Sequence record: PX880100.1
Length of the DNA stretch: 64,000 bases
From: a phage
Reading direction: 5' to 3' (one strand)
Notes under the pieces: generated by a model
What the model saw: only the letters and a program-made list of their open reading frames with translations
What the model was told of the DNA's origin: nothing
Databases searched by the model: none
Shown: in pieces, positions 1 through 64,000 of the stretch
Numbering within the stretch: the first letter of the stretch is position 1
How the letters are laid out: each line of letters opens with the position of its first letter
Program-made: the position numbers and the translations under genes

Positions 1-438
1 ATGGCAAGCAATATAAAATATAAACGCGATGCTATATCCCTTATGAGAGACGGAATAAAAAGTCAATATAAAAAAGACTCTCAATGCGCTATCTGCGGTT
101 GTGCTGAAGAATTAGAGCTTCATCATTACCATACGGTGTCTCTACTAGTTAAAAAATTTGCTAAAGAACTCCAGTTGGATTTCACTGACGAAGAAACAGT
201 CCTTTCAAATAGGACGGCATTCTATGATCGATATAGGCATGAGCTAGTAGAAGACACTGTTACCCTTTGTGTACACCATCACCAACTATTACATAAGGTT
301 TACACGAAAGAACCTCCATTATTTTCTGCTAATAAACAGAAAGCATGGGTTCAAAAGCAGAAAGACAAATTACAGAATCCTCAAGAAAAGACACAAGTCA
401 AGACTGAAATAAAATCAGGATTCGCAAGGTTCTTATAA
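1..438 (+). CDS. HNH endonuclease (145 aa), immediately upstream of portal
   Basis: Cys/His-rich HNH-type motifs (CAICGC, ELHHYH, CVHHHQLLHK). ATG sits exactly at window position 1, so the 5' end may be truncated by the window. Stop overlaps the portal start (TAATG). Confidence 0.55.
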   Translation: MASNIKYKRDAISLMRDGIKSQYKKDSQCAICGCAEELELHHYHTVSLLVKKFAKELQLDFTDEETVLSNRTAFYDRYRHELVEDTVTLCVHHHQLLHKVYTKEPPLFSANKQKAWVQKQKDKLQNPQEKTQVKTEIKSGFARFL

Positions 439-1655
439 TGGGTTTAAAAAGCTGGATTACTGAAAAGTTAAATCCGGGTCAACGTATTATAAGAGACATG
501 GAACCAGTTAGTCATCGCACTAACCGTAAGCCTTTTACCACTGGACAAGCCTATAGCAAGATTGAGATTCTCAATCGAACTGCCAATATGGTTATAGATA
601 GTGCGGCTGAGTGTTCTTATACTGTCGGAGATAAATATAATATTGTTACATACGCTAATGGCGTCAAAACAAAGACTCTAGACACTCTCTTAAATGTACG
701 ACCTAATCCATTCATGGATATAAGCACATTCCGTAGACTTGTAGTCACTGACCTACTTTTTGAAGGTTGTGCATACATCTATTGGGATGGCACATCGCTT
801 TACCATGTCCCGGCTGCTCTTATGCAGGTCGAGGCAGATGCCAATAAGTTTATCAAAAAATTTATATTTAATAATCAGATAAACTATCGCGTAGATGAGA
901 TTATCTTTATAAAGGATAATAGTTACGTGTGCGGCACAAATTCTCAAATTTCTGGACAATCTCGTGTTGCTACTGTTATTGATTCTCTTGAGAAGCGTTC
1001 TAAGATGCTTAACTTTAAAGAGAAATTCCTCGATAACGGAACCGTGATTGGTCTTATTCTTGAGACGGATGAAATCCTGAACAAGAAATTGCGTGAGCGT
1101 AAACAAGAAGAATTACAACTCGATTATAATCCTAGTACGGGTCAGTCTTCTGTCCTGATTCTAGATGGTGGTATGAAAGCTAAACCGTACTCCCAAATAT
1201 CCTCTTTTAAAGATCTAGACTTTAAGGAAGACATCGAAGGATTTAATAAATCTATTTGTCTAGCCTTTGGAGTTCCGCAAGTACTGCTTGATGGTGGTAA
1301 TAATGCGAATATTCGACCAAACATCGAATTGTTCTATTATATGACTATCATTCCTATGCTGAACAAACTGACTAGTTCTCTTACTTTCTTTTTTGGTTAT
1401 AAGATTACTCCTAATACTAAGGAAGTAGCTGCATTAACACCAGATAAAGAAGCTGAGGCTAAACATTTAACCTCATTGGTTAATAATGGTATTATGACTG
1501 GTAACGAGGCTCGTTTAGAGCTGAACCTTGAACCTTTAGATGATGAGCAGATGGATAAGATTCGTATTCCTGCTAACGTTGCTGGTTCTGCAACAGGTGT
1601 ATCTGGTCAAGAAGGTGGTAGACCTCAAGGTTCCACCGAGGGAGATAAAGAATGA
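438..1655 (+). CDS. portal protein (T5 pb7-like, 405 aa)
   Basis: Length and position match the T5 portal (about 403 aa) at the head of a capsid module (portal, decoration protein, protease, major capsid protein); ATG at 438. Confidence 0.8.
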   Translation: MGLKSWITEKLNPGQRIIRDMEPVSHRTNRKPFTTGQAYSKIEILNRTANMVIDSAAECSYTVGDKYNIVTYANGVKTKTLDTLLNVRPNPFMDISTFRRLVVTDLLFEGCAYIYWDGTSLYHVPAALMQVEADANKFIKKFIFNNQINYRVDEIIFIKDNSYVCGTNSQISGQSRVATVIDSLEKRSKMLNFKEKFLDNGTVIGLILETDEILNKKLRERKQEELQLDYNPSTGQSSVLILDGGMKAKPYSQISSFKDLDFKEDIEGFNKSICLAFGVPQVLLDGGNNANIRPNIELFYYMTIIPMLNKLTSSLTFFFGYKITPNTKEVAALTPDKEAEAKHLTSLVNNGIMTGNEARLELNLEPLDDEQMDKIRIPANVAGSATGVSGQEGGRPQGSTEGDKE

Positions 1656-2146
1656 TTGATTATAATGGTCTAAAGACCATTTTTGGTGAAAACCTGCCAG
1701 AATCTCATATCTTCTTTGCTACGGTTGCTGCGCATAAATATGTTCCTAGCTATGCTTTTCTGCGTAGAGAACTAGGGCTTTCATCTGCGCATACTAACCG
1801 TAAAGTATGGAAGAAATTTGTAGAGGCTTATGGTAAAGCAGTTCCTCCTGCTCCACCGGCTCCACCATTAACTCTTTCTAAAGATTTAACTGCGAGCATG
1901 TCAGTTGAAGAGGGAGCAGCATTAACACTTTCTGTTACTGCAACTGGTGGTACTGGTCCATATACTTATGCATGGACTAAAGATGGTTCTCCTATTCCGG
2001 AAGCTTCAGGAGCTACCTATACTAAGCCTGCAGCAGCTACGGAGGATTCTGGAGCCTATAAAGTAACTGTAACAGATAGTAAGCAAGTAAGCAAGGACTC
2101 TACTACATGTGCTGTGACAGTTAATCCTACTGTTCCTGGAGGCTAA
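1652..2146 (+). CDS. capsid decoration protein with Ig-like domain (T5 pb10-like, 164 aa)
   Basis: PPAPPAPP linker followed by an Ig-like segment (TATGGTGPYTYAWTKDGSPI...YKVTVTD); same length as T5 pb10 and same position between portal and protease. Confidence 0.7.
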   Translation: MIDYNGLKTIFGENLPESHIFFATVAAHKYVPSYAFLRRELGLSSAHTNRKVWKKFVEAYGKAVPPAPPAPPLTLSKDLTASMSVEEGAALTLSVTATGGTGPYTYAWTKDGSPIPEASGATYTKPAAATEDSGAYKVTVTDSKQVSKDSTTCAVTVNPTVPGG

Positions 2147-2149
2147 TAA

Positions 2150-2782
2150 ATGACACAAGCTGCTATTGACTATAACAAGTTAAAATCAGCACCCGTTCAT
2201 TTAGATGCTTATATTAAATCTATTGATAGCGAATCCAAAGAGGGCGTTGTAAAAATCCGTGGATTCGCTAATACAATTAGTAAAGATCGCGCTGGTGATG
2301 TAATTCCGGCTTCTGCATGGAAAACATCTAATGCACTTACTAACTATATGAAAAACCCGATTATTCTTTTCGGACACGATCATCGTCGTCCAATCGGTAA
2401 GTGTATTGATCTTAACCCTACTGAAATGGGTCTTGAAATTGAATGTGAGATCTATGAAAGTTCTGACCCAGCTATCTTTTCACTAATTAAAAACGGTGTA
2501 CTGAAAACTTTTAGTATCGGATTCCGCTGCCTAGACGCAGAATGGGATGAAGCTACTGATATATTTATTATTAAAGATTTAGAACTATACGAAGTTTCGG
2601 TAGTTTCTGTACCTTGTAATCAGGACTCAACGTTCAATCTCGCTAAGAGCATGAATGGTCATGATTATACTGAATGGCGTAAATCTTTTACTGCAATAAG
2701 TTCTAAAGCTGTCCCAGCTCAAGAACGTAATCTTTCTGAACTAGAAAAACTTGCGATAGCTTTAGGCTACGTTAAAGAATAA
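2150..2782 (+). CDS. prohead maturation protease (T5 pb11-like, 210 aa)
   Basis: Directly upstream of the major capsid gene; same length as the T5 head protease; HK97-family-like GHDHRRPIGK segment. Confidence 0.75.
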   Translation: MTQAAIDYNKLKSAPVHLDAYIKSIDSESKEGVVKIRGFANTISKDRAGDVIPASAWKTSNALTNYMKNPIILFGHDHRRPIGKCIDLNPTEMGLEIECEIYESSDPAIFSLIKNGVLKTFSIGFRCLDAEWDEATDIFIIKDLELYEVSVVSVPCNQDSTFNLAKSMNGHDYTEWRKSFTAISSKAVPAQERNLSELEKLAIALGYVKE

Positions 2783-2799
2783 CGGAGAATTATTTAAAA

Positions 2800-4176
2800 A
2801 TGACTATTGATATTAATAAGCTGAAAGAAGAACTTGGTCTGGGTGATCTGGCTAAATCTCTGGAAGGTCTGACCGCTGCTCAGAAAGCTCAGGAAGCTGA
2901 ACGTATGCGTAAAGAGCAGGAAGAAAAAGAACTGGCTCGTATGAATGACCTGGTTTCTAAAGCTGTTGGTGAAGACCGTAAGCGTCTGGAAGAGGCTCTG
3001 GATCTGGTTAAGTCCCTGGATGAGAAATCTAAGAAGAGCGCAGAACTGTTTGCACAAACTGTAGAAAAACAACAGGAAACTATTGTTGGTCTTCAAGACG
3101 AAATCAAATCTCTGTTAACAGCTCGTGAAGGTCGTTCCTTCGTTGGTGATAGTGTTGCTAAAGCACTGTACGGTACTCAGGAAAACTTTGAAGACGAAGT
3201 AGAAAAACTGGTTCTGTTGTCTTACGTAATGGAAAAAGGTGTATTCGAAACCGAACACGGTCAAAAACACCTGAAAGCAGTGAATCAGTCTTCTTCTGTA
3301 GAAGTTTCTAGTGAAAGCTATGAAACTATTTTCTCTCAGCGTATTATCCGTGACCTGCAGAAAGAGCTGGTAGTTGGCGCACTGTTCGAAGAACTGCCGA
3401 TGTCCAGTAAGATTCTTACTATGCTGGTTGAACCGGATGCTGGTAAAGCTACTTGGGTTGCTGCTTCTACTTATGGTACTGATGCAACTACTGGTGATGA
3501 AGTTAAAGGTGCTCTTAAAGAAATCCACTTCAGTACTTACAAACTGGCTGCTAAGTCCTTCATTACTGATGAAACTGAAGAAGATGCAATCTTCTCCCTG
3601 CTGCCACTGCTTCGTAAGCGTCTAATTGAAGCACACGCTGTTTCTATCGAAGAAGCCTTCATGACTGGTGATGGTTCCGGTAAGCCGAAAGGTCTGCTGA
3701 CTCTTGCTAGTGAAGATAGTGCTAAAGTTATTACTGAAGCTAAAGCTGATGGTTCCGTACTGGTAACTGCTAAAACTATCTCTAAACTGCGTCGTAAACT
3801 GGGCCGTCATGGTCTGAAACTGTCCAAACTGGTACTGATCGTATCTATGGATGCTTACTACGATCTGCTGGAAGATGAAGAATGGCAGGATGTTGCCCAA
3901 GTTGGTAATGATGCTGTTAAACTGCAGGGTCAGGTTGGTCGTATTTATGGTCTGCCGGTTGTAGTTTCTGAATACTTCCCAGCTAAAGCTACTTCTGCAG
4001 AGTTCGCAGTTATTGTTTATAAAGATAACTTCGTAATGCCACGTCAGCGCGCTGTTACTGTTGAACGTGAGCGCCAAGCTGGTAAACAGCGTGACGCATA
4101 CTACGTTACTCAGCGTGTTAACCTGCAACGTTACTTTGCAAATGGCGTTGTATCTGGTGCTTACGCTGCATCTTAA
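2800..4176 (+). CDS. major capsid protein precursor (T5 pb8-like, 458 aa) with N-terminal coiled-coil scaffold-like domain
   Basis: 458 aa as in T5 pb8; charged coiled-coil N-terminal region (EELGLGDLAKSLEGLTAAQKAQEAERMRKEQEEKELAR) typical of a fused scaffolding domain; strongly host-optimised codons (ctg, cgt, ggt); followed by a strong terminator. Confidence 0.9.
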   Translation: MTIDINKLKEELGLGDLAKSLEGLTAAQKAQEAERMRKEQEEKELARMNDLVSKAVGEDRKRLEEALDLVKSLDEKSKKSAELFAQTVEKQQETIVGLQDEIKSLLTAREGRSFVGDSVAKALYGTQENFEDEVEKLVLLSYVMEKGVFETEHGQKHLKAVNQSSSVEVSSESYETIFSQRIIRDLQKELVVGALFEELPMSSKILTMLVEPDAGKATWVAASTYGTDATTGDEVKGALKEIHFSTYKLAAKSFITDETEEDAIFSLLPLLRKRLIEAHAVSIEEAFMTGDGSGKPKGLLTLASEDSAKVITEAKADGSVLVTAKTISKLRRKLGRHGLKLSKLVLIVSMDAYYDLLEDEEWQDVAQVGNDAVKLQGQVGRIYGLPVVVSEYFPAKATSAEFAVIVYKDNFVMPRQRAVTVERERQAGKQRDAYYVTQRVNLQRYFANGVVSGAYAAS

Positions 4177-4195
4177 TACAGGCTTTTCAGCCGAT

Positions 4196-4222
4196 AAGGA
4201 GAGCTTCGGCTCTCCTTTTTTA
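4196..4222 (+). terminator. rho-independent terminator after the major capsid gene
   Basis: 9-bp GC-rich stem AAGGAGAGC/GCTCTCCTT with TTCG loop followed by TTTTTTATT. Confidence 0.75.
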
Positions 4223-4235
4223 TTGGGAAAAATAA

Positions 4236-4748
4236 ATGCAAATAATCACAGCTGAAGACTATAGATTATACGGCGGGTTAAAACGACCTGAACTAGAATC
4301 TGGAGTAGAAATGATGATTACTGCTGCCAATGCGCTGATTACTAGCCTTTTAGGTATGGATGATGCTGATGCGGTAGACCAGTTAATCAATACAAAACCT
4401 ACTCGTAAAAAATACTTCTTAAGTTCTCCCTCGGCTACTTCAGTAACCAAAATGACTATTAATGATAAGGAGATAGATCCCGAACAGTATAAGTTATACT
4501 CTGATGGGGTTATACTTCTTAAATTTAGTCCTCCAGAAGGTTATATGGATGTAGAGTACACACAAGGTGGATTTAACCCAATTCCTGAAGATCTCAAACT
4601 TGCAGCATGTATGCTAGTAGATCATTGGCATAAACAGGATTACCGTCAAGCTAAAACAATTGGCGGAGAAACAGTTACTTTTAATAATACTAAGTCTGGT
4701 ATTCCAGAGCATATTCGTACTATTATTGAAGTTTACAGGAGAGTATAA
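4236..4748 (+). CDS. head completion / head-tail connector protein (170 aa, putative)
   Basis: Position between major capsid and tail tube genes; co-oriented and tightly packed (ATGA overlap with next ORF). No motif evidence. Confidence 0.4.
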   Translation: MQIITAEDYRLYGGLKRPELESGVEMMITAANALITSLLGMDDADAVDQLINTKPTRKKYFLSSPSATSVTKMTINDKEIDPEQYKLYSDGVILLKFSPPEGYMDVEYTQGGFNPIPEDLKLAACMLVDHWHKQDYRQAKTIGGETVTFNNTKSGIPEHIRTIIEVYRRV

Positions 4749-5515
4749 TGTCTCTTTCTGATTTAGCTACACAAATTATTAAGGAGCAACTAGATAATGT
4801 TGGGCGTTCCGAGAACAATAAGAATACTGTTGTATATTCTGTTGAAACAGGACTAAAAGATCCTACTAGGGATGGTACTGTTGCTCAAGTATCTTTCAAG
4901 TTCTCAAAACCTGTATCCCAAGATCTCCTTAATGTTAGGACCGCTTCTATTCTAAAAGCTGTATCTTCTAGCTTAGATCTAACAGGAGATTTAGGTGCTC
5001 TAGAGAATTTAATACAAGCAACCGCTGGTAAAAAATCTGCTGTAGGTAAAAAACGTTCCTCTGGTAGAGTTCAAGTAAACTTCGGGGATCCTAGAGACGT
5101 AGAGGATGGATACTCGGGTGCAATAACAGGTGCTTCCGGACGTTTTGTATCAAATAGCAACATGAAGGTTATATTAGAGATAGTTGCTAAAGAGTACTTA
5201 ATAAAGGATATGAAAAAGACAGGAGCGCCATTAAAATTTAGAACTGGCAGATTTGCAAATTCTCTGAAAATTAAGGATGTTATGCTTAGAGATGCAGAGA
5301 CTAGTAAAGGCGCTCCTGAACTAAACGTGACGTATAATTATATGGTACGTCCATATTCTGTATTTAATCCAGCAGTATCTACATATCGAAGATTATCTCT
5401 ACGACCTTACCCAGGCGCTAGAAACCCCCAAAAACTTATTGGTGAGGCTATAGCAAAAGCTGCAAGAGACCTGATTCACTCTAGATATAAAATCAAGGTT
5501 AATCAAGGAACCTAA
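4748..5515 (+). CDS. tail completion / head-tail joining protein (255 aa, putative, T5 p143-like)
   Basis: Gene order (capsid, joining proteins, tail tube); no diagnostic motif. Confidence 0.35.
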   Translation: MSLSDLATQIIKEQLDNVGRSENNKNTVVYSVETGLKDPTRDGTVAQVSFKFSKPVSQDLLNVRTASILKAVSSSLDLTGDLGALENLIQATAGKKSAVGKKRSSGRVQVNFGDPRDVEDGYSGAITGASGRFVSNSNMKVILEIVAKEYLIKDMKKTGAPLKFRTGRFANSLKIKDVMLRDAETSKGAPELNVTYNYMVRPYSVFNPAVSTYRRLSLRPYPGARNPQKLIGEAIAKAARDLIHSRYKIKVNQGT

Positions 5516-5518
5516 TAA

Positions 5519-6004
5519 ATGGATCATAGAACAAGTATTGCACAAGCTCTGGTTGACCGTATATCTAAACAGTTGGATGGTTCTCAACCTGACGAATATT
5601 TTAATAACCTATATGGAAACGTTTCTCGTCAAACTTATAAATTTGAGGAAATACGAGAGTTTCCTTATGTGGCAGTTCATATCGGAACTGAAACTGGGCA
5701 GTATCTTCCTTCGGGCCAACAGTGGATGTTTTTAGAACTTCCAATCCTGGTGTACGATAAAGAGAAAACAGACATTCAAGAGCAACTTGAAAAACTCGTA
5801 GCGGATATAAAAACCGTTATTGACACAGGTGGAAATTTAGAATATACTGTTAGTAAACCTAATGGATCGACCTTCCCATGTGAGGCAACTGATATGATCA
5901 TTACATCAGTTAGTACAGATGAGGGTCTACTGGCCCCATATGGTTTAGCAGAAATAAATGTAACAGTGAGGTATCAGCCTCCACGTAGGTCACTTCGCAG
6001 ATAA
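5519..6004 (+). CDS. tail terminator protein (161 aa, putative, T5 p142-like)
   Basis: Immediately upstream of the tail tube gene; length consistent with the T5 tail terminator as I recall it. Confidence 0.4.
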   Translation: MDHRTSIAQALVDRISKQLDGSQPDEYFNNLYGNVSRQTYKFEEIREFPYVAVHIGTETGQYLPSGQQWMFLELPILVYDKEKTDIQEQLEKLVADIKTVIDTGGNLEYTVSKPNGSTFPCEATDMIITSVSTDEGLLAPYGLAEINVTVRYQPPRRSLRR

Positions 6005-6030
6005 GTTACAGATTAGGAGAAAATAACTAA

Positions 6031-7437
6031 ATGTCTTTACAACTATTACGTAATACTCGAATCTTCGTGTCTACGGTTAAGACTGGTCATAATAAGACCA
6101 ACACGCAAGAGATTCTAGTTCAGGATGATATTTCTTGGGGTCAGGACAGTAACTCAACAGATATTACTGTTAATGAAGCTGGTCCGCGTCCAACTCGTGG
6201 CTCTAAACGTTTTAACGACTCTTTAAACGCGGCTGAGTGGAGTTTCTCTACTTATATCCTGCCATATAAAGATAAAACTACTAACAAACAGATTGTCCCT
6301 GACTATATGTTATGGCATGCTCTTTCTAGTGGTAAAGCTCTTAACCTAGAAGGCGATACAGGAGCACATAATAACGAAACCAATTTTATGGTTAACTTTA
6401 AAGATAACGCGTACCACGAACTAGCAATGCTGCATATCTACATCCTGACTGACAAAGCATGGAGTTACATCGACTCTTGCCAGATCAACCAGGCAGAAGT
6501 TAACGTTGATATTGAGGATATTGGTCGTGTAACTTGGTCAGGTAATGGTAACCAGCTTATTCCTTTGGATGAGCAACCATTTGACCCGGATACTGTAGGT
6601 ATTGATGATGAAACTTATATGACTATTCAGAGTTCTTATATCAAGAACAAATTGACTATCCTGAAAATTAAGGATATGGATTCTGATAAGGCATATGATA
6701 TCCCTATTACTGGGGGTACTTTCACCATTAATAACAATATTACGTACCTAACCCCCAATATTATGTCCCGTGTAAATATTCCGATCGGTTCATTTACTGG
6801 TGCGTTTGAACTAACTGGTTCACTAACTGCCTATCTAAATGATAAATCTCTTGGTTCTATGGAACTGTACAAAGATCTTATCAAAACCTTGAAGGTAGTT
6901 AACAAGTTTGAAATCGCACTTATCCTTGGTGGTGAGTATGATGATGAACGCCCAGCAGCTGTATTAGTTGCTAAACAGGCGCATGTTAACATTCCTACTA
7001 TTGAGACTGATGATGTACTTGGTACTTCAGTAGAGTTTAAAGCTATTCCTACAGATCTGGATACTGGTGATGAAGGTTATCTTGGTTTCTCTAACAAGTA
7101 TACTAAAACCACTGTGGCTAATCTGATTACTACAGGAGATGGCGCTAAAGCTCCACCAAAACTAGTTGAATCAATCACAGTTAAATCTGCTGGTAATGCT
7201 ACTTCAGTACAGAACAGTAATACTCTACAGATGTCTGTTGAAGTAACTCCGCCAGATGCTACTAATAGTGCTGTAACTTGGTCTATTTCTAGTGGTGATG
7301 CAGCTACAATTGATCCAGAATCTGGTTTATTAACTGCGGACACTACTAAGACAGGTTCTATTACTGTCAAAGCTGTAGCTAAAGACGGTTCTGGTGTAGA
7401 AGGTACTAAGAGCATTACAGTTACTGCTGGTGGCTAA
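6031..7437 (+). CDS. major tail tube protein with C-terminal Ig-like (Big_2-type) domain (T5 pb6-like, 468 aa)
   Basis: Length close to T5 pb6 (about 464 aa); C-terminal segment SITVKSAGNATSVQNSNTLQMSVEVTPPDATNSAVTWSISSGDAATIDPESGLLTA resembles a bacterial Ig-like domain; RBS AGGAGA upstream. Confidence 0.8.
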   Translation: MSLQLLRNTRIFVSTVKTGHNKTNTQEILVQDDISWGQDSNSTDITVNEAGPRPTRGSKRFNDSLNAAEWSFSTYILPYKDKTTNKQIVPDYMLWHALSSGKALNLEGDTGAHNNETNFMVNFKDNAYHELAMLHIYILTDKAWSYIDSCQINQAEVNVDIEDIGRVTWSGNGNQLIPLDEQPFDPDTVGIDDETYMTIQSSYIKNKLTILKIKDMDSDKAYDIPITGGTFTINNNITYLTPNIMSRVNIPIGSFTGAFELTGSLTAYLNDKSLGSMELYKDLIKTLKVVNKFEIALILGGEYDDERPAAVLVAKQAHVNIPTIETDDVLGTSVEFKAIPTDLDTGDEGYLGFSNKYTKTTVANLITTGDGAKAPPKLVESITVKSAGNATSVQNSNTLQMSVEVTPPDATNSAVTWSISSGDAATIDPESGLLTADTTKTGSITVKAVAKDGSGVEGTKSITVTAGG

Positions 7438-7441
7438 TTAA

Positions 7442-8341
7442 ATGTACTACTCTCTAATGAGAGAGTCAAAAGTTATAGTTGAGTATGATGGTAGGGCATT
7501 TCATTTTGATGCCCTATCAAACTATGATATACAGACTTCCTACGAGGAATTCAAGACTCTTCGTAGGACTGTTCATCGTAGAACTAACTATGCAGACTCT
7601 ATTATAAATGCTCAAACCCCCTCTTCTATCTCTCTAGCAGTAAATTTCAGTAATACTCTTACTGAGGCTAACTTCTTTGAATGGTTAGGTTTTGATAGAA
7701 AAGGTAATACTTTCTTACTCCCACTATATAGTAGTAATATTGAACCTATTATGTTCAATATCTATATAGTAAATAAAGATAATAACTGTGTATATTTTGA
7801 AAACTGTTATGTATCTACAGTAGATTTTTCTTTAGATAAGAACATACCAATTCTTAATGTTGGTATTGAATCGGGGAAATTTTCCGAAGTATCTACATAT
7901 AGAGAAGCAGGTTCTATTATACAGGGTGAAGTAATGTCTTATAGCCCAGTAATAGCTTCTACTAATGGTAGCGTCTTACCAGGTCTTATCTCTGCCTCTT
8001 TATCTTTCCAGCAGCAGTGCTCTTGGAGAGAAGATAAGAGTGTTTTTGATATAAATAAAATCTATAATAATAAAAGAGCTTATGTAAATGAAATGAATGC
8101 TTCGGCAACCATTTCTCTATATTACTTAAAACGTTTTGCAGGAGATATGGTTTACAATATCGAACCAGAGGTAGATGTACCTTTAAATATAAGAAATAAT
8201 AATATTTCTATAGATTTTCCTTCAGCACGTATTACAAAACGCCTAGATTTCTCAGATGTGTATAGAGTTGAGTGGGATATTATACCTACTGCTTCTTCAG
8301 ACCCAGTGAGAATAGATTTCTTTGGAGAAATTAAAAAATGA
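7442..8341 (+). CDS. hypothetical tail-module protein (299 aa)
   Basis: Co-oriented ORF between tail tube and chaperone genes; AT-rich, Asn/Ile/Tyr-rich; function unknown. Confidence 0.3.
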   Translation: MYYSLMRESKVIVEYDGRAFHFDALSNYDIQTSYEEFKTLRRTVHRRTNYADSIINAQTPSSISLAVNFSNTLTEANFFEWLGFDRKGNTFLLPLYSSNIEPIMFNIYIVNKDNNCVYFENCYVSTVDFSLDKNIPILNVGIESGKFSEVSTYREAGSIIQGEVMSYSPVIASTNGSVLPGLISASLSFQQQCSWREDKSVFDINKIYNNKRAYVNEMNASATISLYYLKRFAGDMVYNIEPEVDVPLNIRNNNISIDFPSARITKRLDFSDVYRVEWDIIPTASSDPVRIDFFGEIKK

Positions 8342-8742
8342 TTAATTTAAAAGATATTACTCTTGATACTCGTACTATTACTCTTTCCTACCCAGGTATG
8401 CCGAACTTTAAACTAGAACTTAACTATATGTCTCGCGCTACCTCTAAACGTGTTATTTCTTCTGCTAAACGTGACGAATGGGTTAATGGTACACTGATAC
8501 AAGTGCAGGATGATGATAAGTTTATTGAAGCCTTTGTTGACGCAGCTATTAAAGGCTGGACTGGCTTAACTGTTGGTGACGTTGAAAAACTGATGCTGAT
8601 TGAAACTGATGCTGATCCTACTACTGAAGTTCCTTTTAGTCGCGATAATGCTGTAATGCTTATGCAGAACTCTGCTGCATTTGATTCTTGGATCAACCAG
8701 ACAGTGTTCCACTTAGACACTTTTCGTAGCTCAAAAGCGTAA
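8338..8742 (+). CDS. tail assembly chaperone (134 aa, putative)
   Basis: Acidic small protein immediately upstream of the tape measure gene, the usual chaperone position. Confidence 0.4.
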   Translation: MINLKDITLDTRTITLSYPGMPNFKLELNYMSRATSKRVISSAKRDEWVNGTLIQVQDDDKFIEAFVDAAIKGWTGLTVGDVEKLMLIETDADPTTEVPFSRDNAVMLMQNSAAFDSWINQTVFHLDTFRSSKA

Positions 8743-8803
8743 AGAACTTCTAGATGCTGTTGCTGATTTTGCAGATAAATGTATTAAAAGCTCAGCATCT
8801 AAA

Positions 8804-9172
8804 ATGACCAAACAACAATATTTAATACTTTGCGAGTCAATGGGTATAGAACCTGATCCAAAGGCTATGCCCGTTGAACTCGAAGATTTTCCACCTATTG
8901 TATCTATTAGTATGAATATTTATAACAGTCTGATTGACTGTTTCATACCGGGTGACTTTCCTATTTTTATAGGTAAGGATAAGGCTGCACTAGGTGTTTT
9001 ATTTGATATTTATGGGATTACTGATCCTATAGAAAAAGAATTTGTTCTACACATTATCAATATATTTGATGCTAAAGCTGTAGACGCTGCACGTAAACGT
9101 GCTGAGAAGCATAAACCACAAAACGGAAGGATTCCTAACGTTAAGCCACATGCTAGATCTCGTGCACGATAA
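8804..9172 (+). CDS. tail assembly chaperone, second ORF (122 aa, putative)
   Basis: Second small ORF before the tape measure gene; its reading frame is open upstream back to 8717 and overlaps the end of the preceding ORF in the +1 frame. Confidence 0.35.
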   Translation: MTKQQYLILCESMGIEPDPKAMPVELEDFPPIVSISMNIYNSLIDCFIPGDFPIFIGKDKAALGVLFDIYGITDPIEKEFVLHIINIFDAKAVDAARKRAEKHKPQNGRIPNVKPHARSRAR

Positions 9173-9207
9173 AAGTTTCCTCCAATGGGCGTTCCACGAT
9201 GAGGCTT

Positions 9208-9238
9208 GGCTCTGGGTGATTTGCCCAGAGCCTTTTTT
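9208..9238 (+). terminator. rho-independent terminator-like hairpin upstream of the tape measure gene
   Basis: Stem GGCTCTGGG/CCCAGAGCC with 7-nt loop followed by TTTTTT. Confidence 0.6.
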
Positions 9239-9255
9239 ATTGGGAAAAATAAAAC

Positions 9256-12200
9256 ATGACTGATAAGCTAATACGAGAATTACTAATAGACGTTAAACAG
9301 AAGGGGGCAACTCGTACTGCAAAGTCTATTGAAAACGTATCTGATGCGTTGGAAAATGCTGCTGCTGCTTCCGAACTGACAAATGAGCAGTTAGGTAAAA
9401 TGCCCAAAACTCTTTATTCCATTGAGAGGGCAGCAGACAGAGCAGCGAAAAGTCTTACTAAAATGCAAGCTAGCAGAGGTATGCTTAGTGTTACTAAATC
9501 TATTAATGATATAGGGGCTAAGTTAGACGACCTCGCTATTACAATGATTGAAGTAGCAGATAAATTAGAAGTCGGATTTGATGGAGTTTCTAGATCTGTT
9601 AAAACAATGGGTAATGATGTTGCAGCTGCAACAGAAAAAGTCCAGGATAGATTATATGATACTAATAGAGCATTAGGGGGCACAGCTAGGGGTTTTAATG
9701 ACACTGCTGGTGCCGCTGGCAGAGCATCTAGAGCTATTGGTAATACTTCTGGTTCAGCACGTGGTGCAACTCGTGATTTTGCGGCAATGGCTAAGATCGG
9801 TGGTAGTCTACCTATTATGTACGCAGCTCTTGCTTCTAACATCTTCGTTTTGCAATCTGCATTTGAACAACTTAAACTAGGTGATCAGCTAAATCGTCTA
9901 GAAAAATTTGGTGTTATAGTAGGTACTCAGACAGGTACTCCTGTTCAGACCCTTGCTAGATCACTACAAGAAGCTGCTGGATATGCTATTTCTTTTGAGG
10001 AAGCAATGAGACAGGCATCTTCAGCATCTGCTTATGGATTTGATGCTGAACAACTTAATAAGTTTGGTTTAGTAGCTCGTCGTGCGGCTGCTGTTCTTGG
10101 CGTTGATATGACTGATGCACTTAACCGTGTAATTAAGGGCGTATCTAAACAAGAAATCGAACTTCTGGATGAACTTGGTGTCACCATCCGTCTTAATGAC
10201 GCATACGCTGATTATGTTAAACAGTTAAATGCTGCAAACACAGGTATAACATATAATGTTAATAGTCTTACCACTTTCCAGAAACAACAAGCATACGCTA
10301 ACGCGGTAATTGCTGAATCTACTAAGCGTTTTGGCTACCTAGATGAAGTACTACGTGCAACTCCATGGGAGCAGTTTGCTGCTAATGCAGATGCTGCACT
10401 AAGAAAAATACAACAAGCTGCTGCTAAGTACTTAGGACCAGTAATTGATGCTATCAACACAGTATTTTATACATCTCAGGCTTCTATATCTGCTGAGGCA
10501 GCTAGGGCCCAAGAAAAAACTAATAGACAGATAGACCCTACCAACGTTGGTGCTGTTGCTTTAAGTTTAGCTGCTTCTGAAGAAGGCTATAATAAAGCTC
10601 TAGATATGTATAAGGAATCTCTTGATAAGCGTAATAAGCTAAAATCTGAGTTCGATAAACGAATGGAACAAGCAGATTTCTATACAAAACTAGCTATACG
10701 TCAAGTTGGTGAAGGTATTCCTGTTGGTATTGCAGCCGCGGGCGCTTCCGAAGCTAATAAAAAGTTTGTAGAAGAAACCGCAGCTATGGGTCTACAAGTA
10801 ACTAGACTCGGTAAGGAAGTAGAGGATTCTACAGAGAACCTCAATGCTTGGAAATCAGCTTATCAGGCTGCTGGAGCTGCTGCTGCAAAAGCTAATCCAG
10901 AGTTTCAGAAACAGATTAATCTACAGAGAGATACTACTGATCCTGATGCTGTATACGATTTTAACTCTACTGTATTAAAAGGACTAACTGAACAACAAAA
11001 AGCATATAATCAGACTAAGAAAACTGCTAGTGACTTAGCTAATGATATACAGAACGTTGCTCAGAATACAGATACTGCTGCTAAGACTAGTGCTACTTTA
11101 GCAGATGCTATAAAAAATATAGAATCACTATCTCAAGGTACTGGTAAAAGTGCAGACGAGTATGTTAAAAATCTCAACCTAGGCTACAACACTCTGTCTG
11201 AAATGAAAACTGCGTCTCAGGCCTTATCTGAGTACGTTAAACTAACTGGTAATGAGACTAAGAACCAGCTAGCAGTTCAACAGAAGATAGCTGATGTATA
11301 TAACCAAACTAAGGATAAAGAAAAAGCACAGGAAGCCGGTAGACGTTTAGAACTCCAACAGTTAGAAGAACAAGAAGCTGCTTTACGCCGTGTTCTTCAA
11401 ACAAACCAGGGAAATAAAGCTGTTGAGAAAGAAATTGAAAAAATTCAGCTAGAGAAACTTAAACTTACCAACCAGGGTATGGAAGCTCAGAAGAAGGTTA
11501 AGGATTACACAGATAAAATTCTGGGTGTAGATCGTGAGATAGCCCTTCTAAACGACCGTACTATGACTGCTACTCAGTATAGGTTAGCTCAGTTAAAACT
11601 AGAACTAACTATAGAGAAGGAGAAATACGAGTGGTATTCAAGACAAACTGACAAACAGAAAGAGGCTGAACAGTCTAGACGTGCCCAAGCACAAATAAGT
11701 AGAGAACTGTGGGAAGCAGAGAAACAAGCTACTGCCTCACATGTATCAGCTCTCATGGATGCCTTAGAGGTTAGCCAAACGCAGAGAAATGTCACTGGTC
11801 AGTCCCAGATTCTCACTGAAAGGTTATCCATTCTGCAACAACAGCTGGAGCTGTCTAAGGGCAATACTGAGGAAGAAATTAAATATCGTAATGAGATTTA
11901 TAAAACTTCAGCAGCCTTAGAACAGCTTAGGAAACAGAGAGATAGCCAGATGCAGCAACAGGTAGGGTCTTCTGTAGGTGCTGTATATACTCCTACAACT
12001 GGACTATCTGGAGAAGATAAAGATTTTGCTGATATGCAAAATAGAATGGCTTCTTATGACCAGGCAATCTCTAAATTATCTGAGCTAAACTCTGAAGCAA
12101 CCGCTGTGGCTCAAAGTATGGGTAATCTAACTAATGCCATGATCCAGTTCTCCCAGGGATCTTTAGATACTACTTCCCTGATTGCTTCTGGTATGCAGAC

Positions 12201-12936
12201 TGTGGCCTCTATGATTCAATATAGTACTAGTCAACAGGTTAGTGCAATTGATCAGGCTATTGCAGCAGAGCAGAAACGTGATGGTAAATCAGAAGCATCT
12301 AAAGCTAAGTTGAAGAAGTTGGAAGCTGAAAAGCTGAAAATTCAACAGGACGCAGCTAAGAAGCAGATTATCATCCAAACTGCAGTAGCAGTAATGCAAG
12401 CGGCAACAGCTGTTCCATACCCATTCTCTATTCCACTAATGGTGGCAGCAGGTTTGGCTGGTGCCTTAGCTCTTGCTCAAGCATCCTCTGCATCGAGTAT
12501 GTCGAGTATTGCTGATTCTGGAGCGGATACAACTAGTTACCTAACCTTAGGAGAGCGTCAGAAGAATATAGATGTGTCTATGTCTGCTAATGCTGGTGAA
12601 TTATCTTATATCCGTGGAGATAAAGGCATAGGCGGTGCTAACTCTTTCGTTCCTCGTGCTGAGGGTGGTAATATGTATCCAGGAGTTAGCTATCAGATGG
12701 GTGAGCATGGTACAGAAGTAGTTACCCCTATGGTTCCTATGAGAGCTACGCCTAATGATGAACTTAAAAACTCATCTAACTCAACTTCAGGAAGACCTAT
12801 CATCCTGAATATTAGTGCTATGGATGCTGCAAGTTTTAGAGAGTTTGCTTCTAGTAATAGTAGTGCTCTAAGAGACGCAGTGGAATTAGCTCTGAACGAG
12901 AATGGTGCAAGCCTGAAAACATTAGGAAATTCTTAA
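9256..12936 (+). CDS. tape measure protein (T5 pb2-like, 1226 aa)
   Basis: Largest ORF of the tail module; long alpha-helical, Ala/Gln/Lys-rich sequence; hydrophobic segment (VPYPFSIPLMVAAGLAGALALAQA) near the C-terminus; T5 pb2 is about 1219 aa. Confidence 0.9.
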   Translation: MTDKLIRELLIDVKQKGATRTAKSIENVSDALENAAAASELTNEQLGKMPKTLYSIERAADRAAKSLTKMQASRGMLSVTKSINDIGAKLDDLAITMIEVADKLEVGFDGVSRSVKTMGNDVAAATEKVQDRLYDTNRALGGTARGFNDTAGAAGRASRAIGNTSGSARGATRDFAAMAKIGGSLPIMYAALASNIFVLQSAFEQLKLGDQLNRLEKFGVIVGTQTGTPVQTLARSLQEAAGYAISFEEAMRQASSASAYGFDAEQLNKFGLVARRAAAVLGVDMTDALNRVIKGVSKQEIELLDELGVTIRLNDAYADYVKQLNAANTGITYNVNSLTTFQKQQAYANAVIAESTKRFGYLDEVLRATPWEQFAANADAALRKIQQAAAKYLGPVIDAINTVFYTSQASISAEAARAQEKTNRQIDPTNVGAVALSLAASEEGYNKALDMYKESLDKRNKLKSEFDKRMEQADFYTKLAIRQVGEGIPVGIAAAGASEANKKFVEETAAMGLQVTRLGKEVEDSTENLNAWKSAYQAAGAAAAKANPEFQKQINLQRDTTDPDAVYDFNSTVLKGLTEQQKAYNQTKKTASDLANDIQNVAQNTDTAAKTSATLADAIKNIESLSQGTGKSADEYVKNLNLGYNTLSEMKTASQALSEYVKLTGNETKNQLAVQQKIADVYNQTKDKEKAQEAGRRLELQQLEEQEAALRRVLQTNQGNKAVEKEIEKIQLEKLKLTNQGMEAQKKVKDYTDKILGVDREIALLNDRTMTATQYRLAQLKLELTIEKEKYEWYSRQTDKQKEAEQSRRAQAQISRELWEAEKQATASHVSALMDALEVSQTQRNVTGQSQILTERLSILQQQLELSKGNTEEEIKYRNEIYKTSAALEQLRKQRDSQMQQQVGSSVGAVYTPTTGLSGEDKDFADMQNRMASYDQAISKLSELNSEATAVAQSMGNLTNAMIQFSQGSLDTTSLIASGMQTVASMIQYSTSQQVSAIDQAIAAEQKRDGKSEASKAKLKKLEAEKLKIQQDAAKKQIIIQTAVAVMQAATAVPYPFSIPLMVAAGLAGALALAQASSASSMSSIADSGADTTSYLTLGERQKNIDVSMSANAGELSYIRGDKGIGGANSFVPRAEGGNMYPGVSYQMGEHGTEVVTPMVPMRATPNDELKNSSNSTSGRPIILNISAMDAASFREFASSNSSALRDAVELALNENGASLKTLGNS

Positions 12937-12943
12937 AACTGGA

Positions 12944-12970
12944 GGAGGACTTTGAGTCCTCCTTTTCTTT
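12944..12970 (+). terminator. rho-independent terminator after the tape measure gene
   Basis: 8-bp stem GGAGGACT/AGTCCTCC with 3-nt loop followed by TTTTCTTT. Confidence 0.7.
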
Positions 12971-12989
12971 ATGGAAAAATAAAAATTTC

Positions 12990-13018
12990 TTGATAAAATT
13001 TTCTAATACTATTATAAT
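12990..13018 (+). promoter_or_regulatory. sigma70-type promoter upstream of the distal tail protein gene
   Basis: TTGATA (12990-12995), 17-bp spacer, TATAAT (13013-13018); downstream RBS AAAGAGGAGAAATTAACT then ATG at 13046. Confidence 0.6.
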
Positions 13019-13045
13019 ATTGTTATTAAAGAGGAGAAATTAACT

Positions 13046-13660
13046 ATGAGATTACCAGACCCATACACGAATCCAGAACTTTCAGGCTTAGGATTCGAAA
13101 GTGTTAACCTGATTGATAATGACCCAGTAATTCGTGATGAGTTACCAAATGGTAAAGTTAACGAAGTTAAAGTATCTGCTCAATACTGGGGTATAAATAT
13201 TTCTTACCCAGAACTGTTTCCAGATGAGTATAGTGTTCTAGATTCTTTTATTTTAGAGTACAAAAGAACTGGGGGCTACATAGATGTCATATTACCACAA
13301 TATGAGGCTTTTAGGGTTAGAGGTAACACTGGCTTAGTAAATATACCTGCTGGACAGAAGGGTTCTAATATAACTATGGATACAAAAGGGCTTCTTACAG
13401 GTACCCCAAAACCGGGGGATCTATTTAAGCTGTCTAACCACCCAAAAGTATATAAAATAACATCATTTAACAAATCAGGTAATACATGGTCTATAAACTT
13501 ATACCCTGATTTATTTATAACTACTACTGGAGCGGAGAAGCCAGTATTTAATGGAATACTATTTAGAACAAAACTCATGAATGGTGATGCTTTTGGATCT
13601 ACACTAAATAATAACGGAACATACTCCAACATCTCATTAAATTTACGGGAAAGTCTATGA
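13046..13660 (+). CDS. distal tail protein (T5 pb9-like, 204 aa)
   Basis: Same length as T5 pb9 and same position directly after the tape measure and before the baseplate hub. Confidence 0.8.
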   Translation: MRLPDPYTNPELSGLGFESVNLIDNDPVIRDELPNGKVNEVKVSAQYWGINISYPELFPDEYSVLDSFILEYKRTGGYIDVILPQYEAFRVRGNTGLVNIPAGQKGSNITMDTKGLLTGTPKPGDLFKLSNHPKVYKITSFNKSGNTWSINLYPDLFITTTGAEKPVFNGILFRTKLMNGDAFGSTLNNNGTYSNISLNLRESL

Positions 13661-16506
13661 AAAAAATATTAGATAGTGCTAGAAACTACTTAAAAAATAA
13701 TAGCAGAATAAAAACTGCTAGTCTAATTTCTCTAGAATTACCCGGCTCTACTGGTACTAGTACTGCTTTTATTTACTTAACTGACTATTTTAGAGATGTA
13801 CTATATAATGGTATTTTGTACCAGGCCGGTAAAGTTAAGTCTATTAGCACACATAAACAAAATAGAGATTTATCTATTGGCAGCCTATCTTTTACTATTA
13901 CAGGTACAGCACAGGATGAAGTACTGAAATTAGTGCAGAATGGTGTATCCTTTTTAGATAGACTAGTATCAATCCACCAAGCAATTATTACAGAGAATGG
14001 TTCTATTTTACCTGTAGACCCAGACACAAATGGCCCTTTATTATACTTTAGAGGGAGAATTACTGGTGGAGGTATTAAGGACAATATCAATACTTCTGGG
14101 GTTGGAACCTCCACAATTACTTGGAATTGTTCTAACCAATTCTATGATTTTGATAGGGTTAATGGTAGATTTACTGATGATGCTTCTCATAGAGGGCTTG
14201 AGGTTGTAGCAGGACAATTAGTTCCCTCTAATGGGGCTAAAAGACTTGAGTACCAGGAAGATTATGGGTTCTTTCATGCCAATAAAAGTATCTCTATTTT
14301 AGCAAAATATCAGGTACAGGAAGAAAGATATAAGCTAAAGTCTAAGAAAAAACTATTTGGTCTATCTAGAAGCTATAGTCTTAAAAAGTACTATGAGACT
14401 GTTACTAAAGAAGTAGATATAGATTTTAACCTTGCTGCTAAGTATATACCAGTAGTTTATGGTGTACAGAAAATACCGGGAATACCTATTTTTGCGGATA
14501 CGGAATTACACAATCCTAATATAGTTTATGTAGTATATGCTTTTGCTGAAGGAGAGATAGACGGTTTTCTTGACTTTTCCTTTGGGGATAATCCCATGAT
14601 TTGTATGGACTCTAATGATAGTTCTGCTAGAACCTGTTTCGGTGTTAAAAAAGTAGCCGGAGACACCATGCAAAGAATAGCATCAGGAATATCTTCTAGT
14701 AGTCCTTCTGTGCACGGTCAGGAATATAAATATAATGATGGTAATGGTGATATAAGGATTTGGACTTATCATGGAAAAGCTGATCAAACGGCTTCTGAAG
14801 TATTAGTAAATATAGCGAAGGAACGTGGGTTCTATCTCCAAAATATGAACGGTAATGGGCCTGAGTACTGGGATGCTAGATATAAACTATTAGATACTGC
14901 ATACGCGGTAGTACGCTTTACTATTAATGAAAATAGAACTGAGATCCCAGAAGTTAGTGCTGAGATTCAGGGTAAGAAGATAAAAATCTATCATTCTGAT
15001 GGTAGAGTAACTGCTAATAGCACTAGTTTAAATGGTATCTGGCAAACACTTGACTACTTAACTTCAGATAGGTATGGCGCAAATATTACTATTGATCAGT
15101 TTCCTCTCCAACAATTAGTACAAGAAGCTGCTATCTTAGATATTATAGATGAATCTTACCAAGTATCCTGGCAGCCATACTGGAGATATGTTGGGTGGAC
15201 TGATCCATTAGCAGAAAATAGACAAATAGTACAAATGAATACTATTCTAGATACATCTGAATCAGTATTTAAAAACGTGCAGGGTTTGCTAGAGTCCTAC
15301 GGTGGGGCTATTAACAACTTATCTGGTCAATATAGGATTACTGTAGAAAAATATTCTAATACTCCATTAGAGATTAATTTTCTGGATACTTATGGTGATT
15401 TAGAGCTATCAGATACTACTGGTAGAAATAAATTCAACTCAGTTCAAGCATCCATAGTAGACCCAGCTCTTAGCTGGAAAACTAACTCTATTACCTTTTA
15501 TAACTCTAAATATAAAGAGCAAGATAAAAATTTAGATAAAAAATTACAATTATCTTTTGCAAATATAACTAACTACTATACTGCTAGAAGTTTTGCAGAC
15601 AGAGAACTTAAGAAATCTAGGTATTCTAGAACCCTCTCATTTTCTTTACCATATCAATTCATTGGTATTGAGCCTAACGATGCTATTGCATTTACATACG
15701 ACCGTTACGGATGGGATAAGAAGTACTTTTTAGTAGATGAAGTCGAAAACTCTAGGGAAGGAAAGATAAATGTTACTCTACAGGAGTATGGGGAAGATGT
15801 ATTTATCAACTCTGATCAAGTAGATAATAGTGGTAATGATATACCAGATATTAGTAACAACGTTCTTCCTCCTAGAGATTTTAAATATACTCCTACACCC
15901 GGTGGTTTAGTTGGTTCTATAGGAAAAAATGGTGAGCTATCTTGGCTTCCAAGCTTAACTAATAACGTAGTTTATTATTCTATCGTGCATTCCGGTCATG
16001 CTGAGCCTTATATTGTGCAGCAACTAGAAACAAATCCCAATGAACGCATGATCCAAGAGATAATTGGAGAGCCAGCAGGTTTAGCAATATTTGAAATAAG
16101 GGCTGTGGATATAAACGGTAGAAGAAGTTCTCCAGTAACATTATCTATAGAACTTAATTCTGCTAAAAACCTAAGCGTAGTATCTAATTTTAGGGTAACT
16201 AATACGGCTTCTGGGGATGTAACTGAGTTTGTAGGCCCAGATGTAAAACTAGCTTGGGATAGGATACCAGAAGAAGATATAATAGAAAGTATATTCTATA
16301 CTCTGGAAATCTATGATTCTCAGAATAGAATGCTAAGAAGTGTACGTATTGAAAATCAGTATACTTATGACTATTTATTAATATATAATAAGGCAGATTT
16401 TGCTCTCCATAACAGCGGTGCTCTAGGGATCAATAGAAAACTATATTTTCGTATTAGAGCAGAAGGAGATGATGGAGAACAGTCTGTGGAGTGGGCATCC
16501 ATTTAA
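13657..16506 (+). CDS. baseplate hub / tail tip protein (T5 pb3-like, 949 aa)
   Basis: Same length as T5 pb3 and conserved gene order (distal tail protein, hub, pb4). Confidence 0.8.
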   Translation: MKKILDSARNYLKNNSRIKTASLISLELPGSTGTSTAFIYLTDYFRDVLYNGILYQAGKVKSISTHKQNRDLSIGSLSFTITGTAQDEVLKLVQNGVSFLDRLVSIHQAIITENGSILPVDPDTNGPLLYFRGRITGGGIKDNINTSGVGTSTITWNCSNQFYDFDRVNGRFTDDASHRGLEVVAGQLVPSNGAKRLEYQEDYGFFHANKSISILAKYQVQEERYKLKSKKKLFGLSRSYSLKKYYETVTKEVDIDFNLAAKYIPVVYGVQKIPGIPIFADTELHNPNIVYVVYAFAEGEIDGFLDFSFGDNPMICMDSNDSSARTCFGVKKVAGDTMQRIASGISSSSPSVHGQEYKYNDGNGDIRIWTYHGKADQTASEVLVNIAKERGFYLQNMNGNGPEYWDARYKLLDTAYAVVRFTINENRTEIPEVSAEIQGKKIKIYHSDGRVTANSTSLNGIWQTLDYLTSDRYGANITIDQFPLQQLVQEAAILDIIDESYQVSWQPYWRYVGWTDPLAENRQIVQMNTILDTSESVFKNVQGLLESYGGAINNLSGQYRITVEKYSNTPLEINFLDTYGDLELSDTTGRNKFNSVQASIVDPALSWKTNSITFYNSKYKEQDKNLDKKLQLSFANITNYYTARSFADRELKKSRYSRTLSFSLPYQFIGIEPNDAIAFTYDRYGWDKKYFLVDEVENSREGKINVTLQEYGEDVFINSDQVDNSGNDIPDISNNVLPPRDFKYTPTPGGLVGSIGKNGELSWLPSLTNNVVYYSIVHSGHAEPYIVQQLETNPNERMIQEIIGEPAGLAIFEIRAVDINGRRSSPVTLSIELNSAKNLSVVSNFRVTNTASGDVTEFVGPDVKLAWDRIPEEDIIESIFYTLEIYDSQNRMLRSVRIENQYTYDYLLIYNKADFALHNSGALGINRKLYFRIRAEGDDGEQSVEWASI

Positions 16507-18563
16507 TGATTTCGAATAATGCACCAGCCAAAATGGTCTTAAATAGTATAATGACTGGATATACAATGGCATATGTCCAGCACTCTATATATACTGACTA
16601 TGACGTTATTGGTAGATCTTTTTGGTTAAAGATAGGAGAAAGTATAGATAGACGTGATTATACCGGTATAGATACTTTCTTCGTAATGATTAATAACCTG
16701 ACCCCTTCAACCTCTTACGAGATTCAGGGGGCTTTCTACGATTCTATTATAGACTCTGAACTATTAGAGGCTAAAATTGGTATCAATCTATCTAATGAAA
16801 CCAACTTTAAGACAAAAGAGAAGCCCACAATTGTTGCAGCAAGATCTGAATCAGAACCTGTGGATGTTGGGGTAGGTGCACCGATAGTTGTCGTAGAAAC
16901 AACTGGTGAAGCAAGCTATTGTACTATTGAATTAAAAAGTACAGCTACTGAAGACAGTCCTTGGACTAAGTATTACATTGGGGCTTTAGGTTCTACTATT
17001 AAATTTGGTGGAGTTCCTATCGGAGATTATAAGATCAGAATATCCGGTCAAGTAACTATGCCCGATGGTGTTACAGTCGATTCTTCTGGGTATTATGAAT
17101 TCCCTAATATTTTAACTGTAGCGTATAATTTTATTCCTCCTACCGCACCTATCAATATTGTTTTTAAAGCTGCACGAATTGCTGATGGTAAAGAACGCTA
17201 TGATGTTAGAATTGAGTGGGATTGGGAACGCGGTGGTGGTGCTAATGTTCGTGAGTTCTTGGTTACATATATAAATTCTGAAGAATACGCTAAGACTGGC
17301 TGGGCTAAAGCTCAAAAGATAAACGTTGGTGCTGCCAGAGCTGCAACAATTATATCGTTCCCCTGGAAAGTTGAACATACCTTTAAGGTTTCGTCAATTG
17401 CCTGGGGACCAAATAAACAAGATATAACAGAATCAGCTCCTGTAACATTTATATTGAATGAAGATACCCCTCTAGACAACAGCTTTGTCAATGAGACTGG
17501 TATTGATGTTAACTATGCCTTTATTAAGGGCAGCATGAAAGATGGAGAAATCTGGAGACAGACATTCTTAATCGATGCAGCTACTGGTGCTATTAACATT
17601 GGTCTGCTAGATGAAGAGGGAAAAGCACCTATTTCTTTTGATCCTATAAACCGTGTTGTTAACGTTGATGGTAAAGTAATTACTAGAGATATTAATGCTG
17701 CGAACTTTATCATGACTAACTTATCCGGTAAGGATAATCCAGCAATTTACACTCAAGGTAAATCTTGGGGTGATAATAACTCAGGTATTTGGATGGGGAT
17801 GGATAATACCTCTGCTAAAGCTAAATTAGACATTGGTAACGCTACACAATGGATTCGTTATGATGGTGATACTCTTCGTATATCTAGTGGAGTTGTTATT
17901 GGAACTCCTAATGGTGACGTAGATATTGGTACTGGGATGCAGGGTAAACAAACAGTATTTGTTTATAAGTTAGCAACATCTCTACCCGCTAAACCACTAG
18001 AACAAGATTATCCGCCTCCTGGTTGGTCAAAAACTCCACCTAATCGTACAGATATGACACAAAATATCTATGCGACTACTGGTACACTTGATCCAGTTAC
18101 TAATAGGTTATTAGAGGGTACTAGCTGGTCTGATGTAGTTCAGTGGAGTGGTACTGAAGGTACTATAGGACATGATGGACAACGTGGTCCTGGGATGTAC
18201 TCCTTAGGTATTCCTGGTCTTGGAGGCTGGGATGATGGACAAGCTAATGCCTTCTTCCAGAATAACTTTGGTAGTCCTCCTGTTAGATATGATGTATTAA
18301 CCGAATTTAATAGTAATGCTCCACAATCAGCATTTACCAGACAATGGAATGGATCTGGGTGGGTTAACCCTGCAATGGTTCTTCACGGGAACATGATTGT
18401 TAATGGAACAGTGACGGCAGATAAAATTGTAGCAGGAAATGCTTTCTTGTCTCAAATTGGTGTTAATATCATTTATGATAGAAATGCTGCGTTATCCGGG
18501 AATCCTGAGGCATACTACAAGATGAAGATAGACCTAAATAGTGGGTATATCCATATAAGGTAA
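16491..18563 (+). CDS. tail tip central fibre protein (T5 pb4-like, 690 aa)
   Basis: Length close to T5 pb4 (about 688 aa) and position after the hub gene. Confidence 0.75.
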   Translation: MGIHLMISNNAPAKMVLNSIMTGYTMAYVQHSIYTDYDVIGRSFWLKIGESIDRRDYTGIDTFFVMINNLTPSTSYEIQGAFYDSIIDSELLEAKIGINLSNETNFKTKEKPTIVAARSESEPVDVGVGAPIVVVETTGEASYCTIELKSTATEDSPWTKYYIGALGSTIKFGGVPIGDYKIRISGQVTMPDGVTVDSSGYYEFPNILTVAYNFIPPTAPINIVFKAARIADGKERYDVRIEWDWERGGGANVREFLVTYINSEEYAKTGWAKAQKINVGAARAATIISFPWKVEHTFKVSSIAWGPNKQDITESAPVTFILNEDTPLDNSFVNETGIDVNYAFIKGSMKDGEIWRQTFLIDAATGAINIGLLDEEGKAPISFDPINRVVNVDGKVITRDINAANFIMTNLSGKDNPAIYTQGKSWGDNNSGIWMGMDNTSAKAKLDIGNATQWIRYDGDTLRISSGVVIGTPNGDVDIGTGMQGKQTVFVYKLATSLPAKPLEQDYPPPGWSKTPPNRTDMTQNIYATTGTLDPVTNRLLEGTSWSDVVQWSGTEGTIGHDGQRGPGMYSLGIPGLGGWDDGQANAFFQNNFGSPPVRYDVLTEFNSNAPQSAFTRQWNGSGWVNPAMVLHGNMIVNGTVTADKIVAGNAFLSQIGVNIIYDRNAALSGNPEAYYKMKIDLNSGYIHIR

Positions 18564-18569
18564 TAAATA

Positions 18570-18992
18570 ATGAGTACAGAAAATAGAGTAATTGATATTG
18601 TTGTTGATGAGAAAGTGCCTTATGGTCTTATCATGCAGTTTATGGATGTTGATGATAGTGTATACCCTCCTTCTGAAATACCTGTTAATCTAACAGGTTA
18701 TTCACTTCGTGGAACAATTAAAGCAAGTCTTGACGAGGATGCGGAAACTTTAGCTACTTTTAAAACTCGTATAATCGATGCGGCTCAAGGAGCTGCTGCT
18801 ATTAGCCTTAGTGTTGGAGATGTTAATAATATCGGTATTAAGGCATCCAAAGAGCGTGATAAATATAATCCAAGACAACGTTTCGCAGGTTATTACGATA
18901 TTCTAATGACTCGCGATGTTATTGGTTCAGAAGTCAGTTCTTTCCGTATTATGGAAGGAAAGGTTTATGTGAGTGACGGGGTAACTCAATAA
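18570..18992 (+). CDS. collar protein (T5 p132-like, 140 aa)
   Basis: 140 aa ORF between pb4 and the L-shaped tail fibre gene, matching the T5 p132 position and size as I recall them. Confidence 0.5.
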
Positions 18993-21900
18993 TGGCACTT
19001 AAAACTAAAATTATTGTACAGCAGATCCTGAACATAGATGACACTACAACTACTGCTAGTAAGTATCCTAAATATACAGTAGTTTTAGGAAGTTCTATTA
19101 GCTCTATTACTGCTGGTGAATTAACTGCTGCTGTAGAAGCCACCGCTGCTTCTGCGGCAGCAGCAAAAGATTCTGAAATTGCTGCTAAAGATTCTGAGAA
19201 TAAAGCAAAAGATTCAGAAAACATGGCTGGTATCTATGCTACTTCCTCTGAAACATCTGCAACCCAATCAGCGGCATCTGCGGCCGAGGCTAAAAAACAA
19301 GCTAGTTTATCTCAGAAGAGTGCTGAAGCATCTGCTACATCGGCGGAAGAGTCTAAAGGATTTAGAGATTCTGCTGAATTAGCTGCTCAAAATGCTGAAA
19401 CTAGTCGTAGGCTTGCAGAACAAGCTAAAACAGCTGCGCAACAAGCTCAAACAGCTGCAGAAGCTGCTAAGACTGGTGCTGAAACAGCTAAAGATGGAGC
19501 TGATGCTGCTGCTACCACTGCTGGCGAACATGCTGCTGCTGCAAAGCAATCAGAACTAAACGCTAAGATTTCTGAAACTAATGCTGCTGGTTCTGCTACT
19601 GAAGCCGGTGATAAAGCTAATGATGCTACTACTGAGGCAGATCGTGCTAAAGCTGAGGCAGATCGTGCAACTCAGATTGTTGATAGTAAACTTGATAAAG
19701 TAGATATTTCTGGTTTTATCAAAGTTTATAAGACTAAAGCAGAAGCTGATGCTGATGTTGGAAGTCGTGTACTAGGGGAGAAGATCCTAGTATGGAATCA
19801 AACTGATTCAAAATATGGGTGGTATAAGGTCGCTGGTACTGCCGAGGCTCCTGTTCTAGAATTAGCAGAAATAGAGCAAAAGCTAGTTTCTATTAATAAC
19901 GTTCGTGCAGACGATGCAGGTAACGTACAGATCACGCTTCCCGGTGGTAACCCTTCTTTATGGCTGGGTGAAGTTACTTGGTTCCCCTATGATAAAGATT
20001 CAGGTGTTGGTTACCCTGGTGTTCTACCTGCTGATGGCCGTGAAGTTCTTCGTGTAGACTATCCAGATACTTGGGAGGCTATTGAGGCTGGCTTAATCCC
20101 CTCTGTTACGGAAGAACAATGGCAGGCTGGTGCAACACTCTACTTCTCCACTGGTGATGGTTCCACAACCTTTCGTTTACCAGATATGATGCAAGGACAG
20201 GCATTCCGTGCACCAACTAAAGGTGAAGAAGATGCTGGTGCTATCAAAGAACAAATCCCTTATATCACTACTGTGAATGGGATTGGTCCTGCTGACGATA
20301 CTGGAGCTATTAAGCTACCTTACGTGGCTATGGTTAACGGAGCTATTATACCAGATGAGAATGGTAACCTAACACTAGGTAACGTTGTTACTAAGAATGT
20401 TTGGAATGGTACTGATGGAGAAGTTCTACTTCGCGGTGCTTTTGGTTTAGGTGGTGCTGGTATTGCGTTAAATGAGCCAGATCTAGTATCCTTTTTTAAA
20501 GCTATGAGAGCTTTTGGTTCTGGGTATTATCGCAATGATACTGGATTTGATGGCTTGCCTGCATACGCTGCAGGTTTCTACTCCAGGGTAGCAGATACTA
20601 ACTCATTTATATGCCCAGCGTATGGTAGTGCTTCAGTATTTGTAGCTGCAATCAATGATGCTGGTTTAGATAGTGAAAACCCTATTGTTCATACTAATAT
20701 TCTTTATGGTACTGTTAATAAGCCAGATCTAAATGGTGATACTAATGGAGTTCTTAGTGTTGGTAAAGGAGGTACTGGAGCTACCACAGTTAATGCTGCT
20801 AAGAAAGCTTTAGAAGTTGGTGGAGTTTTCTGTAATGATAGCCCAGCTGATGCTGCTTTCAACTCTCTCCAGAGCCCTGCTGGTATTCATGAGTTTAGAC
20901 TAACTAATGATGGGTTATGGGGTGTATGGAAGAAGGAGGAAGAAACGGTAGCTGCGTTGCCTATAGGCTCTGGAGGTACAGGAGCTACTGATAAAGTTGC
21001 TGCACGTGACAACTTTGGATTGGGGTATCATAATACTCCTAGATTTACTGGGGTAGATCTATCTAACCCCGAAAGTATACCCAATAGTGGTATCCTTAAC
21101 CTAAACAGGCTAAAGGAATCTGATCAAAATGTTATTACTCAGGGTAGAATCTATCATGAGATGCAATCAGGCTTGGCTAAAATTACCCTTCATATTAACA
21201 ATACTTTAAATAGTGCAAACCGTTACATACAGTTTGTAGAAAATGGTGATTTAACTGGGCTACAGGATGTACATGCTGCTAACTACCTTGCAAGTGCTGG
21301 TGTTATATCCCAGGGGTGGATTAAAGGCGGAGAAAAAATCTTCATACAGCAAACAGGCGGGGGCAACAGGGAAATTAGTATGGTTGTACCTACTCCTAAT
21401 AATGACCCTGGTGCTGGTTCTTGGGTTAACTTACTACAGGGTAACTGGTATAACGGTTACTGGCAAGTAGGTGGTATCCGTGGTAGTGGACCGGACTTAG
21501 ACTGCTTACGTATTGGAGTTAACAACGCTGGTACAGATTGGAAAGAGTTTAACTTCTATAACTCTTCCGGTGGGCACATAACTGCTCAAAGAGGTTTTCG
21601 TGGTCAGTGTATCCAAGGATTTTGGGGCTTAGAGTGGAATTACATGGGTGCCCCGTTTCATGCAGAGTCTGTAATAAATAATGATGGTGGTTGGTCTCCA
21701 TTTGTTTCTGGTGGTACTGTATCTACAGGAGGCTACTCACTACGTGTTGGGCTTGGATGTATTTCTAATGGTAACGCTGCATGGCCTGATGCTGCTCTTA
21801 AGTTAAATGGGGATGGCCAGTTCCACCGTTCATTCACCTTTAGAACAAATGGTAGCATATATACTTGGGGTAATGATCCTTGGGGAGGTAATTATGACAT

Positions 21901-22342
21901 TGCTATGAACCCTTCTTCAGATAGAGATATCAAAAGAGATATTAATTATGATGATGGGTTAGCCTCCTATGAGAATATAAAGCAATTTAAACCTACCACA
22001 TTTATCTATAAACTAGATAAGTATAATCGTGTACGCCGTGGTGTTATTGCTCAAGATCTTTATAAAATTGACCCTGAGTACGTAAAACTGGTTCCTGGTT
22101 CTCCTATCATAGAAACTCCAGAACATCATTGCTGTGACGAAGAAACTGAAAACGTAGAAGGTAAGATCATTGATTACAATGATGATACTCTAGCCTTAGA
22201 TATCAACCCAATTGCTATTGATACAGCTTTAGCAGTTCGTTACTTATCTCTAAAGTTCGAAGAGTCCCAGGAAGAACTGAAATCCGTTAAGGCAGAGCTG
22301 GCAGAGTTAAAAGCTCTAGTGGCTACTCTGGTAAATAAGTAA
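18992..22342 (+). CDS. L-shaped tail fibre protein A with C-terminal intramolecular chaperone (autoproteolytic) domain (1116 aa)
   Basis: N-terminal Ala/Glu/Lys-rich coiled coil with AAKDSE repeats; C-terminal segment NPSSDRDIKRDINYDDGLASYENIKQFKPTTFIYKLDKYNRVRRGVIAQDLYKIDPEYVK matches the S-D-x-x-x-K self-cleaving chaperone domain of phage fibres/tailspikes. Confidence 0.85.
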   Translation: MALKTKIIVQQILNIDDTTTTASKYPKYTVVLGSSISSITAGELTAAVEATAASAAAAKDSEIAAKDSENKAKDSENMAGIYATSSETSATQSAASAAEAKKQASLSQKSAEASATSAEESKGFRDSAELAAQNAETSRRLAEQAKTAAQQAQTAAEAAKTGAETAKDGADAAATTAGEHAAAAKQSELNAKISETNAAGSATEAGDKANDATTEADRAKAEADRATQIVDSKLDKVDISGFIKVYKTKAEADADVGSRVLGEKILVWNQTDSKYGWYKVAGTAEAPVLELAEIEQKLVSINNVRADDAGNVQITLPGGNPSLWLGEVTWFPYDKDSGVGYPGVLPADGREVLRVDYPDTWEAIEAGLIPSVTEEQWQAGATLYFSTGDGSTTFRLPDMMQGQAFRAPTKGEEDAGAIKEQIPYITTVNGIGPADDTGAIKLPYVAMVNGAIIPDENGNLTLGNVVTKNVWNGTDGEVLLRGAFGLGGAGIALNEPDLVSFFKAMRAFGSGYYRNDTGFDGLPAYAAGFYSRVADTNSFICPAYGSASVFVAAINDAGLDSENPIVHTNILYGTVNKPDLNGDTNGVLSVGKGGTGATTVNAAKKALEVGGVFCNDSPADAAFNSLQSPAGIHEFRLTNDGLWGVWKKEEETVAALPIGSGGTGATDKVAARDNFGLGYHNTPRFTGVDLSNPESIPNSGILNLNRLKESDQNVITQGRIYHEMQSGLAKITLHINNTLNSANRYIQFVENGDLTGLQDVHAANYLASAGVISQGWIKGGEKIFIQQTGGGNREISMVVPTPNNDPGAGSWVNLLQGNWYNGYWQVGGIRGSGPDLDCLRIGVNNAGTDWKEFNFYNSSGGHITAQRGFRGQCIQGFWGLEWNYMGAPFHAESVINNDGGWSPFVSGGTVSTGGYSLRVGLGCISNGNAAWPDAALKLNGDGQFHRSFTFRTNGSIYTWGNDPWGGNYDIAMNPSSDRDIKRDINYDDGLASYENIKQFKPTTFIYKLDKYNRVRRGVIAQDLYKIDPEYVKLVPGSPIIETPEHHCCDEETENVEGKIIDYNDDTLALDINPIAIDTALAVRYLSLKFEESQEELKSVKAELAELKALVATLVNK

Positions 22343-22347
22343 GAGTA

Positions 22348-22372
22348 TAGGGGAGTAATTCTCCCCTATTTA
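22348..22372 (+). terminator. hairpin between the two tail-fibre genes (weak terminator or attenuator)
   Basis: 8-bp stem TAGGGGAG/CTCCCCTA with 5-nt loop followed by TTTACT; a short, interrupted T-run. Confidence 0.35.
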
Positions 22373-22385
22373 CTAAGGAAATACT

Positions 22386-24473
22386 ATGTCACGTAATTTA
22401 ATGCCTAAATCTGGCGCAATGGCGCCTTACGTAGTAGTTAACAGAGACGCTGCAGTTGCTGGTGTTTTCTCTGTCGATGGAGAGGCTGGTGCTGTTGTAC
22501 TAACTTCCAAATATCTACAAATTTCTAAATATACTACTGATAAAGCTGCTACTGATGCATCTATTAATAGTATTAATGAATCAATTGGTAATATTAATAC
22601 TGCATTAGGTGGTATTAATACTACTTTAGGTACTAAAGCTGCTAAAGGTGCTAATAACGATATTACAGAATTAAATGCACTGACTAAAGCTATTACACTT
22701 ACCCAGGGTGGTACTGGTGCCACTACGTTAGAGGGTGCTAGGAAAGCATTACAAGTTGAACGCCTACAACAGCGAGATAATGGAACTTTTGTTACCTCTA
22801 CAAATGGTAAGTATTCTTTATTTATATATGATAGTGGGGATTTTGGTCTAATTGACAGTTCTACGACAGCGGTACAAGCATTAAAAGTTGCATTTGGTGG
22901 TACTGGAGGAACTACTCCAAAAGTAGCAAGAAAAAATCTTAATGTTCCGGTTGGTGCCTTAGCTGAAAAAATAGCTGATGGAGAAAATGTTCTAAACCAT
23001 GTTGCAGTTGCAGGTCAAAGCGGGTATTATTCATCTGGTGAATTAGTAGTTAACGGGCCTCCTAAGCAAGAAGGTTGGTGGACATATAACTTCCACTGTC
23101 ATGGTGTGGATATTAACGGAGCTGCTCAATACGGGGTACTACATGCGGTTGGCTCATCTGGTAGTTCCTGGGTTAACGTTCTAGATGGTACTGGGAACTG
23201 GAGAGGATGGCAAGAGCAATTTAACGCCCAGTCTACCATACAGTTTTCGAATGGGGGTACTGGTGCAAATTCCAAAGATGGTGCCAGAACTAACCTAGAT
23301 ATTGACAGATTCAAACAAAGTGCTACTGAGACTATGATGTATGCTCCAGGGTCTGGATTCAGAATCACTGCTAGGCCTAATGGGGAATGGGGTAGCTGGA
23401 AAGAGGATACTGATACTTGGGTTCCTTTGGCTATTGCAGCTGGGGGTACGGGGGCTAATTCTGCCGACCAAGCTAGAAAAAATCTAGAATTAACAGAGTG
23501 GAACCTCTTGTCTTCTATGGATGGTAAATACCCAAATGGGTTTAATTTTGACACTCTTGCTGTAAATAGTAAGTTTACTGTTCCACCTACTGGAGGAAAT
23601 ATTGTTGGTACCCGACCACACCAACAAATAAACGGGTTGGAAGACGCTTGGTTTTTCCTAGAGACTCTAGTACACCCAGATCCTAACTATAGAATGCAAA
23701 GAGCCACCATGTTTACAGGAACTTGGAAAGGTTCAGTAAGCGTACGTATTATGGAGAATGGTACTTGGGGTGTATGGCAACAAGCTCATGGGGCTTTGGG
23801 GCAATTAGTTAACGCAATTTCTAATCGAGGGGCCATTAGAGTACAGGGGGCTGCAAGTGGGGAATCTGGATCACTAATAAGCGGTGCTATTAGTGGTGGT
23901 TCATTTACTGATTGGAGATCAAGACCTACAGGAATGCTAGTAGAACATACTGGATTGGATGCTGCATCTTCTGTATTTAAAAGCGTAATGTGGGGTGTAG
24001 ACTGGTTAGCCGGTATGGATGTAGTAGGCTGGAGTGCCGGCAGTGCACAGTTAAACATGTATTGCAGGGGGGCTGAGTTTCGTTTTGATAGCGCTGGTAA
24101 TGCTGTTGGTGGTAACTGGGTAAGCAGTTCTGATATTCGCATGAAAGCTAACCTCAAGGAGATTGAGAATGCCCGTGATAAGGTTAAGTCTCTAGTAGGC
24201 TATACATACTACAAGAGAAATACTCTAGCAGAAGAAAGAGATACCGTGTACAGTACTGAGGCTGGTGTTATCGCTCAAGATGTGCAATCTGTTCTCCCAG
24301 AAGCAGTGTACAAGATTGAGCCACAAAAAGAAGACAGTATGCTTGGTGTCTCCCATGCAGGTGTCAATGCTCTTCTAGTTAATGCTTTTAATGAACTTAA
24401 CGAAGTTGTTGAAAAGCAGCAACAAGAGATTGATGAGCTTAAGAAACTGGTAAAACAGTTACTTGATAAATAA
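22386..24473 (+). CDS. second tail fibre protein (LtfB-like, 695 aa) with C-terminal intramolecular chaperone domain
   Basis: C-terminal segment SSSDIRMKANLKEIENARDKVKSLVGYTYYKRNTLAEERDTVYSTEAGVIAQDVQSVLPEAVYKIEP is a second copy of the autoproteolytic chaperone module; repeated GGTGATT/GGTGAN motifs shared with fibre A. Confidence 0.8.
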   Translation: MSRNLMPKSGAMAPYVVVNRDAAVAGVFSVDGEAGAVVLTSKYLQISKYTTDKAATDASINSINESIGNINTALGGINTTLGTKAAKGANNDITELNALTKAITLTQGGTGATTLEGARKALQVERLQQRDNGTFVTSTNGKYSLFIYDSGDFGLIDSSTTAVQALKVAFGGTGGTTPKVARKNLNVPVGALAEKIADGENVLNHVAVAGQSGYYSSGELVVNGPPKQEGWWTYNFHCHGVDINGAAQYGVLHAVGSSGSSWVNVLDGTGNWRGWQEQFNAQSTIQFSNGGTGANSKDGARTNLDIDRFKQSATETMMYAPGSGFRITARPNGEWGSWKEDTDTWVPLAIAAGGTGANSADQARKNLELTEWNLLSSMDGKYPNGFNFDTLAVNSKFTVPPTGGNIVGTRPHQQINGLEDAWFFLETLVHPDPNYRMQRATMFTGTWKGSVSVRIMENGTWGVWQQAHGALGQLVNAISNRGAIRVQGAASGESGSLISGAISGGSFTDWRSRPTGMLVEHTGLDAASSVFKSVMWGVDWLAGMDVVGWSAGSAQLNMYCRGAEFRFDSAGNAVGGNWVSSSDIRMKANLKEIENARDKVKSLVGYTYYKRNTLAEERDTVYSTEAGVIAQDVQSVLPEAVYKIEPQKEDSMLGVSHAGVNALLVNAFNELNEVVEKQQQEIDELKKLVKQLLDK

Positions 24474-24477
24474 AAGA

Positions 24478-24510
24478 AAACCCCAGTGGATTGCCCACTG
24501 GGGTTTATTA
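24478..24510. terminator. bidirectional rho-independent terminator at the late/early module boundary
   Basis: 12-bp stem AAACCCCAGTGG/CCACTGGGGTTT flanked by A-run upstream and T-run downstream, placed between convergent genes ending at 24473 (+) and 24511 (-). Confidence 0.75.
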
Positions 24511-24780
24511 TTATCTGTTTCCAGCAATAATACCTAAGTTAAATACTGCTAACATAGCTCTAAGCGTAGGATCTTGAGACTTGCTACATAGCTCAACAAA
24601 AGCTTCTTCATTCCAATGGATTACATTGCCTTCATTATCTACTTTCAGAACTATATTATTTAGGTTAGGTTCAGCAACCGCAACGTGATAGTTCTTTGAG
24701 TGCTCAAAGTTAGCTACCATCTTAGGGTCTGAATATTCGTACTTATTTATTTCCTGAACTTCCAAATCCGCCTTCTCCAC
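24511..24780 (-). CDS. hypothetical protein (89 aa)
   Basis: Minus-strand ORF downstream of dUTPase; track start is a GTG codon and overlaps the dUTPase 3' end, so the start is uncertain. Confidence 0.3.
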   Translation of the reverse strand: MEKADLEVQEINKYEYSDPKMVANFEHSKNYHVAVAEPNLNNIVLKVDNEGNVIHWNEEAFVELCSKSQDPTLRAMLAVFNLGIIAGNR

Positions 24781-25189
24781 GATTAGTCTCTCCTAGTTCG
24801 TCAACGATTTCAAAATTATGAGTTGAGTAGTGTGGTACTACTACTAGCTGACAAAGTCTTTCAAAATTCTCCAGAGTTTGAATTTCAGAACCGTAGTTGA
24901 ACAGGTTCATCTTAATAGTCCCACGATAGTCTGAGTCGATCACCCCTGCGGTATTTGCAATCATCAGATGGCGTTTACCTAAAGAACTACGTGGAACTAC
25001 CAAACCGAACCAGCCTCGCGGAATTTCCACCGCGACACCTGTGTCAATCATTAAGGATTTGCCTGGTGCAATAGCACGTAAATCTGCAGCAGGGTTAGTA
25101 CCAAAGAATGCTCGCAGATCCATACCTGCGGCATCTTCGGAACCGATCTTAGGCATACAATCTGGATGAGTTAATTTAATTTTAATCAT
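24743..25189 (-). CDS. dut: dUTP diphosphatase (148 aa)
   Basis: dUTPase motifs: AGMDLRA, VPRSSLGKRHLMIANTAGVIDSDYRGTIK, C-terminal RGEGGFGSSG. Confidence 0.8.
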   Translation of the reverse strand: MIKIKLTHPDCMPKIGSEDAAGMDLRAFFGTNPAADLRAIAPGKSLMIDTGVAVEIPRGWFGLVVPRSSLGKRHLMIANTAGVIDSDYRGTIKMNLFNYGSEIQTLENFERLCQLVVVPHYSTHNFEIVDELGETNRGEGGFGSSGNK

Positions 25190-26061
25190 TGTTCTGCAAT
25201 CTCCAAAATATCTTTTGTAAACTTATCTAATACGTCTTGACCTACAGCAGCAATAGCATCCACACAGTAGGTAGGTAAATCAACCAGAATTAGGTTTCGA
25301 TAAAGCAATTCTTCCGAAGCATTTAAATTCTGTATATATTTCTGTTTTCCAGGCAGTGGAAGCTGATCAATAATATCTAGAACGTTACCAAATTCACGAA
25401 TAATATTATATCCGCGTTTTGCCCCAATACCTTCAACACCACGGATATTATCCCCTAAATCACCCATAATTGCTTTCAGAGAGATAAACTGCTCTACATC
25501 GTCAACATTATGATGCTCGTACATATCACGAAGATGATATTCACGACGTGTTGTGAAAGAGAAGCGTGAAACTTTATCAGTTAATAAGGTATCCCAGTCA
25601 CCGTCAGTAGAAATCAACCAAACGTGATCATATAGATGCCCAATGAGCTTAACAATATAAGCTGCCATATCATCTGCTTCTACGCCACGAATAGTGAAAG
25701 TTGGGAATGTAGTTTCACATAATTCGAAAGCATCTTTCAAATACTCGAAGAACTGCTCATCTAACGCTTTCTCCTCTTCCGTACGCTGCGAGTATTTCTC
25801 ATCTCGGTTCCCTTTATACTCGGGGAGATGTTCTAAGCGGAATGCAGACTTCCCTTTATCTCCTAAAACTATTGTAGTTCTAGCAGAATAAGATTTTGCT
25901 AGAGACTGAATAGTGGAAACATAACTTGAGGCAAATGGTTTTTTACTATTGTTGTGTTTGAAGCGAAAGCCTAAGTTAGTTCCATCGACAATCATTAGGT
26001 TACGACGGGAAGCCATTTCAGCTTCCTCTTCTTCAATAAATTTTCCCCAGGATTTACTCAT
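25186..26061 (-). CDS. 5'-3' exonuclease / flap endonuclease (T5 D15-like, 291 aa)
   Basis: Same length as the T5 flap endonuclease; N-terminus MSKSWGKFIEEEEAEMASRRNLMIVDGTNLGFRF with acidic catalytic clusters typical of the FEN family. Confidence 0.85.
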   Translation of the reverse strand: MSKSWGKFIEEEEAEMASRRNLMIVDGTNLGFRFKHNNSKKPFASSYVSTIQSLAKSYSARTTIVLGDKGKSAFRLEHLPEYKGNRDEKYSQRTEEEKALDEQFFEYLKDAFELCETTFPTFTIRGVEADDMAAYIVKLIGHLYDHVWLISTDGDWDTLLTDKVSRFSFTTRREYHLRDMYEHHNVDDVEQFISLKAIMGDLGDNIRGVEGIGAKRGYNIIREFGNVLDIIDQLPLPGKQKYIQNLNASEELLYRNLILVDLPTYCVDAIAAVGQDVLDKFTKDILEIAEQ

Positions 26062-26543
26062 TATTTAATTAAGTCCTCAACAGATGCATGATGTAGCCAC
26101 GGCTCAAATAAACCAATTACGATTTCCATATCTTTCTTATTTAACACCATATGGGTACGACTCATTAAGTTGTCAACCATCGGGTCTGAGCTATCCAAAG
26201 CTATTAACCACTGTCCTCTGTCTTTTTTGAATATTAATGCAGGCTTGGAGTTCATCTGCTCACCTTCACGTGAGCACTGCTGCCACCACTTCTCTAGAGT
26301 GGATTCACCAACATTAAATAAATTACTTGATATATTATCATCTTTATACCACTTAACCTCGAAGCAGTATTTACTAATGTGTCCGCTTTGTGGTGGAAGG
26401 TAGATGTCACCCTTCAGTCCATGGCTCTGACCAAAAGCACCAGAGCCAGGAACACGTTCCCACTCAAGACCTGTACGTTCACGTAAAATATCTCTTACTT
26501 GATACTCACCACGTTTACCTTTCTCTCTACTATCTACGGCCAT
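26061..26543 (-). CDS. putative PD-(D/E)XK-type nuclease (160 aa, T5 D14 position)
   Basis: Candidate D...E-x-K arrangement (GDIYLP ... CFEVKW) after a basic N-terminus; positioned between the flap endonuclease and SbcCD-like genes. Weak motif evidence. Confidence 0.35.
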   Translation of the reverse strand: MAVDSREKGKRGEYQVRDILRERTGLEWERVPGSGAFGQSHGLKGDIYLPPQSGHISKYCFEVKWYKDDNISSNLFNVGESTLEKWWQQCSREGEQMNSKPALIFKKDRGQWLIALDSSDPMVDNLMSRTHMVLNKKDMEIVIGLFEPWLHHASVEDLIK

Positions 26544-26546
26544 GTT

Positions 26547-28385
26547 TTATTCTAAGTAGGAAAATCCTTCTGCATCTTTTTTGACAGTAATCTTATGGGC
26601 TAATGGATGCGTATGCCCATGAGAAACAATGATAGAGTTTAGACTTTCTTCCTCATTTAATAGTTCAACAAGGGTGTCAAGTCCTTTAGTATCAATAAAG
26701 CTAATTACTTCATCAAGGAATAGAAGATTAATATTAACTTTACTAATAGATGTTAGTAGCATTCGAATAGCTAACAGGGTTGCTAGGTTGATTCGACTTT
26801 GCTGACCAGTAGAGCAGTTCTCCATACTGGTACGGTTTCCATCATTGAAGATTACTACCTGTAATTTCGTTTCATCAAGCTCAAATCCAAGTGCGAACTT
26901 ACCACCAGTCATAATAGAAAGGTATTTATTAATTAGCTCTTCAAATACTTTCACACTATGCTCTAGTTTATATCCTACTAGATTCTTTAATGCAGCAATC
27001 AGAATATCGAGATCAGCAACAGCTTCGGATACTCCATCCAGTTTGGAAGTAATCTCGGACATTTCTGCTTCAGCTTTCTCAATCTGCTCTAGTTTCGCTT
27101 TATATTTTGCATTGGCTAACTCAACATTTGCATTATGTTCTTTAGCAATTGCAACCTTAGAACGTCCATCAGCGATTTCCTGTTCTAATTGTCGGATTTG
27201 CACCTGTAGGATTTGCACATTGAGTTCTTCAAAAGAAGCATCACTCATTGAATTTTTGAACTCGTCTCTAGCTACCACTGCTTTATCCAAAGCATCCTTT
27301 GCTCTAGTATACGCAACATACTCAAGTTGTTCTTTCTTCAACTGTTCTAGCTTAGCTTCAAGAGATTGCTTCTCTTTGAACAGAGGATCATATTCTGTTC
27401 TAGCCATATCCATTGCTTTTTGAGCAGCAGTTGTATCTAGATGAGTACCACAGGTAGGGCATTCAGTATTTGAAGCCTCTTGCTTGAACTTCTGATAACG
27501 TTTCTTAACTTCGCCCGCACGTGAGGTCACAATCGTTAGGTCACGCGTAACACTCGAGATCTCTTCATTTTGGTCAGTGGGCGCGGGTAAATTTTTGAAA
27601 GGCTCGAAAGATTGTTCGGCAACTTGTACAGCTTTGTCCAAATTACGCAACTTAGTAATATTAGCCTCTTGAGACTTGGCTAATGCCGCCTTAATTTTCG
27701 ATTCAGTAAGTTCTTGAGCTAATGGTTCTTCATCAAATTCTGGTACTTCTACAGGTTCCTGCAAAGTCCCCAGATTATTCTTTCCATTAAGGATTTTCGT
27801 AATTACAGCCATTTGGCCCTGCAAATTATTTAAGGTATTTGCTATTTCTTTACGGTCAGCCTTAATAGTTTCCGACATTTCTTTATACTGTTCTTGATTG
27901 AACAAGTTAACAAGAAAAGCCTTACGTGTCGCATCTGTTGCTTTTAGAAAGTCTAGATTTGAACCCACTGATTGATAGATTAGTTTAGTGAATGTTTGGA
28001 AGTCACCGCCCATAATCTCTTCAATCATCTTGTATGTTTGGGTTGCCGTATGCCCACTAATATCTTCTCCATTCTTAATAAGAGTTACTTTAGCAGTTGA
28101 TTTAACTACTTTATGCAGTTCGTACTCATCTTCATCTTTCGAGAAGTAAGCGTGCATATCGTATTCTTTTTTCGGAGAAGACCAGGAGAACAGAGCATCC
28201 TTCTTAATACCGCGTGAGTTCTTATTATAAAACAATTCCTCGATAACCGTGGCGATGGTGGATTTCCCTAGTCCATTGCCACCAATTAATTGAGTAACTG
28301 GGTTCTTATCGAAATGAATTACGATGTCCTTACCGTAAGACATAACGTTACTAAATTTTAGTGTCTTAATTGTAATCTTTGACAT
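26547..28385 (-). CDS. SbcC/Rad50-like recombination ATPase (T5 D13-like)
   Basis: Walker A GGNGLGKST near the N-terminus, long coiled-coil middle with a CPTCG zinc hook, C-terminal signature and Walker B (LLFLDEVISFID). Start moved to ATG 28385 (MSKITIKTLKF). Confidence 0.8.
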   Translation of the reverse strand: MSKITIKTLKFSNVMSYGKDIVIHFDKNPVTQLIGGNGLGKSTIATVIEELFYNKNSRGIKKDALFSWSSPKKEYDMHAYFSKDEDEYELHKVVKSTAKVTLIKNGEDISGHTATQTYKMIEEIMGGDFQTFTKLIYQSVGSNLDFLKATDATRKAFLVNLFNQEQYKEMSETIKADRKEIANTLNNLQGQMAVITKILNGKNNLGTLQEPVEVPEFDEEPLAQELTESKIKAALAKSQEANITKLRNLDKAVQVAEQSFEPFKNLPAPTDQNEEISSVTRDLTIVTSRAGEVKKRYQKFKQEASNTECPTCGTHLDTTAAQKAMDMARTEYDPLFKEKQSLEAKLEQLKKEQLEYVAYTRAKDALDKAVVARDEFKNSMSDASFEELNVQILQVQIRQLEQEIADGRSKVAIAKEHNANVELANAKYKAKLEQIEKAEAEMSEITSKLDGVSEAVADLDILIAALKNLVGYKLEHSVKVFEELINKYLSIMTGGKFALGFELDETKLQVVIFNDGNRTSMENCSTGQQSRINLATLLAIRMLLTSISKVNINLLFLDEVISFIDTKGLDTLVELLNEEESLNSIIVSHGHTHPLAHKITVKKDAEGFSYLE

Positions 28386-29343
28386 ATTTCGCAGCTCTAG
28401 CCAAGATTCTATCAATGTCGCCTTGAGATAGCTTCTCGACTTCACGGAAGTAAAGTTCAAGTTCGCCCAGCATATCAAGATCAACAAGATTTAACTTAGC
28501 ATCTTTAGTAACTCGATGGTTAATCTTCTTATCTAATAAATCAGAGTCTTTGATAGACTTTAGTTGAACAACGTCACCAGTAACTTCATAGACTACACGA
28601 TCATAATCACTAGGTTCCATCTCTTCACCAGCTCCGATTGTTTTACGAATCAGTTGTGGTAAATCCCCTAGTTCAATCCATTCTACTTTTAATGTGTCGG
28701 TATCAATGATAAAGCAACCATTTGTACCTTTTGTGCGTTCTCTATGGAACGATGTAGTTAATGGAGAGCCTGGATAGAGGAGTCTAGTAGATCCGATAGT
28801 CTGGCTATTAGTATAAGAATGTAAATCGCCAGCAATTACAGTATTATAACAGTTGTACTTAGTTAGATCAATTTCTGGTTTTACATGTGGAGGGATTTCA
28901 CCACGAACATGCGTGAAACATAGTTTTGATTCAGATGGTTTCCACTTAGACTTATGGATCTCATCATACGGAACAATATCAAATTCAGGGGAACGATATG
29001 GTTTGGTAATTACTTCCCACTTCCCACTAGTTACTTTATTAATAACTCCTGCATAGTGATATAGACATGAAATGGTTTTAGTTAGCATTTCATGATTTCC
29101 AGTAAAGATTTTGCCTGGATGGTCAAGTCTTGACATGAACTGTTCAAGAAGTTCTATTTCTTCTGACGACGGGTCGGCAACATCAAGTATATCACCACCA
29201 GCAATATGAAGATCACAGTTATGATTATGGAATATATCATTTAACCGTTCTCCTAGCATCAGGAAGCGACGCTTCTGCCATTCTTTGGGTATCTTATCTT
29301 GGCCCAGCTTAATATGATGATCAGCACTAAATAGTATTTTCAC
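28366..29343 (-). CDS. SbcD/Mre11-like nuclease (T5 D12-like, 325 aa)
   Basis: Calcineurin-like phosphoesterase motifs (SADHH, GDILD, GNHE, GDLH); upstream of and overlapping the SbcC-like gene. Track start is GTG. Confidence 0.8.
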   Translation of the reverse strand: MKILFSADHHIKLGQDKIPKEWQKRRFLMLGERLNDIFHNHNCDLHIAGGDILDVADPSSEEIELLEQFMSRLDHPGKIFTGNHEMLTKTISCLYHYAGVINKVTSGKWEVITKPYRSPEFDIVPYDEIHKSKWKPSESKLCFTHVRGEIPPHVKPEIDLTKYNCYNTVIAGDLHSYTNSQTIGSTRLLYPGSPLTTSFHRERTKGTNGCFIIDTDTLKVEWIELGDLPQLIRKTIGAGEEMEPSDYDRVVYEVTGDVVQLKSIKDSDLLDKKINHRVTKDAKLNLVDLDMLGELELYFREVEKLSQGDIDRILARAAKYVKDYN

Positions 29344-29803
29344 TTAATAGACTATCATATACTGCATTTGCTACAGTCTCTGCTTCATGTATGGAATCTG
29401 TATATCCATAATGCTTACCTTTAATTTGAACAAAATATCTACCAGTTGAATGTTTTAAGAAAACACCTTTTGGTAATTCTTTATTACCATTCTTGTTTCT
29501 ATTCAACTGATTGCGTGACTTAGAAGAGTCTAGTAAATTATCTATGGCATTATTTAATGGATTCCTATCCTTATGGTCAATTTCTTCTGGAGTATATCCA
29601 TACACATATAAGAAAGCTAGCTGATGTGCTTTATACCTTTTACCATCAATTCGGATTTCCAATCTGATATAGTTATCAGATACCCATACTTCCGTCCCTG
29701 CTATGGAGCCTTTTGATACTCTTCCCCTTGAGACTTTCCATCTAAATATACCCGTTAGAGGATCATAGTCCAATAGCTCTTTAAGTCTATCTTGTGTAAT
29801 CAT
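29327..29803 (-). CDS. HNH homing endonuclease (158 aa)
   Basis: HNH motif YKAHQLAFLYVYGYTPEEIDHKDRNPLNNAIDNL; paralogue of the ORF at 55767-56249; inserted between the SSB-like and SbcD-like genes. Confidence 0.7.
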   Translation of the reverse strand: MITQDRLKELLDYDPLTGIFRWKVSRGRVSKGSIAGTEVWVSDNYIRLEIRIDGKRYKAHQLAFLYVYGYTPEEIDHKDRNPLNNAIDNLLDSSKSRNQLNRNKNGNKELPKGVFLKHSTGRYFVQIKGKHYGYTDSIHEAETVANAVYDSLLSENTI

Positions 29804-29810
29804 AAAGATA

Positions 29811-29834
29811 TAAGAAAAGGGGCCGAAGCCCCTC
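29811..29834 (-). terminator. rho-independent terminator after the SSB-like gene
   Basis: On the minus strand, stem AGGGGC/GCCCCT with TTCG loop followed by TTTTCTT. Confidence 0.55.
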
Positions 29835-29840
29835 TATTTA

Positions 29841-30614
29841 TTAGTCGTCCAGATCGCTTGCAGCTTCTGTGTCAATACCTTTCTGGGAGCCTGCATTGCT
29901 ATTACCAGATTTGGCATCATCATCTTTATTCTCACGACCCTCCATGAAGGCTTGAATTGCTTCTTTCTGCTCTTCATAGGTAGGAACCGGATAGGTTTGT
30001 TCCAGAGAAGGAACTTTTTCGAACTTAATGATGTCGCCATCTTCATCACACATAGCTTCACCGATCAGATCTACGTCTGCAGCATATTGCTTAGATTCTG
30101 CACTGTTAGGATCTTGCAGCTTAATCTGGAACTGCATAGCAGCAATCTGCTGTACATCATACTCAGTATCGAAACCTTTACCTTTTTTCTCGATAGAAAT
30201 ATCAATATCAAACGGAGTTGCCAGATTCAACTGCTTCATGATAGACTGGATGCCTTTCAGAATCGTAGCCTTGACTTCCATTACTTTCAGTTTGTTATCA
30301 GAACGGTCGATAACAAAAGCGATATAGTTTTTCTTCGGTTTCAGCGGAACACGATTACCATCTTTATCCAGCTCTTTCTCGAAGAAGCCCATCTCATGAA
30401 CCGGATCAGCTTTACCACGAACAAAGCTCTCTTTGTCACGGTTAAAACGGAGACATTCGAAAGGAGCTACATTACCTTCTTTATTAGTCAGCCAATAGAC
30501 ATAACGTGGAAGAACACCAGAAACGATACGAACACGGGTGATACCGTTGTTGAACTTCAGGAATTCGATTTTATCGTTAGAACCGCCAGTAGTTTCGCCC
30601 CAAGACTTAGCCAT
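29841..30614 (-). CDS. putative single-stranded DNA-binding protein (257 aa)
   Basis: Sits in the replication gene cluster; acidic C-terminal tail (DTEAASDLDD) as in phage and bacterial SSBs. No fold-level confirmation. Confidence 0.4.
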   Translation of the reverse strand: MAKSWGETTGGSNDKIEFLKFNNGITRVRIVSGVLPRYVYWLTNKEGNVAPFECLRFNRDKESFVRGKADPVHEMGFFEKELDKDGNRVPLKPKKNYIAFVIDRSDNKLKVMEVKATILKGIQSIMKQLNLATPFDIDISIEKKGKGFDTEYDVQQIAAMQFQIKLQDPNSAESKQYAADVDLIGEAMCDEDGDIIKFEKVPSLEQTYPVPTYEEQKEAIQAFMEGRENKDDDAKSGNSNAGSQKGIDTEAASDLDD

Positions 30615-30891
30615 ATTTTATTTCCTCTTTAAAGATTAATTTCGATTTGTTAATTGCGATTAGTGGGTTAGTGTCGATTACTAAACGTGGTATCCATACT
30701 GGAACATATTGTATGTCCAAACTAGGATCGTTTGTAAACTTGTATTCGGCATAATTTCGTAGACTTAAAATTCCTAGATATTCTGCCAGTTGTCTATTAG
30801 ACAATTTATTTGGATTATCAACTATTGTTGATTCATTCAAAATGAATGAAGAACCGACCAATAATTGGTGAGCATCAGGCTCTGTAAGCAT
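30607..30891 (-). CDS. hypothetical protein (94 aa)
   Basis: First ORF downstream of the tandem promoters at 30999-31128; ATG at 30891. Confidence 0.3.
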   Translation of the reverse strand: MLTEPDAHQLLVGSSFILNESTIVDNPNKLSNRQLAEYLGILSLRNYAEYKFTNDPSLDIQYVPVWIPRLVIDTNPLIAINKSKLIFKEEIKYG

Positions 30892-30998
30892 TCTTTTGAA
30901 TAGCTTAATAATTAGGTCGGAATTTCCTCTAGCTAGTAAGTATAGCTTTTCATAATCGAAGAATTTAATTTTTGTTTTCTCCTCGAATTTATGTATAT

Positions 30999-31028
30999 AT
31001 TATACTAGATTTCGAGAGAATTTAGCAA
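30999..31028 (-). promoter_or_regulatory. sigma70-type promoter (copy 2 of a tandem pair)
   Basis: Minus strand: TTGCTA, 18-bp spacer, TATAAT, then leader ATATACATAAATTCGAGGAG. Confidence 0.55.
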
Positions 31029-31099
31029 CTAAAATTTTTATTTTTCTGCTTCGGACTTTCTTATCAATCCGAAACTTTCTCTCTCAAATTTATGTATAT

Positions 31100-31128
31100 A
31101 TTATACATCATTTATGAGCTGTTGCCAA
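31100..31128 (-). promoter_or_regulatory. sigma70-type promoter (copy 1 of a tandem pair)
   Basis: Minus strand: TTGGCA, 17-bp spacer, TATAAT, then leader ATATACATAAATTTGAGAGAG; the -35 lies in the last codons of the helicase gene. Confidence 0.5.
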
Positions 31129-32464
31129 ATGCAATTTTAGCTAATTGAACTGCTTTCTCCGGAGTCATAGTAATAGTTTTCCACCCGTTATTACGATATA
31201 CTGCCATACGTCCAGAAGCCTGTCTTAGTCCAGTGCCACCTTTCATAATTAGATCTACAACAATAGGGTCGAGTTTACCATCGACAATACGTTGAACACG
31301 TCCTGCAAGCTGTTCAATGAGAGATTCATTATTAATGAGACTTCCCATTATTAAACAAGACAGCTCATTAAGGGAAATACCTTCAGAGAAGATACTTTGA
31401 GCTGCTGCAAGTACACAAGGGCCACCTTTTGCTATATCTTCCTGAATTTTTAATCGGTCATCCAAGTGGGTTGCCCCTATAATTTCATATGTTGTAACAC
31501 CACGCTGTGCAAGAGCTTCTAGTACTGTTTGGATTAACTCTGTTCTATCACTTACAATGAGTACTTTATGCCCCATATTCACGTATAAATGTGCTAGATT
31601 TATAATAGTCTCTCGATATTCAGGATGGTTGTACACATCATTAGCACGTAATGCCCATGGTACGTTTTGGTTTCCTGATAGCTCAACAGGTACTGAGTAC
31701 CTATGGATTGTAGGTGCAATAGTATTATTAACAGGTGGGCTAAAGATCTTATATCCAAAGAAATCTTTGAACATGACTTGTAGACCATCTTTCCGTTTTA
31801 ATGTTCCAGATAGTCCAATCTTATAGCGAGCACATGATATTTCTAGGAAGTTAGTGAAAGTTGTAGCCACACAATGGTGAACTTCATCAACTATAACAGT
31901 ACCGAATACTTTAGAAAGATTATTCGCATGTTTATTTACTGTTTGAATATTACTGACCACAATTGGTGGATCAATATTATATTTCCCAGAACCTATGATA
32001 CCTGGCTCAAACCCAAACCATTTACGAACTTCTGCAGCCCACATTTCACGAATAGATGTATTCGTACAGATTACCAAAGTTTTCTGGCCAAATTTATACG
32101 CAAGCGCAAGGGCTAGGATAGTTTTACCAAATCCAGGCTTACCATTAATAATACAGGTATCATCGCATTCTTCGTATATTGGAAGCTGATCTTCTTCACG
32201 CAGCTTGAACTTAGGTTCTGGTATATCTACCGGAGCTAATGTGCGTTTATCAACTAATTCGTATTTTACTCCTTTAGCATCTAATAAATCCAGACGCGTG
32301 ATAGGAATCCACTTAATCTCTTTAGCAACAACACCACTATTCTTATACATAATAGGGTATTTACTAGTCATTGTCTCTATGTGATAAGTGGTTTGCTTAC
32401 TACAATAATCCCAAAGTTCATCATCGGGCTTGAAATAGGCTTTATTAGATATAACAACCTTCAT
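31112..32464 (-). CDS. SF2 DNA helicase (T5 D10-like, 450 aa)
   Basis: Walker A GKPGFGKT, DEVH box (VIVDEVHH), C-terminal helicase motifs (QLAGRVQR). Confidence 0.8.
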   Translation of the reverse strand: MKVVISNKAYFKPDDELWDYCSKQTTYHIETMTSKYPIMYKNSGVVAKEIKWIPITRLDLLDAKGVKYELVDKRTLAPVDIPEPKFKLREEDQLPIYEECDDTCIINGKPGFGKTILALALAYKFGQKTLVICTNTSIREMWAAEVRKWFGFEPGIIGSGKYNIDPPIVVSNIQTVNKHANNLSKVFGTVIVDEVHHCVATTFTNFLEISCARYKIGLSGTLKRKDGLQVMFKDFFGYKIFSPPVNNTIAPTIHRYSVPVELSGNQNVPWALRANDVYNHPEYRETIINLAHLYVNMGHKVLIVSDRTELIQTVLEALAQRGVTTYEIIGATHLDDRLKIQEDIAKGGPCVLAAAQSIFSEGISLNELSCLIMGSLINNESLIEQLAGRVQRIVDGKLDPIVVDLIMKGGTGLRQASGRMAVYRNNGWKTITMTPEKAVQLAKIAFGNSS

Positions 32465-32958
32465 AATTTTATTCTAAGTCTAGGAATTTCAGGCTCCTCT
32501 TGATGGACTTGATAAATAACAGGGCTATTATTTACCAGAATATAGCTTATATAAGCTGGAACATAGGATAATACAAATGGATATGGAACTTTAGCTACAT
32601 AGCATTGGTATTTTCCGTTATAAATTCTAGCTGAATGCAAAACTTTAGAGGTGACAACATCATAGAACGTAGTTTTCTTCCAGTTAATAAGATTTCCATC
32701 AGAATCTATAAATTGGCTACGCTTTGACCCAACTAATTGAGACAACATTGATATTCTACCTCTAATAGGATAGAGCTTGTATGGTAATTCTTTCCGTTTC
32801 TCAAATAGAATAAGCCTACGTTGAGAAAAAGTGCCAGGCAACTTCCTGTTATCTAGCACATATTTATTATACCTTGTTGTAATTACGGAATAATCACCTT
32901 CTTGTTCAATTGATACAAATGCCCGTAAAGCATATACGGGCAATTTGAAATCAAGCAC
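32461..32958 (-). CDS. hypothetical protein (165 aa)
   Basis: ORF between the polymerase and helicase genes on the same strand; track start is GTG and overlaps the polymerase stop. Confidence 0.3.
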   Translation of the reverse strand: MLDFKLPVYALRAFVSIEQEGDYSVITTRYNKYVLDNRKLPGTFSQRRLILFEKRKELPYKLYPIRGRISMLSQLVGSKRSQFIDSDGNLINWKKTTFYDVVTSKVLHSARIYNGKYQCYVAKVPYPFVLSYVPAYISYILVNNSPVIYQVHQEEPEIPRLRIKL

Positions 32959-35518
32959 CGAGAATCCTTCTCACGTTATCCAAATCTTTACATACAGCAA
33001 TAAACTTATCATCCTTGTATTTGCTATGATCTGGATGCTCTTTATCCATTGCAGCTAGTTTCTTATACTCGAACTCTGCATCAAGTAATACACCCTTGAC
33101 ATAACGAGTATATTCATCATCATCAATACAAGCGATTGATGGGTGCTGTTTCTTCATCTTACCACAAGAATAGTCACGAGAACCTCCAGCTTCAGAATCT
33201 GAGTCAATACCAATCGGACAACCAGGAATACTGATACCACGGTCTTTCTGAATATTACGAATCAGGATTTCATTGTATTGGTCGATCAAATCCTCACGAA
33301 CAATAGCAACTACGGAGTCGTGAACCAGCATAACAATCTTCATCTCTTGTTCTAGGCCAAGAGAAATGATCTCATTATCTGCATCTACAGCACCTAAAAG
33401 GAGACTATCAGAAGAAGCAGACTGAATGATTGCGTTAAATCCAGAACGGATTTCTTCACCCTGAACACCACGGTCTTCGGAATGGATATTATGCAGACGA
33501 CGTTTACGCCCAAAGTGACTATAGATAAATCCATGATTCTTGATCTGGTCGTGACATTTATCAATCCAACGCTTAAGCTGCGGGAACTGACCGAAGTAAG
33601 TTTCGATATAGTCCTTCGCATCCGCAACAGTACACTCTACAAACGGTTCTCCTGTCTTAGCAGCCTGTTCCAAAAGAGCTTCGTTAACAGAATGAGCTAC
33701 CTTAGCCGGGCCAGAACCATACAAAATACCAAAGGTGATTGCTTTAGCTGCTTGACGCAGAGCTGGGAATAACTTTTTAACATCACGAGGCTCGCATTGG
33801 AGCTTAAATACCATGTGTGCGATGTTAGAGTGGAAGTCAGGGTATTTATCTGGTTCATTTCTCATGTTGATAAATACTTGTTGCATATTTCTATCACCAG
33901 ATAGAACAGCAGCATAATAAACTTCCGCAGTTGTTAAGTCCCATGCAATTACACGATACCCGGGAGGGGCTACTACACAACCCTTGATAATAGATTCATC
34001 ACGAGGTAACTGTTGCAGATTCAGTTTACCAGAAGAACTCAGACGACCAGAAGTAGTCATATGTTCATGGAAGCCAGTACGAATGCAACCATCAGCATCA
34101 ATGCTCAGAAGAATCTTCTCAACGTAAGTAGAGATCAGCTTAGTCAGCTTACGAATCTCTAGTAGGGTCTTAGCAATTGGATGCTGCGTAGACAATTCGT
34201 TCAGAGCTTCTGCATCTGTAGAGTCTGCTCCAGTATCCGTCAATTTACCTGTTGGAGTTAAGCCAACATAATCAAACAGAAGAACACGGAGTTGTTTAAC
34301 AGAGTTTGGGTTAAACGCTTCGTTCTGATCTTTCTCTAGCTGAACGACTTCTGGATAAGTATACAGCTTTTCACGAGCTTTATTCAGATTATGAGTTAAC
34401 TGGTACTGTGCTTCTTTCAAGCGATCAATAGAAATTGGTACACCACGATCTTCAACACGCTGGAGAAATACGCAACCAGGCATTAGAACATCATAATACA
34501 GACTGCAAAGTTTTTCATTCTTCTCAATTTTTGGTAAGAAGAAATTGTGCAAACGTAGGGTGGCATCGGTATCTTTTGCAGCGTAAGGCCACATAATATC
34601 AAACGGAATTAAATCATAGGTGAAATCTTCTTTCTTGATCTTATGTGCTTTGCAGTAATCATCCTTGAACTTATCTAGTTCAAAGTCATAGTCACCCATA
34701 TCGGTATACTTCATTGCTAGAGATTTCAAGCCATGAGTACCACGACGTTCATCTAGAACATAATGCTGCAACATAGTATCATGGAGCCTGCGTTCTTTAT
34801 GCGCTTTATCAAAAGTAAGTCCCAGATGGTACTTATAAAAGTGCATATCAAACTTCAAGTTGTGAAAAACAATAGTGTGGTTTTCACTATCCAGAATTTT
34901 CTGGAGATAATATACTGCAACCTCTGTGAGACAATCAGAATCGATATATACACCCTGATATTCTTGGTGAGACATAGAAACACCAAGCAGATAACCATCT
35001 CGACAGTATAGTGCTGAGGTTTCGGAGTCGAATGCGACAGGTCCGATAACCATATTATACACCATCTTGATATATTCTTCCGCCTCGTCAGGGTCAGTAA
35101 TAGGACGGTAATCACCAGCTTTTGCAATCTTCTCACGACCATTGATAATATCGTGGATATTTTCTACTGTTGCATCGAAAACTGGTTTCATTTCAGGCTT
35201 AAAGTGTAACTGGGCTGGGCTGATACTCGCAATCCAGTTAGCATATCCATTATACTCTACACGTTTACCAGTATAGTCACCAATGCCTTTCTTACCTGCG
35301 AAATACAGGAAAGGTTCAGCACCTACCAGTATAACAAAATCATAATCATTCGGGTCAAATGGGTTTTCCGGAGTCCCAATAGTAATATGCTTTTTGAGCA
35401 AACGACCGGATAACTTCTCGTTACACATATGGAATACATCAACTTCCTCGCCGTATAGCTGGAAATGTTTATCGTAACGAGTGTTATTTAGAGCTTTATC
35501 AACTACTGCGATTTTCAA
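32951..35518 (-). CDS. family A DNA polymerase with 3'-5' exonuclease domain (T5 DNA polymerase-like, 855 aa)
   Basis: Same length as T5 DNA polymerase; Pol I-type motifs (RRLHDTML..., KxxxFGxxYG-like AKAITFGILYGSG, VHDS); TTG start preceded by RBS AGAGGAG. Confidence 0.9.
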   Translation of the reverse strand: MKIAVVDKALNNTRYDKHFQLYGEEVDVFHMCNEKLSGRLLKKHITIGTPENPFDPNDYDFVILVGAEPFLYFAGKKGIGDYTGKRVEYNGYANWIASISPAQLHFKPEMKPVFDATVENIHDIINGREKIAKAGDYRPITDPDEAEEYIKMVYNMVIGPVAFDSETSALYCRDGYLLGVSMSHQEYQGVYIDSDCLTEVAVYYLQKILDSENHTIVFHNLKFDMHFYKYHLGLTFDKAHKERRLHDTMLQHYVLDERRGTHGLKSLAMKYTDMGDYDFELDKFKDDYCKAHKIKKEDFTYDLIPFDIMWPYAAKDTDATLRLHNFFLPKIEKNEKLCSLYYDVLMPGCVFLQRVEDRGVPISIDRLKEAQYQLTHNLNKAREKLYTYPEVVQLEKDQNEAFNPNSVKQLRVLLFDYVGLTPTGKLTDTGADSTDAEALNELSTQHPIAKTLLEIRKLTKLISTYVEKILLSIDADGCIRTGFHEHMTTSGRLSSSGKLNLQQLPRDESIIKGCVVAPPGYRVIAWDLTTAEVYYAAVLSGDRNMQQVFINMRNEPDKYPDFHSNIAHMVFKLQCEPRDVKKLFPALRQAAKAITFGILYGSGPAKVAHSVNEALLEQAAKTGEPFVECTVADAKDYIETYFGQFPQLKRWIDKCHDQIKNHGFIYSHFGRKRRLHNIHSEDRGVQGEEIRSGFNAIIQSASSDSLLLGAVDADNEIISLGLEQEMKIVMLVHDSVVAIVREDLIDQYNEILIRNIQKDRGISIPGCPIGIDSDSEAGGSRDYSCGKMKKQHPSIACIDDDEYTRYVKGVLLDAEFEYKKLAAMDKEHPDHSKYKDDKFIAVCKDLDNVRRILGA

Positions 35519-35579
35519 ATTTAATCTCCTCTTGGTAAGTAAGTATAACTTCAGTGTTTCTTCTCTAACTTACCAATAT

Positions 35580-35609
35580 ATTATACCAAATCTTTAAGCG
35601 ATTCAGCAA
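35580..35609 (-). promoter_or_regulatory. sigma70-type promoter for the DNA polymerase gene
   Basis: Minus strand: TTGCTG, 18-bp spacer, TATAAT; the -10 overlaps the primase stop codon. Confidence 0.5.
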
Positions 35610-36471
35610 CTAAAATTTCAATACGTTTTGCTAACATATCAATTTCATCTTTGTTTAAGTCACCTGGATCTTTGCCTTCTGGTAGAAGAAAGTTAGCAAC
35701 TACAGGTGTTAAACGCGTTTTTGTACGAATTAGCTTAGCCAATGCTTGTGCAGCCTTATTACCAGAAGCATCATTATCTAATAAGATAACAACAACTTTA
35801 ACACCAGCAATAATATAAGGACTGAACTTATCTGCAATGTTATCCGAGGTAAACTGATGTGTACCAAAGCAGCAAGAAGCATAGTCTATACCATTATCCT
35901 CTAGGTTCAGCATATCAAAGATACCTTCAACTAGAATAAGAACTGGAGTATTATATCGTACAGGGAAAATCGGTGGTGAAACTTGTTTTGGTTTTACTAA
36001 GTATTTAGGAGGGGCAGAACTGTTTATAGAACGACCCAAAAATAGGATATTGCGTCCAACAGCATCTGTGATTGGGAATACAATTCTGCCTTCCCAGTCT
36101 GCTTGGTGTTGGAAAGCAAAATATTTCTTCAAGGTCTTAGAACTTATACCTCGGAAATCACCTTCGAAAAGGTAAGCAGATTCAGGAATTGCAAGATTTG
36201 TAGATCCATTCCTAATCTCTGAAATCTTTTTACGTACCTGCGATAGTCTTGGGGACTGTCGGTACTGAGTCTCATTAAAATAATGGTAAATGCTCGGTAT
36301 ACCTTTACCGAAGCCACAACTCAAGCAGTGCATAATACCTGTTTCAGGATCAATACGCAAACTTGGGTGTTTATCGTCATGATCTGGATTGAGACAACAG
36401 ATGAGGATGTCCCCACCTGTGTCTTTATATTCAATGCCTTTCAGATCAAGTAGTTCTGTTATTCTACTCAT
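35581..36471 (-). CDS. DnaG-like DNA primase (296 aa)
   Basis: N-terminal zinc ribbon (CCLNPDHDDKHPSLRID...HCLSCG) and Toprim motifs (LVEGIFDML, LLDNDASG). Confidence 0.75.
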   Translation of the reverse strand: MSRITELLDLKGIEYKDTGGDILICCLNPDHDDKHPSLRIDPETGIMHCLSCGFGKGIPSIYHYFNETQYRQSPRLSQVRKKISEIRNGSTNLAIPESAYLFEGDFRGISSKTLKKYFAFQHQADWEGRIVFPITDAVGRNILFLGRSINSSAPPKYLVKPKQVSPPIFPVRYNTPVLILVEGIFDMLNLEDNGIDYASCCFGTHQFTSDNIADKFSPYIIAGVKVVVILLDNDASGNKAAQALAKLIRTKTRLTPVVANFLLPEGKDPGDLNKDEIDMLAKRIEILVAESLKDLV

Positions 36472-37991
36472 ATATCGCTGGCCTGTTCACCTGTTGAATT
36501 TTCAGTTTTGTCTTTCTTAGCACGTTTAGGTTGAGCCGGCTTATCCTTCTCAATAGGGATAACGAACTCAGCTTCCATTTGAGATATATCTTCCATTGCT
36601 AGGTTGGTAGTGTTATCCATTCGCAGAGTTTCCCAGTTCATTTTAGGCATAAACTTCACGCTATCAGAAGAACGAGTCTTAACGAAGTCAAACATAATAG
36701 CACCTTGACCATTATCAGCTTTTGCAGCGTTAAGATTAGCAGCCATGTCGGCGGAATCAAGAATCCCCTTTGACATACGTGTTCTACCATCTTGATCAAT
36801 CTGGTAAGGAGCTACACCAGCCACGTTATGTTTCTGGCAGATAGATTTGAAAGACGAGCTAACAACCATCTGTTCTTTCCAGTCATACATATCAATGGTT
36901 TTAGAGTCTGGAAGTCGGGTTTGGTTAATATAGTCCAGTAAAGCTACTGTAACTTTATCTCCATATCTAGCAACTAATTTATTTAATTCTACGTCAACTG
37001 TTGTAATAGATAGCTCAGGGTCATAAACAATAATCATAGGAGTATGTAGCTCATACCCTTCTATTAGCTTACTTTCCATATCGTAGAAATCACTCATCTT
37101 AGCCATTGTGTACTGTTTAACGAAGTTATCGAAAAGCTCTTCACCCCCATTAAACATTCTAGCTCTAGTTCTGGCTAATCTCAATAGAGCTGCACCTTCT
37201 AGAGTATTATTACGCATTGCTAATGCTGATACACCAGCTAACATGGCTAGATTACGTCTAAATACTTCATGTTCTTTCATCTCAATTGAGAAGTATGGAG
37301 CAATATCTCCATTCAAATATTGCTGAACCTGTATGTTTGAACAGATAATGGATTTACCAGTACCACGCCAACCACCAAGCAGTAACGTTTCTGTGCGAGC
37401 TAAACCAATTTGAGCGTCGAACTCATTACAAATACCAAGAGCGATTAAGTTCAGTTTGGTATCTTCTTCTCTCTGGAAAATACGCATGTTATCTGCGTTG
37501 AATACTTTTCCAGTATTCGTTACTTTCTCTTCTAATTTTAAGTGAAGGGAGGCAACTCGGTTGAGAATTTCTCCCTGATCCAGCATTGTTAAATCTTGAA
37601 GCACGTCTGTTTCTAGAAGCTTCAGGAATAAATCTTGTGTATATTCGGCTTCTAGGACTTCAAGTGCCTGTTCCATGCTCACTTCTGGAATTTGAGTGTT
37701 AGCTAAGACGACTAGAGCTTGAGAAAGGCGGGCGTTCCTATTAGCTTCAAGCATAAGTGCGTCAATGGACGGCATTGTGTTATATTTTTTATAATAATTC
37801 TGGACGGCTTGGTAAATTGAGGAGAAAGCGTCATTAAAATGATCTTTATGCAGTTTTGAGAATGTTTCCAATGCTATTTGCTTCTGTTCGGAAGCTAGAA
37901 GCATCTTCAACACTACAGCTTGCACGTTAAACAAGGTCATTCTCCTTTGCACGCTTTCGTGCCTTCTAAATGCAAAAAGGGGAAGGAGCAT
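36468..37991 (-). CDS. DnaB-like replicative helicase (507 aa)
   Basis: RecA-fold P-loop GGWRGTGKS in the C-terminal half with an N-terminal helical domain; overlaps the primase gene start. N-terminus uncertain (alternative ATG at 37940). Confidence 0.6.
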   Translation of the reverse strand: MLLPLFAFRRHESVQRRMTLFNVQAVVLKMLLASEQKQIALETFSKLHKDHFNDAFSSIYQAVQNYYKKYNTMPSIDALMLEANRNARLSQALVVLANTQIPEVSMEQALEVLEAEYTQDLFLKLLETDVLQDLTMLDQGEILNRVASLHLKLEEKVTNTGKVFNADNMRIFQREEDTKLNLIALGICNEFDAQIGLARTETLLLGGWRGTGKSIICSNIQVQQYLNGDIAPYFSIEMKEHEVFRRNLAMLAGVSALAMRNNTLEGAALLRLARTRARMFNGGEELFDNFVKQYTMAKMSDFYDMESKLIEGYELHTPMIIVYDPELSITTVDVELNKLVARYGDKVTVALLDYINQTRLPDSKTIDMYDWKEQMVVSSSFKSICQKHNVAGVAPYQIDQDGRTRMSKGILDSADMAANLNAAKADNGQGAIMFDFVKTRSSDSVKFMPKMNWETLRMDNTTNLAMEDISQMEAEFVIPIEKDKPAQPKRAKKDKTENSTGEQASDI

Positions 37992-38022
37992 AGCCCCCTC
38001 CCCTTAGGTTTAATTTACCAGA

Positions 38023-38790
38023 TTATTCAGCAGCCGCAGCTTTTGCATCCAGTTTAGCACGCTTAGCGGCACCATCATAGTCCTTAGCAACCAGACCGCG
38101 ACGAGACAGCATAGATTTAACACCGCGCTCAGACTTACCAGTTTTCTCAGCGATCTCAGCAACAGTCATGTTAACCAGATCCAGACCTTCTAACAGATCT
38201 TCACGAGTTTTAGCACTTGAAGTTTCCTGTACCGGCATAGCAGCGATACGACCTTCACGAAGTAGGCTCAGAGCTTTACCACGGATCTGCTTGATATTAC
38301 GACCGAAGTGAGCAGCGATAGCTTCAATAGTAGCACCAGCAACAACCTGATTAACAAAATCAGTTTCTTCATCCGGAGTGAAGGAACGAACAGCAGCAGC
38401 TTTTTCAGTTGGCTTAACAGAAGCGGTCATTTCCAGACTCAGGATCTTACCCTGTACCTGTTTAGCACCGAACTGACCACCAGCTACAGCAGCAGCGATT
38501 TCAGCATAGGTATACTGACCAGCATGAGCGTTCAGGAAATCAACCAGTTCAGCTTCCTGCTCAGGAGTCCACGGGGATTTCTGCACTTCGTTAGCTTTTT
38601 GTACTTCAAAACCTTCTTTACGCAGTTTAGAGCCAACAGAGCGAGCAGTAACATCTTTGCCAGTTTCAGCAGCCAGTTCAGCAGCAATAGCAGCTACTTG
38701 TTCTTGAGAGATTACAGAAACACCCAGAGCAGTGGCTTTTGCTTTCAGAGACTCGGTTACACCTTCTACGTTCCAGTTCAGTTTAGACAT
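38023..38790 (-). CDS. putative DNA-binding protein with repeated helix-rich modules (255 aa, T5 D5 position)
   Basis: Three to four repeats of a ~30 aa Ala/Lys-rich module (e.g. MTVAEIAEKTGKSERGVKSMLSRRGL); host-optimised codon usage; a related module occurs in ORF 41699-42109. Confidence 0.4.
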   Translation of the reverse strand: MSKLNWNVEGVTESLKAKATALGVSVISQEQVAAIAAELAAETGKDVTARSVGSKLRKEGFEVQKANEVQKSPWTPEQEAELVDFLNAHAGQYTYAEIAAAVAGGQFGAKQVQGKILSLEMTASVKPTEKAAAVRSFTPDEETDFVNQVVAGATIEAIAAHFGRNIKQIRGKALSLLREGRIAAMPVQETSSAKTREDLLEGLDLVNMTVAEIAEKTGKSERGVKSMLSRRGLVAKDYDGAAKRAKLDAKAAAAE

Positions 38791-39553
38791 TATTATTTTT
38801 CTCCAATAGTTCTTTAATCGACAGGATTTCTATCCCATTCGTTTCGGCTTTCTTATAAGATGAGGAAGAACGTTTTGATTCATCCTCACAGATTAGGTAT
38901 TTGACGTCTTTGGTAACGGATTTCTTAACCGTATATCCTAGACCTTCTAAATAGTTTGTTGCATCCGTTCGATTTGCAAAATCTTGCAAAGATCCGGTAA
39001 TACATACCGCGATTCCATTTGGCTGGGCAACTAAATCATCAGTAACGACGGTTTTAGCTTTAGCACCAGTTGAGAATTTCCACGGTAGTTCGATAACATC
39101 CTTGCCTTGTGGGGAATTTAGCCAGGCTTTATAATTTTCTCCAGCCTTGCCGTCAGCCTTCACATCGTGGAAGCTAGTGCAATTTTGGGATAATTTCTTT
39201 GCTGCAACCTCTCCAATTAGAGGGATTCCTAAAGAACCGAGAACTGAACCAAAGTCAATGTCTCCGCGAACTTTAGTATTTAATTCGCTAATTAACTTAG
39301 CGGCAACCTTGCTACCCACGGCTCTAACCAAATCTTCTTCGGTTAGGTAAAATAGTTCTGAAATCTTCGTCAGCTCCAGCTTCTCAATAGTTTTCGGGCC
39401 AAAGCCCTTTAACTTCATTTTTGTACAGAAGTTCTCAATTAACTTACTTGATTGCGCTGAACAGTTGGACTTATTACGACAGAATAATTGTCCGTTGACA
39501 AGATCTAGCTTAGAACCACAAGAGGGACATTGTGTTGGAATTTCGATTTTCAT
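38783..39553 (-). CDS. ligB: NAD-dependent DNA ligase, C-terminal subunit (Zn finger, HhH, BRCT-like)
   Basis: CPSCGSKLDLVNGQLFCRN zinc-finger motif followed by helix-hairpin-helix-like region; start moved to ATG 39553 with RBS AAGGAAG. Confidence 0.75.
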   Translation of the reverse strand: MKIEIPTQCPSCGSKLDLVNGQLFCRNKSNCSAQSSKLIENFCTKMKLKGFGPKTIEKLELTKISELFYLTEEDLVRAVGSKVAAKLISELNTKVRGDIDFGSVLGSLGIPLIGEVAAKKLSQNCTSFHDVKADGKAGENYKAWLNSPQGKDVIELPWKFSTGAKAKTVVTDDLVAQPNGIAVCITGSLQDFANRTDATNYLEGLGYTVKKSVTKDVKYLICEDESKRSSSSYKKAETNGIEILSIKELLEKNNNV

Positions 39554-39583
39554 CAAATTTCTTCCTTATCAATTTATATAGAT

Positions 39584-39612
39584 ATTATAGCAAGTATTTA
39601 AGCATTTAGCAA
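39584..39612 (-). promoter_or_regulatory. sigma70-type promoter between the two ligase genes
   Basis: Minus strand: TTGCTA, 17-bp spacer, TATAAT. Confidence 0.55.
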
Positions 39613-39676
39613 CTACAATTTTAACTAACTTTGCTTACCCTCGCCATAACTTTCTATCCCTCAACTGAATGATAAT

Positions 39677-39705
39677 AGTATATACCTAAGCGGCGAAAAT
39701 GTCAA
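39677..39705 (-). promoter_or_regulatory. second promoter between the two ligase genes
   Basis: Minus strand: TTGACA, 17-bp spacer, TATACT. Confidence 0.45.
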
Positions 39706-39755
39706 TAACCACTTTATAATTCCGATATGGTAGATGGGTAGCAAAGGGTTATGTA

Positions 39756-40730
39756 TTAATCGTATACTCGTTCTACTATGCATGGGATTACACCACCAGC
39801 ACGAATCACTCGAATCTGGCAACCGATCTCTAGATCAAGAGAGTTAATATAATCAACGTTATTAAGAGTCGCTTTAACAATTGTAGCATCATCAATAATT
39901 ACTGGTTCAAAATAACCTACTGGAGTTACTTTACCAGAAGCCCCTACCTGCCATTCAACTTTAGTAAGAGTTGTAATCTCGCCTTCTTCATCCTCTTTAA
40001 TGGCGAATGCTCCACGAGGGAATTTATTAGTCCAGCCTTCACGGAAGAATTTGTTGTTGTCATTAATACGAACAACTTTACCGTCCGTCGGAATCCATTT
40101 AAAAAAGGAACGCACATTAACAACTGTTAAGAAGTTCTCATTCTCTAGCCAAAGCATATCTTTTAAATATGCTTCTGTAATACCTACAGATTCAGCAGAA
40201 CACTGGATACCGTATGCAACGAAGATTAAGCCACCTTCCCCGATACGTTGTACGAAATCATCGCTATCTTTGAGGTTAATAGCACCAGAGGCAAAGTTAC
40301 GTTTATTTTCTACTTCTTTTGTAATTAGAACTTCACCAGTGATTTGAGTAGGTACTTTTTGGGAAATCTTTTTAGGGATGTTCAGCAATCTTACGTTGCT
40401 TGTGACATCATTTCCCAGAATACCGTTACCACGAGTTAATGCTTGAACAAATTCACCGTTAATATATAATAGAGAAATTGCACAACCATCTAACTTATCT
40501 GTTTCTACCTGACCTAAAGGATTAAATGGTGGTTTATCCCCACGATTATAATAAACTTTCTGTAAAGAATACATACGGTACAGATGTGGAATATCACCCT
40601 TAGGCCCGATCTCTTCTTCTAATGGGAAGCGTTTTACCAGGCAATCATACTCCTCATCAGAGATTAAAGACATGCCTTGATAATATGCTTCTTGACAACG
40701 CTTAATAAAGCCTTTTACATTATTCATCAT
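39756..40730 (-). CDS. ligA: NAD-dependent DNA ligase, N-terminal adenylation subunit (324 aa)
   Basis: KxDG adenylation motif (ETDKLDGCAISLLY) and OB-fold region; separate ORF from the C-terminal subunit, with about 200 bp of promoter-containing spacer between them. Confidence 0.8.
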   Translation of the reverse strand: MMNNVKGFIKRCQEAYYQGMSLISDEEYDCLVKRFPLEEEIGPKGDIPHLYRMYSLQKVYYNRGDKPPFNPLGQVETDKLDGCAISLLYINGEFVQALTRGNGILGNDVTSNVRLLNIPKKISQKVPTQITGEVLITKEVENKRNFASGAINLKDSDDFVQRIGEGGLIFVAYGIQCSAESVGITEAYLKDMLWLENENFLTVVNVRSFFKWIPTDGKVVRINDNNKFFREGWTNKFPRGAFAIKEDEEGEITTLTKVEWQVGASGKVTPVGYFEPVIIDDATIVKATLNNVDYINSLDLEIGCQIRVIRAGGVIPCIVERVYD

Positions 40731-40920
40731 CGGCGATTTCCATCTTGAGTTCTTTATTATATTGTGTAACCATATCCATCAAATCAGCAGATTCTTTCAG
40801 AAACGAATCTTTGTACGCCTTTTGATTTACTGTGCCTATGCTATCTTGATAATTAATACGTGCTGTGGAAAGTAGATTAAGTTTTGCTTGAATCTTGGGA
40901 AGTGTTACTGTCATAGCCAT
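40720..40920 (-). CDS. hypothetical protein (66 aa)
   Basis: ATG at 40920 preceded by RBS GAGAGGA and the promoter at 40950-40978; overlaps the ligA start. Confidence 0.35.
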   Translation of the reverse strand: MAMTVTLPKIQAKLNLLSTARINYQDSIGTVNQKAYKDSFLKESADLMDMVTQYNKELKMEIADDE

Positions 40921-40949
40921 GATTGATCCTCTCATTAATTTATATAAAT

Positions 40950-40978
40950 ATTATATAACAAAACTGAGTTGAAAGCAA
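40950..40978 (-). promoter_or_regulatory. sigma70-type promoter
   Basis: Minus strand: TTGCTT, 17-bp spacer, TATAAT, then leader ATTTATATAAATTAATGAGAGGA. Confidence 0.6.
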
Positions 40979-40987
40979 ATACATTTA

Positions 40988-41021
40988 TAAAGAAAAAGCC
41001 AAGAACTAGGCATTCTTGGCT
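40988..41021 (-). terminator. rho-independent terminator at the 3' end of the PC4-like gene
   Basis: 9-bp stem AGCCAAGAA/TTCTTGGCT overlapping the stop codon, followed on the minus strand by TTTTTCTTT. Confidence 0.6.
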
Positions 41022-41314
41022 TTTAGTTCTTCAGCTCGTTTCTGTACTTCATGTAAAACCTCAGATTCACTAAGAATCTGTGTAAACGCATAGAAAAGCT
41101 GTGATGTTGTTTCTAGGGTGTAAGGAAAAGAGAAGCCAGATTTCGTTGGAAACCATTCATCATTAATATCAAGAAGCCAGTAACGAATACCCATGTATAG
41201 ATTCCCACGAAATTCAGATACTGTTAATCTTACTTGTTCCCCCTCCTTCTCCCAAAGTATGATGGACTGGTCATCAACGTGTCCTTCATAGTTTTGATTT
41301 ACCTGTTCGCTCAT
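41006..41314 (-). CDS. PC4/Sub1-like ssDNA-binding protein (102 aa)
   Basis: Central segment ILWEKEGEQVRLTVSEFRGNLYMGIRYWLLDINDEWFPTKSGFSFP resembles the PC4 coactivator ssDNA-binding fold; a PC4-like protein has been described in phage T5. Confidence 0.5.
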   Translation of the reverse strand: MSEQVNQNYEGHVDDQSIILWEKEGEQVRLTVSEFRGNLYMGIRYWLLDINDEWFPTKSGFSFPYTLETTSQLFYAFTQILSESEVLHEVQKRAEELKAKNA

Positions 41315-41364
41315 TTACATATCCCAAATACACAAAAAGCCCCATATAGGGGCTAATTGTTTTC

Positions 41365-41661
41365 TTATCGGCCTACTGGAGAAGCACGATCTAACTCTGA
41401 TTGGAGGCTAGTCACACGACGGACTTTCTCGACAGGAATAAAACGGAAGCTATCATTAGTACGAGAGAAGACAAGGATTTCATCATCTTTCGCTTTACGG
41501 ATACGTTCGCGTTTAATACGCTCAGCCAGATATTTATCTTGGGCCGGATCAAATTCCATTGTACCCTGAAGGTACGTGGTTCCTTTCTGACGAAGTTTCT
41601 CGTAATGAAGATAAAACTCACCAAATTTTTCGCACTGTGCAATAATTTCAGCTTTAGTCAT
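41365..41661 (-). CDS. hypothetical protein (98 aa)
   Basis: ATG at 41661; followed by a hairpin (AGCCCC/GGGGCT) plus T-run terminator at about 41322-41345. Confidence 0.35.
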   Translation of the reverse strand: MTKAEIIAQCEKFGEFYLHYEKLRQKGTTYLQGTMEFDPAQDKYLAERIKRERIRKAKDDEILVFSRTNDSFRFIPVEKVRRVTSLQSELDRASPVGR

Positions 41662-41698
41662 AGCTATAGTTCCTTTTGTTGGTGGATTTATCTAAATA

Positions 41699-42109
41699 TT
41701 ACTTAGTGATAGCTCGGATTGCTTCTGCCAGATGAGCAGCCGCTTTACCGGTCAGTTTGTCGATAATTGCATCATCCAGAAAATCTGGTGCTAGGCCAGC
41801 ATCAGAGAATGCTGAACGAAGGTCGGCATGAGCTTGGGCTTTGGAAGTACGAGAACCGCCAGAAGCTTTTTCTCCAGTAGATGCGCTAGATTTAGAAGCA
41901 GAGCCAGCAGCTTTCTTGATATACAAACCTGCTTTAGTCAGCTTCATACGAAAACCGTTCGGAGTTACACCATTTTCCTGGGCAATTTCGCTAACAATTT
42001 CCATGCTAACACCCGGACGTTCATCCTCTGGGAATTGCTCCATACGAGCAACGTATTCGGAAGACATTTTTTCGAACAGTTCATCAGTCCACTGAGTTGG
42101 AGTAGTCAT
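41699..42109 (-). CDS. putative DNA-binding protein (136 aa) sharing a module with ORF 38023-38790
   Basis: Segments VSMEIVSEIAQENGVTPNGFRMKLTKAGL and DAIIDKLTGKAAAHLAEAIRAI resemble the repeated module of the 255 aa protein; first gene after the promoter at 42167-42195. Confidence 0.35.
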   Translation of the reverse strand: MTTPTQWTDELFEKMSSEYVARMEQFPEDERPGVSMEIVSEIAQENGVTPNGFRMKLTKAGLYIKKAAGSASKSSASTGEKASGGSRTSKAQAHADLRSAFSDAGLAPDFLDDAIIDKLTGKAAAHLAEAIRAITK

Positions 42110-42166
42110 ATTTTATATTTCCTTAATTAAGAATTAAACAGAATAGTTCTTTCAAACTATGAGAAT

Positions 42167-42195
42167 ATTATATCAAGAATTATAGGATTAAGCAA
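42167..42195 (-). promoter_or_regulatory. sigma70-type promoter
   Basis: Minus strand: TTGCTT, 17-bp spacer, TATAAT. Confidence 0.6.
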
Positions 42196-42212
42196 CTGAA
42201 ATTTTTCAGTAG

Positions 42213-42488
42213 TTACTCCACCAGGCCAACAGCGAGCATATCATCAATGCTGGCAATCTCCCAATCGTCGGCAATAGCTTCGCATACTGTTAATGTAACA
42301 ATCTCACTATAGGGATAATTACCAGCTACCCAGGTATGTTGGGTAACTACATCCGAATCAGTATCCAAAGTTAATAATACTAAACCGTTATTATCGTTAT
42401 TCCAACTTTTACGATACACGGTTTTTGTTTCACCATCTTTGAGCAAATCTGTTAGTTTACTCACGGCGTTTTCCTTTTTCTTTATCAA
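42213..42488 (-). CDS. hypothetical protein (83-91 aa)
   Basis: Track start is TTG; an in-frame GTG at 42464 with RBS AAGGAAA looks more plausible. Confidence 0.3.
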   Translation of the reverse strand: MIKKKENAVSKLTDLLKDGETKTVYRKSWNNDNNGLVLLTLDTDSDVVTQHTWVAGNYPYSEIVTLTVCEAIADDWEIASIDDMLAVGLVE

Positions 42489-43161
42489 GTTTCAGGGCAG
42501 CCTTAACAGCTTCGTTAATCAACGTAATAATTTCTTCACGAGTCCATTTATACCCCAGAGACTTTACATCAACCCCTAGCTTTTCCAGATGTTTAACAGA
42601 GGCCAACTCGTAATTCATATAATGAACGTTCTGTTGTTTGCCTTCTGATAAAAGCCATACACGGTAGCAACCAACAGGATTATCCATTGCTTTTTTGATT
42701 TCACCGATACACTGGTATCCAGGAACCCAAACAAGCTCACCAACTGCAAATTCTTCTGCTACAGCATCATCAGGAATAATCGGAGGATTCAATGGATCTA
42801 CAATATCATTCAAACGAAGTAGAGCACCGTAGCGTTCCAGAACAGATTTAACCATTGCTACAGAGCGATAATTACGATCGGCAATTTCTTCAAAAGAATC
42901 ACCAGATAAATACTGCTCAATAACGTTGGCTAACTCGATGCCTTCAATAAGTGTGCCACGTTTCTTTTTCTTCATTTCGGCAACTTGAATCTGGCGGTCT
43001 TGCCATTCTTCAATCATCCTTTCCATAGTTGGATTGGATGATACGCCGAGCATTTCACATGCTGCTTTCTTAGTACCACCGTTCTCCAGATGCTCTATAA
43101 CCTTTTTAAAGACTTCATCCGGAATTTCATGGATATGTTTCTTTCTACGAGAACCAGCCAT
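42457..43161 (-). CDS. putative HTH transcriptional regulator (234 aa)
   Basis: Two helix-turn-helix-like segments (TKKAACEMLGVSSNPTMERM; SFEEIADRNYRSVAMVKSVLERYG); ATG at 43161 preceded by RBS GAGAGGAG and the PN25-like promoter. Confidence 0.4.
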   Translation of the reverse strand: MAGSRRKKHIHEIPDEVFKKVIEHLENGGTKKAACEMLGVSSNPTMERMIEEWQDRQIQVAEMKKKKRGTLIEGIELANVIEQYLSGDSFEEIADRNYRSVAMVKSVLERYGALLRLNDIVDPLNPPIIPDDAVAEEFAVGELVWVPGYQCIGEIKKAMDNPVGCYRVWLLSEGKQQNVHYMNYELASVKHLEKLGVDVKSLGYKWTREEIITLINEAVKAALKLDKEKGKRRE

Positions 43162-43192
43162 ATTTAAACTCCTCTCTCAAATTTATGAATCT

Positions 43193-43221
43193 ATTATACA
43201 GAAATTTTTTGCACTATGCAA
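43193..43221 (-). promoter_or_regulatory. strong sigma70 promoter closely resembling the phage T5 PN25 promoter
   Basis: Minus strand reads AAAAATTTATTTGCATAGTGCAAAAAATTTCTGTATAATAGATTCATAAATTTGAGAGAGGAG: TTGCAT, 17-bp spacer, TATAAT, with the PN25-type AT-rich upstream block and CATAAATTTGAGAGAGGAG leader. Confidence 0.7.
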
Positions 43222-43229
43222 ATAAATTT

Positions 43230-43496
43230 TTACGATTCCTTGAGTAAAGAAGCAAGTTCAGCATAGACTTTATCTAACTCAAAGCCGATGCGAAGAGACA
43301 CGTTTGTTTTCCGTTGTTTAAGTAACCACTCGGATATGTTAGGGATGCCAGCTAATCTATGCGGTACCACCCTACATAGCTTTTCCGAAGTGTCGTAAAC
43401 AGGAACTTTACGTTCCTTTACTGGGAACTTCCTTGTTTCCCATTTTTTATTCTTCACTGTCATTTCTAGCACCCAGCTCTGCCATTGCTTCATCAT
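43230..43496 (-). CDS. hypothetical protein (88 aa)
   Basis: Start moved to ATG 43496 (MMKQWQ...) with GGAGA upstream; overlaps the 3' end of the large helicase gene. Confidence 0.3.
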   Translation of the reverse strand: MMKQWQSWVLEMTVKNKKWETRKFPVKERKVPVYDTSEKLCRVVPHRLAGIPNISEWLLKQRKTNVSLRIGFELDKVYAELASLLKES

Positions 43497-46236
43497 GCAT
43501 ATGTTTCTCCTCATCAGTCATAAACTTATACGGGATTGGCATACACTCGATTTTACAATAGGTTCTGTACCAGTCTACAATATTCTCCGTGTTCATATCC
43601 TTACCAATACCCATCATACCAAGATACATTCTTGCATATTTTGGGTTAGCACTCTGACCTGTTTTAAGGAAGAAATCTTTCTTCTTACCTTTCAGAGCTT
43701 CTATGAATGGTTTGATAGTGACATTTGAACACTTCTTAATATCTTCCCAGAACATCTCGTGCATCTTATGGAAGAATGCAGCTCGATCATTCGGTTTATC
43801 CTTGATATATTGTTCAACATGCTCAACTGTTACATCTTTAATAGACTCAAGATGATAGTAGCGAACAAGAAGTAGTTTAGCTTCATACGCATCTGCATGG
43901 CGTGGAGCACAATAATCAGGAGTTGAATACAAAATAGCTTTGATTCGCTCTTCCGTATATTCCTTCCCAGCACCTTCGATAGTTCCCCAGCTTTCACTGA
44001 AAATATCAATAGTTGCACCCTGATCAAGCAAGTAATAACGTAAAGTACTAGTATAATTCCTAGACTCCAGCTCCCTGCGACGTGCGTATAATTGCTGTGC
44101 TAACTCCAGCCAACCTTCATCAATGTTATATTGCTCAGAACCTGCGGAGAATCCACTCGTAGATTTATCAATAAAATAATAAATGTTCTGAGCGCCACGG
44201 TCGCGCCTGATTGCTTGGAAACGCATGTTTGGCGCTTGGTTGCTGGTTCTAGTAATAACGAATACGTTATCAAAATAGTTGAAATCAACACCACTAGTTA
44301 CGGATGGGCTACATAATAAGCAATCAATTTGTTGGTCAATTAGCTCATTAGTTGTGTAATCCAGAATACGTCGAATATCCACATCAGATGTGGAGTTTGA
44401 GTGGATTTCCTTAACTAACGCACCCGTATTACGACGCAGCGCCATGCCCTTCTCATTCAGTTCATCAGGACCACAATCAGATACCAGAATAGATTTCTCA
44501 CCCATTTCTAGAGAAGTCTGAAGTGCAACCCAAATACTGGATTCATCCGGGAACTCATAAGCATGAGCTTTTGACAGCATCTTACGGTGATGATTATAAA
44601 ATGCTACTGGTTTATCAAACTCAATCAAAGAGCCATATGCTTCAATTGTTTCTGCACTAATATCCCCATCAGATAATATAATAATTTTTGCAGTTGCAAG
44701 AATGTCCCGAAGAACCTGAATACATTCACGACGTTGTTTAACAACCGGGGCGAATAATAGGTCATTCATTACAGCATCACATTCATCGATAAAGATTGCA
44801 TCAATTTGACCAATAAAACTCTTGAACTTATGCAAAGAGTGAATAGTTGTGGACATACGGTCAATAGCACCACGCTTAAAATTAAGCATATCTACAGACT
44901 TATCATATTGTCCTGCACTGAATTTCTTAGCATTTGAAGACACCAGCGCTCTAGTATTGGTAATTGCTAAGAAATTACCTTTAATAACTCCCGAATCTAA
45001 CCAACGCACAACCGCCGTAGTTTTACCTGTACCTAGACTTGCTTTTACAAAAGTCATATAACCTTCTGGTGGCACAGTATTTAATTTCAAGAAGTTATCA
45101 GTTTCTAGAGAATTAGTTTCTAGCTTTTTAAGTGGAATACCTTTTAAAACATCTGGTATATCACGTTTAGAATTATTAACAAATGCTTTCAGAGCCTGTT
45201 TACGACCATTATTAAAGTAATCTTGAATATTGCGACTATTATCTTTAGTTGCAATATATTCTGATAAGGCTGGACGAATTTCTTTTTCTAGCCATGCAAA
45301 ATCAACACCATCCTCCAAAGCTCTATGATAGAGTTTAGGGATAATACGTAGATACACCCCATCCTCAGCTTCTTCTAGTTCGCTGATAGTTTCCTCTACT
45401 TTATCAGAGGCAGCTTTTTTACCTTTAATTTGATCGAGTAAAGAGTAAAACTCCTCCTTAAACTCACCTCTAGTTGTTTCATAGTCAACCAGATTATTGG
45501 GTAAATTTACTTTAGAACCCTTAACAAATACCAGACGTGAAGCACCCTCCGCTTTAAACGGATCTACTATACCATCAATAAATAACGGATCTGCAAAATA
45601 ATGGAGCTGTACGGAAGAGTAATAAGCTAAGTCGGCAATATCAAAGCCATACTTTTGTCTACTACTTTCGTTGATAGATGTAAATAAGAATTTGATTTGA
45701 CCCTGAGTTACTTTAACATTAGATTCTAGTATTAAGTGCATTCGGATACCTGGTTTTAGCCCAGCCGAAGACGATGCATGAGCAATAAACCCTGCATCAA
45801 GAGGAAACATATCCTCACTAATACTATTTAACATTCTAATAATATGTCGAGCCATGCCAACAAGATCAAACTTGTTACAACCACCTGTATCTACAATACC
45901 ATCCACGTCCATTGCAATTATATGACTTGGGTTAGATACATTAAAGTTGCCCTTCTTACGTCGCACATTATTTTTAGGTGCAAGACATCGACCTCGTACC
46001 GCAACGATATGAGGGTCAGACGTTAAACGTCTCATAAGAGGAAGCATTTCTACTAGGGTTTGAGGATCAACTTCATCAATTACATCAAACTTGAAGGGCA
46101 TTGAAGCTGGTTTACCTTCAGGATGCTTTGAGGAAAATCTTTTAGCAAAAAGATAGTCTTCTGCTTTAACTTCTCGCCAATTGCCTGTGGCTAAATCGCG
46201 ATGAAATCCTGCATGACCTTGTAGGATTGAGAACAC
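43447..46236 (-). CDS. large P-loop NTPase / putative replication-initiation helicase (929 aa from GTG 46236; track ORF 955 aa from TTG 46314)
   Basis: Walker A FVKASLGTGKTT and Walker B/DExx AIFIDECD in the middle of the protein; N-terminal ~400 aa carries acidic clusters (IIAMDVDGIVDTGG) that could be a primase-polymerase-type domain. GTG 46236 is preceded by AGGAG at a 7-nt spacing. Confidence 0.55.
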   Translation of the reverse strand: MFSILQGHAGFHRDLATGNWREVKAEDYLFAKRFSSKHPEGKPASMPFKFDVIDEVDPQTLVEMLPLMRRLTSDPHIVAVRGRCLAPKNNVRRKKGNFNVSNPSHIIAMDVDGIVDTGGCNKFDLVGMARHIIRMLNSISEDMFPLDAGFIAHASSSAGLKPGIRMHLILESNVKVTQGQIKFLFTSINESSRQKYGFDIADLAYYSSVQLHYFADPLFIDGIVDPFKAEGASRLVFVKGSKVNLPNNLVDYETTRGEFKEEFYSLLDQIKGKKAASDKVEETISELEEAEDGVYLRIIPKLYHRALEDGVDFAWLEKEIRPALSEYIATKDNSRNIQDYFNNGRKQALKAFVNNSKRDIPDVLKGIPLKKLETNSLETDNFLKLNTVPPEGYMTFVKASLGTGKTTAVVRWLDSGVIKGNFLAITNTRALVSSNAKKFSAGQYDKSVDMLNFKRGAIDRMSTTIHSLHKFKSFIGQIDAIFIDECDAVMNDLLFAPVVKQRRECIQVLRDILATAKIIILSDGDISAETIEAYGSLIEFDKPVAFYNHHRKMLSKAHAYEFPDESSIWVALQTSLEMGEKSILVSDCGPDELNEKGMALRRNTGALVKEIHSNSTSDVDIRRILDYTTNELIDQQIDCLLCSPSVTSGVDFNYFDNVFVITRTSNQAPNMRFQAIRRDRGAQNIYYFIDKSTSGFSAGSEQYNIDEGWLELAQQLYARRRELESRNYTSTLRYYLLDQGATIDIFSESWGTIEGAGKEYTEERIKAILYSTPDYCAPRHADAYEAKLLLVRYYHLESIKDVTVEHVEQYIKDKPNDRAAFFHKMHEMFWEDIKKCSNVTIKPFIEALKGKKKDFFLKTGQSANPKYARMYLGMMGIGKDMNTENIVDWYRTYCKIECMPIPYKFMTDEEKHMHDEAMAELGARNDSEE

Positions 46237-46735
46237 AACAATACTCCTGTGTTGGAAATGAAATAAGTTTTCTTTAGGACTATTCAGAAAGAATAGAACA
46301 ACTGTTACTGTCAATTTCTCAACAAATTAATTGCAAATACTGAAGTGGGGTGGCAACTTCCACTTTCACGCTACACTGCCGCTTCACTATACCGCACAAA
46401 TCCTTGAGGATGGCCGCTAAGCCAGATTTGCTCACCTAATGCTTCATGTACTAGCTCATACTAGATGTAGTATACCTTACGTCATCACTTCTCAGAGTTT
46501 TTCACTCTTCCCGTCTCACTTCACAACCACCTCACACTAGGTTGCTTCGAGGCCTTACCAGGGTTCCTACGGGATGTAGATCGCTAAGTATTCTATTAAT
46601 TATTTGTTTAAAAACCAACACGTAACAGTTAAAACAACCCTTAATGGGGCAGCCTAACTGTTCCGTATCGCGGATTGTAAACAAGAAAAATTAGCAAAAT
46701 CAATTTTTACTAATGTCTCTCGATTCAATATAAAT
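46237..46735 (-). other. long ORF-free 5' leader / intergenic region upstream of the large helicase gene
   Basis: About 500 nt between the promoter at 46736-46764 and the helicase start contain only 2-3 codon ORFs and are GC-richer than flanking DNA, with purine-rich GTGA/AGTGA repeats on the transcribed strand. Confidence 0.5.
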
Positions 46736-46764
46736 ATTATATCAAGATTTTGGGCATCCTGCAA
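46736..46764 (-). promoter_or_regulatory. sigma70-type promoter
   Basis: Minus strand: TTGCAG, 17-bp spacer, TATAAT, with AAAATTTT upstream. Confidence 0.5.
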
Positions 46765-46803
46765 GTAAAATTTTCCGGATGGTGCTATCATTGGTCTTGA
46801 GTA

Positions 46804-46831
46804 CGAGTAAAACCGAGCCAAAATGACTCGG
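46804..46831 (-). terminator. terminator-like hairpin after the Sir2/HAD operon
   Basis: Minus strand: stem CCGAG/CTCGG with 9-nt loop followed by TTTTACTCG; short stem, weak. Confidence 0.35.
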
Positions 46832-46840
46832 TTATGTAGA

Positions 46841-47038
46841 TTAGACACTTAAAATACTTCTAATCTCTTCTATATACTTATCTACTTTTTTAGCATCTAC
46901 TTTACTTAGTTTTCCTATGTCAAAATCAGGATCAGTAAACATTCTAGCTATCTCTATCTCTAGAGACTTACTAATTTTCCCTGTAGTATTCCACTTAGAA
47001 ATCTTACCTTTTATCTTCCAAAATTCCTTATTCATCAT
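46841..47038 (-). CDS. hypothetical protein (65 aa)
   Basis: Last ORF of the operon; Lys-rich; ATGATG start at 47038 overlaps the end of the frameshifted paralogue. Confidence 0.35.
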   Translation of the reverse strand: MMNKEFWKIKGKISKWNTTGKISKSLEIEIARMFTDPDFDIGKLSKVDAKKVDKYIEEIRSILSV

Positions 47039-47421
47039 TTAACCCCGGAACATATATCCCAACACGGTTTAATTGTTCTTTAGCTTCTTTGAGAATATCT
47101 GGAGTGTACTCCCAAATATCATCTTCCACCTGTAAAAAAATGGGGCGAACAACCATCATCCGGCACACGACATATGGCCAAACAACGTGGATGGAACAAA
47201 GAGAAATTTAGGGCAACAATTAAACCCATAGCAGACAATTCATTCCAATCCAATTCCCATTCCCCGGCGTATCCAGACAGGAAAACGCCAATGCATGGAT
47301 CATCTATTTGCTGCTCAGGAAAAGTGAAAGAGACTTGTCTTACCCCCAACCAACGTTGTAGCAGCTTCTCCGCACGTTTCACCAAACTAGGATCAATCTG
47401 ACGCCAATATACTTGTTCCAT
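47028..47421 (-). pseudogene. frameshifted paralogue of ORF 47431-47859 (frame change at an A7/T7 run at 47134-47140)
   Basis: Track ORF 47119-47421 aligns with the neighbouring paralogue only up to SPHFF, then stops; the homologous C-terminus (LQVEDDIWEYTPDILKEAKEQLNRVGIYVPGLNDE vs FQVNERYGWSYSPEEVNDGIQKLRRFGYMIPGLTA) continues in another frame from the homopolymer run to 47028. Confidence 0.55.
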
Positions 47422-47430
47422 TCTGCCTCC

Positions 47431-47859
47431 TTAAGCAGTTAAACCTGGGATCATATACCCGAAACGGCGAAGTTTTTGGATACCATCATTCACTTCTTCT
47501 GGTGAGTAAGACCAACCATAACGTTCATTAACCTGAAAACCAGGAGATTCACTAGTTTTATAGTTAACAACGAGGCGATGCTTAGCAGACATAAACAGCT
47601 TATAGTTTAACGCAAAAACTAAGCCCATTTCATCTAACTCTTTCCAGCCGACAATCTCTTCAAGGCCCTCTTCTACCTGAACAATTAAACCAATACAGGG
47701 GGCCTCATCAATATCATCTTTAAAAGCAAAGGAGATTTCGTTATTCTCACACCATATTTTCAAGGAGTTAATAGCCTCATTATACAGGCTAGCCGGGAGA
47801 GTACGCCAAAAGTTAACCAAAATTGGGTTAGCTTCTTTAGAGAAGACATTATTAAACAT
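47431..47859 (-). CDS. hypothetical protein (142 aa), intact paralogue
   Basis: Shares the central motif PCIG(L/V).....(V/S)GWKELDEMGL(V/I)(F/V)ALN with the frameshifted neighbour. Confidence 0.45.
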   Translation of the reverse strand: MFNNVFSKEANPILVNFWRTLPASLYNEAINSLKIWCENNEISFAFKDDIDEAPCIGLIVQVEEGLEEIVGWKELDEMGLVFALNYKLFMSAKHRLVVNYKTSESPGFQVNERYGWSYSPEEVNDGIQKLRRFGYMIPGLTA

Positions 47860-47861
47860 AT

Positions 47862-48374
47862 TTACACCTTAAATTGTTGTAGGGCTTTACACATTTCAAG
47901 ATCTGGACTAAATTCTAACATATAGCTAACAGCTTTTAAATCCTGAAGATTTATCCCGGTCCTACCGTTGACTATAACCGTTGGATACTGATACATCATA
48001 GCACCCCCATCATCAAGCACACACCAATGTTTGAGCTTATGCTTTTCAACGAAGCGAAGAACAGAATTACCCCTAGATAATCCACCCCCAGTAAAATCCG
48101 TTGTACCAAGAAAACGATCGATAAGACCTAATCCGGTCATAATCTGAACGTTCTCCATCTCATTTCTGACAGAGAACCAAGATGATACTCCAACAATCAT
48201 TATCGGAGAAGGACGAATAAAGTCCTGAAAAGCCTTGAGAAGCGGTTTGAAAACCCAGTCACTTCCAAAGAAAATCTTTTCATCATCAGGTGCATGATGG
48301 TGGGAGATGCTTGAATTGAGCACCCCATCAATGTCCAGAAAAATAATTGGAGTATTACTTATTTCCTGACACAT
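47862..48374 (-). CDS. HAD-superfamily phosphatase-like protein (170 aa)
   Basis: HAD motif I FLDIDGVLN near the N-terminus and motif IV-like CVLDDGG; substrate not inferable. Confidence 0.5.
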   Translation of the reverse strand: MCQEISNTPIIFLDIDGVLNSSISHHHAPDDEKIFFGSDWVFKPLLKAFQDFIRPSPIMIVGVSSWFSVRNEMENVQIMTGLGLIDRFLGTTDFTGGGLSRGNSVLRFVEKHKLKHWCVLDDGGAMMYQYPTVIVNGRTGINLQDLKAVSYMLEFSPDLEMCKALQQFKV

Positions 48375-49170
48375 GAGGTCTACCCCCTAAATGAGCTTCT
48401 ACACGAGCAATAAAATCAGGATCACTGAAAGCATCTACCGCACCTTTACTCCAGTAAGGGATACCGCGTTCTTCCAGCTGGTACATCTCACTACGAGTCA
48501 TACCTTGATAGCCAGGTTCCGCCGCTAGGGCACTATCATAGTAGTTAACAACCATTAGCTTGGCAGCAGTCAAATTAAGAACAGGAAATAGTTCCCAGTA
48601 GAAGTTAATTACTTGGTTAGAGCAACCAACCACAATGATCATATCTTGACTGGTAATACCATCAAAAACATTGTACATTTCCGCATATGCTGGAGCATGC
48701 TCTCCAAAGAAGATTACATTAGGTTTAACCCATTTATAATCATCTGGATCAATAGAATTGTATCCTACATCAATAATCCGTTTATTGCTACTATTGTAGC
48801 TATCAGCTACAACAACCTCTTTTAAATATCCGTGAATGTGCAGAATGTCACTATGTGGAACGCCAGCACGCTCAATAAGGTCATCAACGTTGGTAGTCAA
48901 GTTTACTACTTGACCTGGATATTGTTTATACCATTCACCAATACGCAAATGCGCAAGATTGGGTTCAACAGTTTTTAGCTCTTCACGACGCCTGTTGTAA
49001 AACATATGGGTTTTATGATAAAAATTACCACGAAAGGCATGAATATTGCATACCTCTTCTAAGTCATAATCATCCCACAATGCTTTACCACTAGCAGTAT
49101 CAGTACGGAAGGCTCGTACACCGCTTTCAACACTCAAACCTGCACCGCTAATAACAATTAATCTACGCAT
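48355..49170 (-). CDS. Sir2 (sirtuin)-family NAD-dependent protein, Zn-ribbon-less (271 aa)
   Basis: Sirtuin signature blocks: GAGLSVESGVRAFR (GAGIS-ESGIP-FR), TTNVDDLIERAG (TQNID-LH-RAG), catalytic HIHG, VKPNVIFFGE, IVVGCS; no CxxC...CxxC zinc module. Confidence 0.65.
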   Translation of the reverse strand: MRRLIVISGAGLSVESGVRAFRTDTASGKALWDDYDLEEVCNIHAFRGNFYHKTHMFYNRRREELKTVEPNLAHLRIGEWYKQYPGQVVNLTTNVDDLIERAGVPHSDILHIHGYLKEVVVADSYNSSNKRIIDVGYNSIDPDDYKWVKPNVIFFGEHAPAYAEMYNVFDGITSQDMIIVVGCSNQVINFYWELFPVLNLTAAKLMVVNYYDSALAAEPGYQGMTRSEMYQLEERGIPYWSKGAVDAFSDPDFIARVEAHLGGRPHVSGNK

Positions 49171-49384
49171 TTTTCACCTGTTCTCTGAAGTTTTGCCCAA
49201 TACTGTCTAATAGCTCAGCTAATTCTTTATTGCCTTTCTCCATTAAGGTATTAGCAATAACTTCTAGCATAGTAGCGCAGGATTCAATACCATCCTTATA
49301 GCCAGTTTCCCAGTGCTGCATTAATGCGTTTTCCAAAGCGGCGTTTAAACCCTTATCTGGTAGCATCGGCTTCGAGAATGCCAT
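49163..49384 (-). CDS. hypothetical protein (73 aa)
   Basis: Co-oriented small ORF in the operon, ATG at 49384. Confidence 0.3.
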   Translation of the reverse strand: MAFSKPMLPDKGLNAALENALMQHWETGYKDGIESCATMLEVIANTLMEKGNKELAELLDSIGQNFREQVKNA

Positions 49385-49559
49385 AAAGTTTCTCCTCTAG
49401 TTCCATAACACGATTTTCATAAGAGGCACGCAACTTTTCAATTGCCAGCGCACGCACTGTAACCTCATTAGAATTAATAGCTAACTGGGCCAGATCTTCT
49501 GTTTCCATACGTCCGTTGTAAATTAAGCGATATTTAAGGTGCTTCACATTCTTAGTCAT
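49353..49559 (-). CDS. hypothetical protein (68 aa)
   Basis: Start moved to ATG 49559 (MTKNVKHLKY) with GGAG 7 nt upstream; track start is TTG. Confidence 0.3.
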   Translation of the reverse strand: MTKNVKHLKYRLIYNGRMETEDLAQLAINSNEVTVRALAIEKLRASYENRVMELEEKLYGILEADATR

Positions 49560-49932
49560 TATTAAACTCCACTGCAACTGTTTCTAGGTCTTCATCAGAA
49601 AAACTAGAGTATATATCTTTAAGATACTGTTTAATACTCCAAGTAATATCTTCATACCCATTGGGGCTACGTTGGTATACTTTTAACACTCTATTATACA
49701 CAAATTCAAGATTACATTTTACTTCATCTCTGTCTTCATCAAACAAGCAATATGGGTTATAAGGCGATACATCTAGATTTGTTCCTACCCAATCGCCAAT
49801 AATGGTAGGGTATGCAACACCCTCTATACGCGAGTAATCACCTGTGGCAGCAAAGACAGCCTCCGCAATATCATCCACACCCAGATGGAAACTACCACAT
49901 GTAGATTCAACTATATAAGGCTTTAATTTCAT
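49552..49932 (-). CDS. hypothetical protein (126 aa), first gene of the Sir2/HAD operon
   Basis: ATG at 49932 preceded by RBS GAGAGGAG and the PN25-type promoter at 49961-49989. Confidence 0.4.
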   Translation of the reverse strand: MKLKPYIVESTCGSFHLGVDDIAEAVFAATGDYSRIEGVAYPTIIGDWVGTNLDVSPYNPYCLFDEDRDEVKCNLEFVYNRVLKVYQRSPNGYEDITWSIKQYLKDIYSSFSDEDLETVAVEFNND

Positions 49933-49960
49933 ATTTTTCTCCTCTCAAATTTATAAATCT

Positions 49961-49989
49961 ATTATATATAAATTTTTGGCTGAAAGCAA
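49961..49989 (-). promoter_or_regulatory. strong sigma70 promoter (PN25-type)
   Basis: Minus strand: TTGCTT, 17-bp spacer, TATAAT, then AGATTTATAAATTTGAGAGGAG leader. Confidence 0.65.
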
Positions 49990-50024
49990 ATAAAATAAAA
50001 GCCAGGTCGACTAGCAACCCGGCT
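49990..50024 (-). terminator. terminator-like hairpin after nrdD
   Basis: Minus strand: imperfect 7-bp stem AGCCGGG/CCTGGCT followed by TTTTATTTTATTT. Confidence 0.45.
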
Positions 50025-50031
50025 GATTAGC

Positions 50032-51906
50032 TTATTTAGCTCGAATATCCTGATGTTTCACCCTGCCCATAACCTCGTGCTGTTTGCCGGGGTTAAATGG
50101 ACGAGCACCCGGATTTCCAAGATACCCACAAACTCGACGAGTTACTTCAAGAGTTTCGGGGTCATGATTACCACAGATAGGGCACTTAAATCCATCTTCG
50201 GATGCTATTGTTTCACCTAAGAATCCACATTTACCACAAGAATCCACTGGAGTATTAATACCGAAGTAATGAACCTTACTAGCCGCATAATTAATAACCC
50301 ATTCCAGTGCATCTGGGAATCGTTTCATATCCGGTAGTTCTACATAGGAAATGCACCCACCAGAAGCAATCGGAGTAAAGTTAGACTCATAATCAAATTT
50401 CACGTTAGGAGCAACTTTACGTTCCACATCAAGGTGGTGAGAGTTAGTGTAGTATCCTTTGGACAGAATATCTTCATGCTCCGGGAAATATTCACGGTCT
50501 AGACGACAAAAACGGTCGCATAGGGATTCTGATGGTGTAGCATACAGACTATAACCTAGTTTAGTTTCTTCCTTCTTCTGATCGACTCTATCCCGCATGT
50601 ACTGCAATACACGCTGAACAAACTTGATGCAGGTCTCGGACATTGTGTCTACATCTTTGCCAAACATGAACTGTAGCATTTCATGGCAGCCAATATACCC
50701 TAGAGATACAGAAGCACGGTTATAGAAATGATCGAATACATATTCCTCAGGCCCCAAGCGTAACCCAAAGGCTCCTGACATATAGAGGATGGGTGCAGCT
50801 TTAGCTTGAATGTATTTTAAGCGATCAACTCTCCACTCCAACGCTTTTAATGCTGTATCCACACGTAGCTCAAGCAAATCAAAGAATAGGTCAATATTTC
50901 CCTCAGCTTCGATAGCAATTCTAGGCAAGTTTACAGAAACAACACCTAAGTTATTACGACCGGCAGTTTCACCATCTTCTGTAGCAGCTAGGAATGAACG
51001 ACAGCCCATAGAAACTTTGTAGTCCCCAGTAACTTCCACAACCTTATCATAGCTGATATAATCTGGATACATACGTTCAGCAGTACATTTCATAGCTAAC
51101 TTCTTGATGTCATAATTAACATCTCCTGGTTTCATGTTAACACCATCACGAAGTACAAATACCAGTTTCGGGAAGATAGCTGTACGTTTATTGATACCTA
51201 AACCATCCATGCGTACTTTCAGTATTGCTTTCTGTACTAGACGTGCTTCCCAAGAAGTTCCTAGACCAAAACCAAAGGTAATAAATGGACTCTGACCGTT
51301 AGAGTTGAACATTGTATTGATTTCATACTCTAGACCCTGACAGGCATCATAGACTTCCTTTTCAGTCATCTCCGTAGCCATTACTGATGCTTTGGCTTCA
51401 TCCTTAGTCCAACGTTTTGCAAACGCATGATTTTTGTCATAGGATTTACGAACATAAGGGGCTAATACTTCATCAAGGCGATCTACAGAAGTACCACCAT
51501 ACTGATGGGAGCTAACCTGAGTGATAATCTGAGCAGTAATAGCCGCCGCAGTAGTAATAGAGTTTGGAGTGCTAATTTCAGCATTACCAACCTTCATACC
51601 ATTCTTCAACATATCTTCCAGAGCTACCAGACAACAGTTAGTCATGCCTAATGCAGCATAATCAGCATCATGGAAATGAATATCCCCAATCATATGAGCA
51701 TTTCGAATCTGAATTGGCATTTCTTCTAGAATCAGATACTTACTCAATTCACCTGCAAGCATATCCCTTTGTGTAGGGAAACGTTCTGAGGGTTTATTAG
51801 CATTATTAAACAGCAGCTCTTCATCTGCTGACCCTTCGATAATCTCTTTGCAGTTTCTAATTAACGCCTGCATTTCTTTATACTTTAGTTCTTCATTGCG
51901 ATTCAT
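50032..51906 (-). CDS. nrdD: anaerobic ribonucleoside-triphosphate reductase (624 aa)
   Basis: C-terminal glycyl-radical motif RVCGYLG and Zn-binding CxxC pairs (CGKCGF...CPICG). Confidence 0.85.
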   Translation of the reverse strand: MNRNEELKYKEMQALIRNCKEIIEGSADEELLFNNANKPSERFPTQRDMLAGELSKYLILEEMPIQIRNAHMIGDIHFHDADYAALGMTNCCLVALEDMLKNGMKVGNAEISTPNSITTAAAITAQIITQVSSHQYGGTSVDRLDEVLAPYVRKSYDKNHAFAKRWTKDEAKASVMATEMTEKEVYDACQGLEYEINTMFNSNGQSPFITFGFGLGTSWEARLVQKAILKVRMDGLGINKRTAIFPKLVFVLRDGVNMKPGDVNYDIKKLAMKCTAERMYPDYISYDKVVEVTGDYKVSMGCRSFLAATEDGETAGRNNLGVVSVNLPRIAIEAEGNIDLFFDLLELRVDTALKALEWRVDRLKYIQAKAAPILYMSGAFGLRLGPEEYVFDHFYNRASVSLGYIGCHEMLQFMFGKDVDTMSETCIKFVQRVLQYMRDRVDQKKEETKLGYSLYATPSESLCDRFCRLDREYFPEHEDILSKGYYTNSHHLDVERKVAPNVKFDYESNFTPIASGGCISYVELPDMKRFPDALEWVINYAASKVHYFGINTPVDSCGKCGFLGETIASEDGFKCPICGNHDPETLEVTRRVCGYLGNPGARPFNPGKQHEVMGRVKHQDIRAK

Positions 51907-51935
51907 TATACTCTCCTTCTCTAACTAAGACTACT

Positions 51936-51964
51936 ATTATAACTCATTCGAGGGCGGATGTCAA
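51936..51964 (-). promoter_or_regulatory. perfect-consensus sigma70 promoter for nrdD
   Basis: Minus strand: TTGACA, 17-bp spacer, TATAAT, then RBS GAGAAGGAGAG and ATG at 51906. Confidence 0.65.
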
Positions 51965-52015
51965 CAATATTTTACTATAAAGTTCTGTAACATGATCTGA
52001 GTCAAAAAATTTTAT

Positions 52016-52044
52016 TTGCCAATCTCTATTAAAAATTGTATAAT
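52016..52044 (+). promoter_or_regulatory. sigma70-type promoter (upstream copy of a tandem pair before phoH)
   Basis: TTGCCA, 17-bp spacer, extended -10 TGTATAAT. Confidence 0.45.
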
Positions 52045-52156
52045 CACGCACTCGTGCACGCGATATAAAATGATTATCTAGTATCACACATCTCACGTTA
52101 AAAGCAAGCAAATTTTTTATTTAAATGCAATATCATAGGCTTATTTAAAATTGTAG

Positions 52157-52185
52157 TTGCTTTTTACTGTATATATTGGTATAAT
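52157..52185 (+). promoter_or_regulatory. sigma70-type promoter for phoH
   Basis: TTGCTT, 17-bp spacer, TATAAT; RBS TAGGAG 8 nt before ATG 52259. Confidence 0.6.
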
Positions 52186-52258
52186 ATATTTGTAAGTTGA
52201 TAAACAAGATCTTTTTGTTGATCCTCTGTTAGCGAAGTACACTATAGGAGTGTTATTT

Positions 52259-53011
52259 ATGGGAAAAGCACGTCAAAAAAGAGAGAACCGCAATGGTTCA
52301 AGAAAGCGTGGCAACAAGTATGAGAATAACGTAATTCAGGCTGATTTTTCTAATGATTACGCTAACCCAGTTGCTAAATCCCTAGTAGGTAAAAACCGCG
52401 AGCAAAAATCATATATCAATATGATCAAGAACAACACAGTGACTGTGGGTATTGGTGAGCCAGGTACAGGTAAAACCTTTATTCCGTCTGTTCTTGCAGC
52501 TCAGGAACTTGTAGACATTCACTCAGATATTGAGCAAGTGATCCTCGTACGTCCTAATGAACCTCTAGGTAAGTCTCTTGGTATGCTTCCTGGTGATCTA
52601 GCGGAAAAGCTAGAGCCTTGGTTGGAGCCAATAGCTGATGGTATGAAATGGGCCATCGGCGATCATGCATATAAAGGATATGTCGAACGTCAGAAAATTA
52701 AATTTTTGGCTATCGAACATGCTCGTGGCAGAACTTTCAACAACTCCTATGTAATTGTCGACGAAGCTCAGAATATTTCCGTTGAGGCAATGATTTGTCT
52801 CCTAACTCGTGTAGGGCAAGACTGCCGTTTAATTATCTGCGGAGATATAGCTCAGAAAGACATTAAAGGTGACTCAGGTCTAGCACTCCTTATGGAAGTC
52901 TATGAGAAATACGAAAATGCCCCCTTCTCAATGATCGAATTGATTGATAACGTTCGTTCTGTTGAGTCTAAAGCATTCTATGATATTTTTAAAGACATGG
53001 GGAAGGTGTAA
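52259..53011 (+). CDS. phoH: PhoH-like ATPase (250 aa)
   Basis: Walker A GEPGTGKTF and Walker B YVIVDEAQN; start moved from track GTG 52250 to ATG 52259. Confidence 0.8.
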   Translation: MGKARQKRENRNGSRKRGNKYENNVIQADFSNDYANPVAKSLVGKNREQKSYINMIKNNTVTVGIGEPGTGKTFIPSVLAAQELVDIHSDIEQVILVRPNEPLGKSLGMLPGDLAEKLEPWLEPIADGMKWAIGDHAYKGYVERQKIKFLAIEHARGRTFNNSYVIVDEAQNISVEAMICLLTRVGQDCRLIICGDIAQKDIKGDSGLALLMEVYEKYENAPFSMIELIDNVRSVESKAFYDIFKDMGKV

Positions 53012-53012
53012 T

Positions 53013-53255
53013 ATGGGAAACGTCGTTCATCTGAGCCGTAAAACTAAAATACATCGTACTTCACTGAGTGCTGCTAATATGATTACACGTAAGGAAGGGG
53101 AAGAAAGTCCTAAGACAACCCTAGCGTGGAAAATTGTAACCTCAAATCCAAATAAACCATTCAATTATAACGAGCTAAGCACCTCTATAGATATTCTATT
53201 AAAAGAAGTAGCTAGAGCTAAAGTAATTGAACAAGCTAAAAAGCTAGACTGGTAA
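53013..53255 (+). CDS. hypothetical protein (80 aa)
   Basis: ATG at 53013 directly after the phoH stop with GGGGAAGG upstream; the longer track ORF (from 52944) overlaps phoH in another frame. Confidence 0.3.
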   Translation: MGNVVHLSRKTKIHRTSLSAANMITRKEGEESPKTTLAWKIVTSNPNKPFNYNELSTSIDILLKEVARAKVIEQAKKLDW

Positions 53256-53376
53256 TATACAGGGCCTGGGTATGAAAATACTCGGGCCTTTTCTATCAGA
53301 AAATTTTATTTGCCTAATGACCGATAATAAAGTAGAATATTCCTTAAATCCTGATAACTATAAAAAGGAAAGCCAA

Positions 53377-55707
53377 ATGAGCCATCGCATTGAAAAAGTA
53401 ATTAAACGTGACGGTACTGTAGAAGACTTTGCTCCTGAAAAACTCAATGGTTGGGCAGAGTATGGTTGCAAAACAGTTGATGTAAGTTGGTCAGCCATTA
53501 CTATGGCTGCTCAAAAAACTCTACCTAAAGGGGTTGTAGATTCCGATACTCTGATGGACGCATTAATTAAGGCTGCCGAAAGTCTTATCAAAGATAACCC
53601 AGCATATGATGTGCCCGCAAAGGAATTACGTCTTGCGCAAATGCGTAAACGTCTTTATGACTCTTTCGAACCGCCTTCTCTGCGCTTCTTCCACGACCAT
53701 ATGGTTAGCGTAGGTGCATGGGAAGACATGAGTGCATGGATTACCGATGAGCAATTTGAAGCTCTGAATCAGGTTATCGACCATGATCGTGACCGTCTTT
53801 TTACTAGTGGTGGACTGAAGCAGTTCTTTGATAAGTATTCCCGGCGTAACATAGCCACTGGTGAAATTTATGAAACTCCGCAGTTTGCCTACATGGGTAT
53901 GGCAATGGCGATGCTATCTCAACCTAACTGGACAATTCTAGATGCAATCGACCTCTACAACGCAATGTCACTCCACAAAATCAACGTTCCTACGCCGCCA
54001 CTGGTTGGTCTGCGCTCTAGTGACCGTGGATTTGCTAGTTGCTGCCTCGTGGATTCCACTGACACGTTGGATTCAATCGACACCGCCGAGCACATCGTCT
54101 TCAAAATGGTCGCAGCCAGAGCGGGAATCGGGTATCATCTTGAAAGCCGATCAATTGCTGATCCGGTGCGAAATGGGGCATTCCCGCATTCCGGAAAACT
54201 GCCATATTATCGACACATTGACCGCTCAGTAAAGGCTAATACTCAGCAAACTCGTGGTGGTTCTGCTACAGTGTCTTATCCATACTTCGATCCTGAAATC
54301 ATTCAATTGATGCAGGTTAAGCAACAACGTGCTACAGATGAGAATAAAATCGATAAGATGGATTATTCTCTGAGCTTCAACAATCTTTTGTTAAAACGTT
54401 ATCTGAAAAATGAAGATATTACGCTAATGTCATACTTCTATGCTCCAGAAGTTCATGAAGCGTTTTATAGTGATGACGAGGCTAAATTTGAAGAAATCTA
54501 CGTGGCAGCGGAGAAACGTGTGGCATCTCTTACAAAGATCGACCACGAAGGAAAAACAGTTCCAGCAGCTCCTAAAGTCTGTGCAAAAGAAATCCTAGAT
54601 ACTTGGCTACGTATCCGAATGGAAACAGGACGTATGTATGCTCATCACATCGGGGAATCTAATCGTCACGGTAACTTCCTTGATCCGATCCGTATGACAA
54701 ACCTTTGTGTTGAAATTACTCAGCCTACACGCCCGTTCCATCATATCACAGAGCTGTATAAGACAAAAGAGCAGCTTGATCAAATGAAGCCGGAGGATAT
54801 TGGTGAAGTATCTCTGTGTAACTTAGGTGGTGTTGTACTTGGACGCATGGAATCTCTGGCTGAGTGGGAAAAAACTTGCTACATCCTTCTGAAATTCGTT
54901 GATACAATTATTGAAATTCAGGATTATCCATTCCCAACTATGGAATATACGGCTAAGAAACGTCGTAATGTTGGTATTGGCCTGATGAACGCAGCAGGTG
55001 CAATGGCAGCAGAAGGTCTGGCTTATGAAGGTATTGAAGCCCGTAACTGGATTCACCGTGAGGCTGAAAAACTGTCTTACTTTCTGCATAAAGCCTCTGT
55101 ACGCCTAGCTAAAGAACAGGGTGCATGTGAGTGGTTTGATCGTACTAAACCATCTAAAGGAATTCTGGTAATCGACACTTACAAGAAAACTGTTGATGAA
55201 CTGGTATCCGTAGGTCTAGAAATGGATTGGGAGTCTCTGCGTGCAGATATTCTGAAATATGGTATGCGTAACTCTGTTCTGACTGCTCAGATGCCGGGAG
55301 AAAGTTCTTCTGTTCTGTTAGGTGTTACTAACTCTATTGAACCGCCTCGTAAGATTGTATCTATCAAAGGTAGTGCAGTGAATAAAGTAATTGCAATTGC
55401 TCCGGGTGCAACCGATTGGGAAACGTTAATGAGCTATAAACTGGCTTATGATGTAGATCGTATTGAGTGGATCAAATGGGTAGCAACTATGCAGAAATTC
55501 TTCAGTCAGTCTATCAGTACGAATATGTACTATGACTACACCAAGTTTGAGAATGAAATCATTCCTGGCCCAGTAGTAGTTCGTGATTTCATGACTGCTG
55601 TTAAGTATGGTTGGAAGACTTTCTATTACGCAAACTTCAACACCGCTAATGGTGGTGGTGCAGGAGAAGAATCCGCAGGCTGCGCTTCTGGTGGTTGTAC
55701 CATCTAA
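53377..55707 (+). CDS. nrdA: ribonucleoside-diphosphate reductase large subunit (776 aa)
   Basis: N-terminal ATP-cone (MSHRIEKVIKRDGTVEDF), class I active-site blocks (CNLGGV-like SLCNLGGVVL) and C-terminal redox Cys pair (CASGGC); start moved to ATG 53377 with RBS AAAAAGGAAAG. Confidence 0.9.
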   Translation: MSHRIEKVIKRDGTVEDFAPEKLNGWAEYGCKTVDVSWSAITMAAQKTLPKGVVDSDTLMDALIKAAESLIKDNPAYDVPAKELRLAQMRKRLYDSFEPPSLRFFHDHMVSVGAWEDMSAWITDEQFEALNQVIDHDRDRLFTSGGLKQFFDKYSRRNIATGEIYETPQFAYMGMAMAMLSQPNWTILDAIDLYNAMSLHKINVPTPPLVGLRSSDRGFASCCLVDSTDTLDSIDTAEHIVFKMVAARAGIGYHLESRSIADPVRNGAFPHSGKLPYYRHIDRSVKANTQQTRGGSATVSYPYFDPEIIQLMQVKQQRATDENKIDKMDYSLSFNNLLLKRYLKNEDITLMSYFYAPEVHEAFYSDDEAKFEEIYVAAEKRVASLTKIDHEGKTVPAAPKVCAKEILDTWLRIRMETGRMYAHHIGESNRHGNFLDPIRMTNLCVEITQPTRPFHHITELYKTKEQLDQMKPEDIGEVSLCNLGGVVLGRMESLAEWEKTCYILLKFVDTIIEIQDYPFPTMEYTAKKRRNVGIGLMNAAGAMAAEGLAYEGIEARNWIHREAEKLSYFLHKASVRLAKEQGACEWFDRTKPSKGILVIDTYKKTVDELVSVGLEMDWESLRADILKYGMRNSVLTAQMPGESSSVLLGVTNSIEPPRKIVSIKGSAVNKVIAIAPGATDWETLMSYKLAYDVDRIEWIKWVATMQKFFSQSISTNMYYDYTKFENEIIPGPVVVRDFMTAVKYGWKTFYYANFNTANGGGAGEESAGCASGGCTI

Positions 55708-55715
55708 TATTAACA

Positions 55716-55738
55716 AGGGGACGTATGTCCCCTTTATT
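55716..55738 (+). terminator. rho-independent terminator after nrdA
   Basis: 7-bp stem AGGGGAC/GTCCCCT with GTAT loop followed by TTATT. Confidence 0.6.
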
Positions 55739-55766
55739 AGGCCTTTTATGGCTGTAATTTTAAATT

Positions 55767-56249
55767 ATGGAAGAAAAATACAAAGAAATAGCGGGGTTAT
55801 TTGATTATAATCCAGAAACAGGGATATTTACCCATAAAGCTAGAGAAGATAAATCCTTCAATACTAGATTTGCTGGCAAAGAGGCTGGTTCTCTAGAAAA
55901 ATGCTCTGGATATATTGTAATGCAAGTAAAAGGCACTAAGTATTACGCGCATATCCTAGCATTCCTTATCGTTAATGGGTATATTCCAAAAGAAGTAGAT
56001 CACGATAATAGAATACGGCATGATAACCGAGCTATTAATTTAAAGGCCTCTGACAGACACAGTAATGGTAAAAATGTCGGGGCGCACAAAGATAATAAAT
56101 TAGGTATTAAAAATATTCACCAAAAAGCTAGTGGATCTTACCAGGTACAGATAGCCCGTAAAGGTGTAAAATATACTAAAACATTCAAAGAACTTGAGGA
56201 TGCTATAGAGTGGCGCGATATGAAACTATTGGAGCTTGATAGTTTATAA
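55767..56249 (+). CDS. HNH homing endonuclease (160 aa), free-standing between nrdA and nrdB
   Basis: HNH motif YAHILAFLIVNGYIPKEVDHDNRIRHDNRAINL; N-terminus (DYNPETGIFTHK) parallels the paralogue at 29327-29803 (DYDPLTGIFRWK). Confidence 0.7.
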   Translation: MEEKYKEIAGLFDYNPETGIFTHKAREDKSFNTRFAGKEAGSLEKCSGYIVMQVKGTKYYAHILAFLIVNGYIPKEVDHDNRIRHDNRAINLKASDRHSNGKNVGAHKDNKLGIKNIHQKASGSYQVQIARKGVKYTKTFKELEDAIEWRDMKLLELDSL

Positions 56250-56255
56250 TTTTAC

Positions 56256-56284
56256 TTGCTAATCGCTACCTGATTTGCTATAAT
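56256..56284 (+). promoter_or_regulatory. sigma70-type promoter for nrdB
   Basis: TTGCTA, 17-bp spacer, TATAAT; RBS GAGAAAGAGGAAAA before ATG 56316; the -35 lies just downstream of the HNH stop. Confidence 0.6.
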
Positions 56285-56315
56285 ATTCCTGAAATAGTGA
56301 GAAAGAGGAAAATCA

Positions 56316-57461
56316 ATGACTACTTTACTAAACCTGAATTGGGATCATACTAACGCTGATCTTTTCCTGGGCGATTCTCTAGGTATCGCAGATTATGTAC
56401 GTGTAGCACATCCAGAACTAGAACGTCTGGCACTTCTGCAACGCTCTCAATTTTGGACTGAAACTGAAATCAGTCTGGAAGCAGATAAGAAACAATGGCC
56501 CAATCTCCCACGTGAAATCCAGGAAATCACACTCCTGAACTTAGCATGGCAGACTCAAACAGATTCCTTTATCAGTCGTGCTCCTGAAGCAGCTATTATG
56601 CCGCTTGTAAGCCGTCCAGAATTGGAAGGTATGCTCAAGCAGTGGAGCTATTTTGAAGACCTGCATAGTCGTGCTTATAGTAATATTATTCGTAATGTGC
56701 TGACTGATCCAGCAGAATTTATTGATTCTGTAACCAAAAACCAAGAAGCATTCGCACGTATCGCTGATTCTGTTGAGCTGTTCGATGAACTGTACCAGTT
56801 AGGTCAGTATTTCATCGCGGTACGTGATCATCGTGGTGACAATACATATCCAGAAACTGAGTTCCCTGAAGTTAAGCGTGAAACTCAGGCTAAACTGTTA
56901 GATGCTTATTTTGCAATCTACGGTCTGGAAGCAATGCAGTTCTACGCATCCTTTGCATGTACTTTTGCTCTAGCAGAGAACGATATTCTGCAAGGTATTG
57001 CTAAAAATCTGCAATTAATCGCTAAAGATGAGGCTCTGCACACCCAGATGTCTAAAACAATCATCCAGATTATGTTCCAGCAGTTTGACAAAGATCTGGT
57101 AGATGAAGCAGTGGCTAAAGCACCAGCACAGCTCCTGAAAACTCTAAAAACTGAGATTGAATGGGGTCATTTCATTTTCAAAGGTCGTAGTCTGATTGGT
57201 TTGAATGCAGAACTTCTAGAAGAATACTTGTACTTTGTGGGGCGTAATGCATTTATGCACATTGGTGTAGAATGGCCTAGTCACTTACCAGTAATCACTA
57301 AAAACCCTATTCCGTGGATCATGAACTGGTTGGATACTACTTCTCTACAGCCTGCTCCACAAGAAATCCAGATTGGTGCAGCCTACCGTGTAGGTCAGGT
57401 AACTGAGACCTCTACTGATACTCTGGAAGATCTGGGCAATGAATTTGGAGATTTCCTATGA
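56316..57461 (+). CDS. nrdB: ribonucleoside-diphosphate reductase small subunit (381 aa)
   Basis: Di-iron/tyrosyl radical subunit blocks (FEDLHSRAYSNII; EALHTQM) and correct position after nrdA. Confidence 0.85.
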   Translation: MTTLLNLNWDHTNADLFLGDSLGIADYVRVAHPELERLALLQRSQFWTETEISLEADKKQWPNLPREIQEITLLNLAWQTQTDSFISRAPEAAIMPLVSRPELEGMLKQWSYFEDLHSRAYSNIIRNVLTDPAEFIDSVTKNQEAFARIADSVELFDELYQLGQYFIAVRDHRGDNTYPETEFPEVKRETQAKLLDAYFAIYGLEAMQFYASFACTFALAENDILQGIAKNLQLIAKDEALHTQMSKTIIQIMFQQFDKDLVDEAVAKAPAQLLKTLKTEIEWGHFIFKGRSLIGLNAELLEEYLYFVGRNAFMHIGVEWPSHLPVITKNPIPWIMNWLDTTSLQPAPQEIQIGAAYRVGQVTETSTDTLEDLGNEFGDFL

Positions 57462-57991
57462 TTACAGCAATGTATGCAGTTGGGCCGAATGGGGAGTTCG
57501 GCCTCCGAGGTAAGCTTCCCTGGGGTTCTTTTAAAGAAGAACTAGATGCTTTTTATTCACAATTAGATGTACTAAATCCTGATAATATTATTATTGGGGC
57601 AGGTACTTATTTAGCTCTTCCATATGCCGTTAGGGAACGTATGATTGGAGCTTCTGACCTATTTATTCGTGCTGATCGTCCACTGCCAGATGATATTACA
57701 CATGATATTTACACTCCCATATCAATGATAGGTGATACATTACCTACTTTTCTAAAAGATCAGCAAACAGTAGTTCTAGGTGGAGCTAATCTTCTTCTAG
57801 AAATGTATCAACATGGGCATATTGAAAGTGCTTTTGTATCTACAATCTTTAGTGAACAGAAGCTAGAGGCAGATACACACCTAGATAGTATGATACTGGA
57901 TTATAACTATGAATCCACTCGATTAGTCTATGCAGTTGGCGCAAACAGTGATAACAGCCTGCGATTTGTACAGGAATTGGTTACTTATTAA
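57458..57991 (+). CDS. dihydrofolate reductase (177 aa)
   Basis: DHFR-like blocks: N-terminal ...GKLPW, IIIGAGTY, VVLGGANLL, DTHL; sits between nrdB and thyA. Confidence 0.6.
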   Translation: MITAMYAVGPNGEFGLRGKLPWGSFKEELDAFYSQLDVLNPDNIIIGAGTYLALPYAVRERMIGASDLFIRADRPLPDDITHDIYTPISMIGDTLPTFLKDQQTVVLGGANLLLEMYQHGHIESAFVSTIFSEQKLEADTHLDSMILDYNYESTRLVYAVGANSDNSLRFVQELVTY

Positions 57992-58830
57992 TGCAACAAT
58001 ACTTAAAAATTTTGACAGATGTAATTTTACTAGGTGAACCCCGTAATGACCGTACAGGAACAGGCACAGTTTCAATTTTTGATTCCTATGCTAAGTTTGA
58101 CCTACGTGAAGGGTTCCCGGCTGTAACTACTAAACGCCTGGCCTGGAAATCAGTAGTAGGAGAACTCTTATGGTTCCTATCTGGGTCTACAAATCTCCAT
58201 GATCTGCGTGTATTCACATTTGGTCGTGACGAAGGACAGTGGACTATCTGGACCCCAAATTATGAAGACCAAGCTATAAGTATGGGGTATGATAAGGGTA
58301 ACCTAGGACCAGTATATGGTAAACAGTGGCGTAACTTTGGTGGGCGAGATCAGATTCTAGAACTTATTGAAGGACTCAAGAATAATCCTCATGGCCGCAG
58401 ACATCTAGTTTCTGCATGGAACGTAGCTGAACTAGACAAAATGGCGTTACCACCATGTCACTACGGCTTCCAGTGTTATGTAAGTAACGATGGATACCTA
58501 GATCTTAAATGGACACAACGTTCTGTAGATTGTTTCCTCGGTTTACCTTTCAATATTGCTAGTTATGCTTTATTAACGCATATATTAGCAAAACTGACAG
58601 GATTAAAACCTCGTTATCTTATCTTTAGTGGCGGTGATACTCATATCTATAATGACCACATGGAACAGGTAGAAGAACAGGTAAAACGTAAACCTCGTGC
58701 TTTACCTACTCTAGTAATGCCAGAGTTTGTAGATCTTTACGATTTATTAGAAAATAATACGGCAGCTTGGTCATTCCATTTAGAGGGGTATGATCCTCAC
58801 CCAGCTCTTAAAGCTAAGATGTCTTCTTAA
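57991..58830 (+). CDS. thyA: thymidylate synthase (279 aa)
   Basis: Active-site region MALPPCHYGFQCYV with catalytic Cys, plus other ThyA blocks (GDTHIYNDH). Confidence 0.9.
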   Translation: MQQYLKILTDVILLGEPRNDRTGTGTVSIFDSYAKFDLREGFPAVTTKRLAWKSVVGELLWFLSGSTNLHDLRVFTFGRDEGQWTIWTPNYEDQAISMGYDKGNLGPVYGKQWRNFGGRDQILELIEGLKNNPHGRRHLVSAWNVAELDKMALPPCHYGFQCYVSNDGYLDLKWTQRSVDCFLGLPFNIASYALLTHILAKLTGLKPRYLIFSGGDTHIYNDHMEQVEEQVKRKPRALPTLVMPEFVDLYDLLENNTAAWSFHLEGYDPHPALKAKMSS

Positions 58831-58835
58831 CTCAA

Positions 58836-58860
58836 ATAGCCCTTCGGGGCTATTATATTT
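58836..58860 (+). terminator. rho-independent terminator after thyA
   Basis: 7-bp stem ATAGCCC/GGGCTAT with TTCG loop followed by TATATTT. Confidence 0.6.
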
Positions 58861-58868
58861 AAATTTCA

Positions 58869-58898
58869 TTTGCTTACTGAGTGAAATTTAGATATAAT
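58869..58898 (+). promoter_or_regulatory. sigma70-type promoter
   Basis: TTGCTT, 18-bp spacer, TATAAT. Confidence 0.55.
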
Positions 58899-58922
58899 AT
58901 ATTTTATAAATCGGAGACAACT

Positions 58923-59177
58923 ATGGGACTCTTTAAAAAGAAAGTTTATTTAACACAAAGTCAAGAACGTAGGTTCTTAGCTCTGTCTCAATATTATCAC
59001 TTACCTTTCGATCATTTTGTAGAACGGGCGTTAGAACAATTCCTAGAAAAGGAATTAAAGGCAATTAGACCTGAACCGCCAAGAGTACCAAATGATGCAC
59101 AGAGAGGTCATCCATGTATTCCTCCTATGCCGCCAATTCCTCCAGCGACTAGGGTAATTATAGAAGGCGAAAACTAA
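58923..59177 (+). CDS. hypothetical protein, possible ribbon-helix-helix DNA-binding fold (84 aa)
   Basis: ATG at 58923 with RBS GGAG; beta-strand-like KKVYLTQSQ followed by two predicted helices; Pro-rich C-terminus. The track ORF starts at a GTG inside the promoter. Confidence 0.3.
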   Translation: MGLFKKKVYLTQSQERRFLALSQYYHLPFDHFVERALEQFLEKELKAIRPEPPRVPNDAQRGHPCIPPMPPIPPATRVIIEGEN

Positions 59178-59446
59178 TGTCTATTCTTTTATCTGCTTTA
59201 GAAGCAAAACAAAATACTATTGCTGTTATTAAACAGGAAGTACTTAATCTAGAGTCACTTATTGCCGTAGAGATTGATAAAGCAATCAAAGAAAAAGAAT
59301 TTAACTGCCATATTCAGGGATTAACTGAATATTCAGAAAACGCCAGAAACAGCGTTATGCAACGACTCACTAAACTAGGCTATGTCGTAGAAGCTAAGTA
59401 TGAGCAGCGTGAAGGTTTTTGGCTTGAAATTGACTGGAGCAAATAA
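59177..59446 (+). CDS. hypothetical protein (89 aa)
   Basis: TAATG-coupled to the flanking genes. Confidence 0.3.
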   Translation: MSILLSALEAKQNTIAVIKQEVLNLESLIAVEIDKAIKEKEFNCHIQGLTEYSENARNSVMQRLTKLGYVVEAKYEQREGFWLEIDWSK

Positions 59447-59922
59447 TGTCGGTTTTCCACATTTACACAGATGGTGCTTGTAAGTCTAACCCAGGTCCAG
59501 GTGCTTGGGGTTTTATTGTCTATGATGATAACGACGATCGTTTAGGTTCTAAATCTGGTTATAATCCTAAAACTACAAATAATGAGATGGAACTCACAGC
59601 TATTGTAGAAGCTCTACGTTGGTCTGTTAAAAAAGATAATAGACCAATTGCTATCTATACTGACTCTGCTTATTGCAAAAATGGCATGGAAAGTTGGATG
59701 TTTTCTTGGCAAAAGAAAGGCTGGAAGAAAGCAGATGGTGAAGTTCCTCTTAATCTAGAACTTTGGCAGGAAGCATTTAAATTAACACAGCAGTATATCA
59801 ACTTTCATAATACTAATCCTACCTTTATTAAGGTTAAAGGGCATTCTGGTATTAGTGGTAATGAAGCTGTAGATGCATTGTGTAATACAGTTATTACCGA
59901 GCAAGAACTTGCCGATATGTAA
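59446..59922 (+). CDS. rnhA: ribonuclease H (158 aa)
   Basis: RNase HI blocks: IYTDGACKSNPGPGAWGF, TNNEMELTAIVEAL, IYTDSAY, VKGHSGISGNEAVDAL. Confidence 0.85.
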   Translation: MSVFHIYTDGACKSNPGPGAWGFIVYDDNDDRLGSKSGYNPKTTNNEMELTAIVEALRWSVKKDNRPIAIYTDSAYCKNGMESWMFSWQKKGWKKADGEVPLNLELWQEAFKLTQQYINFHNTNPTFIKVKGHSGISGNEAVDALCNTVITEQELADM

Positions 59923-59943
59923 TAAATAAATTAAAAATTTTCT

Positions 59944-59971
59944 TGCTTAAAGCCCTCTAATTTAGTATAAT
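59944..59971 (+). promoter_or_regulatory. sigma70-type promoter
   Basis: TTGCTT, 16-bp spacer, TATAAT; RBS GTGAGGAGGG before ATG 59999. Confidence 0.5.
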
Positions 59972-59998
59972 ATTCGTATTGAAAGTGAGGAGGGCTTT

Positions 59999-60277
59999 AT
60001 GCGAATTTATAACTCAAATTCACTAGGATTTAAACCATTGAGAAAACGTGCACAATCACCTCGTCAAATAAGAAAGGCTAATATTGGTGAGCCAGAAACA
60101 CGTCTTCCACCCCCTCCAGAACAACGTTTAGTTTATCTGGACGAAGAATTAGCTAAACGCGAAAGAAAAGCTCAAGAAGAGATTGAGCGTAAGAAAATGT
60201 GTACTGCTCCGGCGTATAATAAAGGAGCGTATCAATATGTCTCAGATGCTGAACAAGCTAAGATGGTTGGTAGATAA
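59999..60277 (+). CDS. hypothetical protein (92 aa)
   Basis: Monocistronic unit with its own promoter and RBS. Confidence 0.35.
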   Translation: MRIYNSNSLGFKPLRKRAQSPRQIRKANIGEPETRLPPPPEQRLVYLDEELAKRERKAQEEIERKKMCTAPAYNKGAYQYVSDAEQAKMVGR

Positions 60278-60293
60278 TTTTTAAAAAATTCAT

Positions 60294-60322
60294 TTGCTAA
60301 ACGCTTCAAATTCTCGTATAAT
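60294..60322 (+). promoter_or_regulatory. sigma70-type promoter with conserved leader
   Basis: TTGCTA, 17-bp spacer, TATAAT, leader TTCATAAATTGATAAACAAAAAGGAAAACAAATA before ATG 60361. Confidence 0.6.
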
Positions 60323-60360
60323 ATACTTCATAAATTGATAAACAAAAAGGAAAACAAATA

Positions 60361-60876
60361 ATGGCTAAGCAGAAAAACGCAAAAACTCAAGCAGCTCCGG
60401 CAGTTAAAACTTTCCCGCAGACTGAGGCTAATCGCAAAGCTCGTCTGGAACGTCACCTGCGTAAGCATCCTACCGATGCTCAGGCTGCTCAAGCACTGAA
60501 TAATCCGGCTCCGATTCGTCAGAAGCCTAAAGCTAAAAATGCCACCCGTAAATCCTACAAAATGGTTATGTATGTAGAAAATTACGGACACAAATCTGTC
60601 CCAGTTTCCCTGAGCTTCAACGCTGGGGCTGAATTGTTCTCTCGTAATGGTATGTCTATGAAAGACTATGAGAAGGCAGTTAACCAGAAACGTAAACCAA
60701 CAGCAGATGTATTGCGTGATACTCGTGGACAGTTTGGTTCTGTTAAGCCAAATATCTTTGGCGTAGAGTATAGTAAAGATAATGTTCGTGCTCTGTGTTA
60801 CGGTGTAGGCATTAAGTTCACGGGTGATTCTGCTCGTAAATCTGCTAAACCAGCTCGCAAGCGTAAAGCGAAGTAA
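60361..60876 (+). CDS. highly basic protein (171 aa) with host-optimised codon usage
   Basis: Lys/Arg-rich termini (AKQKNAKTQAAPAVK...; ...SARKSAKPARKRKAK); codon usage dominated by cgt/ctg/aaa. Confidence 0.45.
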   Translation: MAKQKNAKTQAAPAVKTFPQTEANRKARLERHLRKHPTDAQAAQALNNPAPIRQKPKAKNATRKSYKMVMYVENYGHKSVPVSLSFNAGAELFSRNGMSMKDYEKAVNQKRKPTADVLRDTRGQFGSVKPNIFGVEYSKDNVRALCYGVGIKFTGDSARKSAKPARKRKAK

Positions 60877-60939
60877 TAGATAAATAGGGGCAGAAGCCCC
60901 TACAATCTACTAATTCTCTAACTAATCAAGGATATTTTT

Positions 60940-61155
60940 ATGTTCTCTAAGAAACCACGCTCCGTTACTGAAATCGTTGCTTCCTTTACCACTATCACTG
61001 ATGAGCTTCAAGCTCGTATTGAGGCTGATCAAAAAATTGCTGCGGATATTCAGAAACAGCAGGAAGAACTCGCTTTAAAGTTGGCTGAAACCAACAAGAG
61101 TGAAAAATCTGCCCAAACTATTATGGAAAATATCCTTAAACTGCTGGGCAAGTGA
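60940..61155 (+). CDS. hypothetical protein (71 aa)
   Basis: Small helical ORF; followed by the hairpin at 61164-61187. Confidence 0.3.
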   Translation: MFSKKPRSVTEIVASFTTITDELQARIEADQKIAADIQKQQEELALKLAETNKSEKSAQTIMENILKLLGK

Positions 61156-61163
61156 TTTAAATC

Positions 61164-61187
61164 AGGGGGCGAAAGCCCCTCTTATTT
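61164..61187 (+). terminator. terminator-like hairpin
   Basis: Stem GGGGC/GCCCC with GAAA loop followed by CTTATTT. Confidence 0.45.
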
Positions 61188-61196
61188 GGAGAAACT

Positions 61197-61433
61197 ATGC
61201 GTAATTTTGTAGCAAAGAATGATTTTAACCGTGCTAGCACTCATAAGTCCGCTAGAGATTATACACGACTTTCTAGTCATGAGGTAATGGATACCTGTTA
61301 TGAAGAGCTGGAAGGTAGCTGGAATGAGTGGCCCGACTTCTCTATGGAAGAGAACTGGGATGTCAGTGAGGATATGCTTCCTGGTTTTAAAGACCCCAAG
61401 AAGTGGGAGTCTATTAAAGAGACAGCTCTTTAA
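61197..61433 (+). CDS. hypothetical protein (78 aa)
   Basis: ATG 61197 with GGAGAAA upstream. Confidence 0.3.
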   Translation: MRNFVAKNDFNRASTHKSARDYTRLSSHEVMDTCYEELEGSWNEWPDFSMEENWDVSEDMLPGFKDPKKWESIKETAL

Positions 61434-61461
61434 TAGTTTTCTACACAATAAAGGATAAGTT

Positions 61462-62163
61462 ATGAAAGTAAAACCATTTGGTATGCTAGATATTGAATCT
61501 CTGGGAACTCCAGGAGATTGTGGTACTACTCATATCGCAATGCCTTCTTTCGCTTTTGTGGCTATGCATGGAATTGATAAAGACCCTGATCTAATATTTG
61601 TTACTTTGGATGTACAAGATCAGCTTAATTCTGGTGCCAAAGTTACAGCATCTACTCTAGCATTCTGGATGGATCAAGCTAAAAATAGCCCGTCTGCTAT
61701 CCACATTATGGAAGCTATGAAGGAACGTAATCCAAAACTGATTGCCTTCCAAAATGGTAAACATCATTGCACTAATAAACTCGGCTCTAACTATGCTGCC
61801 TACTCTATGGCTAAAAATATTATGGAGTTGGCTTTAGGCGAAAATGCTTTGTATTATGGCAACGGTCCAGAGTTTGATATGACTATCTACTCTGCAAACA
61901 CGTTCCATGCTGGAACCAATGAAGAGGTAGTTCCGTGGAAATTCTGGAATTTGGGTAATGTTCGATCTCTTCGTAACCTCTGGATGCAAGCTGGATACAG
62001 TTATAAAGCTCTAGAGACCGAAGGTATTAGCTGGGCAATAGCTAAAATGGAGAAGATGGACACCATTCGTTATGGGATCTATCCGGTTAAGCACGACCCA
62101 GCATTTGATGCCTTAGTTGAAAGCTATTGTGTTGCAGCTATGATCGAAAAAATGAAAATTTGA
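61462..62163 (+). CDS. putative DEDDh-type 3'-5' exonuclease (233 aa)
   Basis: N-terminal Exo I-like MLDIESLGT and C-terminal Exo III-like H-x4-D (VKHDPAFDALVESY); the middle motif was not identified. Confidence 0.4.
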   Translation: MKVKPFGMLDIESLGTPGDCGTTHIAMPSFAFVAMHGIDKDPDLIFVTLDVQDQLNSGAKVTASTLAFWMDQAKNSPSAIHIMEAMKERNPKLIAFQNGKHHCTNKLGSNYAAYSMAKNIMELALGENALYYGNGPEFDMTIYSANTFHAGTNEEVVPWKFWNLGNVRSLRNLWMQAGYSYKALETEGISWAIAKMEKMDTIRYGIYPVKHDPAFDALVESYCVAAMIEKMKI

Positions 62164-62164
62164 T

Positions 62165-62193
62165 TTGCTTCCGGCCCCAAAATTCTGTATAAT
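62165..62193 (+). promoter_or_regulatory. sigma70-type promoter with conserved leader
   Basis: TTGCTT, 17-bp spacer, extended -10 TGTATAAT, leader TTCATAAATTTGAGAAAACAACAAAAGGAAAACAAAT before ATG 62234. Confidence 0.6.
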
Positions 62194-62233
62194 ATATTCA
62201 TAAATTTGAGAAAACAACAAAAGGAAAACAAAT

Positions 62234-62416
62234 ATGCCAGTATCTAAAAATGTTCGTAAAAATGGTAAGAAAGCTACTCGTAATCTGGGTATCCGTCGTA
62301 TGGCTGAACGTCAATCAGGTGTCCAGAAAATCTTTGATCTGCTAAATCGTGCTAATCCTAAAATTGATAACAGTAAAGATACTGTTCTGCGTACCTTACT
62401 GGCAATGGGTCTGTAA
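62234..62416 (+). CDS. small basic protein (60 aa)
   Basis: Lys/Arg-rich N-terminus; host-optimised codons; own promoter. Confidence 0.35.
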   Translation: MPVSKNVRKNGKKATRNLGIRRMAERQSGVQKIFDLLNRANPKIDNSKDTVLRTLLAMGL

Positions 62417-62468
62417 TAGACCAACTTTAAACAAATTCAAATCTTAAACTTCATATAAGGAAGAAACA

Positions 62469-63107
62469 ATGACCACTCGTATTTCTAAAACTCGTGCTCT
62501 GGCAACCATCAAATCTCTGGAAGCTAAAATCCGTAAAGCTACTGAACAACAGCTTCTGATCGCTGTTGGTGAAGGTAAGGATAAAAACCAGGTTGTAGTT
62601 GGCGCTGCAATCGAAGTAGCTGATCTGTCTACTCGTATTAAGACTGATTTCCAGTCTCTGCTGGATATGATGTCCCAGCGCGATCGTATCAAAGCTGCTC
62701 TGATTAAAAGCAATGCGGAAACAATCGTTGAGATTGGCTCTCGTAAGATGACTGTTGCGGAAGCAATTGAAGCTAAGCGTTCTATGGAACTTAAAGCTCA
62801 ACTGCTGGCTAACATGCGTAAGCAGTTCCATGCCGCTACAGTTAAGTTTAATGCGCAGAAAGCACAGTTTGATGCTAAATATGAGCGTTTGCAGGATAGC
62901 ATGGCTACCCGCGATAAGAAAACTTCCGAAGATGAAGTTAAAATGCAGCTCAACCTGCTGGAACTCAAGAATACTCCATTCTTGATTGATCCGCTGGAAC
63001 TGGAGAAGCTGATTAAGCAGCATGACGAGGAATACCAGGACTTTGCAACAAATGTTGACTTTGTTCTGTCCGAGTCTAACGCCTCTACCTTCATTGAAGT
63101 AGAGTAA
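62469..63107 (+). CDS. hypothetical alpha-helical protein (212 aa) with host-optimised codon usage
   Basis: RBS AAGGAAGAAAC before ATG 62469; helix-rich sequence; cgt/ctg-dominated codons. Confidence 0.45.
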   Translation: MTTRISKTRALATIKSLEAKIRKATEQQLLIAVGEGKDKNQVVVGAAIEVADLSTRIKTDFQSLLDMMSQRDRIKAALIKSNAETIVEIGSRKMTVAEAIEAKRSMELKAQLLANMRKQFHAATVKFNAQKAQFDAKYERLQDSMATRDKKTSEDEVKMQLNLLELKNTPFLIDPLELEKLIKQHDEEYQDFATNVDFVLSESNASTFIEVE

Positions 63108-63490
63108 TAATTTAAAAGCTAGTAAATCGGTAGACGAAAGCCCAAGCATCTTACCTCGCAGCAGCGGTTGAAATACGAGGTTAAATAAGACCGCTGACCA
63201 TACTATAAAGTATAATCTATTGGAGATTATGTTTATTACACCAGCCTTTTAAGCTGACACGTAAGAACAAAGCGTCGTTGATATTACCGACACAACTTCA
63301 AAGATCAACATTTAAGTATGAAAGCTGAAAAGTTTAAAGAACTCAAACTTCTAAACTTCTAAAGCTAAAAGATGCAAAGTATTCGTTGATGATTCAAACC
63401 CTAGATCAAAGGTACATGGCTCATAAGATATGGCCTGTGGCGCCTCTAGGCTGTTTATCGGTTTACTAGTTTCACAATTTAAAAATGTAT

Positions 63491-63519
63491 TTGCTAATTT
63501 ATTAAGTTATCTGTATAAT
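63491..63519 (+). promoter_or_regulatory. sigma70-type promoter
   Basis: TTGCTA, 17-bp spacer, extended -10 TGTATAAT; RBS-like GAGG before ATG 63550. Confidence 0.6.
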
Positions 63520-63549
63520 ATATTTTTAAATTGATGAAACGAGGCTATT

Positions 63550-63867
63550 ATGACTTTTCATATTTTGATTGATGATGTGCGTAATCTTCACGGAATGGAC
63601 ATTATCATTCGAACCCCAGAAGCCGCTGTAGAGTTTCTGAATAAAACTGATACCACCGGCCATTTCGTTTATATGGATAATGACTTGGCTGTAGATGGTA
63701 TGGAAGGTTATCAAATTCTTCGTTTACTCTTAGAATTTGGGCAGAGACCAAAGAAAGTGGTACTAGTAACCTCGAACCCAGTAGCTAAGCAAAATATGCG
63801 TAATGATTTGCTTGACTTAGGGTATAAAGAAAATCCCAATCGTGTTGAATATGATTGGCAGGAGTAA
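63550..63867 (+). CDS. hypothetical protein (105 aa), possible receiver (CheY-like) fold
   Basis: Spacing of ILIDDV (acidic pair), FVYMDNDLAVDGMEGYQIL (candidate phospho-acceptor Asp) and KVVLVTSNP (Thr/Ser) mimics a response-regulator receiver domain; no output domain. Confidence 0.3.
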   Translation: MTFHILIDDVRNLHGMDIIIRTPEAAVEFLNKTDTTGHFVYMDNDLAVDGMEGYQILRLLLEFGQRPKKVVLVTSNPVAKQNMRNDLLDLGYKENPNRVEYDWQE

Positions 63868-63872
63868 AAAGA

Positions 63873-64000
63873 ATGAAGGCAGCTTTGCTTTTAGTAGCTG
63901 CCCTTACCTTCAGCTTTAGTAGTCAGGCATCGCACGATGCAAAAGAAATAGATTGCATTGCTAAAAATATCTATTTCGAAAGTCGTGGTGAGGGCATAAA
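63873..64000 (+). CDS. secreted cell-wall hydrolase-like protein, 3'-truncated by the window
   Basis: Signal-peptide-like N-terminus (MKAALLLVAALTFSFSSQAS) followed by CIAKNIYFESRGEG, which resembles the start of SleB-type hydrolase domains; only 42 codons are visible. Confidence 0.35.
   Translation, partial: MKAALLLVAALTFSFSSQASHDAKEIDCIAKNIYFESRGEGI

Follow-up and report, generated by a model that had tools for sequence, protein, structure and literature searches.

An early gene cluster conserved among T5-like phages encodes a sirtuin without zinc cysteines next to a small phosphatase of the HAD family

What might a phage gain from an early operon that couples a sirtuin without a zinc ribbon to a small phosphatase? 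The question is raised by a locus in the window, the whole 64,000-nucleotide stretch of phage DNA analysed here (sequence record PX880100.1). The original prediction, made from the letters alone, described one promoter driving eight genes, among them a Zn-less sirtuin whose NAD-binding and catalytic blocks are intact, a HAD-like phosphatase and a paralogous pair. This anatomy was confirmed, coordinates included; its comparison of the sirtuin with defence-type NADases was not, and its idea of a role in NAD/ADP-ribose pools or counter-defence found limited support.

The locus (46841-49989) is the early accessory transcription unit T5.100-T5.107 of a Tequintavirus. The stretch recurs in 450 phage records, far beyond chance. 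The unit is already annotated and described, is ordinary for T5-like phages, and has a predicted function only: T5.102 bears the annotation 'Sir2' in the T5 record (NC_005859), and Iyer, Burroughs, Anantharaman & Aravind (2022) described a type 3 sirtuin-centred predicted RNA-repair neighbourhood from 'Escherichia phage SP15' (PMC9503650). [quoted passage not shown] The window carries the same sirtuin clade and HAD family, without structural difference, and SP15 is among its matches. DUF7415, T5-like phages that lack the HAD gene, and the HAD gene of a NARP1-like operon are not discussed in that paper.

Results

Layout of the transcription unit

Table 1. Features of the unit and its boundaries, in the order of transcription
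Feature	Positions	Strand	Evidence
Intrinsic terminator of nrdD, 5' boundary of unit	50000-50024	-	terminator scan and folding
Sigma-70 early promoter, T5 PN25 type	49961-49989	-	read directly from sequence
126-aa protein, T5.100 ortholog, phrog_11748	49552-49932	-	PHROG E 1e-71
Small protein, 68/74 aa, T5.101 ortholog, phrog_5236	49353-49577	-	
73-aa protein, phrog_5827	49163-49384	-	ORF and PHROG match
Zn-less sirtuin, 271 aa, T5.102 ortholog	48355-49170	-	PF02146 E 8.5e-25
HAD_SAK_2 phosphatase, 170 aa, T5.105 ortholog	47862-48374	-	PF18143 E 8.8e-20
DUF7415 paralog 1, 142 aa, T5.106 ortholog	47431-47859	-	
DUF7415 paralog 2, T5.107 ortholog, split into 100-aa and 46-aa ORFs	47028-47421	-	
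65-aa basic protein, phrog_29527, pI 9.5	46841-47038	-	
Terminator-like hairpin closing the unit	46811-46833	-	dG -13.5 kcal/mol, z -3.8

The predicted PN25-type promoter was upheld. It consists of a -35 element TTGCTT (49989-49984), a 17-nt spacer and a -10 element TATAAT (49966-49961), and it shares its -35, -10 and downstream blocks with PN25. A consensus promoter scanner did not call it, because TTGCTT matches TTGACA at three of six positions. It is nearly the same sequence as the promoter annotated ahead of T5.100 (NC_005859) and as its counterpart in Lindwurm. Host sigma-70 RNA polymerase would transcribe the unit from this strong T5-type early promoter. Upstream, the nrdD terminator has a folding dG of -15.4 kcal/mol (z -4.0), with UUUUAUUUUAU after the hairpin; T5 and Lindwurm have a terminator annotated at the same place. 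The closing hairpin, a 10-bp stem followed by UUAC, lies directly after the last ORF at a place equivalent to that of an annotated terminator in both phages, and is absent from the scanner output because its T tract is short. Between these boundaries lie eight co-oriented minus-strand ORFs that overlap or are separated by at most 10 nt; the HAD start overlaps the Sir2 stop by 20 nt.

Compared with T5 (NC_005859), the promoter and terminator positions are the same, as is the order of nrdD, small ORFs, Sir2, HAD, the two DUF7415 genes and the origin-binding protein, and the orthologs are 92-99% identical. The window differs in that it has no counterpart of T5.103 and T5.104, two small ORFs that separate Sir2 from HAD in T5, has an additional 73-aa gene and 65-aa gene, and carries a frameshifted T5.107 ortholog. 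At the position of the 73-aa gene T5 has no gene, and its product was detected at >=90% identity in roughly one of every two close T5-like loci. The 65-aa gene occurs in HK6 and NBSal005, not in T5 or Lindwurm, and is sporadic in our census. The T5.101 ortholog likely begins at ATG 49559, giving 68 aa; relatives have it annotated as a 207-nt gene. The 126-aa protein is 92% identical to T5.100 and varies among relatives.

Profile searches placed the sirtuin in PF02146, the HAD protein in PF18143 and both paralogs in DUF7415, and gave the 126-aa protein no match in Pfam, NCBIfam or PADLOC. The paralogous pair is thus real in that its members share about 30% identity over their full length, but the second copy is not intact in the window: alignment with Lindwurm, HK6 and Cit2 showed that one extra T in the T-run 47134-47140 splits what is a 130-aa gene in relatives. 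The DUF7415 pair and the small ORFs may serve something other than the Sir2/HAD module.

A zinc-free sirtuin clade

We found that the sirtuin retains GAGLS (9-13), F21-R22, Y58-x-x-R61, TTNVD (92-96), the catalytic H113, FFGE (154-157), GCS (182-184) and N209, which bears out the predicted NAD-binding and catalytic blocks. It also has no cysteine between His113 and FFGE, where E. coli CobB has its own, and this segment holds none or one in 107 of 108 relatives. Its clade is compact and has so far been found on phage-sized contigs, with 41-98% identity to the window protein. GAGxS, F21-R22, N94, D96, H113, FFGE and N209 are invariant in the clade alignment, so the protein should bind NAD+ and perform sirtuin chemistry. 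The class-III motif Y-x-x-R, which serves anion recognition in SIRT5 and CobB, was present in 119 of 120 homologs. Two other positions have changed: the Gln of TQNxD is Thr in 117/120 homologs, and the VxP after GxS, a peptide-binding motif in sirtuins, reads VINF in the clade alignment.

The closest solved structure is CobB (1s5p, E 1e-17). The two share the Rossmann NAD-binding motifs, the catalytic His, FGE and Y-x-x-R with class III sirtuins such as SIRT5, whereas the CobB Cys positions are unmatched and the Cys4 zinc module is missing; the window protein also differs in its TTNVD and in belonging to a clade so far seen only on phage-sized contigs. Deacylase models were its sole NCBIfam matches, with scores of 100.6 against a cut-off of 243 and 90.3 against 320 for the CobB models. 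These scores lie far below the curated cut-offs, and the CobB equivalog was rejected.

Defence-type SIR2 NADases (ThsA, DSR1/2, SIR2-HerA/Nezha and SIR2-APAZ) likewise use NAD+ and lack a classical zinc ribbon, and the original prediction had pointed to them. This likeness did not hold: PF02146 was the sole Pfam match, CobB was closest and the PADLOC defence models gave no match, on which grounds a defence-type NADase was rejected. Unlike those effectors, the window sirtuin has no sensor or partner domain, and it comes from a lytic phage with an NAD+ requirement of its own. The phage relies on a DNA ligase of its own that uses NAD+, with the gene about 8 kb from the locus, and an unregulated NADase would therefore be self-harming. 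A conserved basic patch was not found on the sirtuin or on the segment that replaces the zinc ribbon, both of which are acidic. This speaks against RNA repair, though not conclusively, since acidity is also a property of the Ro1 RNA ligase and kinase.

The HAD phosphatase

The protein directly downstream of Sir2 is phosphatase-like, as predicted. All four HAD motifs are present (I, D14-x-D16; II, S64; III, R101; IV, D121-D122) and invariant across 24-25 homologs. The definition of the HAD_SAK_2 family comes from 'Swiss army knife' proteins of RNA repair. No PDB relative was found by sequence. The AF2 model (pLDDT 95.8) gave weak fold matches, the best being capless MDP-1 (1u7p, E 4.5e-3, TM 0.53). 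T4 PNKP (2ia5) was among them at a TM of 0.39. T4 Pnkp, a kinase and HAD 3'-phosphatase acting with Rnl1, likewise sets a HAD-fold phosphatase in phage RNA repair; in contrast, the window protein has no kinase domain, T5-like phages have no ligase and the structural match is weak. That the nearest solved fold is MDP-1 rather than PNKP, by a match itself weak, stands against an RNA-repair role.

Neighbourhoods and knock-down

A neighbourhood census covered 57 viral loci carrying the same sirtuin clade. In T5-like phages the sirtuin was paired with HAD in 28 of them, and the core of Sir2, HAD and two DUF7415 genes was constant throughout these 28. The pairing survived reversal of gene order (HAD, a 101-aa ORF, Sir2 in locus L006) and replacement of the Sir2 allele (L051-54, with Sir2 at 52% and HAD at 90% identity). 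Three T5-like lineages retain Sir2 and DUF7415 but lack HAD, and T4-like phages and ChuuTotoro have HAD without Sir2, so the coupling is not obligatory. Furthermore, in T5 as in most relatives, one or two small ORFs separate Sir2 from HAD, which weakens the argument from translational coupling, and synteny within the Demerecviridae may be simply inherited.

In V5-like phages (11/57 loci) the sirtuin, at 48-64% identity, lies inside a cluster of Rnl1-type RNA ligase, AAA_33 kinase and ligase genes, with a Metallophos gene upstream; 8 of the 11 also gave a cREC match. The distance between the sirtuin and NARP1-like genes in V5-like loci is 2.5-7 kb, and L067 has a Nampt-like gene at 1.6 kb. The three related Sir2-less phages ChuuTotoro, Kashira and ABPH49 carry an operon of HAD, Adps and Namat (NARP1-like, NAD+-rebuilding), in which a HAD gene with 38% identity to that of the window overlaps the Adps start by 4 nt. 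In T4-like Klebsiella phages a DUF7415-core ORF lies between nrdD and nrdG; nrdD is the upstream neighbour of the unit in T5-like phages. A search of a complete T5-like genome detected no RNA ligase, polynucleotide kinase, cREC, 2H-like or Metallophos partner, and no Adps, Namat, NADAR or NARP1.

A published CRISPRi-ART knock-down screen of T5 on a lab host scored T5.100-T5.106, including Sir2 and HAD, as 'Not Fit', and only T5.107 of this unit as 'Fit'. Knock-down of Sir2 or HAD thus has no detectable fitness effect on that host, which fits a conditional, conflict-related role.

Discussion

We propose, with a probability of about 0.35, that the sirtuin and the HAD protein form an NAD+-dependent module acting on phosphorylated RNA ends and ADP-ribose-phosphate by-products; we infer what each enzyme acts on, that they work together and what they do for the phage. 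The sirtuin would bind NAD+, free nicotinamide and move ADP-ribose onto an anionic acceptor gripped by Tyr58 and Arg61, which by analogy to KptA/Tpt1 would be the 2'-phosphate on damaged RNA. His113 would activate the 2''-OH, giving ADP-ribose 1'',2''-cyclic phosphate and repaired RNA. The HAD protein would either strip terminal 2'/3' phosphates from RNA beforehand or dephosphorylate the ADP-ribose phosphate product afterwards. Canonical deacylation involves no phosphorylated species, so a phosphatase partner would imply a phosphorylated substrate or product. In further support, the Adps/Namat operon whose start is overlapped by a related HAD gene handles ADP-ribose derivatives, and the NARP1 intermediate is known to decay to ADPR cyclic phosphate. 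The chemistry is that of KptA/Tpt1, in which a phosphate oxygen attacks C1'' of NAD+ before the 2''-OH forms the cyclic phosphate, and the partners of those enzymes (RNA ligase, kinase, cyclic phosphodiesterase-like enzymes) resemble the V5-like loci; the folds, however, are unrelated (ART versus sirtuin Rossmann), and the sirtuin activity is predicted by analogy only. Against RNA repair, the T4-type Rnl1 pathway needs no 2'-phosphate removal. With no RNA ligase or other repair partner detected in a complete T5-like genome, the host would have to seal the RNA. The published prediction (PMC9503650) drew on RNA-repair enzymes being the recurrent immediate partners of the sirtuin clade elsewhere, a pattern that also counts against the NAD-pool idea.

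A doubtful alternative is that the sirtuin is a CobB/SIRT5-type protein lysine deacylase (deacetylase or desuccinylase) that reprogrammes proteins of the host or of the phage early in infection; it might, for instance, preserve the activity of enzymes sensitive to acylation. HAD and the other genes would then be unrelated neighbours. The standing database annotation says as much; deacylases, CobB included, are the closest solved and curated relatives, the catalytic and NAD-binding residues and the Y-x-x-R used by desuccinylases are all kept, and some Sir2-bearing lineages do without HAD. However, no characterised deacylase sirtuin is known to do without the Cys4 zinc module, and the whole clade lacks it; the sub-threshold CobB scores, the Gln-to-Thr change and the loss of VxP point the same way, and the enzymes that recur next to the sirtuin process RNA ends and phosphates and are not protein-modification partners. 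It is unlikely, in turn, that the genes have no common pathway and form a mosaic, each an independent early accessory gene that came under the same promoter by chance. Such a mosaic would account for the differing gene content of close relatives ahead of Sir2, in the Sir2-HAD interval and at the 3' end, for the occurrence of Sir2, HAD and DUF7415 each without the others, and for T5.107 alone being 'Fit'; the positions beside nrdD and nrdG may link DUF7415 with the anaerobic ribonucleotide reductase and not with Sir2 or HAD. It fits poorly with a pairing kept through inversion and allele replacement, with the gene overlap in the window and with the constant core.

The suggestion of the original prediction, that the pair acts on small-molecule NAD+/ADP-ribose metabolites, manipulating the host pool or blunting NAD+-targeting defences, is a minority alternative that we consider improbable. 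Here the sirtuin would be an NAD+ glycohydrolase, base-exchange enzyme or ADP-ribosyltransferase. The HAD protein might, for example, do the work of Adpp, a Macro-domain ADPR-1''-phosphate phosphatase to which it is not homologous, and so counter RES-type NAD+ phosphorolysis. In its favour are the HAD-Adps overlap, the NARP1-like genes near V5-like sirtuins, the Nampt-like gene in L067, the recruitment of an ADPR-1''P phosphatase by NARP1 operons (bioRxiv 10.64898/2026.01.28.702374), and dispensability on a defence-poor lab host, which fits counter-defence. The ChuuTotoro-like operon mirrors NARP1-AP (Adps, Adpp Macro phosphatase, Namat; Osterman et al. 2026 preprint), but the experimentally shown Adpp is a Macro domain, not a HAD protein, and the HAD-NARP1 link depends on a single phage lineage. 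T5-like phages lack Adps, Namat and NADAR, and ADP-ribose could therefore not be rebuilt into NAD+; the phage's own ligase requires NAD+, and the sirtuin has no similarity to the defence NADase models. Under the RNA-end and ADP-ribose-phosphate reading that we prefer, the module would help a phage with about 22 tRNAs to tolerate RNA-cleaving host defences.

The operon and its transcription signals

The stretch from 46500 to 50100 matched 450 phage records, the best of them from Tequintaviruses (~96% identical), HK6, NBSal005 and Lindwurm among them. As in phage T5, the operon is flanked by nrdD (anaerobic ribonucleotide reductase) and an origin-binding/primase-type gene, and its orthologs there are T5.100-T5.107, of which T5.102, the sirtuin ortholog, is annotated in the T5 record as 'Sir2 (NAD-dependent deacetylase)'. 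As an observation the original prediction was accurate, but its subject is a well-known annotated T5 locus: this is a textbook T5 feature, and both the association of Sir2 with the HAD protein and a mechanistic hypothesis have been in print since 2022. Iyer et al. 2022 (PMC9503650) proposed a KptA-like role for the sirtuin, the removal of 2'-phosphates from RNA, with partner enzymes that either make the RNA end ready or act on the ADPr>P product. We found in the operon the neighbourhood of their type 3 sirtuin RNA-repair systems, that is, a distinct phage sirtuin clade adjoining a SAK-like HAD, and SP15 itself was among the sources of our homologs. Our literature searches retrieved no experimental work on T5.102, on the HAD ortholog T5.105 or on the phage sirtuin clade.

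The eight co-oriented genes and the promoter that had been predicted were both recovered. Eight open reading frames (ORFs) are packed into the interval, neighbours overlapping or standing at most 10 nt apart. The promoter, found by direct reading, matches the one annotated upstream of T5.100 at almost every base. Its -35, -10 and downstream blocks are common to PN25. Downstream of TTGCTT-17-TATAAT lie a ribosome-binding site, GAGAGGAG, and then the first ATG. A generic consensus scanner did not report the promoter, because the -35 hexamer fits the consensus at only 3/6 positions, and the scanner's site count was not above that of shuffled sequence. We therefore base the promoter on direct reading and on its orthology with T5. 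Terminators are annotated in T5 and Lindwurm at places equivalent to the two hairpins in the table. The operon terminator is separated from the gene of the origin-binding protein by ~500 nt without convincing ORFs; promoter-like sequences occur inside this gap, and T5 annotates a promoter there. An Rfam scan of the gap gave no match (best E 0.85) and a tRNA scan of it found none.

Coordinates of features in the window and in related viral loci
Feature	Record or locus	Position	Strand	Basis or remark
Terminator hairpin ending nrdD, U tract after it	window	50024-50000	minus	fold vs shuffles, z ~ -4
Promoter -35, TTGCTT	window	49989-49984	minus	direct reading; 17-nt spacer
Promoter -10, TATAAT	window	49966-49961	minus	direct reading
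Sir2 gene	window	48355-49170	minus	PF02146
HAD gene	window	47862-48374	minus	PF18143
Second DUF7415 gene	window	47028-47421	minus	split by extra T
Run of seven T	window	47134-47140		
Terminator-like hairpin after last ORF	window	46833-46811	minus	fold vs shuffles, z ~ -4
Gap without convincing ORFs	window	46315-46810		
Two-subunit NAD+-dependent DNA ligase	window	38786-40727		
Acb2/Tad1-hairpin-type sponge gene	L005 (Escherichia phage ECO340P2, OP172792)	2940-3215		
HAD_SAK_2 gene	L068 (Serratia phage ChuuTotoro, ON287369)	38595-39104		
80-aa 'MazG-like' ORF	L072 (Klebsiella phage ValerieMcCarty01, OR354875)	3995-4237		DUF7415 core
T5.103 and T5.104	L071 (viral locus)	3744-4102		absent from window

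A sirtuin without a Zn module next to a HAD phosphatase

The sirtuin matched PF02146 (E 8.5e-25, 88.2 bits vs a cut-off of 24; residues 9-187 on profile positions 1-178 of 180), and among solved structures E. coli CobB (1s5p, E 1e-17) is closest to it. When the two were aligned, the CobB Cys positions fell on Ala or a gap in the phage protein. The 45-residue segment from His113 to FFGE contains no Cys and therefore no Cys4 Zn module, and 107 of 108 homologs have 0-1 Cys in the segment that stands in place of the Zn ribbon. The NAD-binding and catalytic motifs, by comparison, are present, and 115-119 of 120 homologs keep them. In 18 diverse clade members that were aligned, G9-A10-G11, S13, F21-R22, Y58, R61-R62, N94, D96, H113, F154-F155, E157, G182, S184 and N209 are invariant. 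The clade carries TTNVD (117/120 homologs; canonical TQNxD in 0/120) and an FYxxRR motif (119/120). From residue conservation and missing Cys together, this is a class-III-like clade of sirtuins that is Zn-less yet equipped for catalysis, as the original prediction of intact catalytic residues without a Zn ribbon had it. So far, the clade has been seen on phage-sized contigs only. Its NCBIfam scores, under half of the cut-offs (NF001753, 100.6 vs 243; NF040867, 90.3 vs 320), exclude it as a CobB equivalog.

The comparison with defence-type SIR2 NADases found no support. None of the PADLOC defence models matched the sirtuin at E 0.01 or better, nor did SIR2_2 in Pfam at E 1 or better. Whereas the defence enzymes (Thoeris ThsA, DSR, SIR2-HerA and pAgo-SIR2) have fused or adjacent SLOG, HerA, Argonaute or large DSR domains, the phage sirtuin is a stand-alone protein of 271 aa whose neighbours are the HAD gene, the DUF7415 genes and small ORFs. 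Isoelectric point was rejected as a proxy for RNA binding, as it did not discriminate; known RNA-repair partners are equally acidic.

The adjacent protein is a HAD phosphatase-like protein, as predicted (PF18143, HAD_SAK_2; E 8.8e-20, 71.9 bits vs a cut-off of 27.5; residues 10-145 on profile positions 1-138 of 139). All four HAD catalytic motifs (DxD, Ser/Thr, Lys/Arg and acidic DD) were found: D14, D16, S64, R101 and D121 are invariant in 24-25 homologs down to 27% identity, D122 is kept in at least 90% of them, and the nucleophile motif reads DxDGVLN. PDB sequence searches with the protein, singly and as a profile, returned no relative. Its AF2 model (pLDDT 95.8) has a Rossmannoid HAD fold, and the top PDB fold matches are HAD phosphatases. 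The best of these is capless MDP-1 (prob 0.99), albeit with an E of only 4.5e-3 and a TM of 0.53, and PNKP of T4 and mammals matched more weakly. Capless HADs tend toward macromolecular or bulky substrates, which is suggestive only; the family owes its name, HAD_SAK_2, to its context in multidomain RNA-repair proteins. In many RefSeq/GenBank records this protein and its orthologs are labelled 'Sir2 (NAD-dependent deacetylase)', giving 'Sir2 (x2)'. This label is a mis-annotation via phrog_18062; the protein is a HAD and no sirtuin.

Gene neighbourhoods of the sirtuin clade

To define the company that the sirtuin keeps, 57 viral loci encoding the clade were searched with the window proteins and with partners seen elsewhere. 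HAD lies 0.6-1.2 kb downstream of Sir2 in all 23 close T5-likes, in the locus L041 and in the IMG/VR T5-like contigs L051-L054, and both DUF7415 genes follow HAD in these T5-like loci except L041, where one was detected. Compared with the window, L051-L054 have a Sir2 of 51-52% identity, a HAD of 90% and DUF7415 genes of 65-75%. This contrast indicates mosaic replacement of the sirtuin allele in an otherwise conserved operon, and thus the Sir2-HAD pairing survived the change of Sir2 allele. The order in a distant T5-like contig is HAD, a 101-aa ORF and Sir2, and three T5-like lineages keep Sir2 and DUF7415 with no HAD. T5 and most relatives have one or two ~60-aa ORFs (phrog_5116) inserted between Sir2 and HAD, which are T5.103 and T5.104 in T5; in the window, the two genes overlap directly.

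In 11 V5-like loci the sirtuin (48-64% identical) sits inside a cluster of Rnl1-type RNA ligase, AAA_33 kinase, Sir2 and ligase, with cREC detected in 8 of the 11 and a Metallophos gene upstream. Most of these loci also have genes like Adps (Prs-like) and Namat (Nampt-like), the NAD+-rebuilding genes of NARP1, 5-7 kb from the sirtuin. About 10 of the 57 loci have neither these partners nor those of the T5-likes. We searched the window and the complete T5-like genome Kenya-K33 (OQ291056), which has 22 tRNAs, for the same partners. Rnl1, two other RNA ligases, the AAA_33 kinase, cREC and Metallophos gave no tblastn match at E 1e-2 or better in either, at BLAST-level sensitivity, and neither sequence showed a self-contained healing-and-sealing system like T4 Pnkp/Rnl1, with its own ligase and 5'-kinase. 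Adps and Namat were likewise without a match in both, so that neither NARP1 nor NARP1-AP was found, and NADAR was not detected in Kenya-K33. The phage has a two-subunit NAD+-dependent DNA ligase ~8 kb from the operon. Kenya-K33 encodes NrdD with no BLAST-detectable NrdG activase; its class III reductase would therefore need a host activase or an unrecognised factor.

HAD is also found apart from Sir2, in T4-like phages of Aeromonas and Proteus. In ChuuTotoro (Vequintavirinae) and two relatives, it overlaps the beginning of an operon of Adps and Namat, and no Sir2 was found in the ChuuTotoro genome. The ChuuTotoro HAD_SAK_2 is 38% identical to the window HAD and shares a 4-nt overlap with the Adps start; the arrangement recurs in Kashira (ON287374) and ABPH49 (MH533020) and belongs to one phage lineage only. 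Work on NARP1 and RES described how phages recruit an ADPR-1''-phosphate phosphatase, a Macro domain, into Adps/Namat operons. The ChuuTotoro order of HAD, Adps and Namat resembles NARP1-AP, although the phosphatase fold differs (HAD vs Macro domain).

Three candidate partners were rejected on inspection: a 161-aa ECO340P2 gene is not a divergent HAD, a 187-aa gene before Adps in Ro1 encodes a wHTH-like protein rather than a HAD, and a 262-aa gene before the HAD of Pm5461 is not a Sir2. ECO340P2, a 152-kb phage, has the same sirtuin clade without HAD or RNA-repair partners, and a gene for an Acb2/Tad1-hairpin-type sponge lies ~4 kb upstream.

DUF7415 paralogs and small ORFs

Profile searches had been proposed for each ORF, and two of the six remaining genes proved to be DUF7415 (PF24187; 120.9 and 107.3 bits vs a cut-off of 27), while the four small ones matched only PHROGs of unknown function. 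The two DUF7415 proteins, ~30% identical, are the paralogous pair that was predicted, but the second gene is split here by an extra T into ORFs of 100 aa and 46 aa. In relatives this T5.107 ortholog is an intact 130-aa gene, with TCTTTT or an in-frame run of six T where the window has seven. One further genome, that of Citrobacter phage Cit2 (OP745948), has exactly this 7-T allele; it is annotated with other broken genes nearby. Programmed frameshifting at the run was considered and found no supporting evidence; because Cit2 with the same allele shows other broken genes, a homopolymer error or recent mutation is more likely. In a CRISPRi-ART T5 screen (PMC11879866, supplementary files 1 and 16), T5.100-T5.106 were 'Not Fit' and T5.107 was 'Fit' (p 0.02). 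This screen was insensitive, as nrdA, nrdB, nrdD and T5.108 also scored 'Not Fit'. Since T5.107 is among only 17 'Fit' genes, the 7-T run may be a sequencing error and not mark a true pseudogene.

DUF7415 is a tiny family: 1.8 billion proteins yielded 32 representative clusters. The sole informative fusion that we found is a 154-aa protein (P0210) joining an ASCH-like DUF3850 to the DUF7415 core. Two long matches were discarded, one as a tandem-repeat assembly artefact (P0186) and the other as a spurious F5/8-type-C protein (P0208). In T4-like Klebsiella phages, an 80-aa DUF7415-core ORF lies between nrdD and nrdG and overlaps both; that of ValerieMcCarty01 scores 44 bits vs 27, and several sampled phages of this group have nrdD or nrdG annotated at the DUF7415 match. 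In T5-likes the DUF7415 genes are just downstream of nrdD, the upstream neighbour. Given these two placements, a link of DUF7415 to the anaerobic reductase is as plausible as one to Sir2.

Discussion

Our preferred explanation, held tentatively at a probability of about 0.35, is the published RNA-end-processing reading extended by the idea of an ADP-ribose phosphate. With NAD+ as donor, the sirtuin would ADP-ribosylate a phosphate acceptor that Tyr58 and Arg61 place, after which ADP-ribose 1'',2''-cyclic phosphate would be released with the help of His113; the HAD would act on RNA terminal phosphates or on ADP-ribose phosphate. We favour it because the sirtuin has RNA-repair partners in V5-likes, because a phosphatase as partner implies that a substrate or product is phosphorylated, because the Sir2-HAD pairing persists through rearrangement, and because HAD appears in an operon handling ADP-ribose derivatives. 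Against it, no phage RNA ligase or kinase was detected in T5-likes, the pairing is non-obligatory, and variable small ORFs lie between the genes.

Homology to CobB would fit an ordinary deacylase, which the missing Zn module and the sub-threshold family scores render somewhat unlikely. The original prediction's idea was manipulation of small-molecule NAD/ADPR pools, or counter-defence. Although the single HAD-NARP1 lineage speaks for such a role, T5-likes have no NARP1 and the phage itself needs NAD+, and we consider it unlikely. Similarly unlikely is that the operon is a mosaic of unrelated accessory genes, an account that is compatible with the other readings. A bolder joint reading strikes us as less likely still: the Zn-less sirtuin of the phage would be the first to take a phosphate as acceptor instead of acyl-lysine, perhaps a 2'-phosphate of RNA, the kind that Tpt1 uses, or some other phosphorylated ribose. 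HAD_SAK_2 would be an ADPR-1''P/cyclic-phosphate phosphatase, analogous to the Macro-domain Adpp but not homologous with it, and RNA repair would be tied to ADP-ribose recycling.

The residual value of the locus lies in its biochemistry and in the HAD of a NARP1-like operon, the DUF7415 ORFs by nrdD/nrdG and the frameshifted T5.107 ortholog. The sirtuin occurs in T5-like and V5-like phages by the hundreds, and several of these are candidates for therapy. Should the KptA-like prediction be right, sirtuin chemistry would extend to nucleic-acid phosphates, and phage RNA repair would have an NAD+-consuming arm. If the HAD is an ADP-ribose-phosphate phosphatase, it would be a new enzyme class in the NAD+ arms race around NARP1/RES defences. 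Should the joint reading be true, it would also explain the HAD, Adps and Namat operons, as a second phage route against RES-type NAD+ phosphorolysis.

Follow-up and report, generated by a model that had tools for sequence, protein, structure and literature searches.

Why should one of two adjacent, related genes in a phage genome lose its reading frame exactly at a run of seven identical bases? The question arises in a 64,000-nucleotide stretch of phage DNA (sequence record PX880100.1; hereafter the window). The original prediction for this locus, made from the letters of the window, offered a pseudogene, a sequencing error or a programmed frameshift as explanations, and raised a phase-variable gene or a site giving two protein isoforms as further possibilities. 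Here we describe the two genes and the break, the states of the run in related phages, the fate of both genes in those phages, and the evidence bearing on slippage at the run.

The tandem DUF7415 pair and the break in its second copy

The locus belongs to the early genes of a T5-like phage (Tequintavirus) and is encoded on the minus strand. From upstream to downstream, in window coordinates, the features are as follows.

48355–49170, minus strand: Sir2-like gene, the most upstream of the neighbours listed.
47862–48374, minus strand: HAD_SAK_2-like gene (Pfam PF18143, E=8.8e-20).
47431–47859, minus strand: paralogue A, intact, 142 aa, a hypothetical protein of DUF7415/phrog_2502 (from the ORF list).
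47426–47430, minus strand: GGAGG Shine-Dalgarno sequence ahead of the gene B start, read from the sequence TAAGGAGGCAGAATGG.
47028–47421, minus strand: gene B as a whole, the second copy of the pair, with its ATG at 47421.
47119–47421, minus strand: frame-0 part of gene B, 100 codons plus TGA at 47119–47121 (from the ORF list).
47134–47140, minus strand: T7 run (A7 on the plus strand), the frameshift site as located by alignment with relatives.
47028–47135, minus strand: C-terminal part of gene B in the +1 frame, 35 codons plus TAA.
46841–47038, minus strand: 65-aa gene downstream of gene B (phrog_29527, E=1.1e-40).

On the 3′ side of the 65-aa gene there is a non-coding stretch, followed by a D5-like/replication-origin-binding gene. 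A simple terminator scan flagged no hairpin after the 65-aa gene; relatives annotate a terminator there. Labels at this locus vary across GenBank records: the DUF7415 genes are called 'tail tube protein', 'exonuclease' or 'tail protein', and the HAD_SAK_2-like gene is called 'Sir2 NAD-dependent deacetylase' via phrog_18062. These inconsistent labels look like propagated mis-annotations.

The adjacent genes had been described as clear paralogues, and BLASTP, Pfam DUF7415 and phrog_2502 agree on this. By BLASTP, paralogue A matches the first 100 codons of gene B (E=3e-14, 37% identity over 73 aa) and also the C-terminal part of gene B in its other frame, read as a 46-aa ORF (E=2e-6). Against Pfam DUF7415 (PF24187; gathering threshold 27 bits), paralogue A scores 120.9 bits (E=2.5e-35), the reconstructed gene B product 108.9 bits (E=1.3e-31) and the truncated 100-aa product of gene B 107.3 bits (E=4.4e-31), all three above the threshold. 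The phrog_2502 match has an E value of about 1e-61 for both A and B (2.7e-61 for A). An internal duplication within the protein was also considered and found unconvincing, with a BLASTP E value of 0.23 between the N- and C-terminal halves and a second Pfam stretch below threshold. The pair is the one known from T5, in which two tandem DUF7415/PHROG 2502 genes (ORF098 and an 'Aeh1ORF298c-like' gene; AY587007) stand in the same order and likewise in an early-region operon, with the HAD_SAK_2-like gene on one side and the replication-origin-binding/D5-like helicase gene on the other. In T5 and most relatives, however, both DUF7415 copies are intact, whereas in the window the second is frameshifted.

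The break has the form that had been predicted. The downstream copy loses its frame at the 7-nt run at 47134–47140, and frame 0, which reads ...TCG CCC CAT TTT TTT ACA GGT GGA AGA TGA, stops five codons past the run. Gene B is thus shifted out of frame after codon 96 and acquires the out-of-frame tail FTGGR, its product ending ...CSPHFFTGGR. The homologous C-terminus (LQVEDDIWEYTPDILKEAKEQLNRVGIYVPGLNDE, then the stop codon) continues in another frame from 47135 to 47028; this segment, LQVEDD...GLNDE, lies in the +1 frame and ends with TAA. As a refinement of the original prediction, restoration of the frame needs a +1 (or −2) shift, and a full-length protein would carry the junction peptide ...CSPHFLQVEDDIWEYTPDILK (SPHFLQVEDD). 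Reference relatives read CCCCA-TCTTTTACAGG at this site (CAT CTT TTA CAG, encoding H L L Q) and the window reads CCCCATTTTTTTACAGG. In that alignment, the T7 run is the one place at which the window departs from these relatives.

For the protein, the main consequence is loss of the C-terminus. The 100-aa product retains the Pfam-defined DUF7415 match, which covers residues 3–54. AlphaFold2 was run on an intact orthologue of the T6 type (P0003); the model is confident (pLDDT 90.5, pTM 0.85) and shows a compact alpha/beta protein whose last strand (residues 94–97) and last helix (residues 107–120) are placed past the break, and five of the 18 columns that are invariant across both paralogues fall after it. 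Judged against this model, the main product is predicted to be a 100-aa protein that has the N-terminal DUF7415 domain and lacks the conserved C-terminal strand and helix. Since the GGAGG motif is present before its ATG, gene B is still set up for translation. The 65-aa gene begins before gene B would normally end, the two sharing 11 nt (47028–47038, ATGATGAATAA), and translation of the 65-aa gene may be coupled to full-length reading of gene B. Because the frameshift ends translation of gene B 81 nt upstream, such coupled translation could be weakened in this phage.

Run states in relatives and authenticity of the T7 allele

With a 1.1-kb query, 422 phage records were matched, the top one being 96% identical; the genome of the window is in none of the collections searched, and exact look-ups of the 100-aa product, the reconstructed 130-aa product and paralogue A gave no match. 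The gene B orthologue is a single uninterrupted 393-nt CDS (130 aa) in SaI_NFG_5581, HASG4, Spc35 and T5; the ORF is uninterrupted in 34 of the 38 sequences compared, and all 21 clusters returned from a database of 5.8 billion proteins are 128–136 aa long. Among the 29 sequences scored at the site itself, 23 have TCTTTT, four have T6 and two have T7. After targeted searches, in-frame T6 was found in seven distinct phages (ABTNLsp4, STyj5-1, S124, phB7, Kenya-K18, MM-1 and MM-2), including the two nearest relatives of the window in gene B, STyj5-1 and S124, which are 97–98% identical to it. A tblastn search for the T7 tail (...SPHFFTGGR) among 440 phage records with a homologue returned only Citrobacter phage vB_CfrD-Cit2 (hereafter Cit2). 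Kenya-K20, which had appeared to be a further frameshifted genome, proved to be intact (SPHLLQVGDD), its tblastn alignment having run on by chance. An exact-pattern scan of IMG/VR, JGI metagenomes and GTDB genomes found no T6 to T9 alleles.

Given that TCTTTT is the majority state, that T6 occurs in seven phages and that T7 occurs in two, the aligned sequences place the states in the order TCTTTT (ancestral and non-slippery), T6 by a C>T change that replaces L with F in frame, and T7 by an inserted T. At the level of sequence, these comparisons demonstrate that the frameshift is a derived and rare state and that T6 is its intermediate.

The distribution of T7 bears on how often the run has changed length. 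Over gene A plus the 5′ half of gene B, the nearest sequences to the window are the T6 phages STyj5-1 and S124 (0–7 differences), from which Cit2 differs at 15–19 positions. Within the 235 bp around the run (47028–47262), the extra T aside, Cit2 is one substitution away from S124 and the window three. A T6 genome thus lies between two T7 genomes, so by these haplotypes the run must have changed length at least twice, either through two insertions or through an insertion and a reversion, with a very short gene conversion as the alternative. Under any of these histories, the sequences indicate a mutationally labile run. The same rare T7 in two phages that are only about 94% identical could instead have been kept by selection.

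A different possibility is that the phage is truly T6, as are STyj5-1 and S124, and that the extra T was miscalled in sequencing or assembly. Those two nearest relatives in gene B are one base shorter at the site, homopolymers are classic places for indel miscalls on some platforms, and the C-terminal part of gene B is without any decay, all of which would suit an error. We nevertheless consider an error unlikely. The identical T7 is present in Cit2, a different phage with 93.6–95% identity to the window over 6 kb (about 94%), which was assembled with SPAdes from Illumina NovaSeq reads (PMC12980165), a platform on which consensus miscalls of 7-nt runs are rare. In addition, about 58 kb of the window was aligned to Salmonella phage FGS017 and every indel was listed, with compensated pairs in divergent stretches and indels in multiples of three set aside. 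In this audit, no conserved gene carried an uncompensated frameshift other than the base inserted in gene B, which is placed at 47139. All remaining single-base indels fall between genes, for the most part at A/T tracts shortly before a start codon; five are located in A/T runs of 4–7. The window holds 46 A/T runs of six, and since no other A/T run in the aligned part shows a coding frameshift, its consensus is not noisy and the error rate per run must be low. Gene B is, moreover, demonstrably lost elsewhere through lesions outside homopolymers. The sequencing error offered by the original prediction is thereby left with little likelihood, on account of the independent Cit2 allele and the want of any other uncompensated coding frameshift across the aligned 58 kb or so.

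Losses of gene B and retention of paralogue A

All 38 sequences compared carry an intact paralogue A of 142 aa, and gene B is broken in four of them, namely in the window, Cit2, AZ23 and Kenya-K18, by three kinds of lesion. In AZ23 (LC788707; positions 1080–1472 of L003), codon 8 of gene B is changed from CAG to TAG and a later TAG follows; in Kenya-K18 (OQ291031; about 955–1347 of L037), a G5 run in gene B is shortened to G4 and the start codon is GTG in place of ATG. Recurrent disruption of gene B is evident from these sequences, and the pseudogene or mutation reading among the original explanations gains support from them: T7 goes back to an in-frame T6, other phages have lost gene B by different lesions, and paralogue A is never broken. 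We infer that gene B is the dispensable member of a redundant pair, with the caveat that the four cases come from 38 sequences that are not independent of one another. We found no published essentiality data for gene B; HIDEN-SEQ does not include T5-like phages, and the DRT9 escaper study deals with T5 genes other than gene B.

Gene B has some of the marks of a frameshift pseudogene, in that its ORF is broken by a derived mutation relative to intact orthologues and independent inactivations occur elsewhere. What would be expected next of a frameshift pseudogene, namely additional lesions or a loosening of constraint, was not seen: the C-terminus in the +1 frame contains no stop and no indel, and its protein sequence is that of the intact orthologues. 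An undecayed C-terminus would be expected if the event were very recent, if the extra T were a sequencing error or if the C-terminus were still in use. Private substitutions say little about relaxed constraint, since those of the window at invariant residues (G80C in B and P91S in A) are too few to judge it and paralogue A carries a similar one.

Two neighbouring observations concern other sequences. In Cit2 (OP745948; 1612–2314 of L033), the HAD_SAK_2-like gene is annotated as two CDSs of 210 and 279 nt; in relatives it is a single CDS of 507–513 nt. Single-base indels at positions 1620 and 1751 of the Cit2 locus flank a divergent stretch, a possible second case of accessory-gene disruption in Cit2. 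In an Escherichia coli assembly, a gene B homologue (P0005; NCBI AB0U73_23165) ends ...EQLNQYRGPHQYHL instead of ...EQLNRVGIYVPGLNDE, which could be another disruption of the 3′ end or a contig-end artefact.

Possible slippage at the run and the meaning of the insertion

Could the run itself be functional, either as a phase-variable toggle or as a site where programmed transcriptional slippage or +1 ribosomal frameshifting yields the 100-aa and 130-aa proteins in a set ratio? Several observations would suit such a role, including two or more changes of run length within a shallow clade, the presence of T7 in two diverged phages and the full preservation of the C-terminal frame. We nonetheless hold it to be very unlikely. 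Conservation is lacking: in most relatives a non-slippery TCTTTT stands within an unbroken ORF, and T7 is found in only two genomes.

For the ribosome, the slippery codon is suitable. In CAU UUU U|UUA, tRNA-Phe can re-pair from UUU to UUU in the +1 frame, and the next codons, UUA CAG, are then those of the T6 allele. The direction of the shift and the perfect re-pairing open to the P-site tRNA recall +1 frameshifting of the prfB type; unlike that type, however, gene B has no in-frame stop, rare or slow codon in the A-site, where UUU or ACA stands, and no Shine-Dalgarno stimulator upstream, the preceding UGGUUGUUCGCCCCA being without a GGAGG-like motif. The downstream RNA structure is ordinary (z=−0.16). 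A −1 ribosomal frameshift on the U-run was rejected as a candidate, as it enters the wrong frame, a third and unrelated one (27-aa ORF, 47069–47152). The programmed frameshift of the original prediction is therefore not upheld, even by that prediction's own yardstick of an intact ORF in related phages, given the uninterrupted and mostly TCTTTT ORF of the relatives compared, the occurrence of T7 in only one other record of 440 and the lack of stimulators.

Transcription offers a second route. T5-like phages are transcribed by the host RNA polymerase. In published reporter assays and RNA sequencing, slippage of the E. coli enzyme needs at least seven Ts and has a strong poly(T) bias; rescue by single-base deletion was about 10% on T8, and indels amounted to about 0.8% at T6/T7 (PMC6260861). 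The run in gene B, with seven Ts in the sense strand, is at this published minimum, so with the host polymerase a leaky rescue is possible, and deletion of one U from the gene B transcript restores exactly the protein of the T6 allele. Extrapolating from the rates for T6 to T8, roughly 1–10% of the transcripts (about 1%, and at most about 10%) may lose one U and encode full-length B. As a source of such a leak, transcriptional slippage is more plausible than +1 ribosomal slippage. Known programmed sites of the IS-element, Thermus dnaX and Shigella mxiE type, by contrast, are conserved runs of 8–9 or more, and the slippage threshold in many bacteria is about 9, occasionally 8 (Baranov et al., 2005, PMC1088944); the run in gene B is seven long and unconserved. 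A closer likeness is to frameshift pseudogenes rescued by slippage, where, as in gene B, the lesion is a one-base indel at an A/T run and orthologues keep the ORF whole (PMC1088944, PMC6260861). Documented efficient rescue nevertheless involves runs of 8–11, and at a run of seven, right at the threshold, only a small rescue is to be expected.

The spectrum of homopolymers gives the run a further context. A/T runs of 4, 5 and 6 occur in the 64-kb window about as often as expected (523, 157 and 46 observed against 543, 168 and 52). Runs of 7 number two against an expectation of 16 ± 4, runs of 7 or more two against about 16–23, and runs of 8 or more none against about 6.5. Taking the window together with FGS017 (L038, 49 kb), which shows the same abrupt stop at six, runs of 7 are depleted 6- to 14-fold under both Markov models. 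The only other A7 in the window is at 13660–13666, in codons 2–4 (Lys-Lys) of a 949-aa ORF on the plus strand (13657–16506). This cliff at 7 lies below the threshold of about 9 reported for many bacteria and matches the minimum T-run for slippage by E. coli RNA polymerase. With tracts of 7 or longer otherwise nearly eliminated from the genome, a persisting one stands out, which counts to some degree in favour of a functional site.

As for phase variation, the data at the run are T6 in seven phages, T7 in two, and haplotypes that imply at least two events. Like a contingency locus, gene B has on and off alleles that are one base apart (T6 on, T7 off), with an apparent recurrence of at least two; contingency tracts, however, are usually longer and conserved in the gene, whereas the tract in gene B is a recent by-product of a C>T change and is absent from most relatives. 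The irreversible lesions in other phages also fit dispensability better than regulated switching. A phase-variable gene, or a site giving two isoforms, keeps a small residual possibility, which comes from the two or more length changes together with the published polymerase slippage. Its strongest form, for which we see a very slim chance, slimmer than for a functional site in general, is a genuine slippage switch in a lytic phage, in which toggling of the DNA between T6 and T7, combined with low-level slippage by RNA polymerase, would tune or silence one DUF7415 paralogue. Were such a switch to exist, it could for instance hide the phage from a host defence that recognises the full-length protein, with the basic function left to paralogue A, and the scarcity of further runs of this length or longer would mark the T7 run as tolerated for a reason.

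Taken together, the evidence favours the following account, which we think probable: T7 is a real and recent one-base insertion, most likely made by replication slippage in a dispensable paralogue, and it truncates gene B. A C>T change in the ancestral TCTTTT would have made the in-frame T6 run, in which replication slippage presumably added one T. The inserted base moves gene B out of frame after codon 96 and leaves the 100-aa protein as the main product. T7 would persist through the dispensability of gene B, probably because paralogue A backs it up. Slippage by RNA polymerase would let a small fraction of transcripts, each one U shorter, encode full-length B, as an incidental leak and with no evolved mechanism behind it. 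We therefore rank a recent real mutation first, as the likely explanation, an assembly error second, with a modest chance, and an evolved recoding or phase-variation device last, as hardly probable. The event is an ordinary one of a well-known kind; nothing found here points to programmed frameshifting, and the run is no conserved recoding signal.

In practical terms, gene B is best annotated as a frameshifted, possibly leaky copy of a 130-aa DUF7415 protein. The Cit2 record lists it as two small hypothetical ORFs; annotation of that sort is unsuitable, as would be the label 'programmed frameshift'. The most interesting by-product of the analysis is that the A/T-run cliff coincides with the run length at which the host RNA polymerase begins to slip, a match that possibly merits a comparative study of its own. 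For the T5-like phages, the losses described here appear to provide natural evidence that the second DUF7415 paralogue is dispensable and the first is not, which would help to prioritise among their early genes.

Follow-up and report, generated by a model that had tools for sequence, protein, structure and literature searches.

The gene located between the ribonucleotide reductase genes nrdA and nrdB of a T5-like phage (Tequintavirus; 64,000 nucleotides of record PX880100.1, the whole of which is hereafter called the window) is likely to be a free-standing homing endonuclease gene, HNH-A, carried on a cassette of approximately 540 bp, with a paralogue of the same kind, HNH-B, at the D11-D12 junction and with a third HNH gene, ORF 1-438, that represents the unrelated nickase SciA. 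The initial annotation, which took all three genes as signs of endonuclease mobility, placed each of them correctly; its view of mobility is borne out for HNH-A and HNH-B, found respectively in 48 of about 440-530 and in 9 of 525 T5-like records (these counts and those below include GenBank/RefSeq duplicates and clonal isolates), but not for ORF 1-438, which has orthologues in 517 of 593 relatives. HNH-A and HNH-B are counted as mobile because they are not universal among the relatives: the comparison of presence and absence proposed in that annotation shows both to be polymorphic at fixed sites in otherwise syntenic genomes, and their mobility is further indicated by unrelated HNH_3 lineages in the same slots of other phages and by a sharp tract of identity shared by phages EPS7 and phiR2-01.

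The region around HNH-A includes the following features:
53272..55707, plus strand: nrdA, large subunit of the class Ia ribonucleotide reductase, left neighbor of HNH-A (Pfam Ribonuc_red_lgC, 9.6e-119).
55672..55707, plus strand: last ~36 nt of nrdA, encoding ..SAGCASGGCTI and the stop codon (alignment with the empty-site locus L027).
55715..55734, plus strand: 5'-terminal stem-loop of the type A cassette, AAGGGGAC-GTAT-GTCCCCTT (spacer alignments, RNA fold).
55767..56249, plus strand: HNH-A, free-standing HNH_3 endonuclease gene, 160 aa (Pfam and PHROG).
56256..56284, plus strand: nrdB promoter TTGCTA-17-TATAAT (promoter scan, junction alignments).
56316..57461, plus strand: nrdB, small subunit of ribonucleotide reductase, right neighbor of HNH-A (Pfam Ribonuc_red_sm, 3.7e-36).

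HNH-A is an intact ORF, the occupant denoted type A of the nrdA-nrdB spacer, with the ATG 59 nt past the nrdA stop codon (55707) and the stop codon 66 nt short of the nrdB ATG (56316). The protein matches the Pfam family HNH_3 (PF13392; E 5.6e-9, 35.9 bits) above the curated gathering score of 24.8, which is exceeded by HNH-B as well, matches PHROG 99 (E 3.9e-49), and shows 100% identity to a protein of phage FGS017 annotated as ‘HNH endonuclease’. In an alignment of HNH-A with eight database homologues and HNH-B, residues D78, H79, N91, N100 and N103 are invariant and the catalytic D-H ... N ... N signature of the beta-beta-alpha-metal motif is conserved. A regex and phmmer scan of the window ORFs of at least 60 aa detected no further HNH or GIY-YIG genes.

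In the AF2 model of HNH-A (pLDDT 87.9), which was built on a shallow alignment because the word-indexed protein search returned only 8 homologues, the catalytic motif maps to strand 76-79, strand 92-95 and helix 97-103. The best fold match of the model in the PDB, followed by AP2 domains, is I-HmuI, the nicking homing endonuclease of Bacillus phage SPO1 (PDB 1U3E); this Foldseek match, to the N-terminal and HNH part, has a probability of 1.0 over 101 columns with an rmsd of 3.0 but is otherwise modest (E 0.04, TM 0.43, 24% identity). Both proteins possess a compact D-H...N...N core without a zinc-cysteine site and, judging by the model, HNH-A appears to consist of an I-HmuI-like N-terminal part and HNH core joined to an AP2-like C-terminal domain. 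AP2-like domains are commonly fused to HNH endonucleases as a DNA-binding module, and the C-terminal DNA-binding modules of I-HmuI differ from an AP2-like domain such as that of HNH-A; furthermore, I-HmuI is intron-encoded whereas HNH-A is free-standing. The AP2-like domain is visible in the structure model only and not in profile searches: when the N- and C-terminal parts of both HNH proteins were searched separately against Pfam and NCBIfam, no AP2, NUMOD or other DNA-binding domains emerged, and a sequence search of the PDB with HNH-A returned nothing at E up to 1. The predicted AP2-like fold, along with the location of the gene between the nrdA terminator and the nrdB promoter, brings up the alternative that HNH-A is mainly a DNA-binding regulator of the nrd operon rather than a nuclease. 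This alternative is highly improbable given that nrdA and nrdB are expressed in most relatives without HNH-A and that the HNH catalytic motif is conserved.

Orthologues of HNH-A with the same junctions are encoded by phages EPS7, FFH_1, SP01, phiR2-01, FGS017 and Kenya-K44, where they are annotated as ‘H-N-H endonuclease F-TflVI’ or ‘homing endonuclease’. The Kenya-K44 gene is 98.8% identical to the window gene at the DNA level, and the remaining carrier records (~42) mostly show ~86% DNA and 90-95% protein identity to it. Neither HNH-A nor HNH-B gained close relatives beyond the GenBank isolates when used to scan IMG/VR. A 330-bp annotation in phage chee130_1 looked like a decayed endonuclease gene and was rejected as such, the ORF being intact and the annotation too short. 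Between alleles, the orthologues show dN/dS of ~0.05 at dS of ~1, so that HNH-A is a real gene and not a chance ORF, and every allele sampled has a full-length ORF that retains the catalytic residues.

By this allele comparison, the window copy of HNH-A is under purifying selection, and selection of such strength could equally reflect a function that benefits the phage. Under that alternative, the HNH genes would be domesticated, beneficial nucleases that might either attack co-infecting relatives, through marker exclusion or interference competition, or work on host DNA or on DNA in replication, with their spread a by-product rather than the outcome of selfish homing. The strong purifying selection (dN/dS ~0.05) fits this explanation, as do the literature report that the T5 enzyme HegG is toxic and DNA-damaging when expressed alone and the finding that an intron-encoded endonuclease aids competition between co-infecting phages (PMC11620839). 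However, most of the close and fully viable relatives lack these HNH genes, one T5-like phage is reported to carry no homing endonucleases at all (PMC4319617), and site-specific occupancy of slots along with co-conversion tracts, as described below, is what homing predicts. A primarily beneficial role, which overlaps with homing and is compatible with it, is considered unlikely, and homing endonucleases remain the preferred identification of both HNH-A and HNH-B.

The nrdA-nrdB spacer is a hotspot of such genes. Most T5-like records have an empty site, with a spacer of 106-107 bp in several hundred of them, and in addition to this empty state at least four HNH_3 lineages occupy two insertion points: that of type A is upstream of the nrdB promoter, and that of types B (T5 hegH), C and D, represented in 75, 33 and 34 records, respectively, is downstream of it. 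A 621-bp spacer (locus L024) that had been taken for gene-free in fact encodes a fourth HNH_3 type with a GTG start codon. Types B, C and D each come with their own nrdB 5' allele; the window nrdB, in a comparison of these alleles, is of the kind characteristic of genomes that have an empty site or type A. Of 14 type A spacers examined, none contains a B, C or D gene, and type A and types B/C/D appear mutually exclusive. Phage SP01, in which the type A cassette stands beside a B-type nrdB 5' end, shows what looks like the footprint of a replacement. Phages of the BASEL collection include empty sites, carriers of type D and carriers of the type 2 occupant of the D11-D12 slot.

The junctions of the type A insertion are well defined. 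The cassette of ~540 bp, comprising the upstream hairpin and the ORF, lies past the nrdA stop codon and ahead of the nrdB promoter. On the left, alignments of empty and occupied spacers place the type A stem-loop at the position of the canonical nrdA terminator hairpin of empty-site phages; on the right, the nrdB promoter marks the boundary, with the HNH-A stop codon as the last inserted element. The promoter and terminator scan detected no promoter-like site between the stem-loop (55715..55734) and the HNH-A ATG.

The cassette is associated with a change in the adjacent coding sequence. The window is identical to the empty-site locus L027 until about -36 of nrdA, and 10 positions differ beyond this point. 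The recoding associated with type A consists of indels and substitutions immediately ahead of the Cys pair in the C-terminal tail of NrdA, which is flexible and redox-active. The non-standard tail is present in 14 of 14 type A genomes, and EEAAGC in 21 of 24 others, in a sample in which the association between tail and cassette amounts to approximately three independent lineages. The tail allele co-varies with the type A cassette and not with the flanks, which makes the last ~36 nt of nrdA, on sequence grounds, a candidate target of the endonuclease in empty alleles and a candidate source of immunity in the window genome. The same association could result from hitch-hiking in a naturally variable, flexible NrdA linker. 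An odd NrdA tail is also found in an empty-site phage (L018).

Comparison of type A genomes points to the horizontal spread of HNH-A with co-conversion of flanking markers. EPS7 and phiR2-01 are 98% identical from about -99 nt in nrdA to the nrdB ribosome-binding site, compared with 78-82% in the flanks, a sharp tract that looks like the product of co-conversion. The window and FFH_1 are discordant in the opposite sense, with 94-96% identity in the flanks, 75% in the nrdA tail and 84% in the cassette, and the window HNH-A allele is itself a mosaic, A1-like in the 5' part and A2-like in the 3' half, which matches the S124 allele (A2). General homologous recombination among mosaic phages could yield similar tracts without any endonuclease, and a related explanation would have the HNH genes as inactive passengers, former endonucleases that are moved by ordinary homologous recombination and persist in tolerant intergenic sites. 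T5-like genomes are indeed mosaic, the best match of the window varying by region among FGS017, OSYSP and slur09, and T4 I-TevIII provides a precedent for a defunct endonuclease that is passively carried (PMC2790892). Nevertheless, the passenger explanation is very unlikely: the full-length ORF and the catalytic residues are intact in all sampled alleles, dN/dS of ~0.05 at saturating dS is not expected of a dead gene, and the convergence of four lineages on two precise junctions within a 106-bp spacer argues for targeted insertion.

The initial annotation compared HNH-A with mobE of phage T4, and the HNH gene in the nrdA-nrdB slot of T5-like phages had previously been called a mobE counterpart (Niu et al., 2012; PMC3326045). 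The parallel holds for position, MobE also being encoded by a free-standing gene of the HNH superfamily between nrdA and nrdB, but not for family: MobE and HNH-A show no detectable similarity (BLASTP E 1.8), and MobE matches PF01844 rather than PF13392, so that homology between the two was rejected and, by these sequence comparisons, they appear to have occupied the nrd slot independently. The T4 mobE gene lacks a promoter and is co-transcribed with nrdA under the limitation of a hairpin terminator, and MobE introduces a nick into a relative's ribonucleotide reductase gene, its own gene being over-inherited along with adjacent DNA (PMC2790892). By analogy, HNH-A, with an upstream hairpin and no promoter-like site, probably shares this lifestyle. 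The target of MobE is the 5' region of nrdB, whereas the polymorphisms linked to type A point to the 3' end of nrdA, and types B, C and D of T5-like phages, with respect to the nrdB 5' end, are closer to MobE than type A is.

The nearest known occupants of the same spacer, T5 hegH (T5.095, ‘putative H-N-H endonuclease P-TflVIII’) and the ORF96-type HNH gene of AKFV33, encode HNH_3 proteins of a size similar to that of HNH-A, although the T5 HegH protein is only 36% identical to it. The arrangement also differs: hegH and the genes of types C and D are situated beyond the nrdB promoter, take the place of the nrdB 5' UTR and end at or overlap the nrdB ATG, whereas the type A cassette precedes the promoter, substitutes for the nrdA terminator and comes with an nrdA 3' tail of its own. 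The literature searched contained neither an experimental paper on the nrd-slot enzymes (F-TflVI, HegH) nor a biochemical characterization of HNH-A orthologues; T5 is credited with nine HNH enzymes in a 2026 preprint.

These observations suggest the following scheme, in which we infer active mobility of, and cleavage by, HNH-A and HNH-B from the genomic patterns. The apparently promoterless HNH-A would be weakly expressed from nrdA transcripts that read through the hairpin, as has been demonstrated experimentally for T4 mobE. When a cassette-free relative infects the same cell, the enzyme would nick or cut the empty allele within or close to the final ~40-100 nt of nrdA or in the adjacent spacer, and recombinational repair off cassette-bearing genomes would copy the cassette and short flanking tracts, in keeping with the pattern observed; the recoded nrdA tail, given its association with the cassette, may protect the donor. 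A broader possibility, which we put forward only tentatively, is that the nrdA-nrdB spacer is a two-site arena, contested by at least four HNH_3 lineages, in which type A targets the NrdA-tail coding region and drives its recoding, the target of types B, C and D is the 5' end of nrdB in the manner of MobE, and the two classes are mutually exclusive. If true, this would be a compact natural system for competition and succession among homing endonucleases and a case in which endonucleases drive the diversification of an essential enzyme.

Local differences between T5-like genomes are recognized to stem mainly from free-standing HNH homing endonuclease genes (PMC10644984), and the presence of mobile HNH genes in a T5-like phage is real but ordinary and already described, with small importance beyond correct annotation. 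The nrd slot is experimentally tractable, since four lineages, two insertion points and an empty state can be told apart and the co-conversion tracts are sharp, and together with phages of the BASEL collection it could serve for studies of homing, of immunity at the target site and of competition between endonucleases in T5-like phages; no experiments on these three subjects at the nrd slot are reported in the literature searched.

The second site, at which a paralogue had been recognized between the SbcD-like and SSB-like genes, comprises the following features:
28366..29343, minus strand: D12, SbcD-like nuclease subunit.
29327..29803, minus strand: HNH-B, paralogous HNH_3 endonuclease gene, 158 aa (Pfam, PHROG, BLASTP).
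29804..29840, minus strand: spacer between D11 and HNH-B, with the D11 terminator hairpin GGGGC-TTCG-GCCCC.
29841-30614: D11/SSB, flanking HNH-B.

HNH-B matches HNH_3 (E 3.1e-12, 46.4 bits) and PHROG 99 (6.6e-50) and is 35% identical to HNH-A (BLASTP 2e-19). Its site is the 36-bp D11-D12 spacer: the HNH-B ATG occupies the position of the D12 ATG of empty-site phages, the D11 terminator hairpin is kept from the empty-site arrangement, and the last 17 nt of HNH-B overlap the GTG start codon of D12, an overlap that had been pointed out in the earlier reading. The beginning of D12 is recoded, with GTG-AAA-ATA-CTA in the window against ATG-AGA-ATA-TTA in empty-site phages, and the junction allele of T5 or LmqsSP1, ATGAGAATATTA, is GTGAAAATACTA in the window. 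HNH-B would act in the same manner as HNH-A, having apparently taken over the translation start of D12 and supplied a new GTG start. A second type of occupant is present in this slot in 29 records, and the R2K replacement and the synonymous change of L4 in D12 accompany both occupants, so the recoded codons 2 and 4 are candidate determinants of immunity. A decayed D11-D12 endonuclease was suspected in phage SHSML-45, whose annotated CDS is only 285 bp long, and was rejected: the CDS is annotated too short, and the actual ORF of 176 aa is intact. The IMG/VR scan with HNH-B retrieved only 38-48%-identical genes in unrelated contigs.

The third HNH gene is of a different nature:
1..438, plus strand: orthologue of T5 SciA, 145 aa, HNH/His-Me finger protein with a zinc site (PDB, Foldseek).

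This ORF abuts the portal gene, as noted in the initial annotation, its stop codon overlapping the portal ATG at 438. The protein matches PDB entries 9QGV/9QGX over its full length (residues 1-145; phmmer E 1e-79), and its structural alignment with T5 SciA has a TM score of 0.97 at 82% identity (Foldseek); the identification rests on these PDB entries because the literature searched contained no experimental paper on SciA. The two proteins share the catalytic H42 and the position between terminase and portal genes, with no notable difference, and C29-x2-C32, H41-H42, C90 and H94/H98 are invariant in 48 homologues. The protein has no match in the Pfam copy searched and no similarity to HNH-A or HNH-B; its family, PF26848, occurs in 114 protein clusters. 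Sequence and structure comparisons thus identify ORF 1-438 as the orthologue of the site-specific nicking endonuclease SciA and as a core gene across Demerecviridae, which, being conserved, provides no evidence of endonuclease mobility and should be annotated as the SciA nickase rather than counted as a mobile element. The 517 orthologues, detected at a query coverage of at least 80%, include those of distant Klebsiella T5-like phages at ~67% identity, and the search in the likewise distant Proteus and Vibrio T5-like phages gave partial matches; in the relatives, the SciA gene is always flanked by the genes for the large terminase and the portal protein.

The HNH gene that the initial annotation placed in the nrdA-nrdB gap is indeed present: an open reading frame (ORF) with a match to the HNH_3 family, HNH-A, has ribonucleotide reductase (RNR) genes on both sides, 59 nt after the nrdA stop codon and 66 nt ahead of nrdB.

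53272-55707, + strand: nrdA (Ribonuc_red_lgC, E 1e-118)
55767-56249, + strand: HNH-A, 160 aa (Pfam HNH_3, E 5.6e-9, over the gathering score; PHROG 99 'HNH endonuclease', E 3.9e-49)
56316-57461, + strand: nrdB (Ribonuc_red_sm, E 4e-36)

Judged from its sequence, the phage is T5-like (Demerecviridae, Tequintavirus). In a collection search, its 5-kb nrd region is 96% identical to that of Salmonella phage vB_Si_CECAV_FGS017 and 94-97% identical to those of many Escherichia and Salmonella T5-like phages. The genome is mosaic, because the best-matching phage changes from region to region (OSYSP for 1-900, 99.4%; slur09 for 29100-30100, 98.3%). For nrdA, the longest ORF (811 aa) has its start at 53272, the start annotated in T5 and FGS017; the BASEL annotation of DaisyDussoix puts it 15 codons further in (796 aa). 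Between phoH and nrdA, a small ORF (52944-53255; counterparts T5.097 and 481-735 of a relative's locus, L002) is labelled 'tail length tape measure protein' (PHROG 5357) in several RefSeq and Pharokka-style records; because the ORF lies in the early nucleotide-metabolism region, we doubt this label, which is almost certainly a propagated misannotation.

The AF2 model of HNH-A (pLDDT 87.9) begins at the N-terminus with a region of helix and sheet, continues with a beta-beta-alpha core that contains D78-H79, N91 and N100/N103, and ends in a sheet of three strands with a helix. Among PDB structures, the model best matches the nicking homing endonuclease I-HmuI (probability 1.0, 101 columns, a modest E of 0.04). 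The next matches, also modest, are plant AP2 DNA-binding domains, which the C-terminal part may resemble; no AP2 domain was detected by Pfam at the sequence level.

The nrdA-nrdB spacer was compared across 31 loci and then across eight further loci with the same occupant as the window (type A). In its common state, the spacer is empty and 106-107 bp long: the nrdA stop is followed by a canonical terminator hairpin (AAGGAGATC-TTCG-GGTCTCCTT, then TTTCTTT), the nrdB promoter TTGCTA-17-TATAAT, a 5' UTR with the RBS, and the nrdB ATG. In the window, the type A cassette, that is, its own stem-loop (55715-55734) and the ORF, takes the place of the terminator segment, and the right edge of the insertion is exactly the HNH-A stop codon, directly ahead of the promoter at 56256-56284. 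Three other HNH_3 lineages occupy the spacer: type B, represented by T5 hegH/T5.095 'P-TflVIII' (174 aa, TTG start, 36% identity to HNH-A); type C (165 aa; for example AKFV33 ORF96); and type D (~173 aa, GTG start; BSP22A, IrmaTschudi). These three share an insertion point directly 3' of TATAATAT, downstream of the nrdB promoter, with the 5' UTR replaced and the gene end at or overlapping the nrdB ATG. Because these junctions differ from those of type A, a single 106-bp spacer accommodates at least four endonuclease lineages at two insertion points. None of 14 type A spacers examined contains a type B, C or D gene as well. In Salmonella phage vB_SenS_SB6 (MK809530; locus L058, 135-915), the type A cassette is partly duplicated in tandem, the first copy comprising the leader and the first ~90 codons of the HNH gene and ending within the catalytic motif (..DNRAI), and the second being complete; the duplication could be real or an assembly artefact.

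The presence/absence comparison among T5-like relatives that had been proposed as a check supports mobility. Among the about 530 records of the phage collection with nrdA-nrdB, type A is found in 48, type B in 75, type C in 33 and type D in 34, counts that take in GenBank/RefSeq duplicates and near-clonal isolates and are thus rough frequencies rather than independent events. Movement of the cassette is also visible in the alignments. Between the window and FFH_1, the flanks are 94-96% identical, the last 60 nt of nrdA 75% and the cassette 84%. Between phiR2-01 and EPS7, identity is 80% in nrdA and 86% in nrdB but reaches 98% in the nrdA tail and 97.6% in the cassette: base by base, 67 of the 302 initial positions differ, followed by only 13 of ~688. 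The near-identical tract begins 99 nt ahead of the nrdA stop, takes in cassette and promoter and ends ~15 nt short of the nrdB ATG, beyond which the two phages are divergent again; this is the pattern that would be expected of repair-mediated copying with co-conversion of the flanks. The alleles of type A are old and constrained: the window allele is separated from A1, the common allele, by a dS of about 1.0, with dN/dS about 0.05, whereas the flanking RNR genes are only a few percent apart. The window allele, found elsewhere only in FGS017 and Kenya-K44, is a mosaic, with a 5' third that is A1-like (80-95%) and a 3' half that matches the A2 allele of phage S124 at 96-100% identity; in A2, the leader and the N-terminus are unrelated.

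Each of types B, C and D is linked to a distinct nrdB allele over the first ~260 nt; deeper in the gene, identity to the window returns. Salmonella phage SP01 (locus L029) carries a type A cassette beside a B-type nrdB 5' end; its nrdB +1 to +260 is 93-95% identical to the type B (T5 hegH)-linked allele and only 84% to that of the window. This arrangement is most simply read as one endonuclease lineage succeeding another and looks like a replacement footprint.

The alleles linked to types B, C and D also suggest a putative target in nrdB, as experimentally demonstrated for T4 MobE. For type A, the NrdA C-terminal linker before the terminal Cys pair is non-standard in 14/14 genomes examined (EESAGC, EEAAAGC, EEAAAAGC, EETAAGC, ETTGCS), an association that amounts to about three independent cassette lineages; EEAAGC is present in 21/24 genomes without type A. 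Between the window and its closest empty-site backbone (L027), nrdA differences are confined to the last ~36 nt. From these data we infer a possible target in the empty allele, at the 3' end of nrdA or in the terminator region, with immunity via recoding; the linker is likely to be tolerant of change regardless. In a 109,306-bp T5-like phage (IMG/VR copy; locus L018, 152-3394), nrdA is a 1080-aa ORF with two intein-like insertions, one at the active-site motif NLC|VEITQPT with a LAGLIDADG-type motif inside (LEGYLDADGC), and the other farther upstream, ahead of RGGSATVSY; in T5-like phages, both inteins and free-standing HNH genes thus target RNR genes. The NrdA tail of this phage is also unusual (EEAAAAGC), and the window nrdA (811 aa) has neither insertion.

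The slot is, as the initial annotation noted, analogous to that of T4 mobE, but MobE belongs to another Pfam family and has no similarity to HNH-A; the resemblance is convergent. A promoter scan found no sigma-70-like promoter in the interval from the nrdA stop to the HNH-A ATG; within 55400-56500, the only promoter-like site is the nrdB promoter, downstream of HNH-A. RNA folding predicts a stable hairpin with a poor U-tract upstream of the gene, and inspection of the sequence revealed no clear Shine-Dalgarno motif. The likeliest route would be low-level expression of HNH-A via read-through from nrdA, the route demonstrated for T4 mobE, which has no promoter, is co-transcribed with nrdA and is held down by a terminator hairpin (PMC2790892). 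Unlike type A, which lies ahead of the nrdB promoter, types B, C and D are located behind it as the first gene of the operon.

The gene described as a paralogue of HNH-A, HNH-B, is one in the family sense (35% identity, E 2e-19), and it overlaps the start of the SbcD-like gene D12, whose GTG lies within the last 17 nt of HNH-B.

28366-29343: D12, metallophosphoesterase, SbcD-like
29327-29803, - strand: HNH-B, 158 aa (HNH_3, E 3e-12)
29841-30614: D11, PHROG 'single strand DNA binding protein'

T5 and most relatives have a 36-bp spacer with a terminator hairpin between D11 and D12, and D12 starts ATG-AGA-ATA-TTA. In the window, the hairpin is retained, HNH-B starts at the position expected for the D12 ATG, and D12 has a new start at 29343-29341, read as GTG-AAA-ATA-CTA. 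HNH-B is found in only 9 of about 525 records, eight at 97-98% identity and one, in VAH1, a 73% variant. In 29 records (including rutana, phC17, SHSML-45, HildyBeyeler and Shivani), the slot holds another HNH_3 gene of 176 aa that starts with ATGAGAA, apparently re-employing the original D12 start; D12 itself has a new ATG, which overlaps the stop of this gene and is likewise followed by AAA-ATA-CTC. The same recoding of D12 codons 2 and 4 is thus linked with both occupants and is a candidate immunity change.

The mobile-element reading is well supported for HNH-A and HNH-B, and the finding is real, ordinary and already described. Niu et al. (2012; PMC3326045) described the HNH gene in the nrdA-nrdB spacer of T5 and AKFV33, termed the region a hotspot, drawing the mobE analogy, and reported that homing endonuclease number differs among T5-like phages. 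Most local differences between T5-like genomes are due to homing endonuclease genes (BF23 genome paper, PMC10644984), phage Stitch reportedly has none, versus nine in T5 (PMC4319617), and HNH-A orthologues already carry the labels 'homing endonuclease' or 'F-TflVI'. No experimental work on the T5 nrd-slot enzymes was found in the literature searched. What is added here is the detail of the hotspot, namely two insertion points, four lineages, co-conversion tracts and a mosaic allele, together with the candidate immunity changes in NrdA and D12.

The proposal of endonuclease mobility is supported for HNH-A and HNH-B, by their polymorphic slots and the HNH-A cassette tracts, but not for the third gene cited in its favor, ORF 1-438 (+ strand), which does adjoin the portal gene, overlapping its ATG, but is a core gene. 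It is present in 517/593 matching records and, by the initial annotation's own refuting condition of universal presence, provides no evidence of mobility. It shows no similarity to HNH-A or HNH-B in sequence comparison and no match in the local Pfam copy. Its AF2 model (48 homologues, pLDDT 86.9) superposes with a TM of 0.97 and 82% identity on PDB 9QGV/9QGX ('SciA endonuclease from Escherichia phage T5 in complex with GCGC DNA'; depositors' molecule name 'Nicking endonuclease'), and a plain sequence search matches SciA over the full length (E 1e-79). H42, mutated in these structures, is present, and C29, C32, H41, H42, C90, H94 and H98 are invariant across the family (PF26848, 114 protein clusters). 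Among the matching records are those of Klebsiella T5-like phages (about 67% DNA identity); in Proteus and Vibrio phages, the matches are partial. The gene is always flanked by the large terminase and portal genes. ORF 1-438 is the conserved SciA nickase and not a homing endonuclease. An ORF scan of the window found no HNH or GIY-YIG genes beyond these three.

T5 st0 (AY692264; locus L044, 978-1811) has an additional 834-bp ORF, T5p150, between the large terminase gene and sciA, which is missing in DaisyDussoix (L043), and in the IrisVonRoten and ESCO30 records a 'putative homing endonuclease' is annotated beside the nicking endonuclease. The terminase-sciA gap is probably a further polymorphic endonuclease slot; the window begins just downstream, at the sciA ATG. 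Finally, T5-like Enterobacteria phage sequence (95-99% identity) appears under the names 'Listeria phage LM 4-14-1', 'Listeria phage LM 4-11-1' and 'Campylobacter phage C13/A134', which are probably contaminated or mislabelled submissions.
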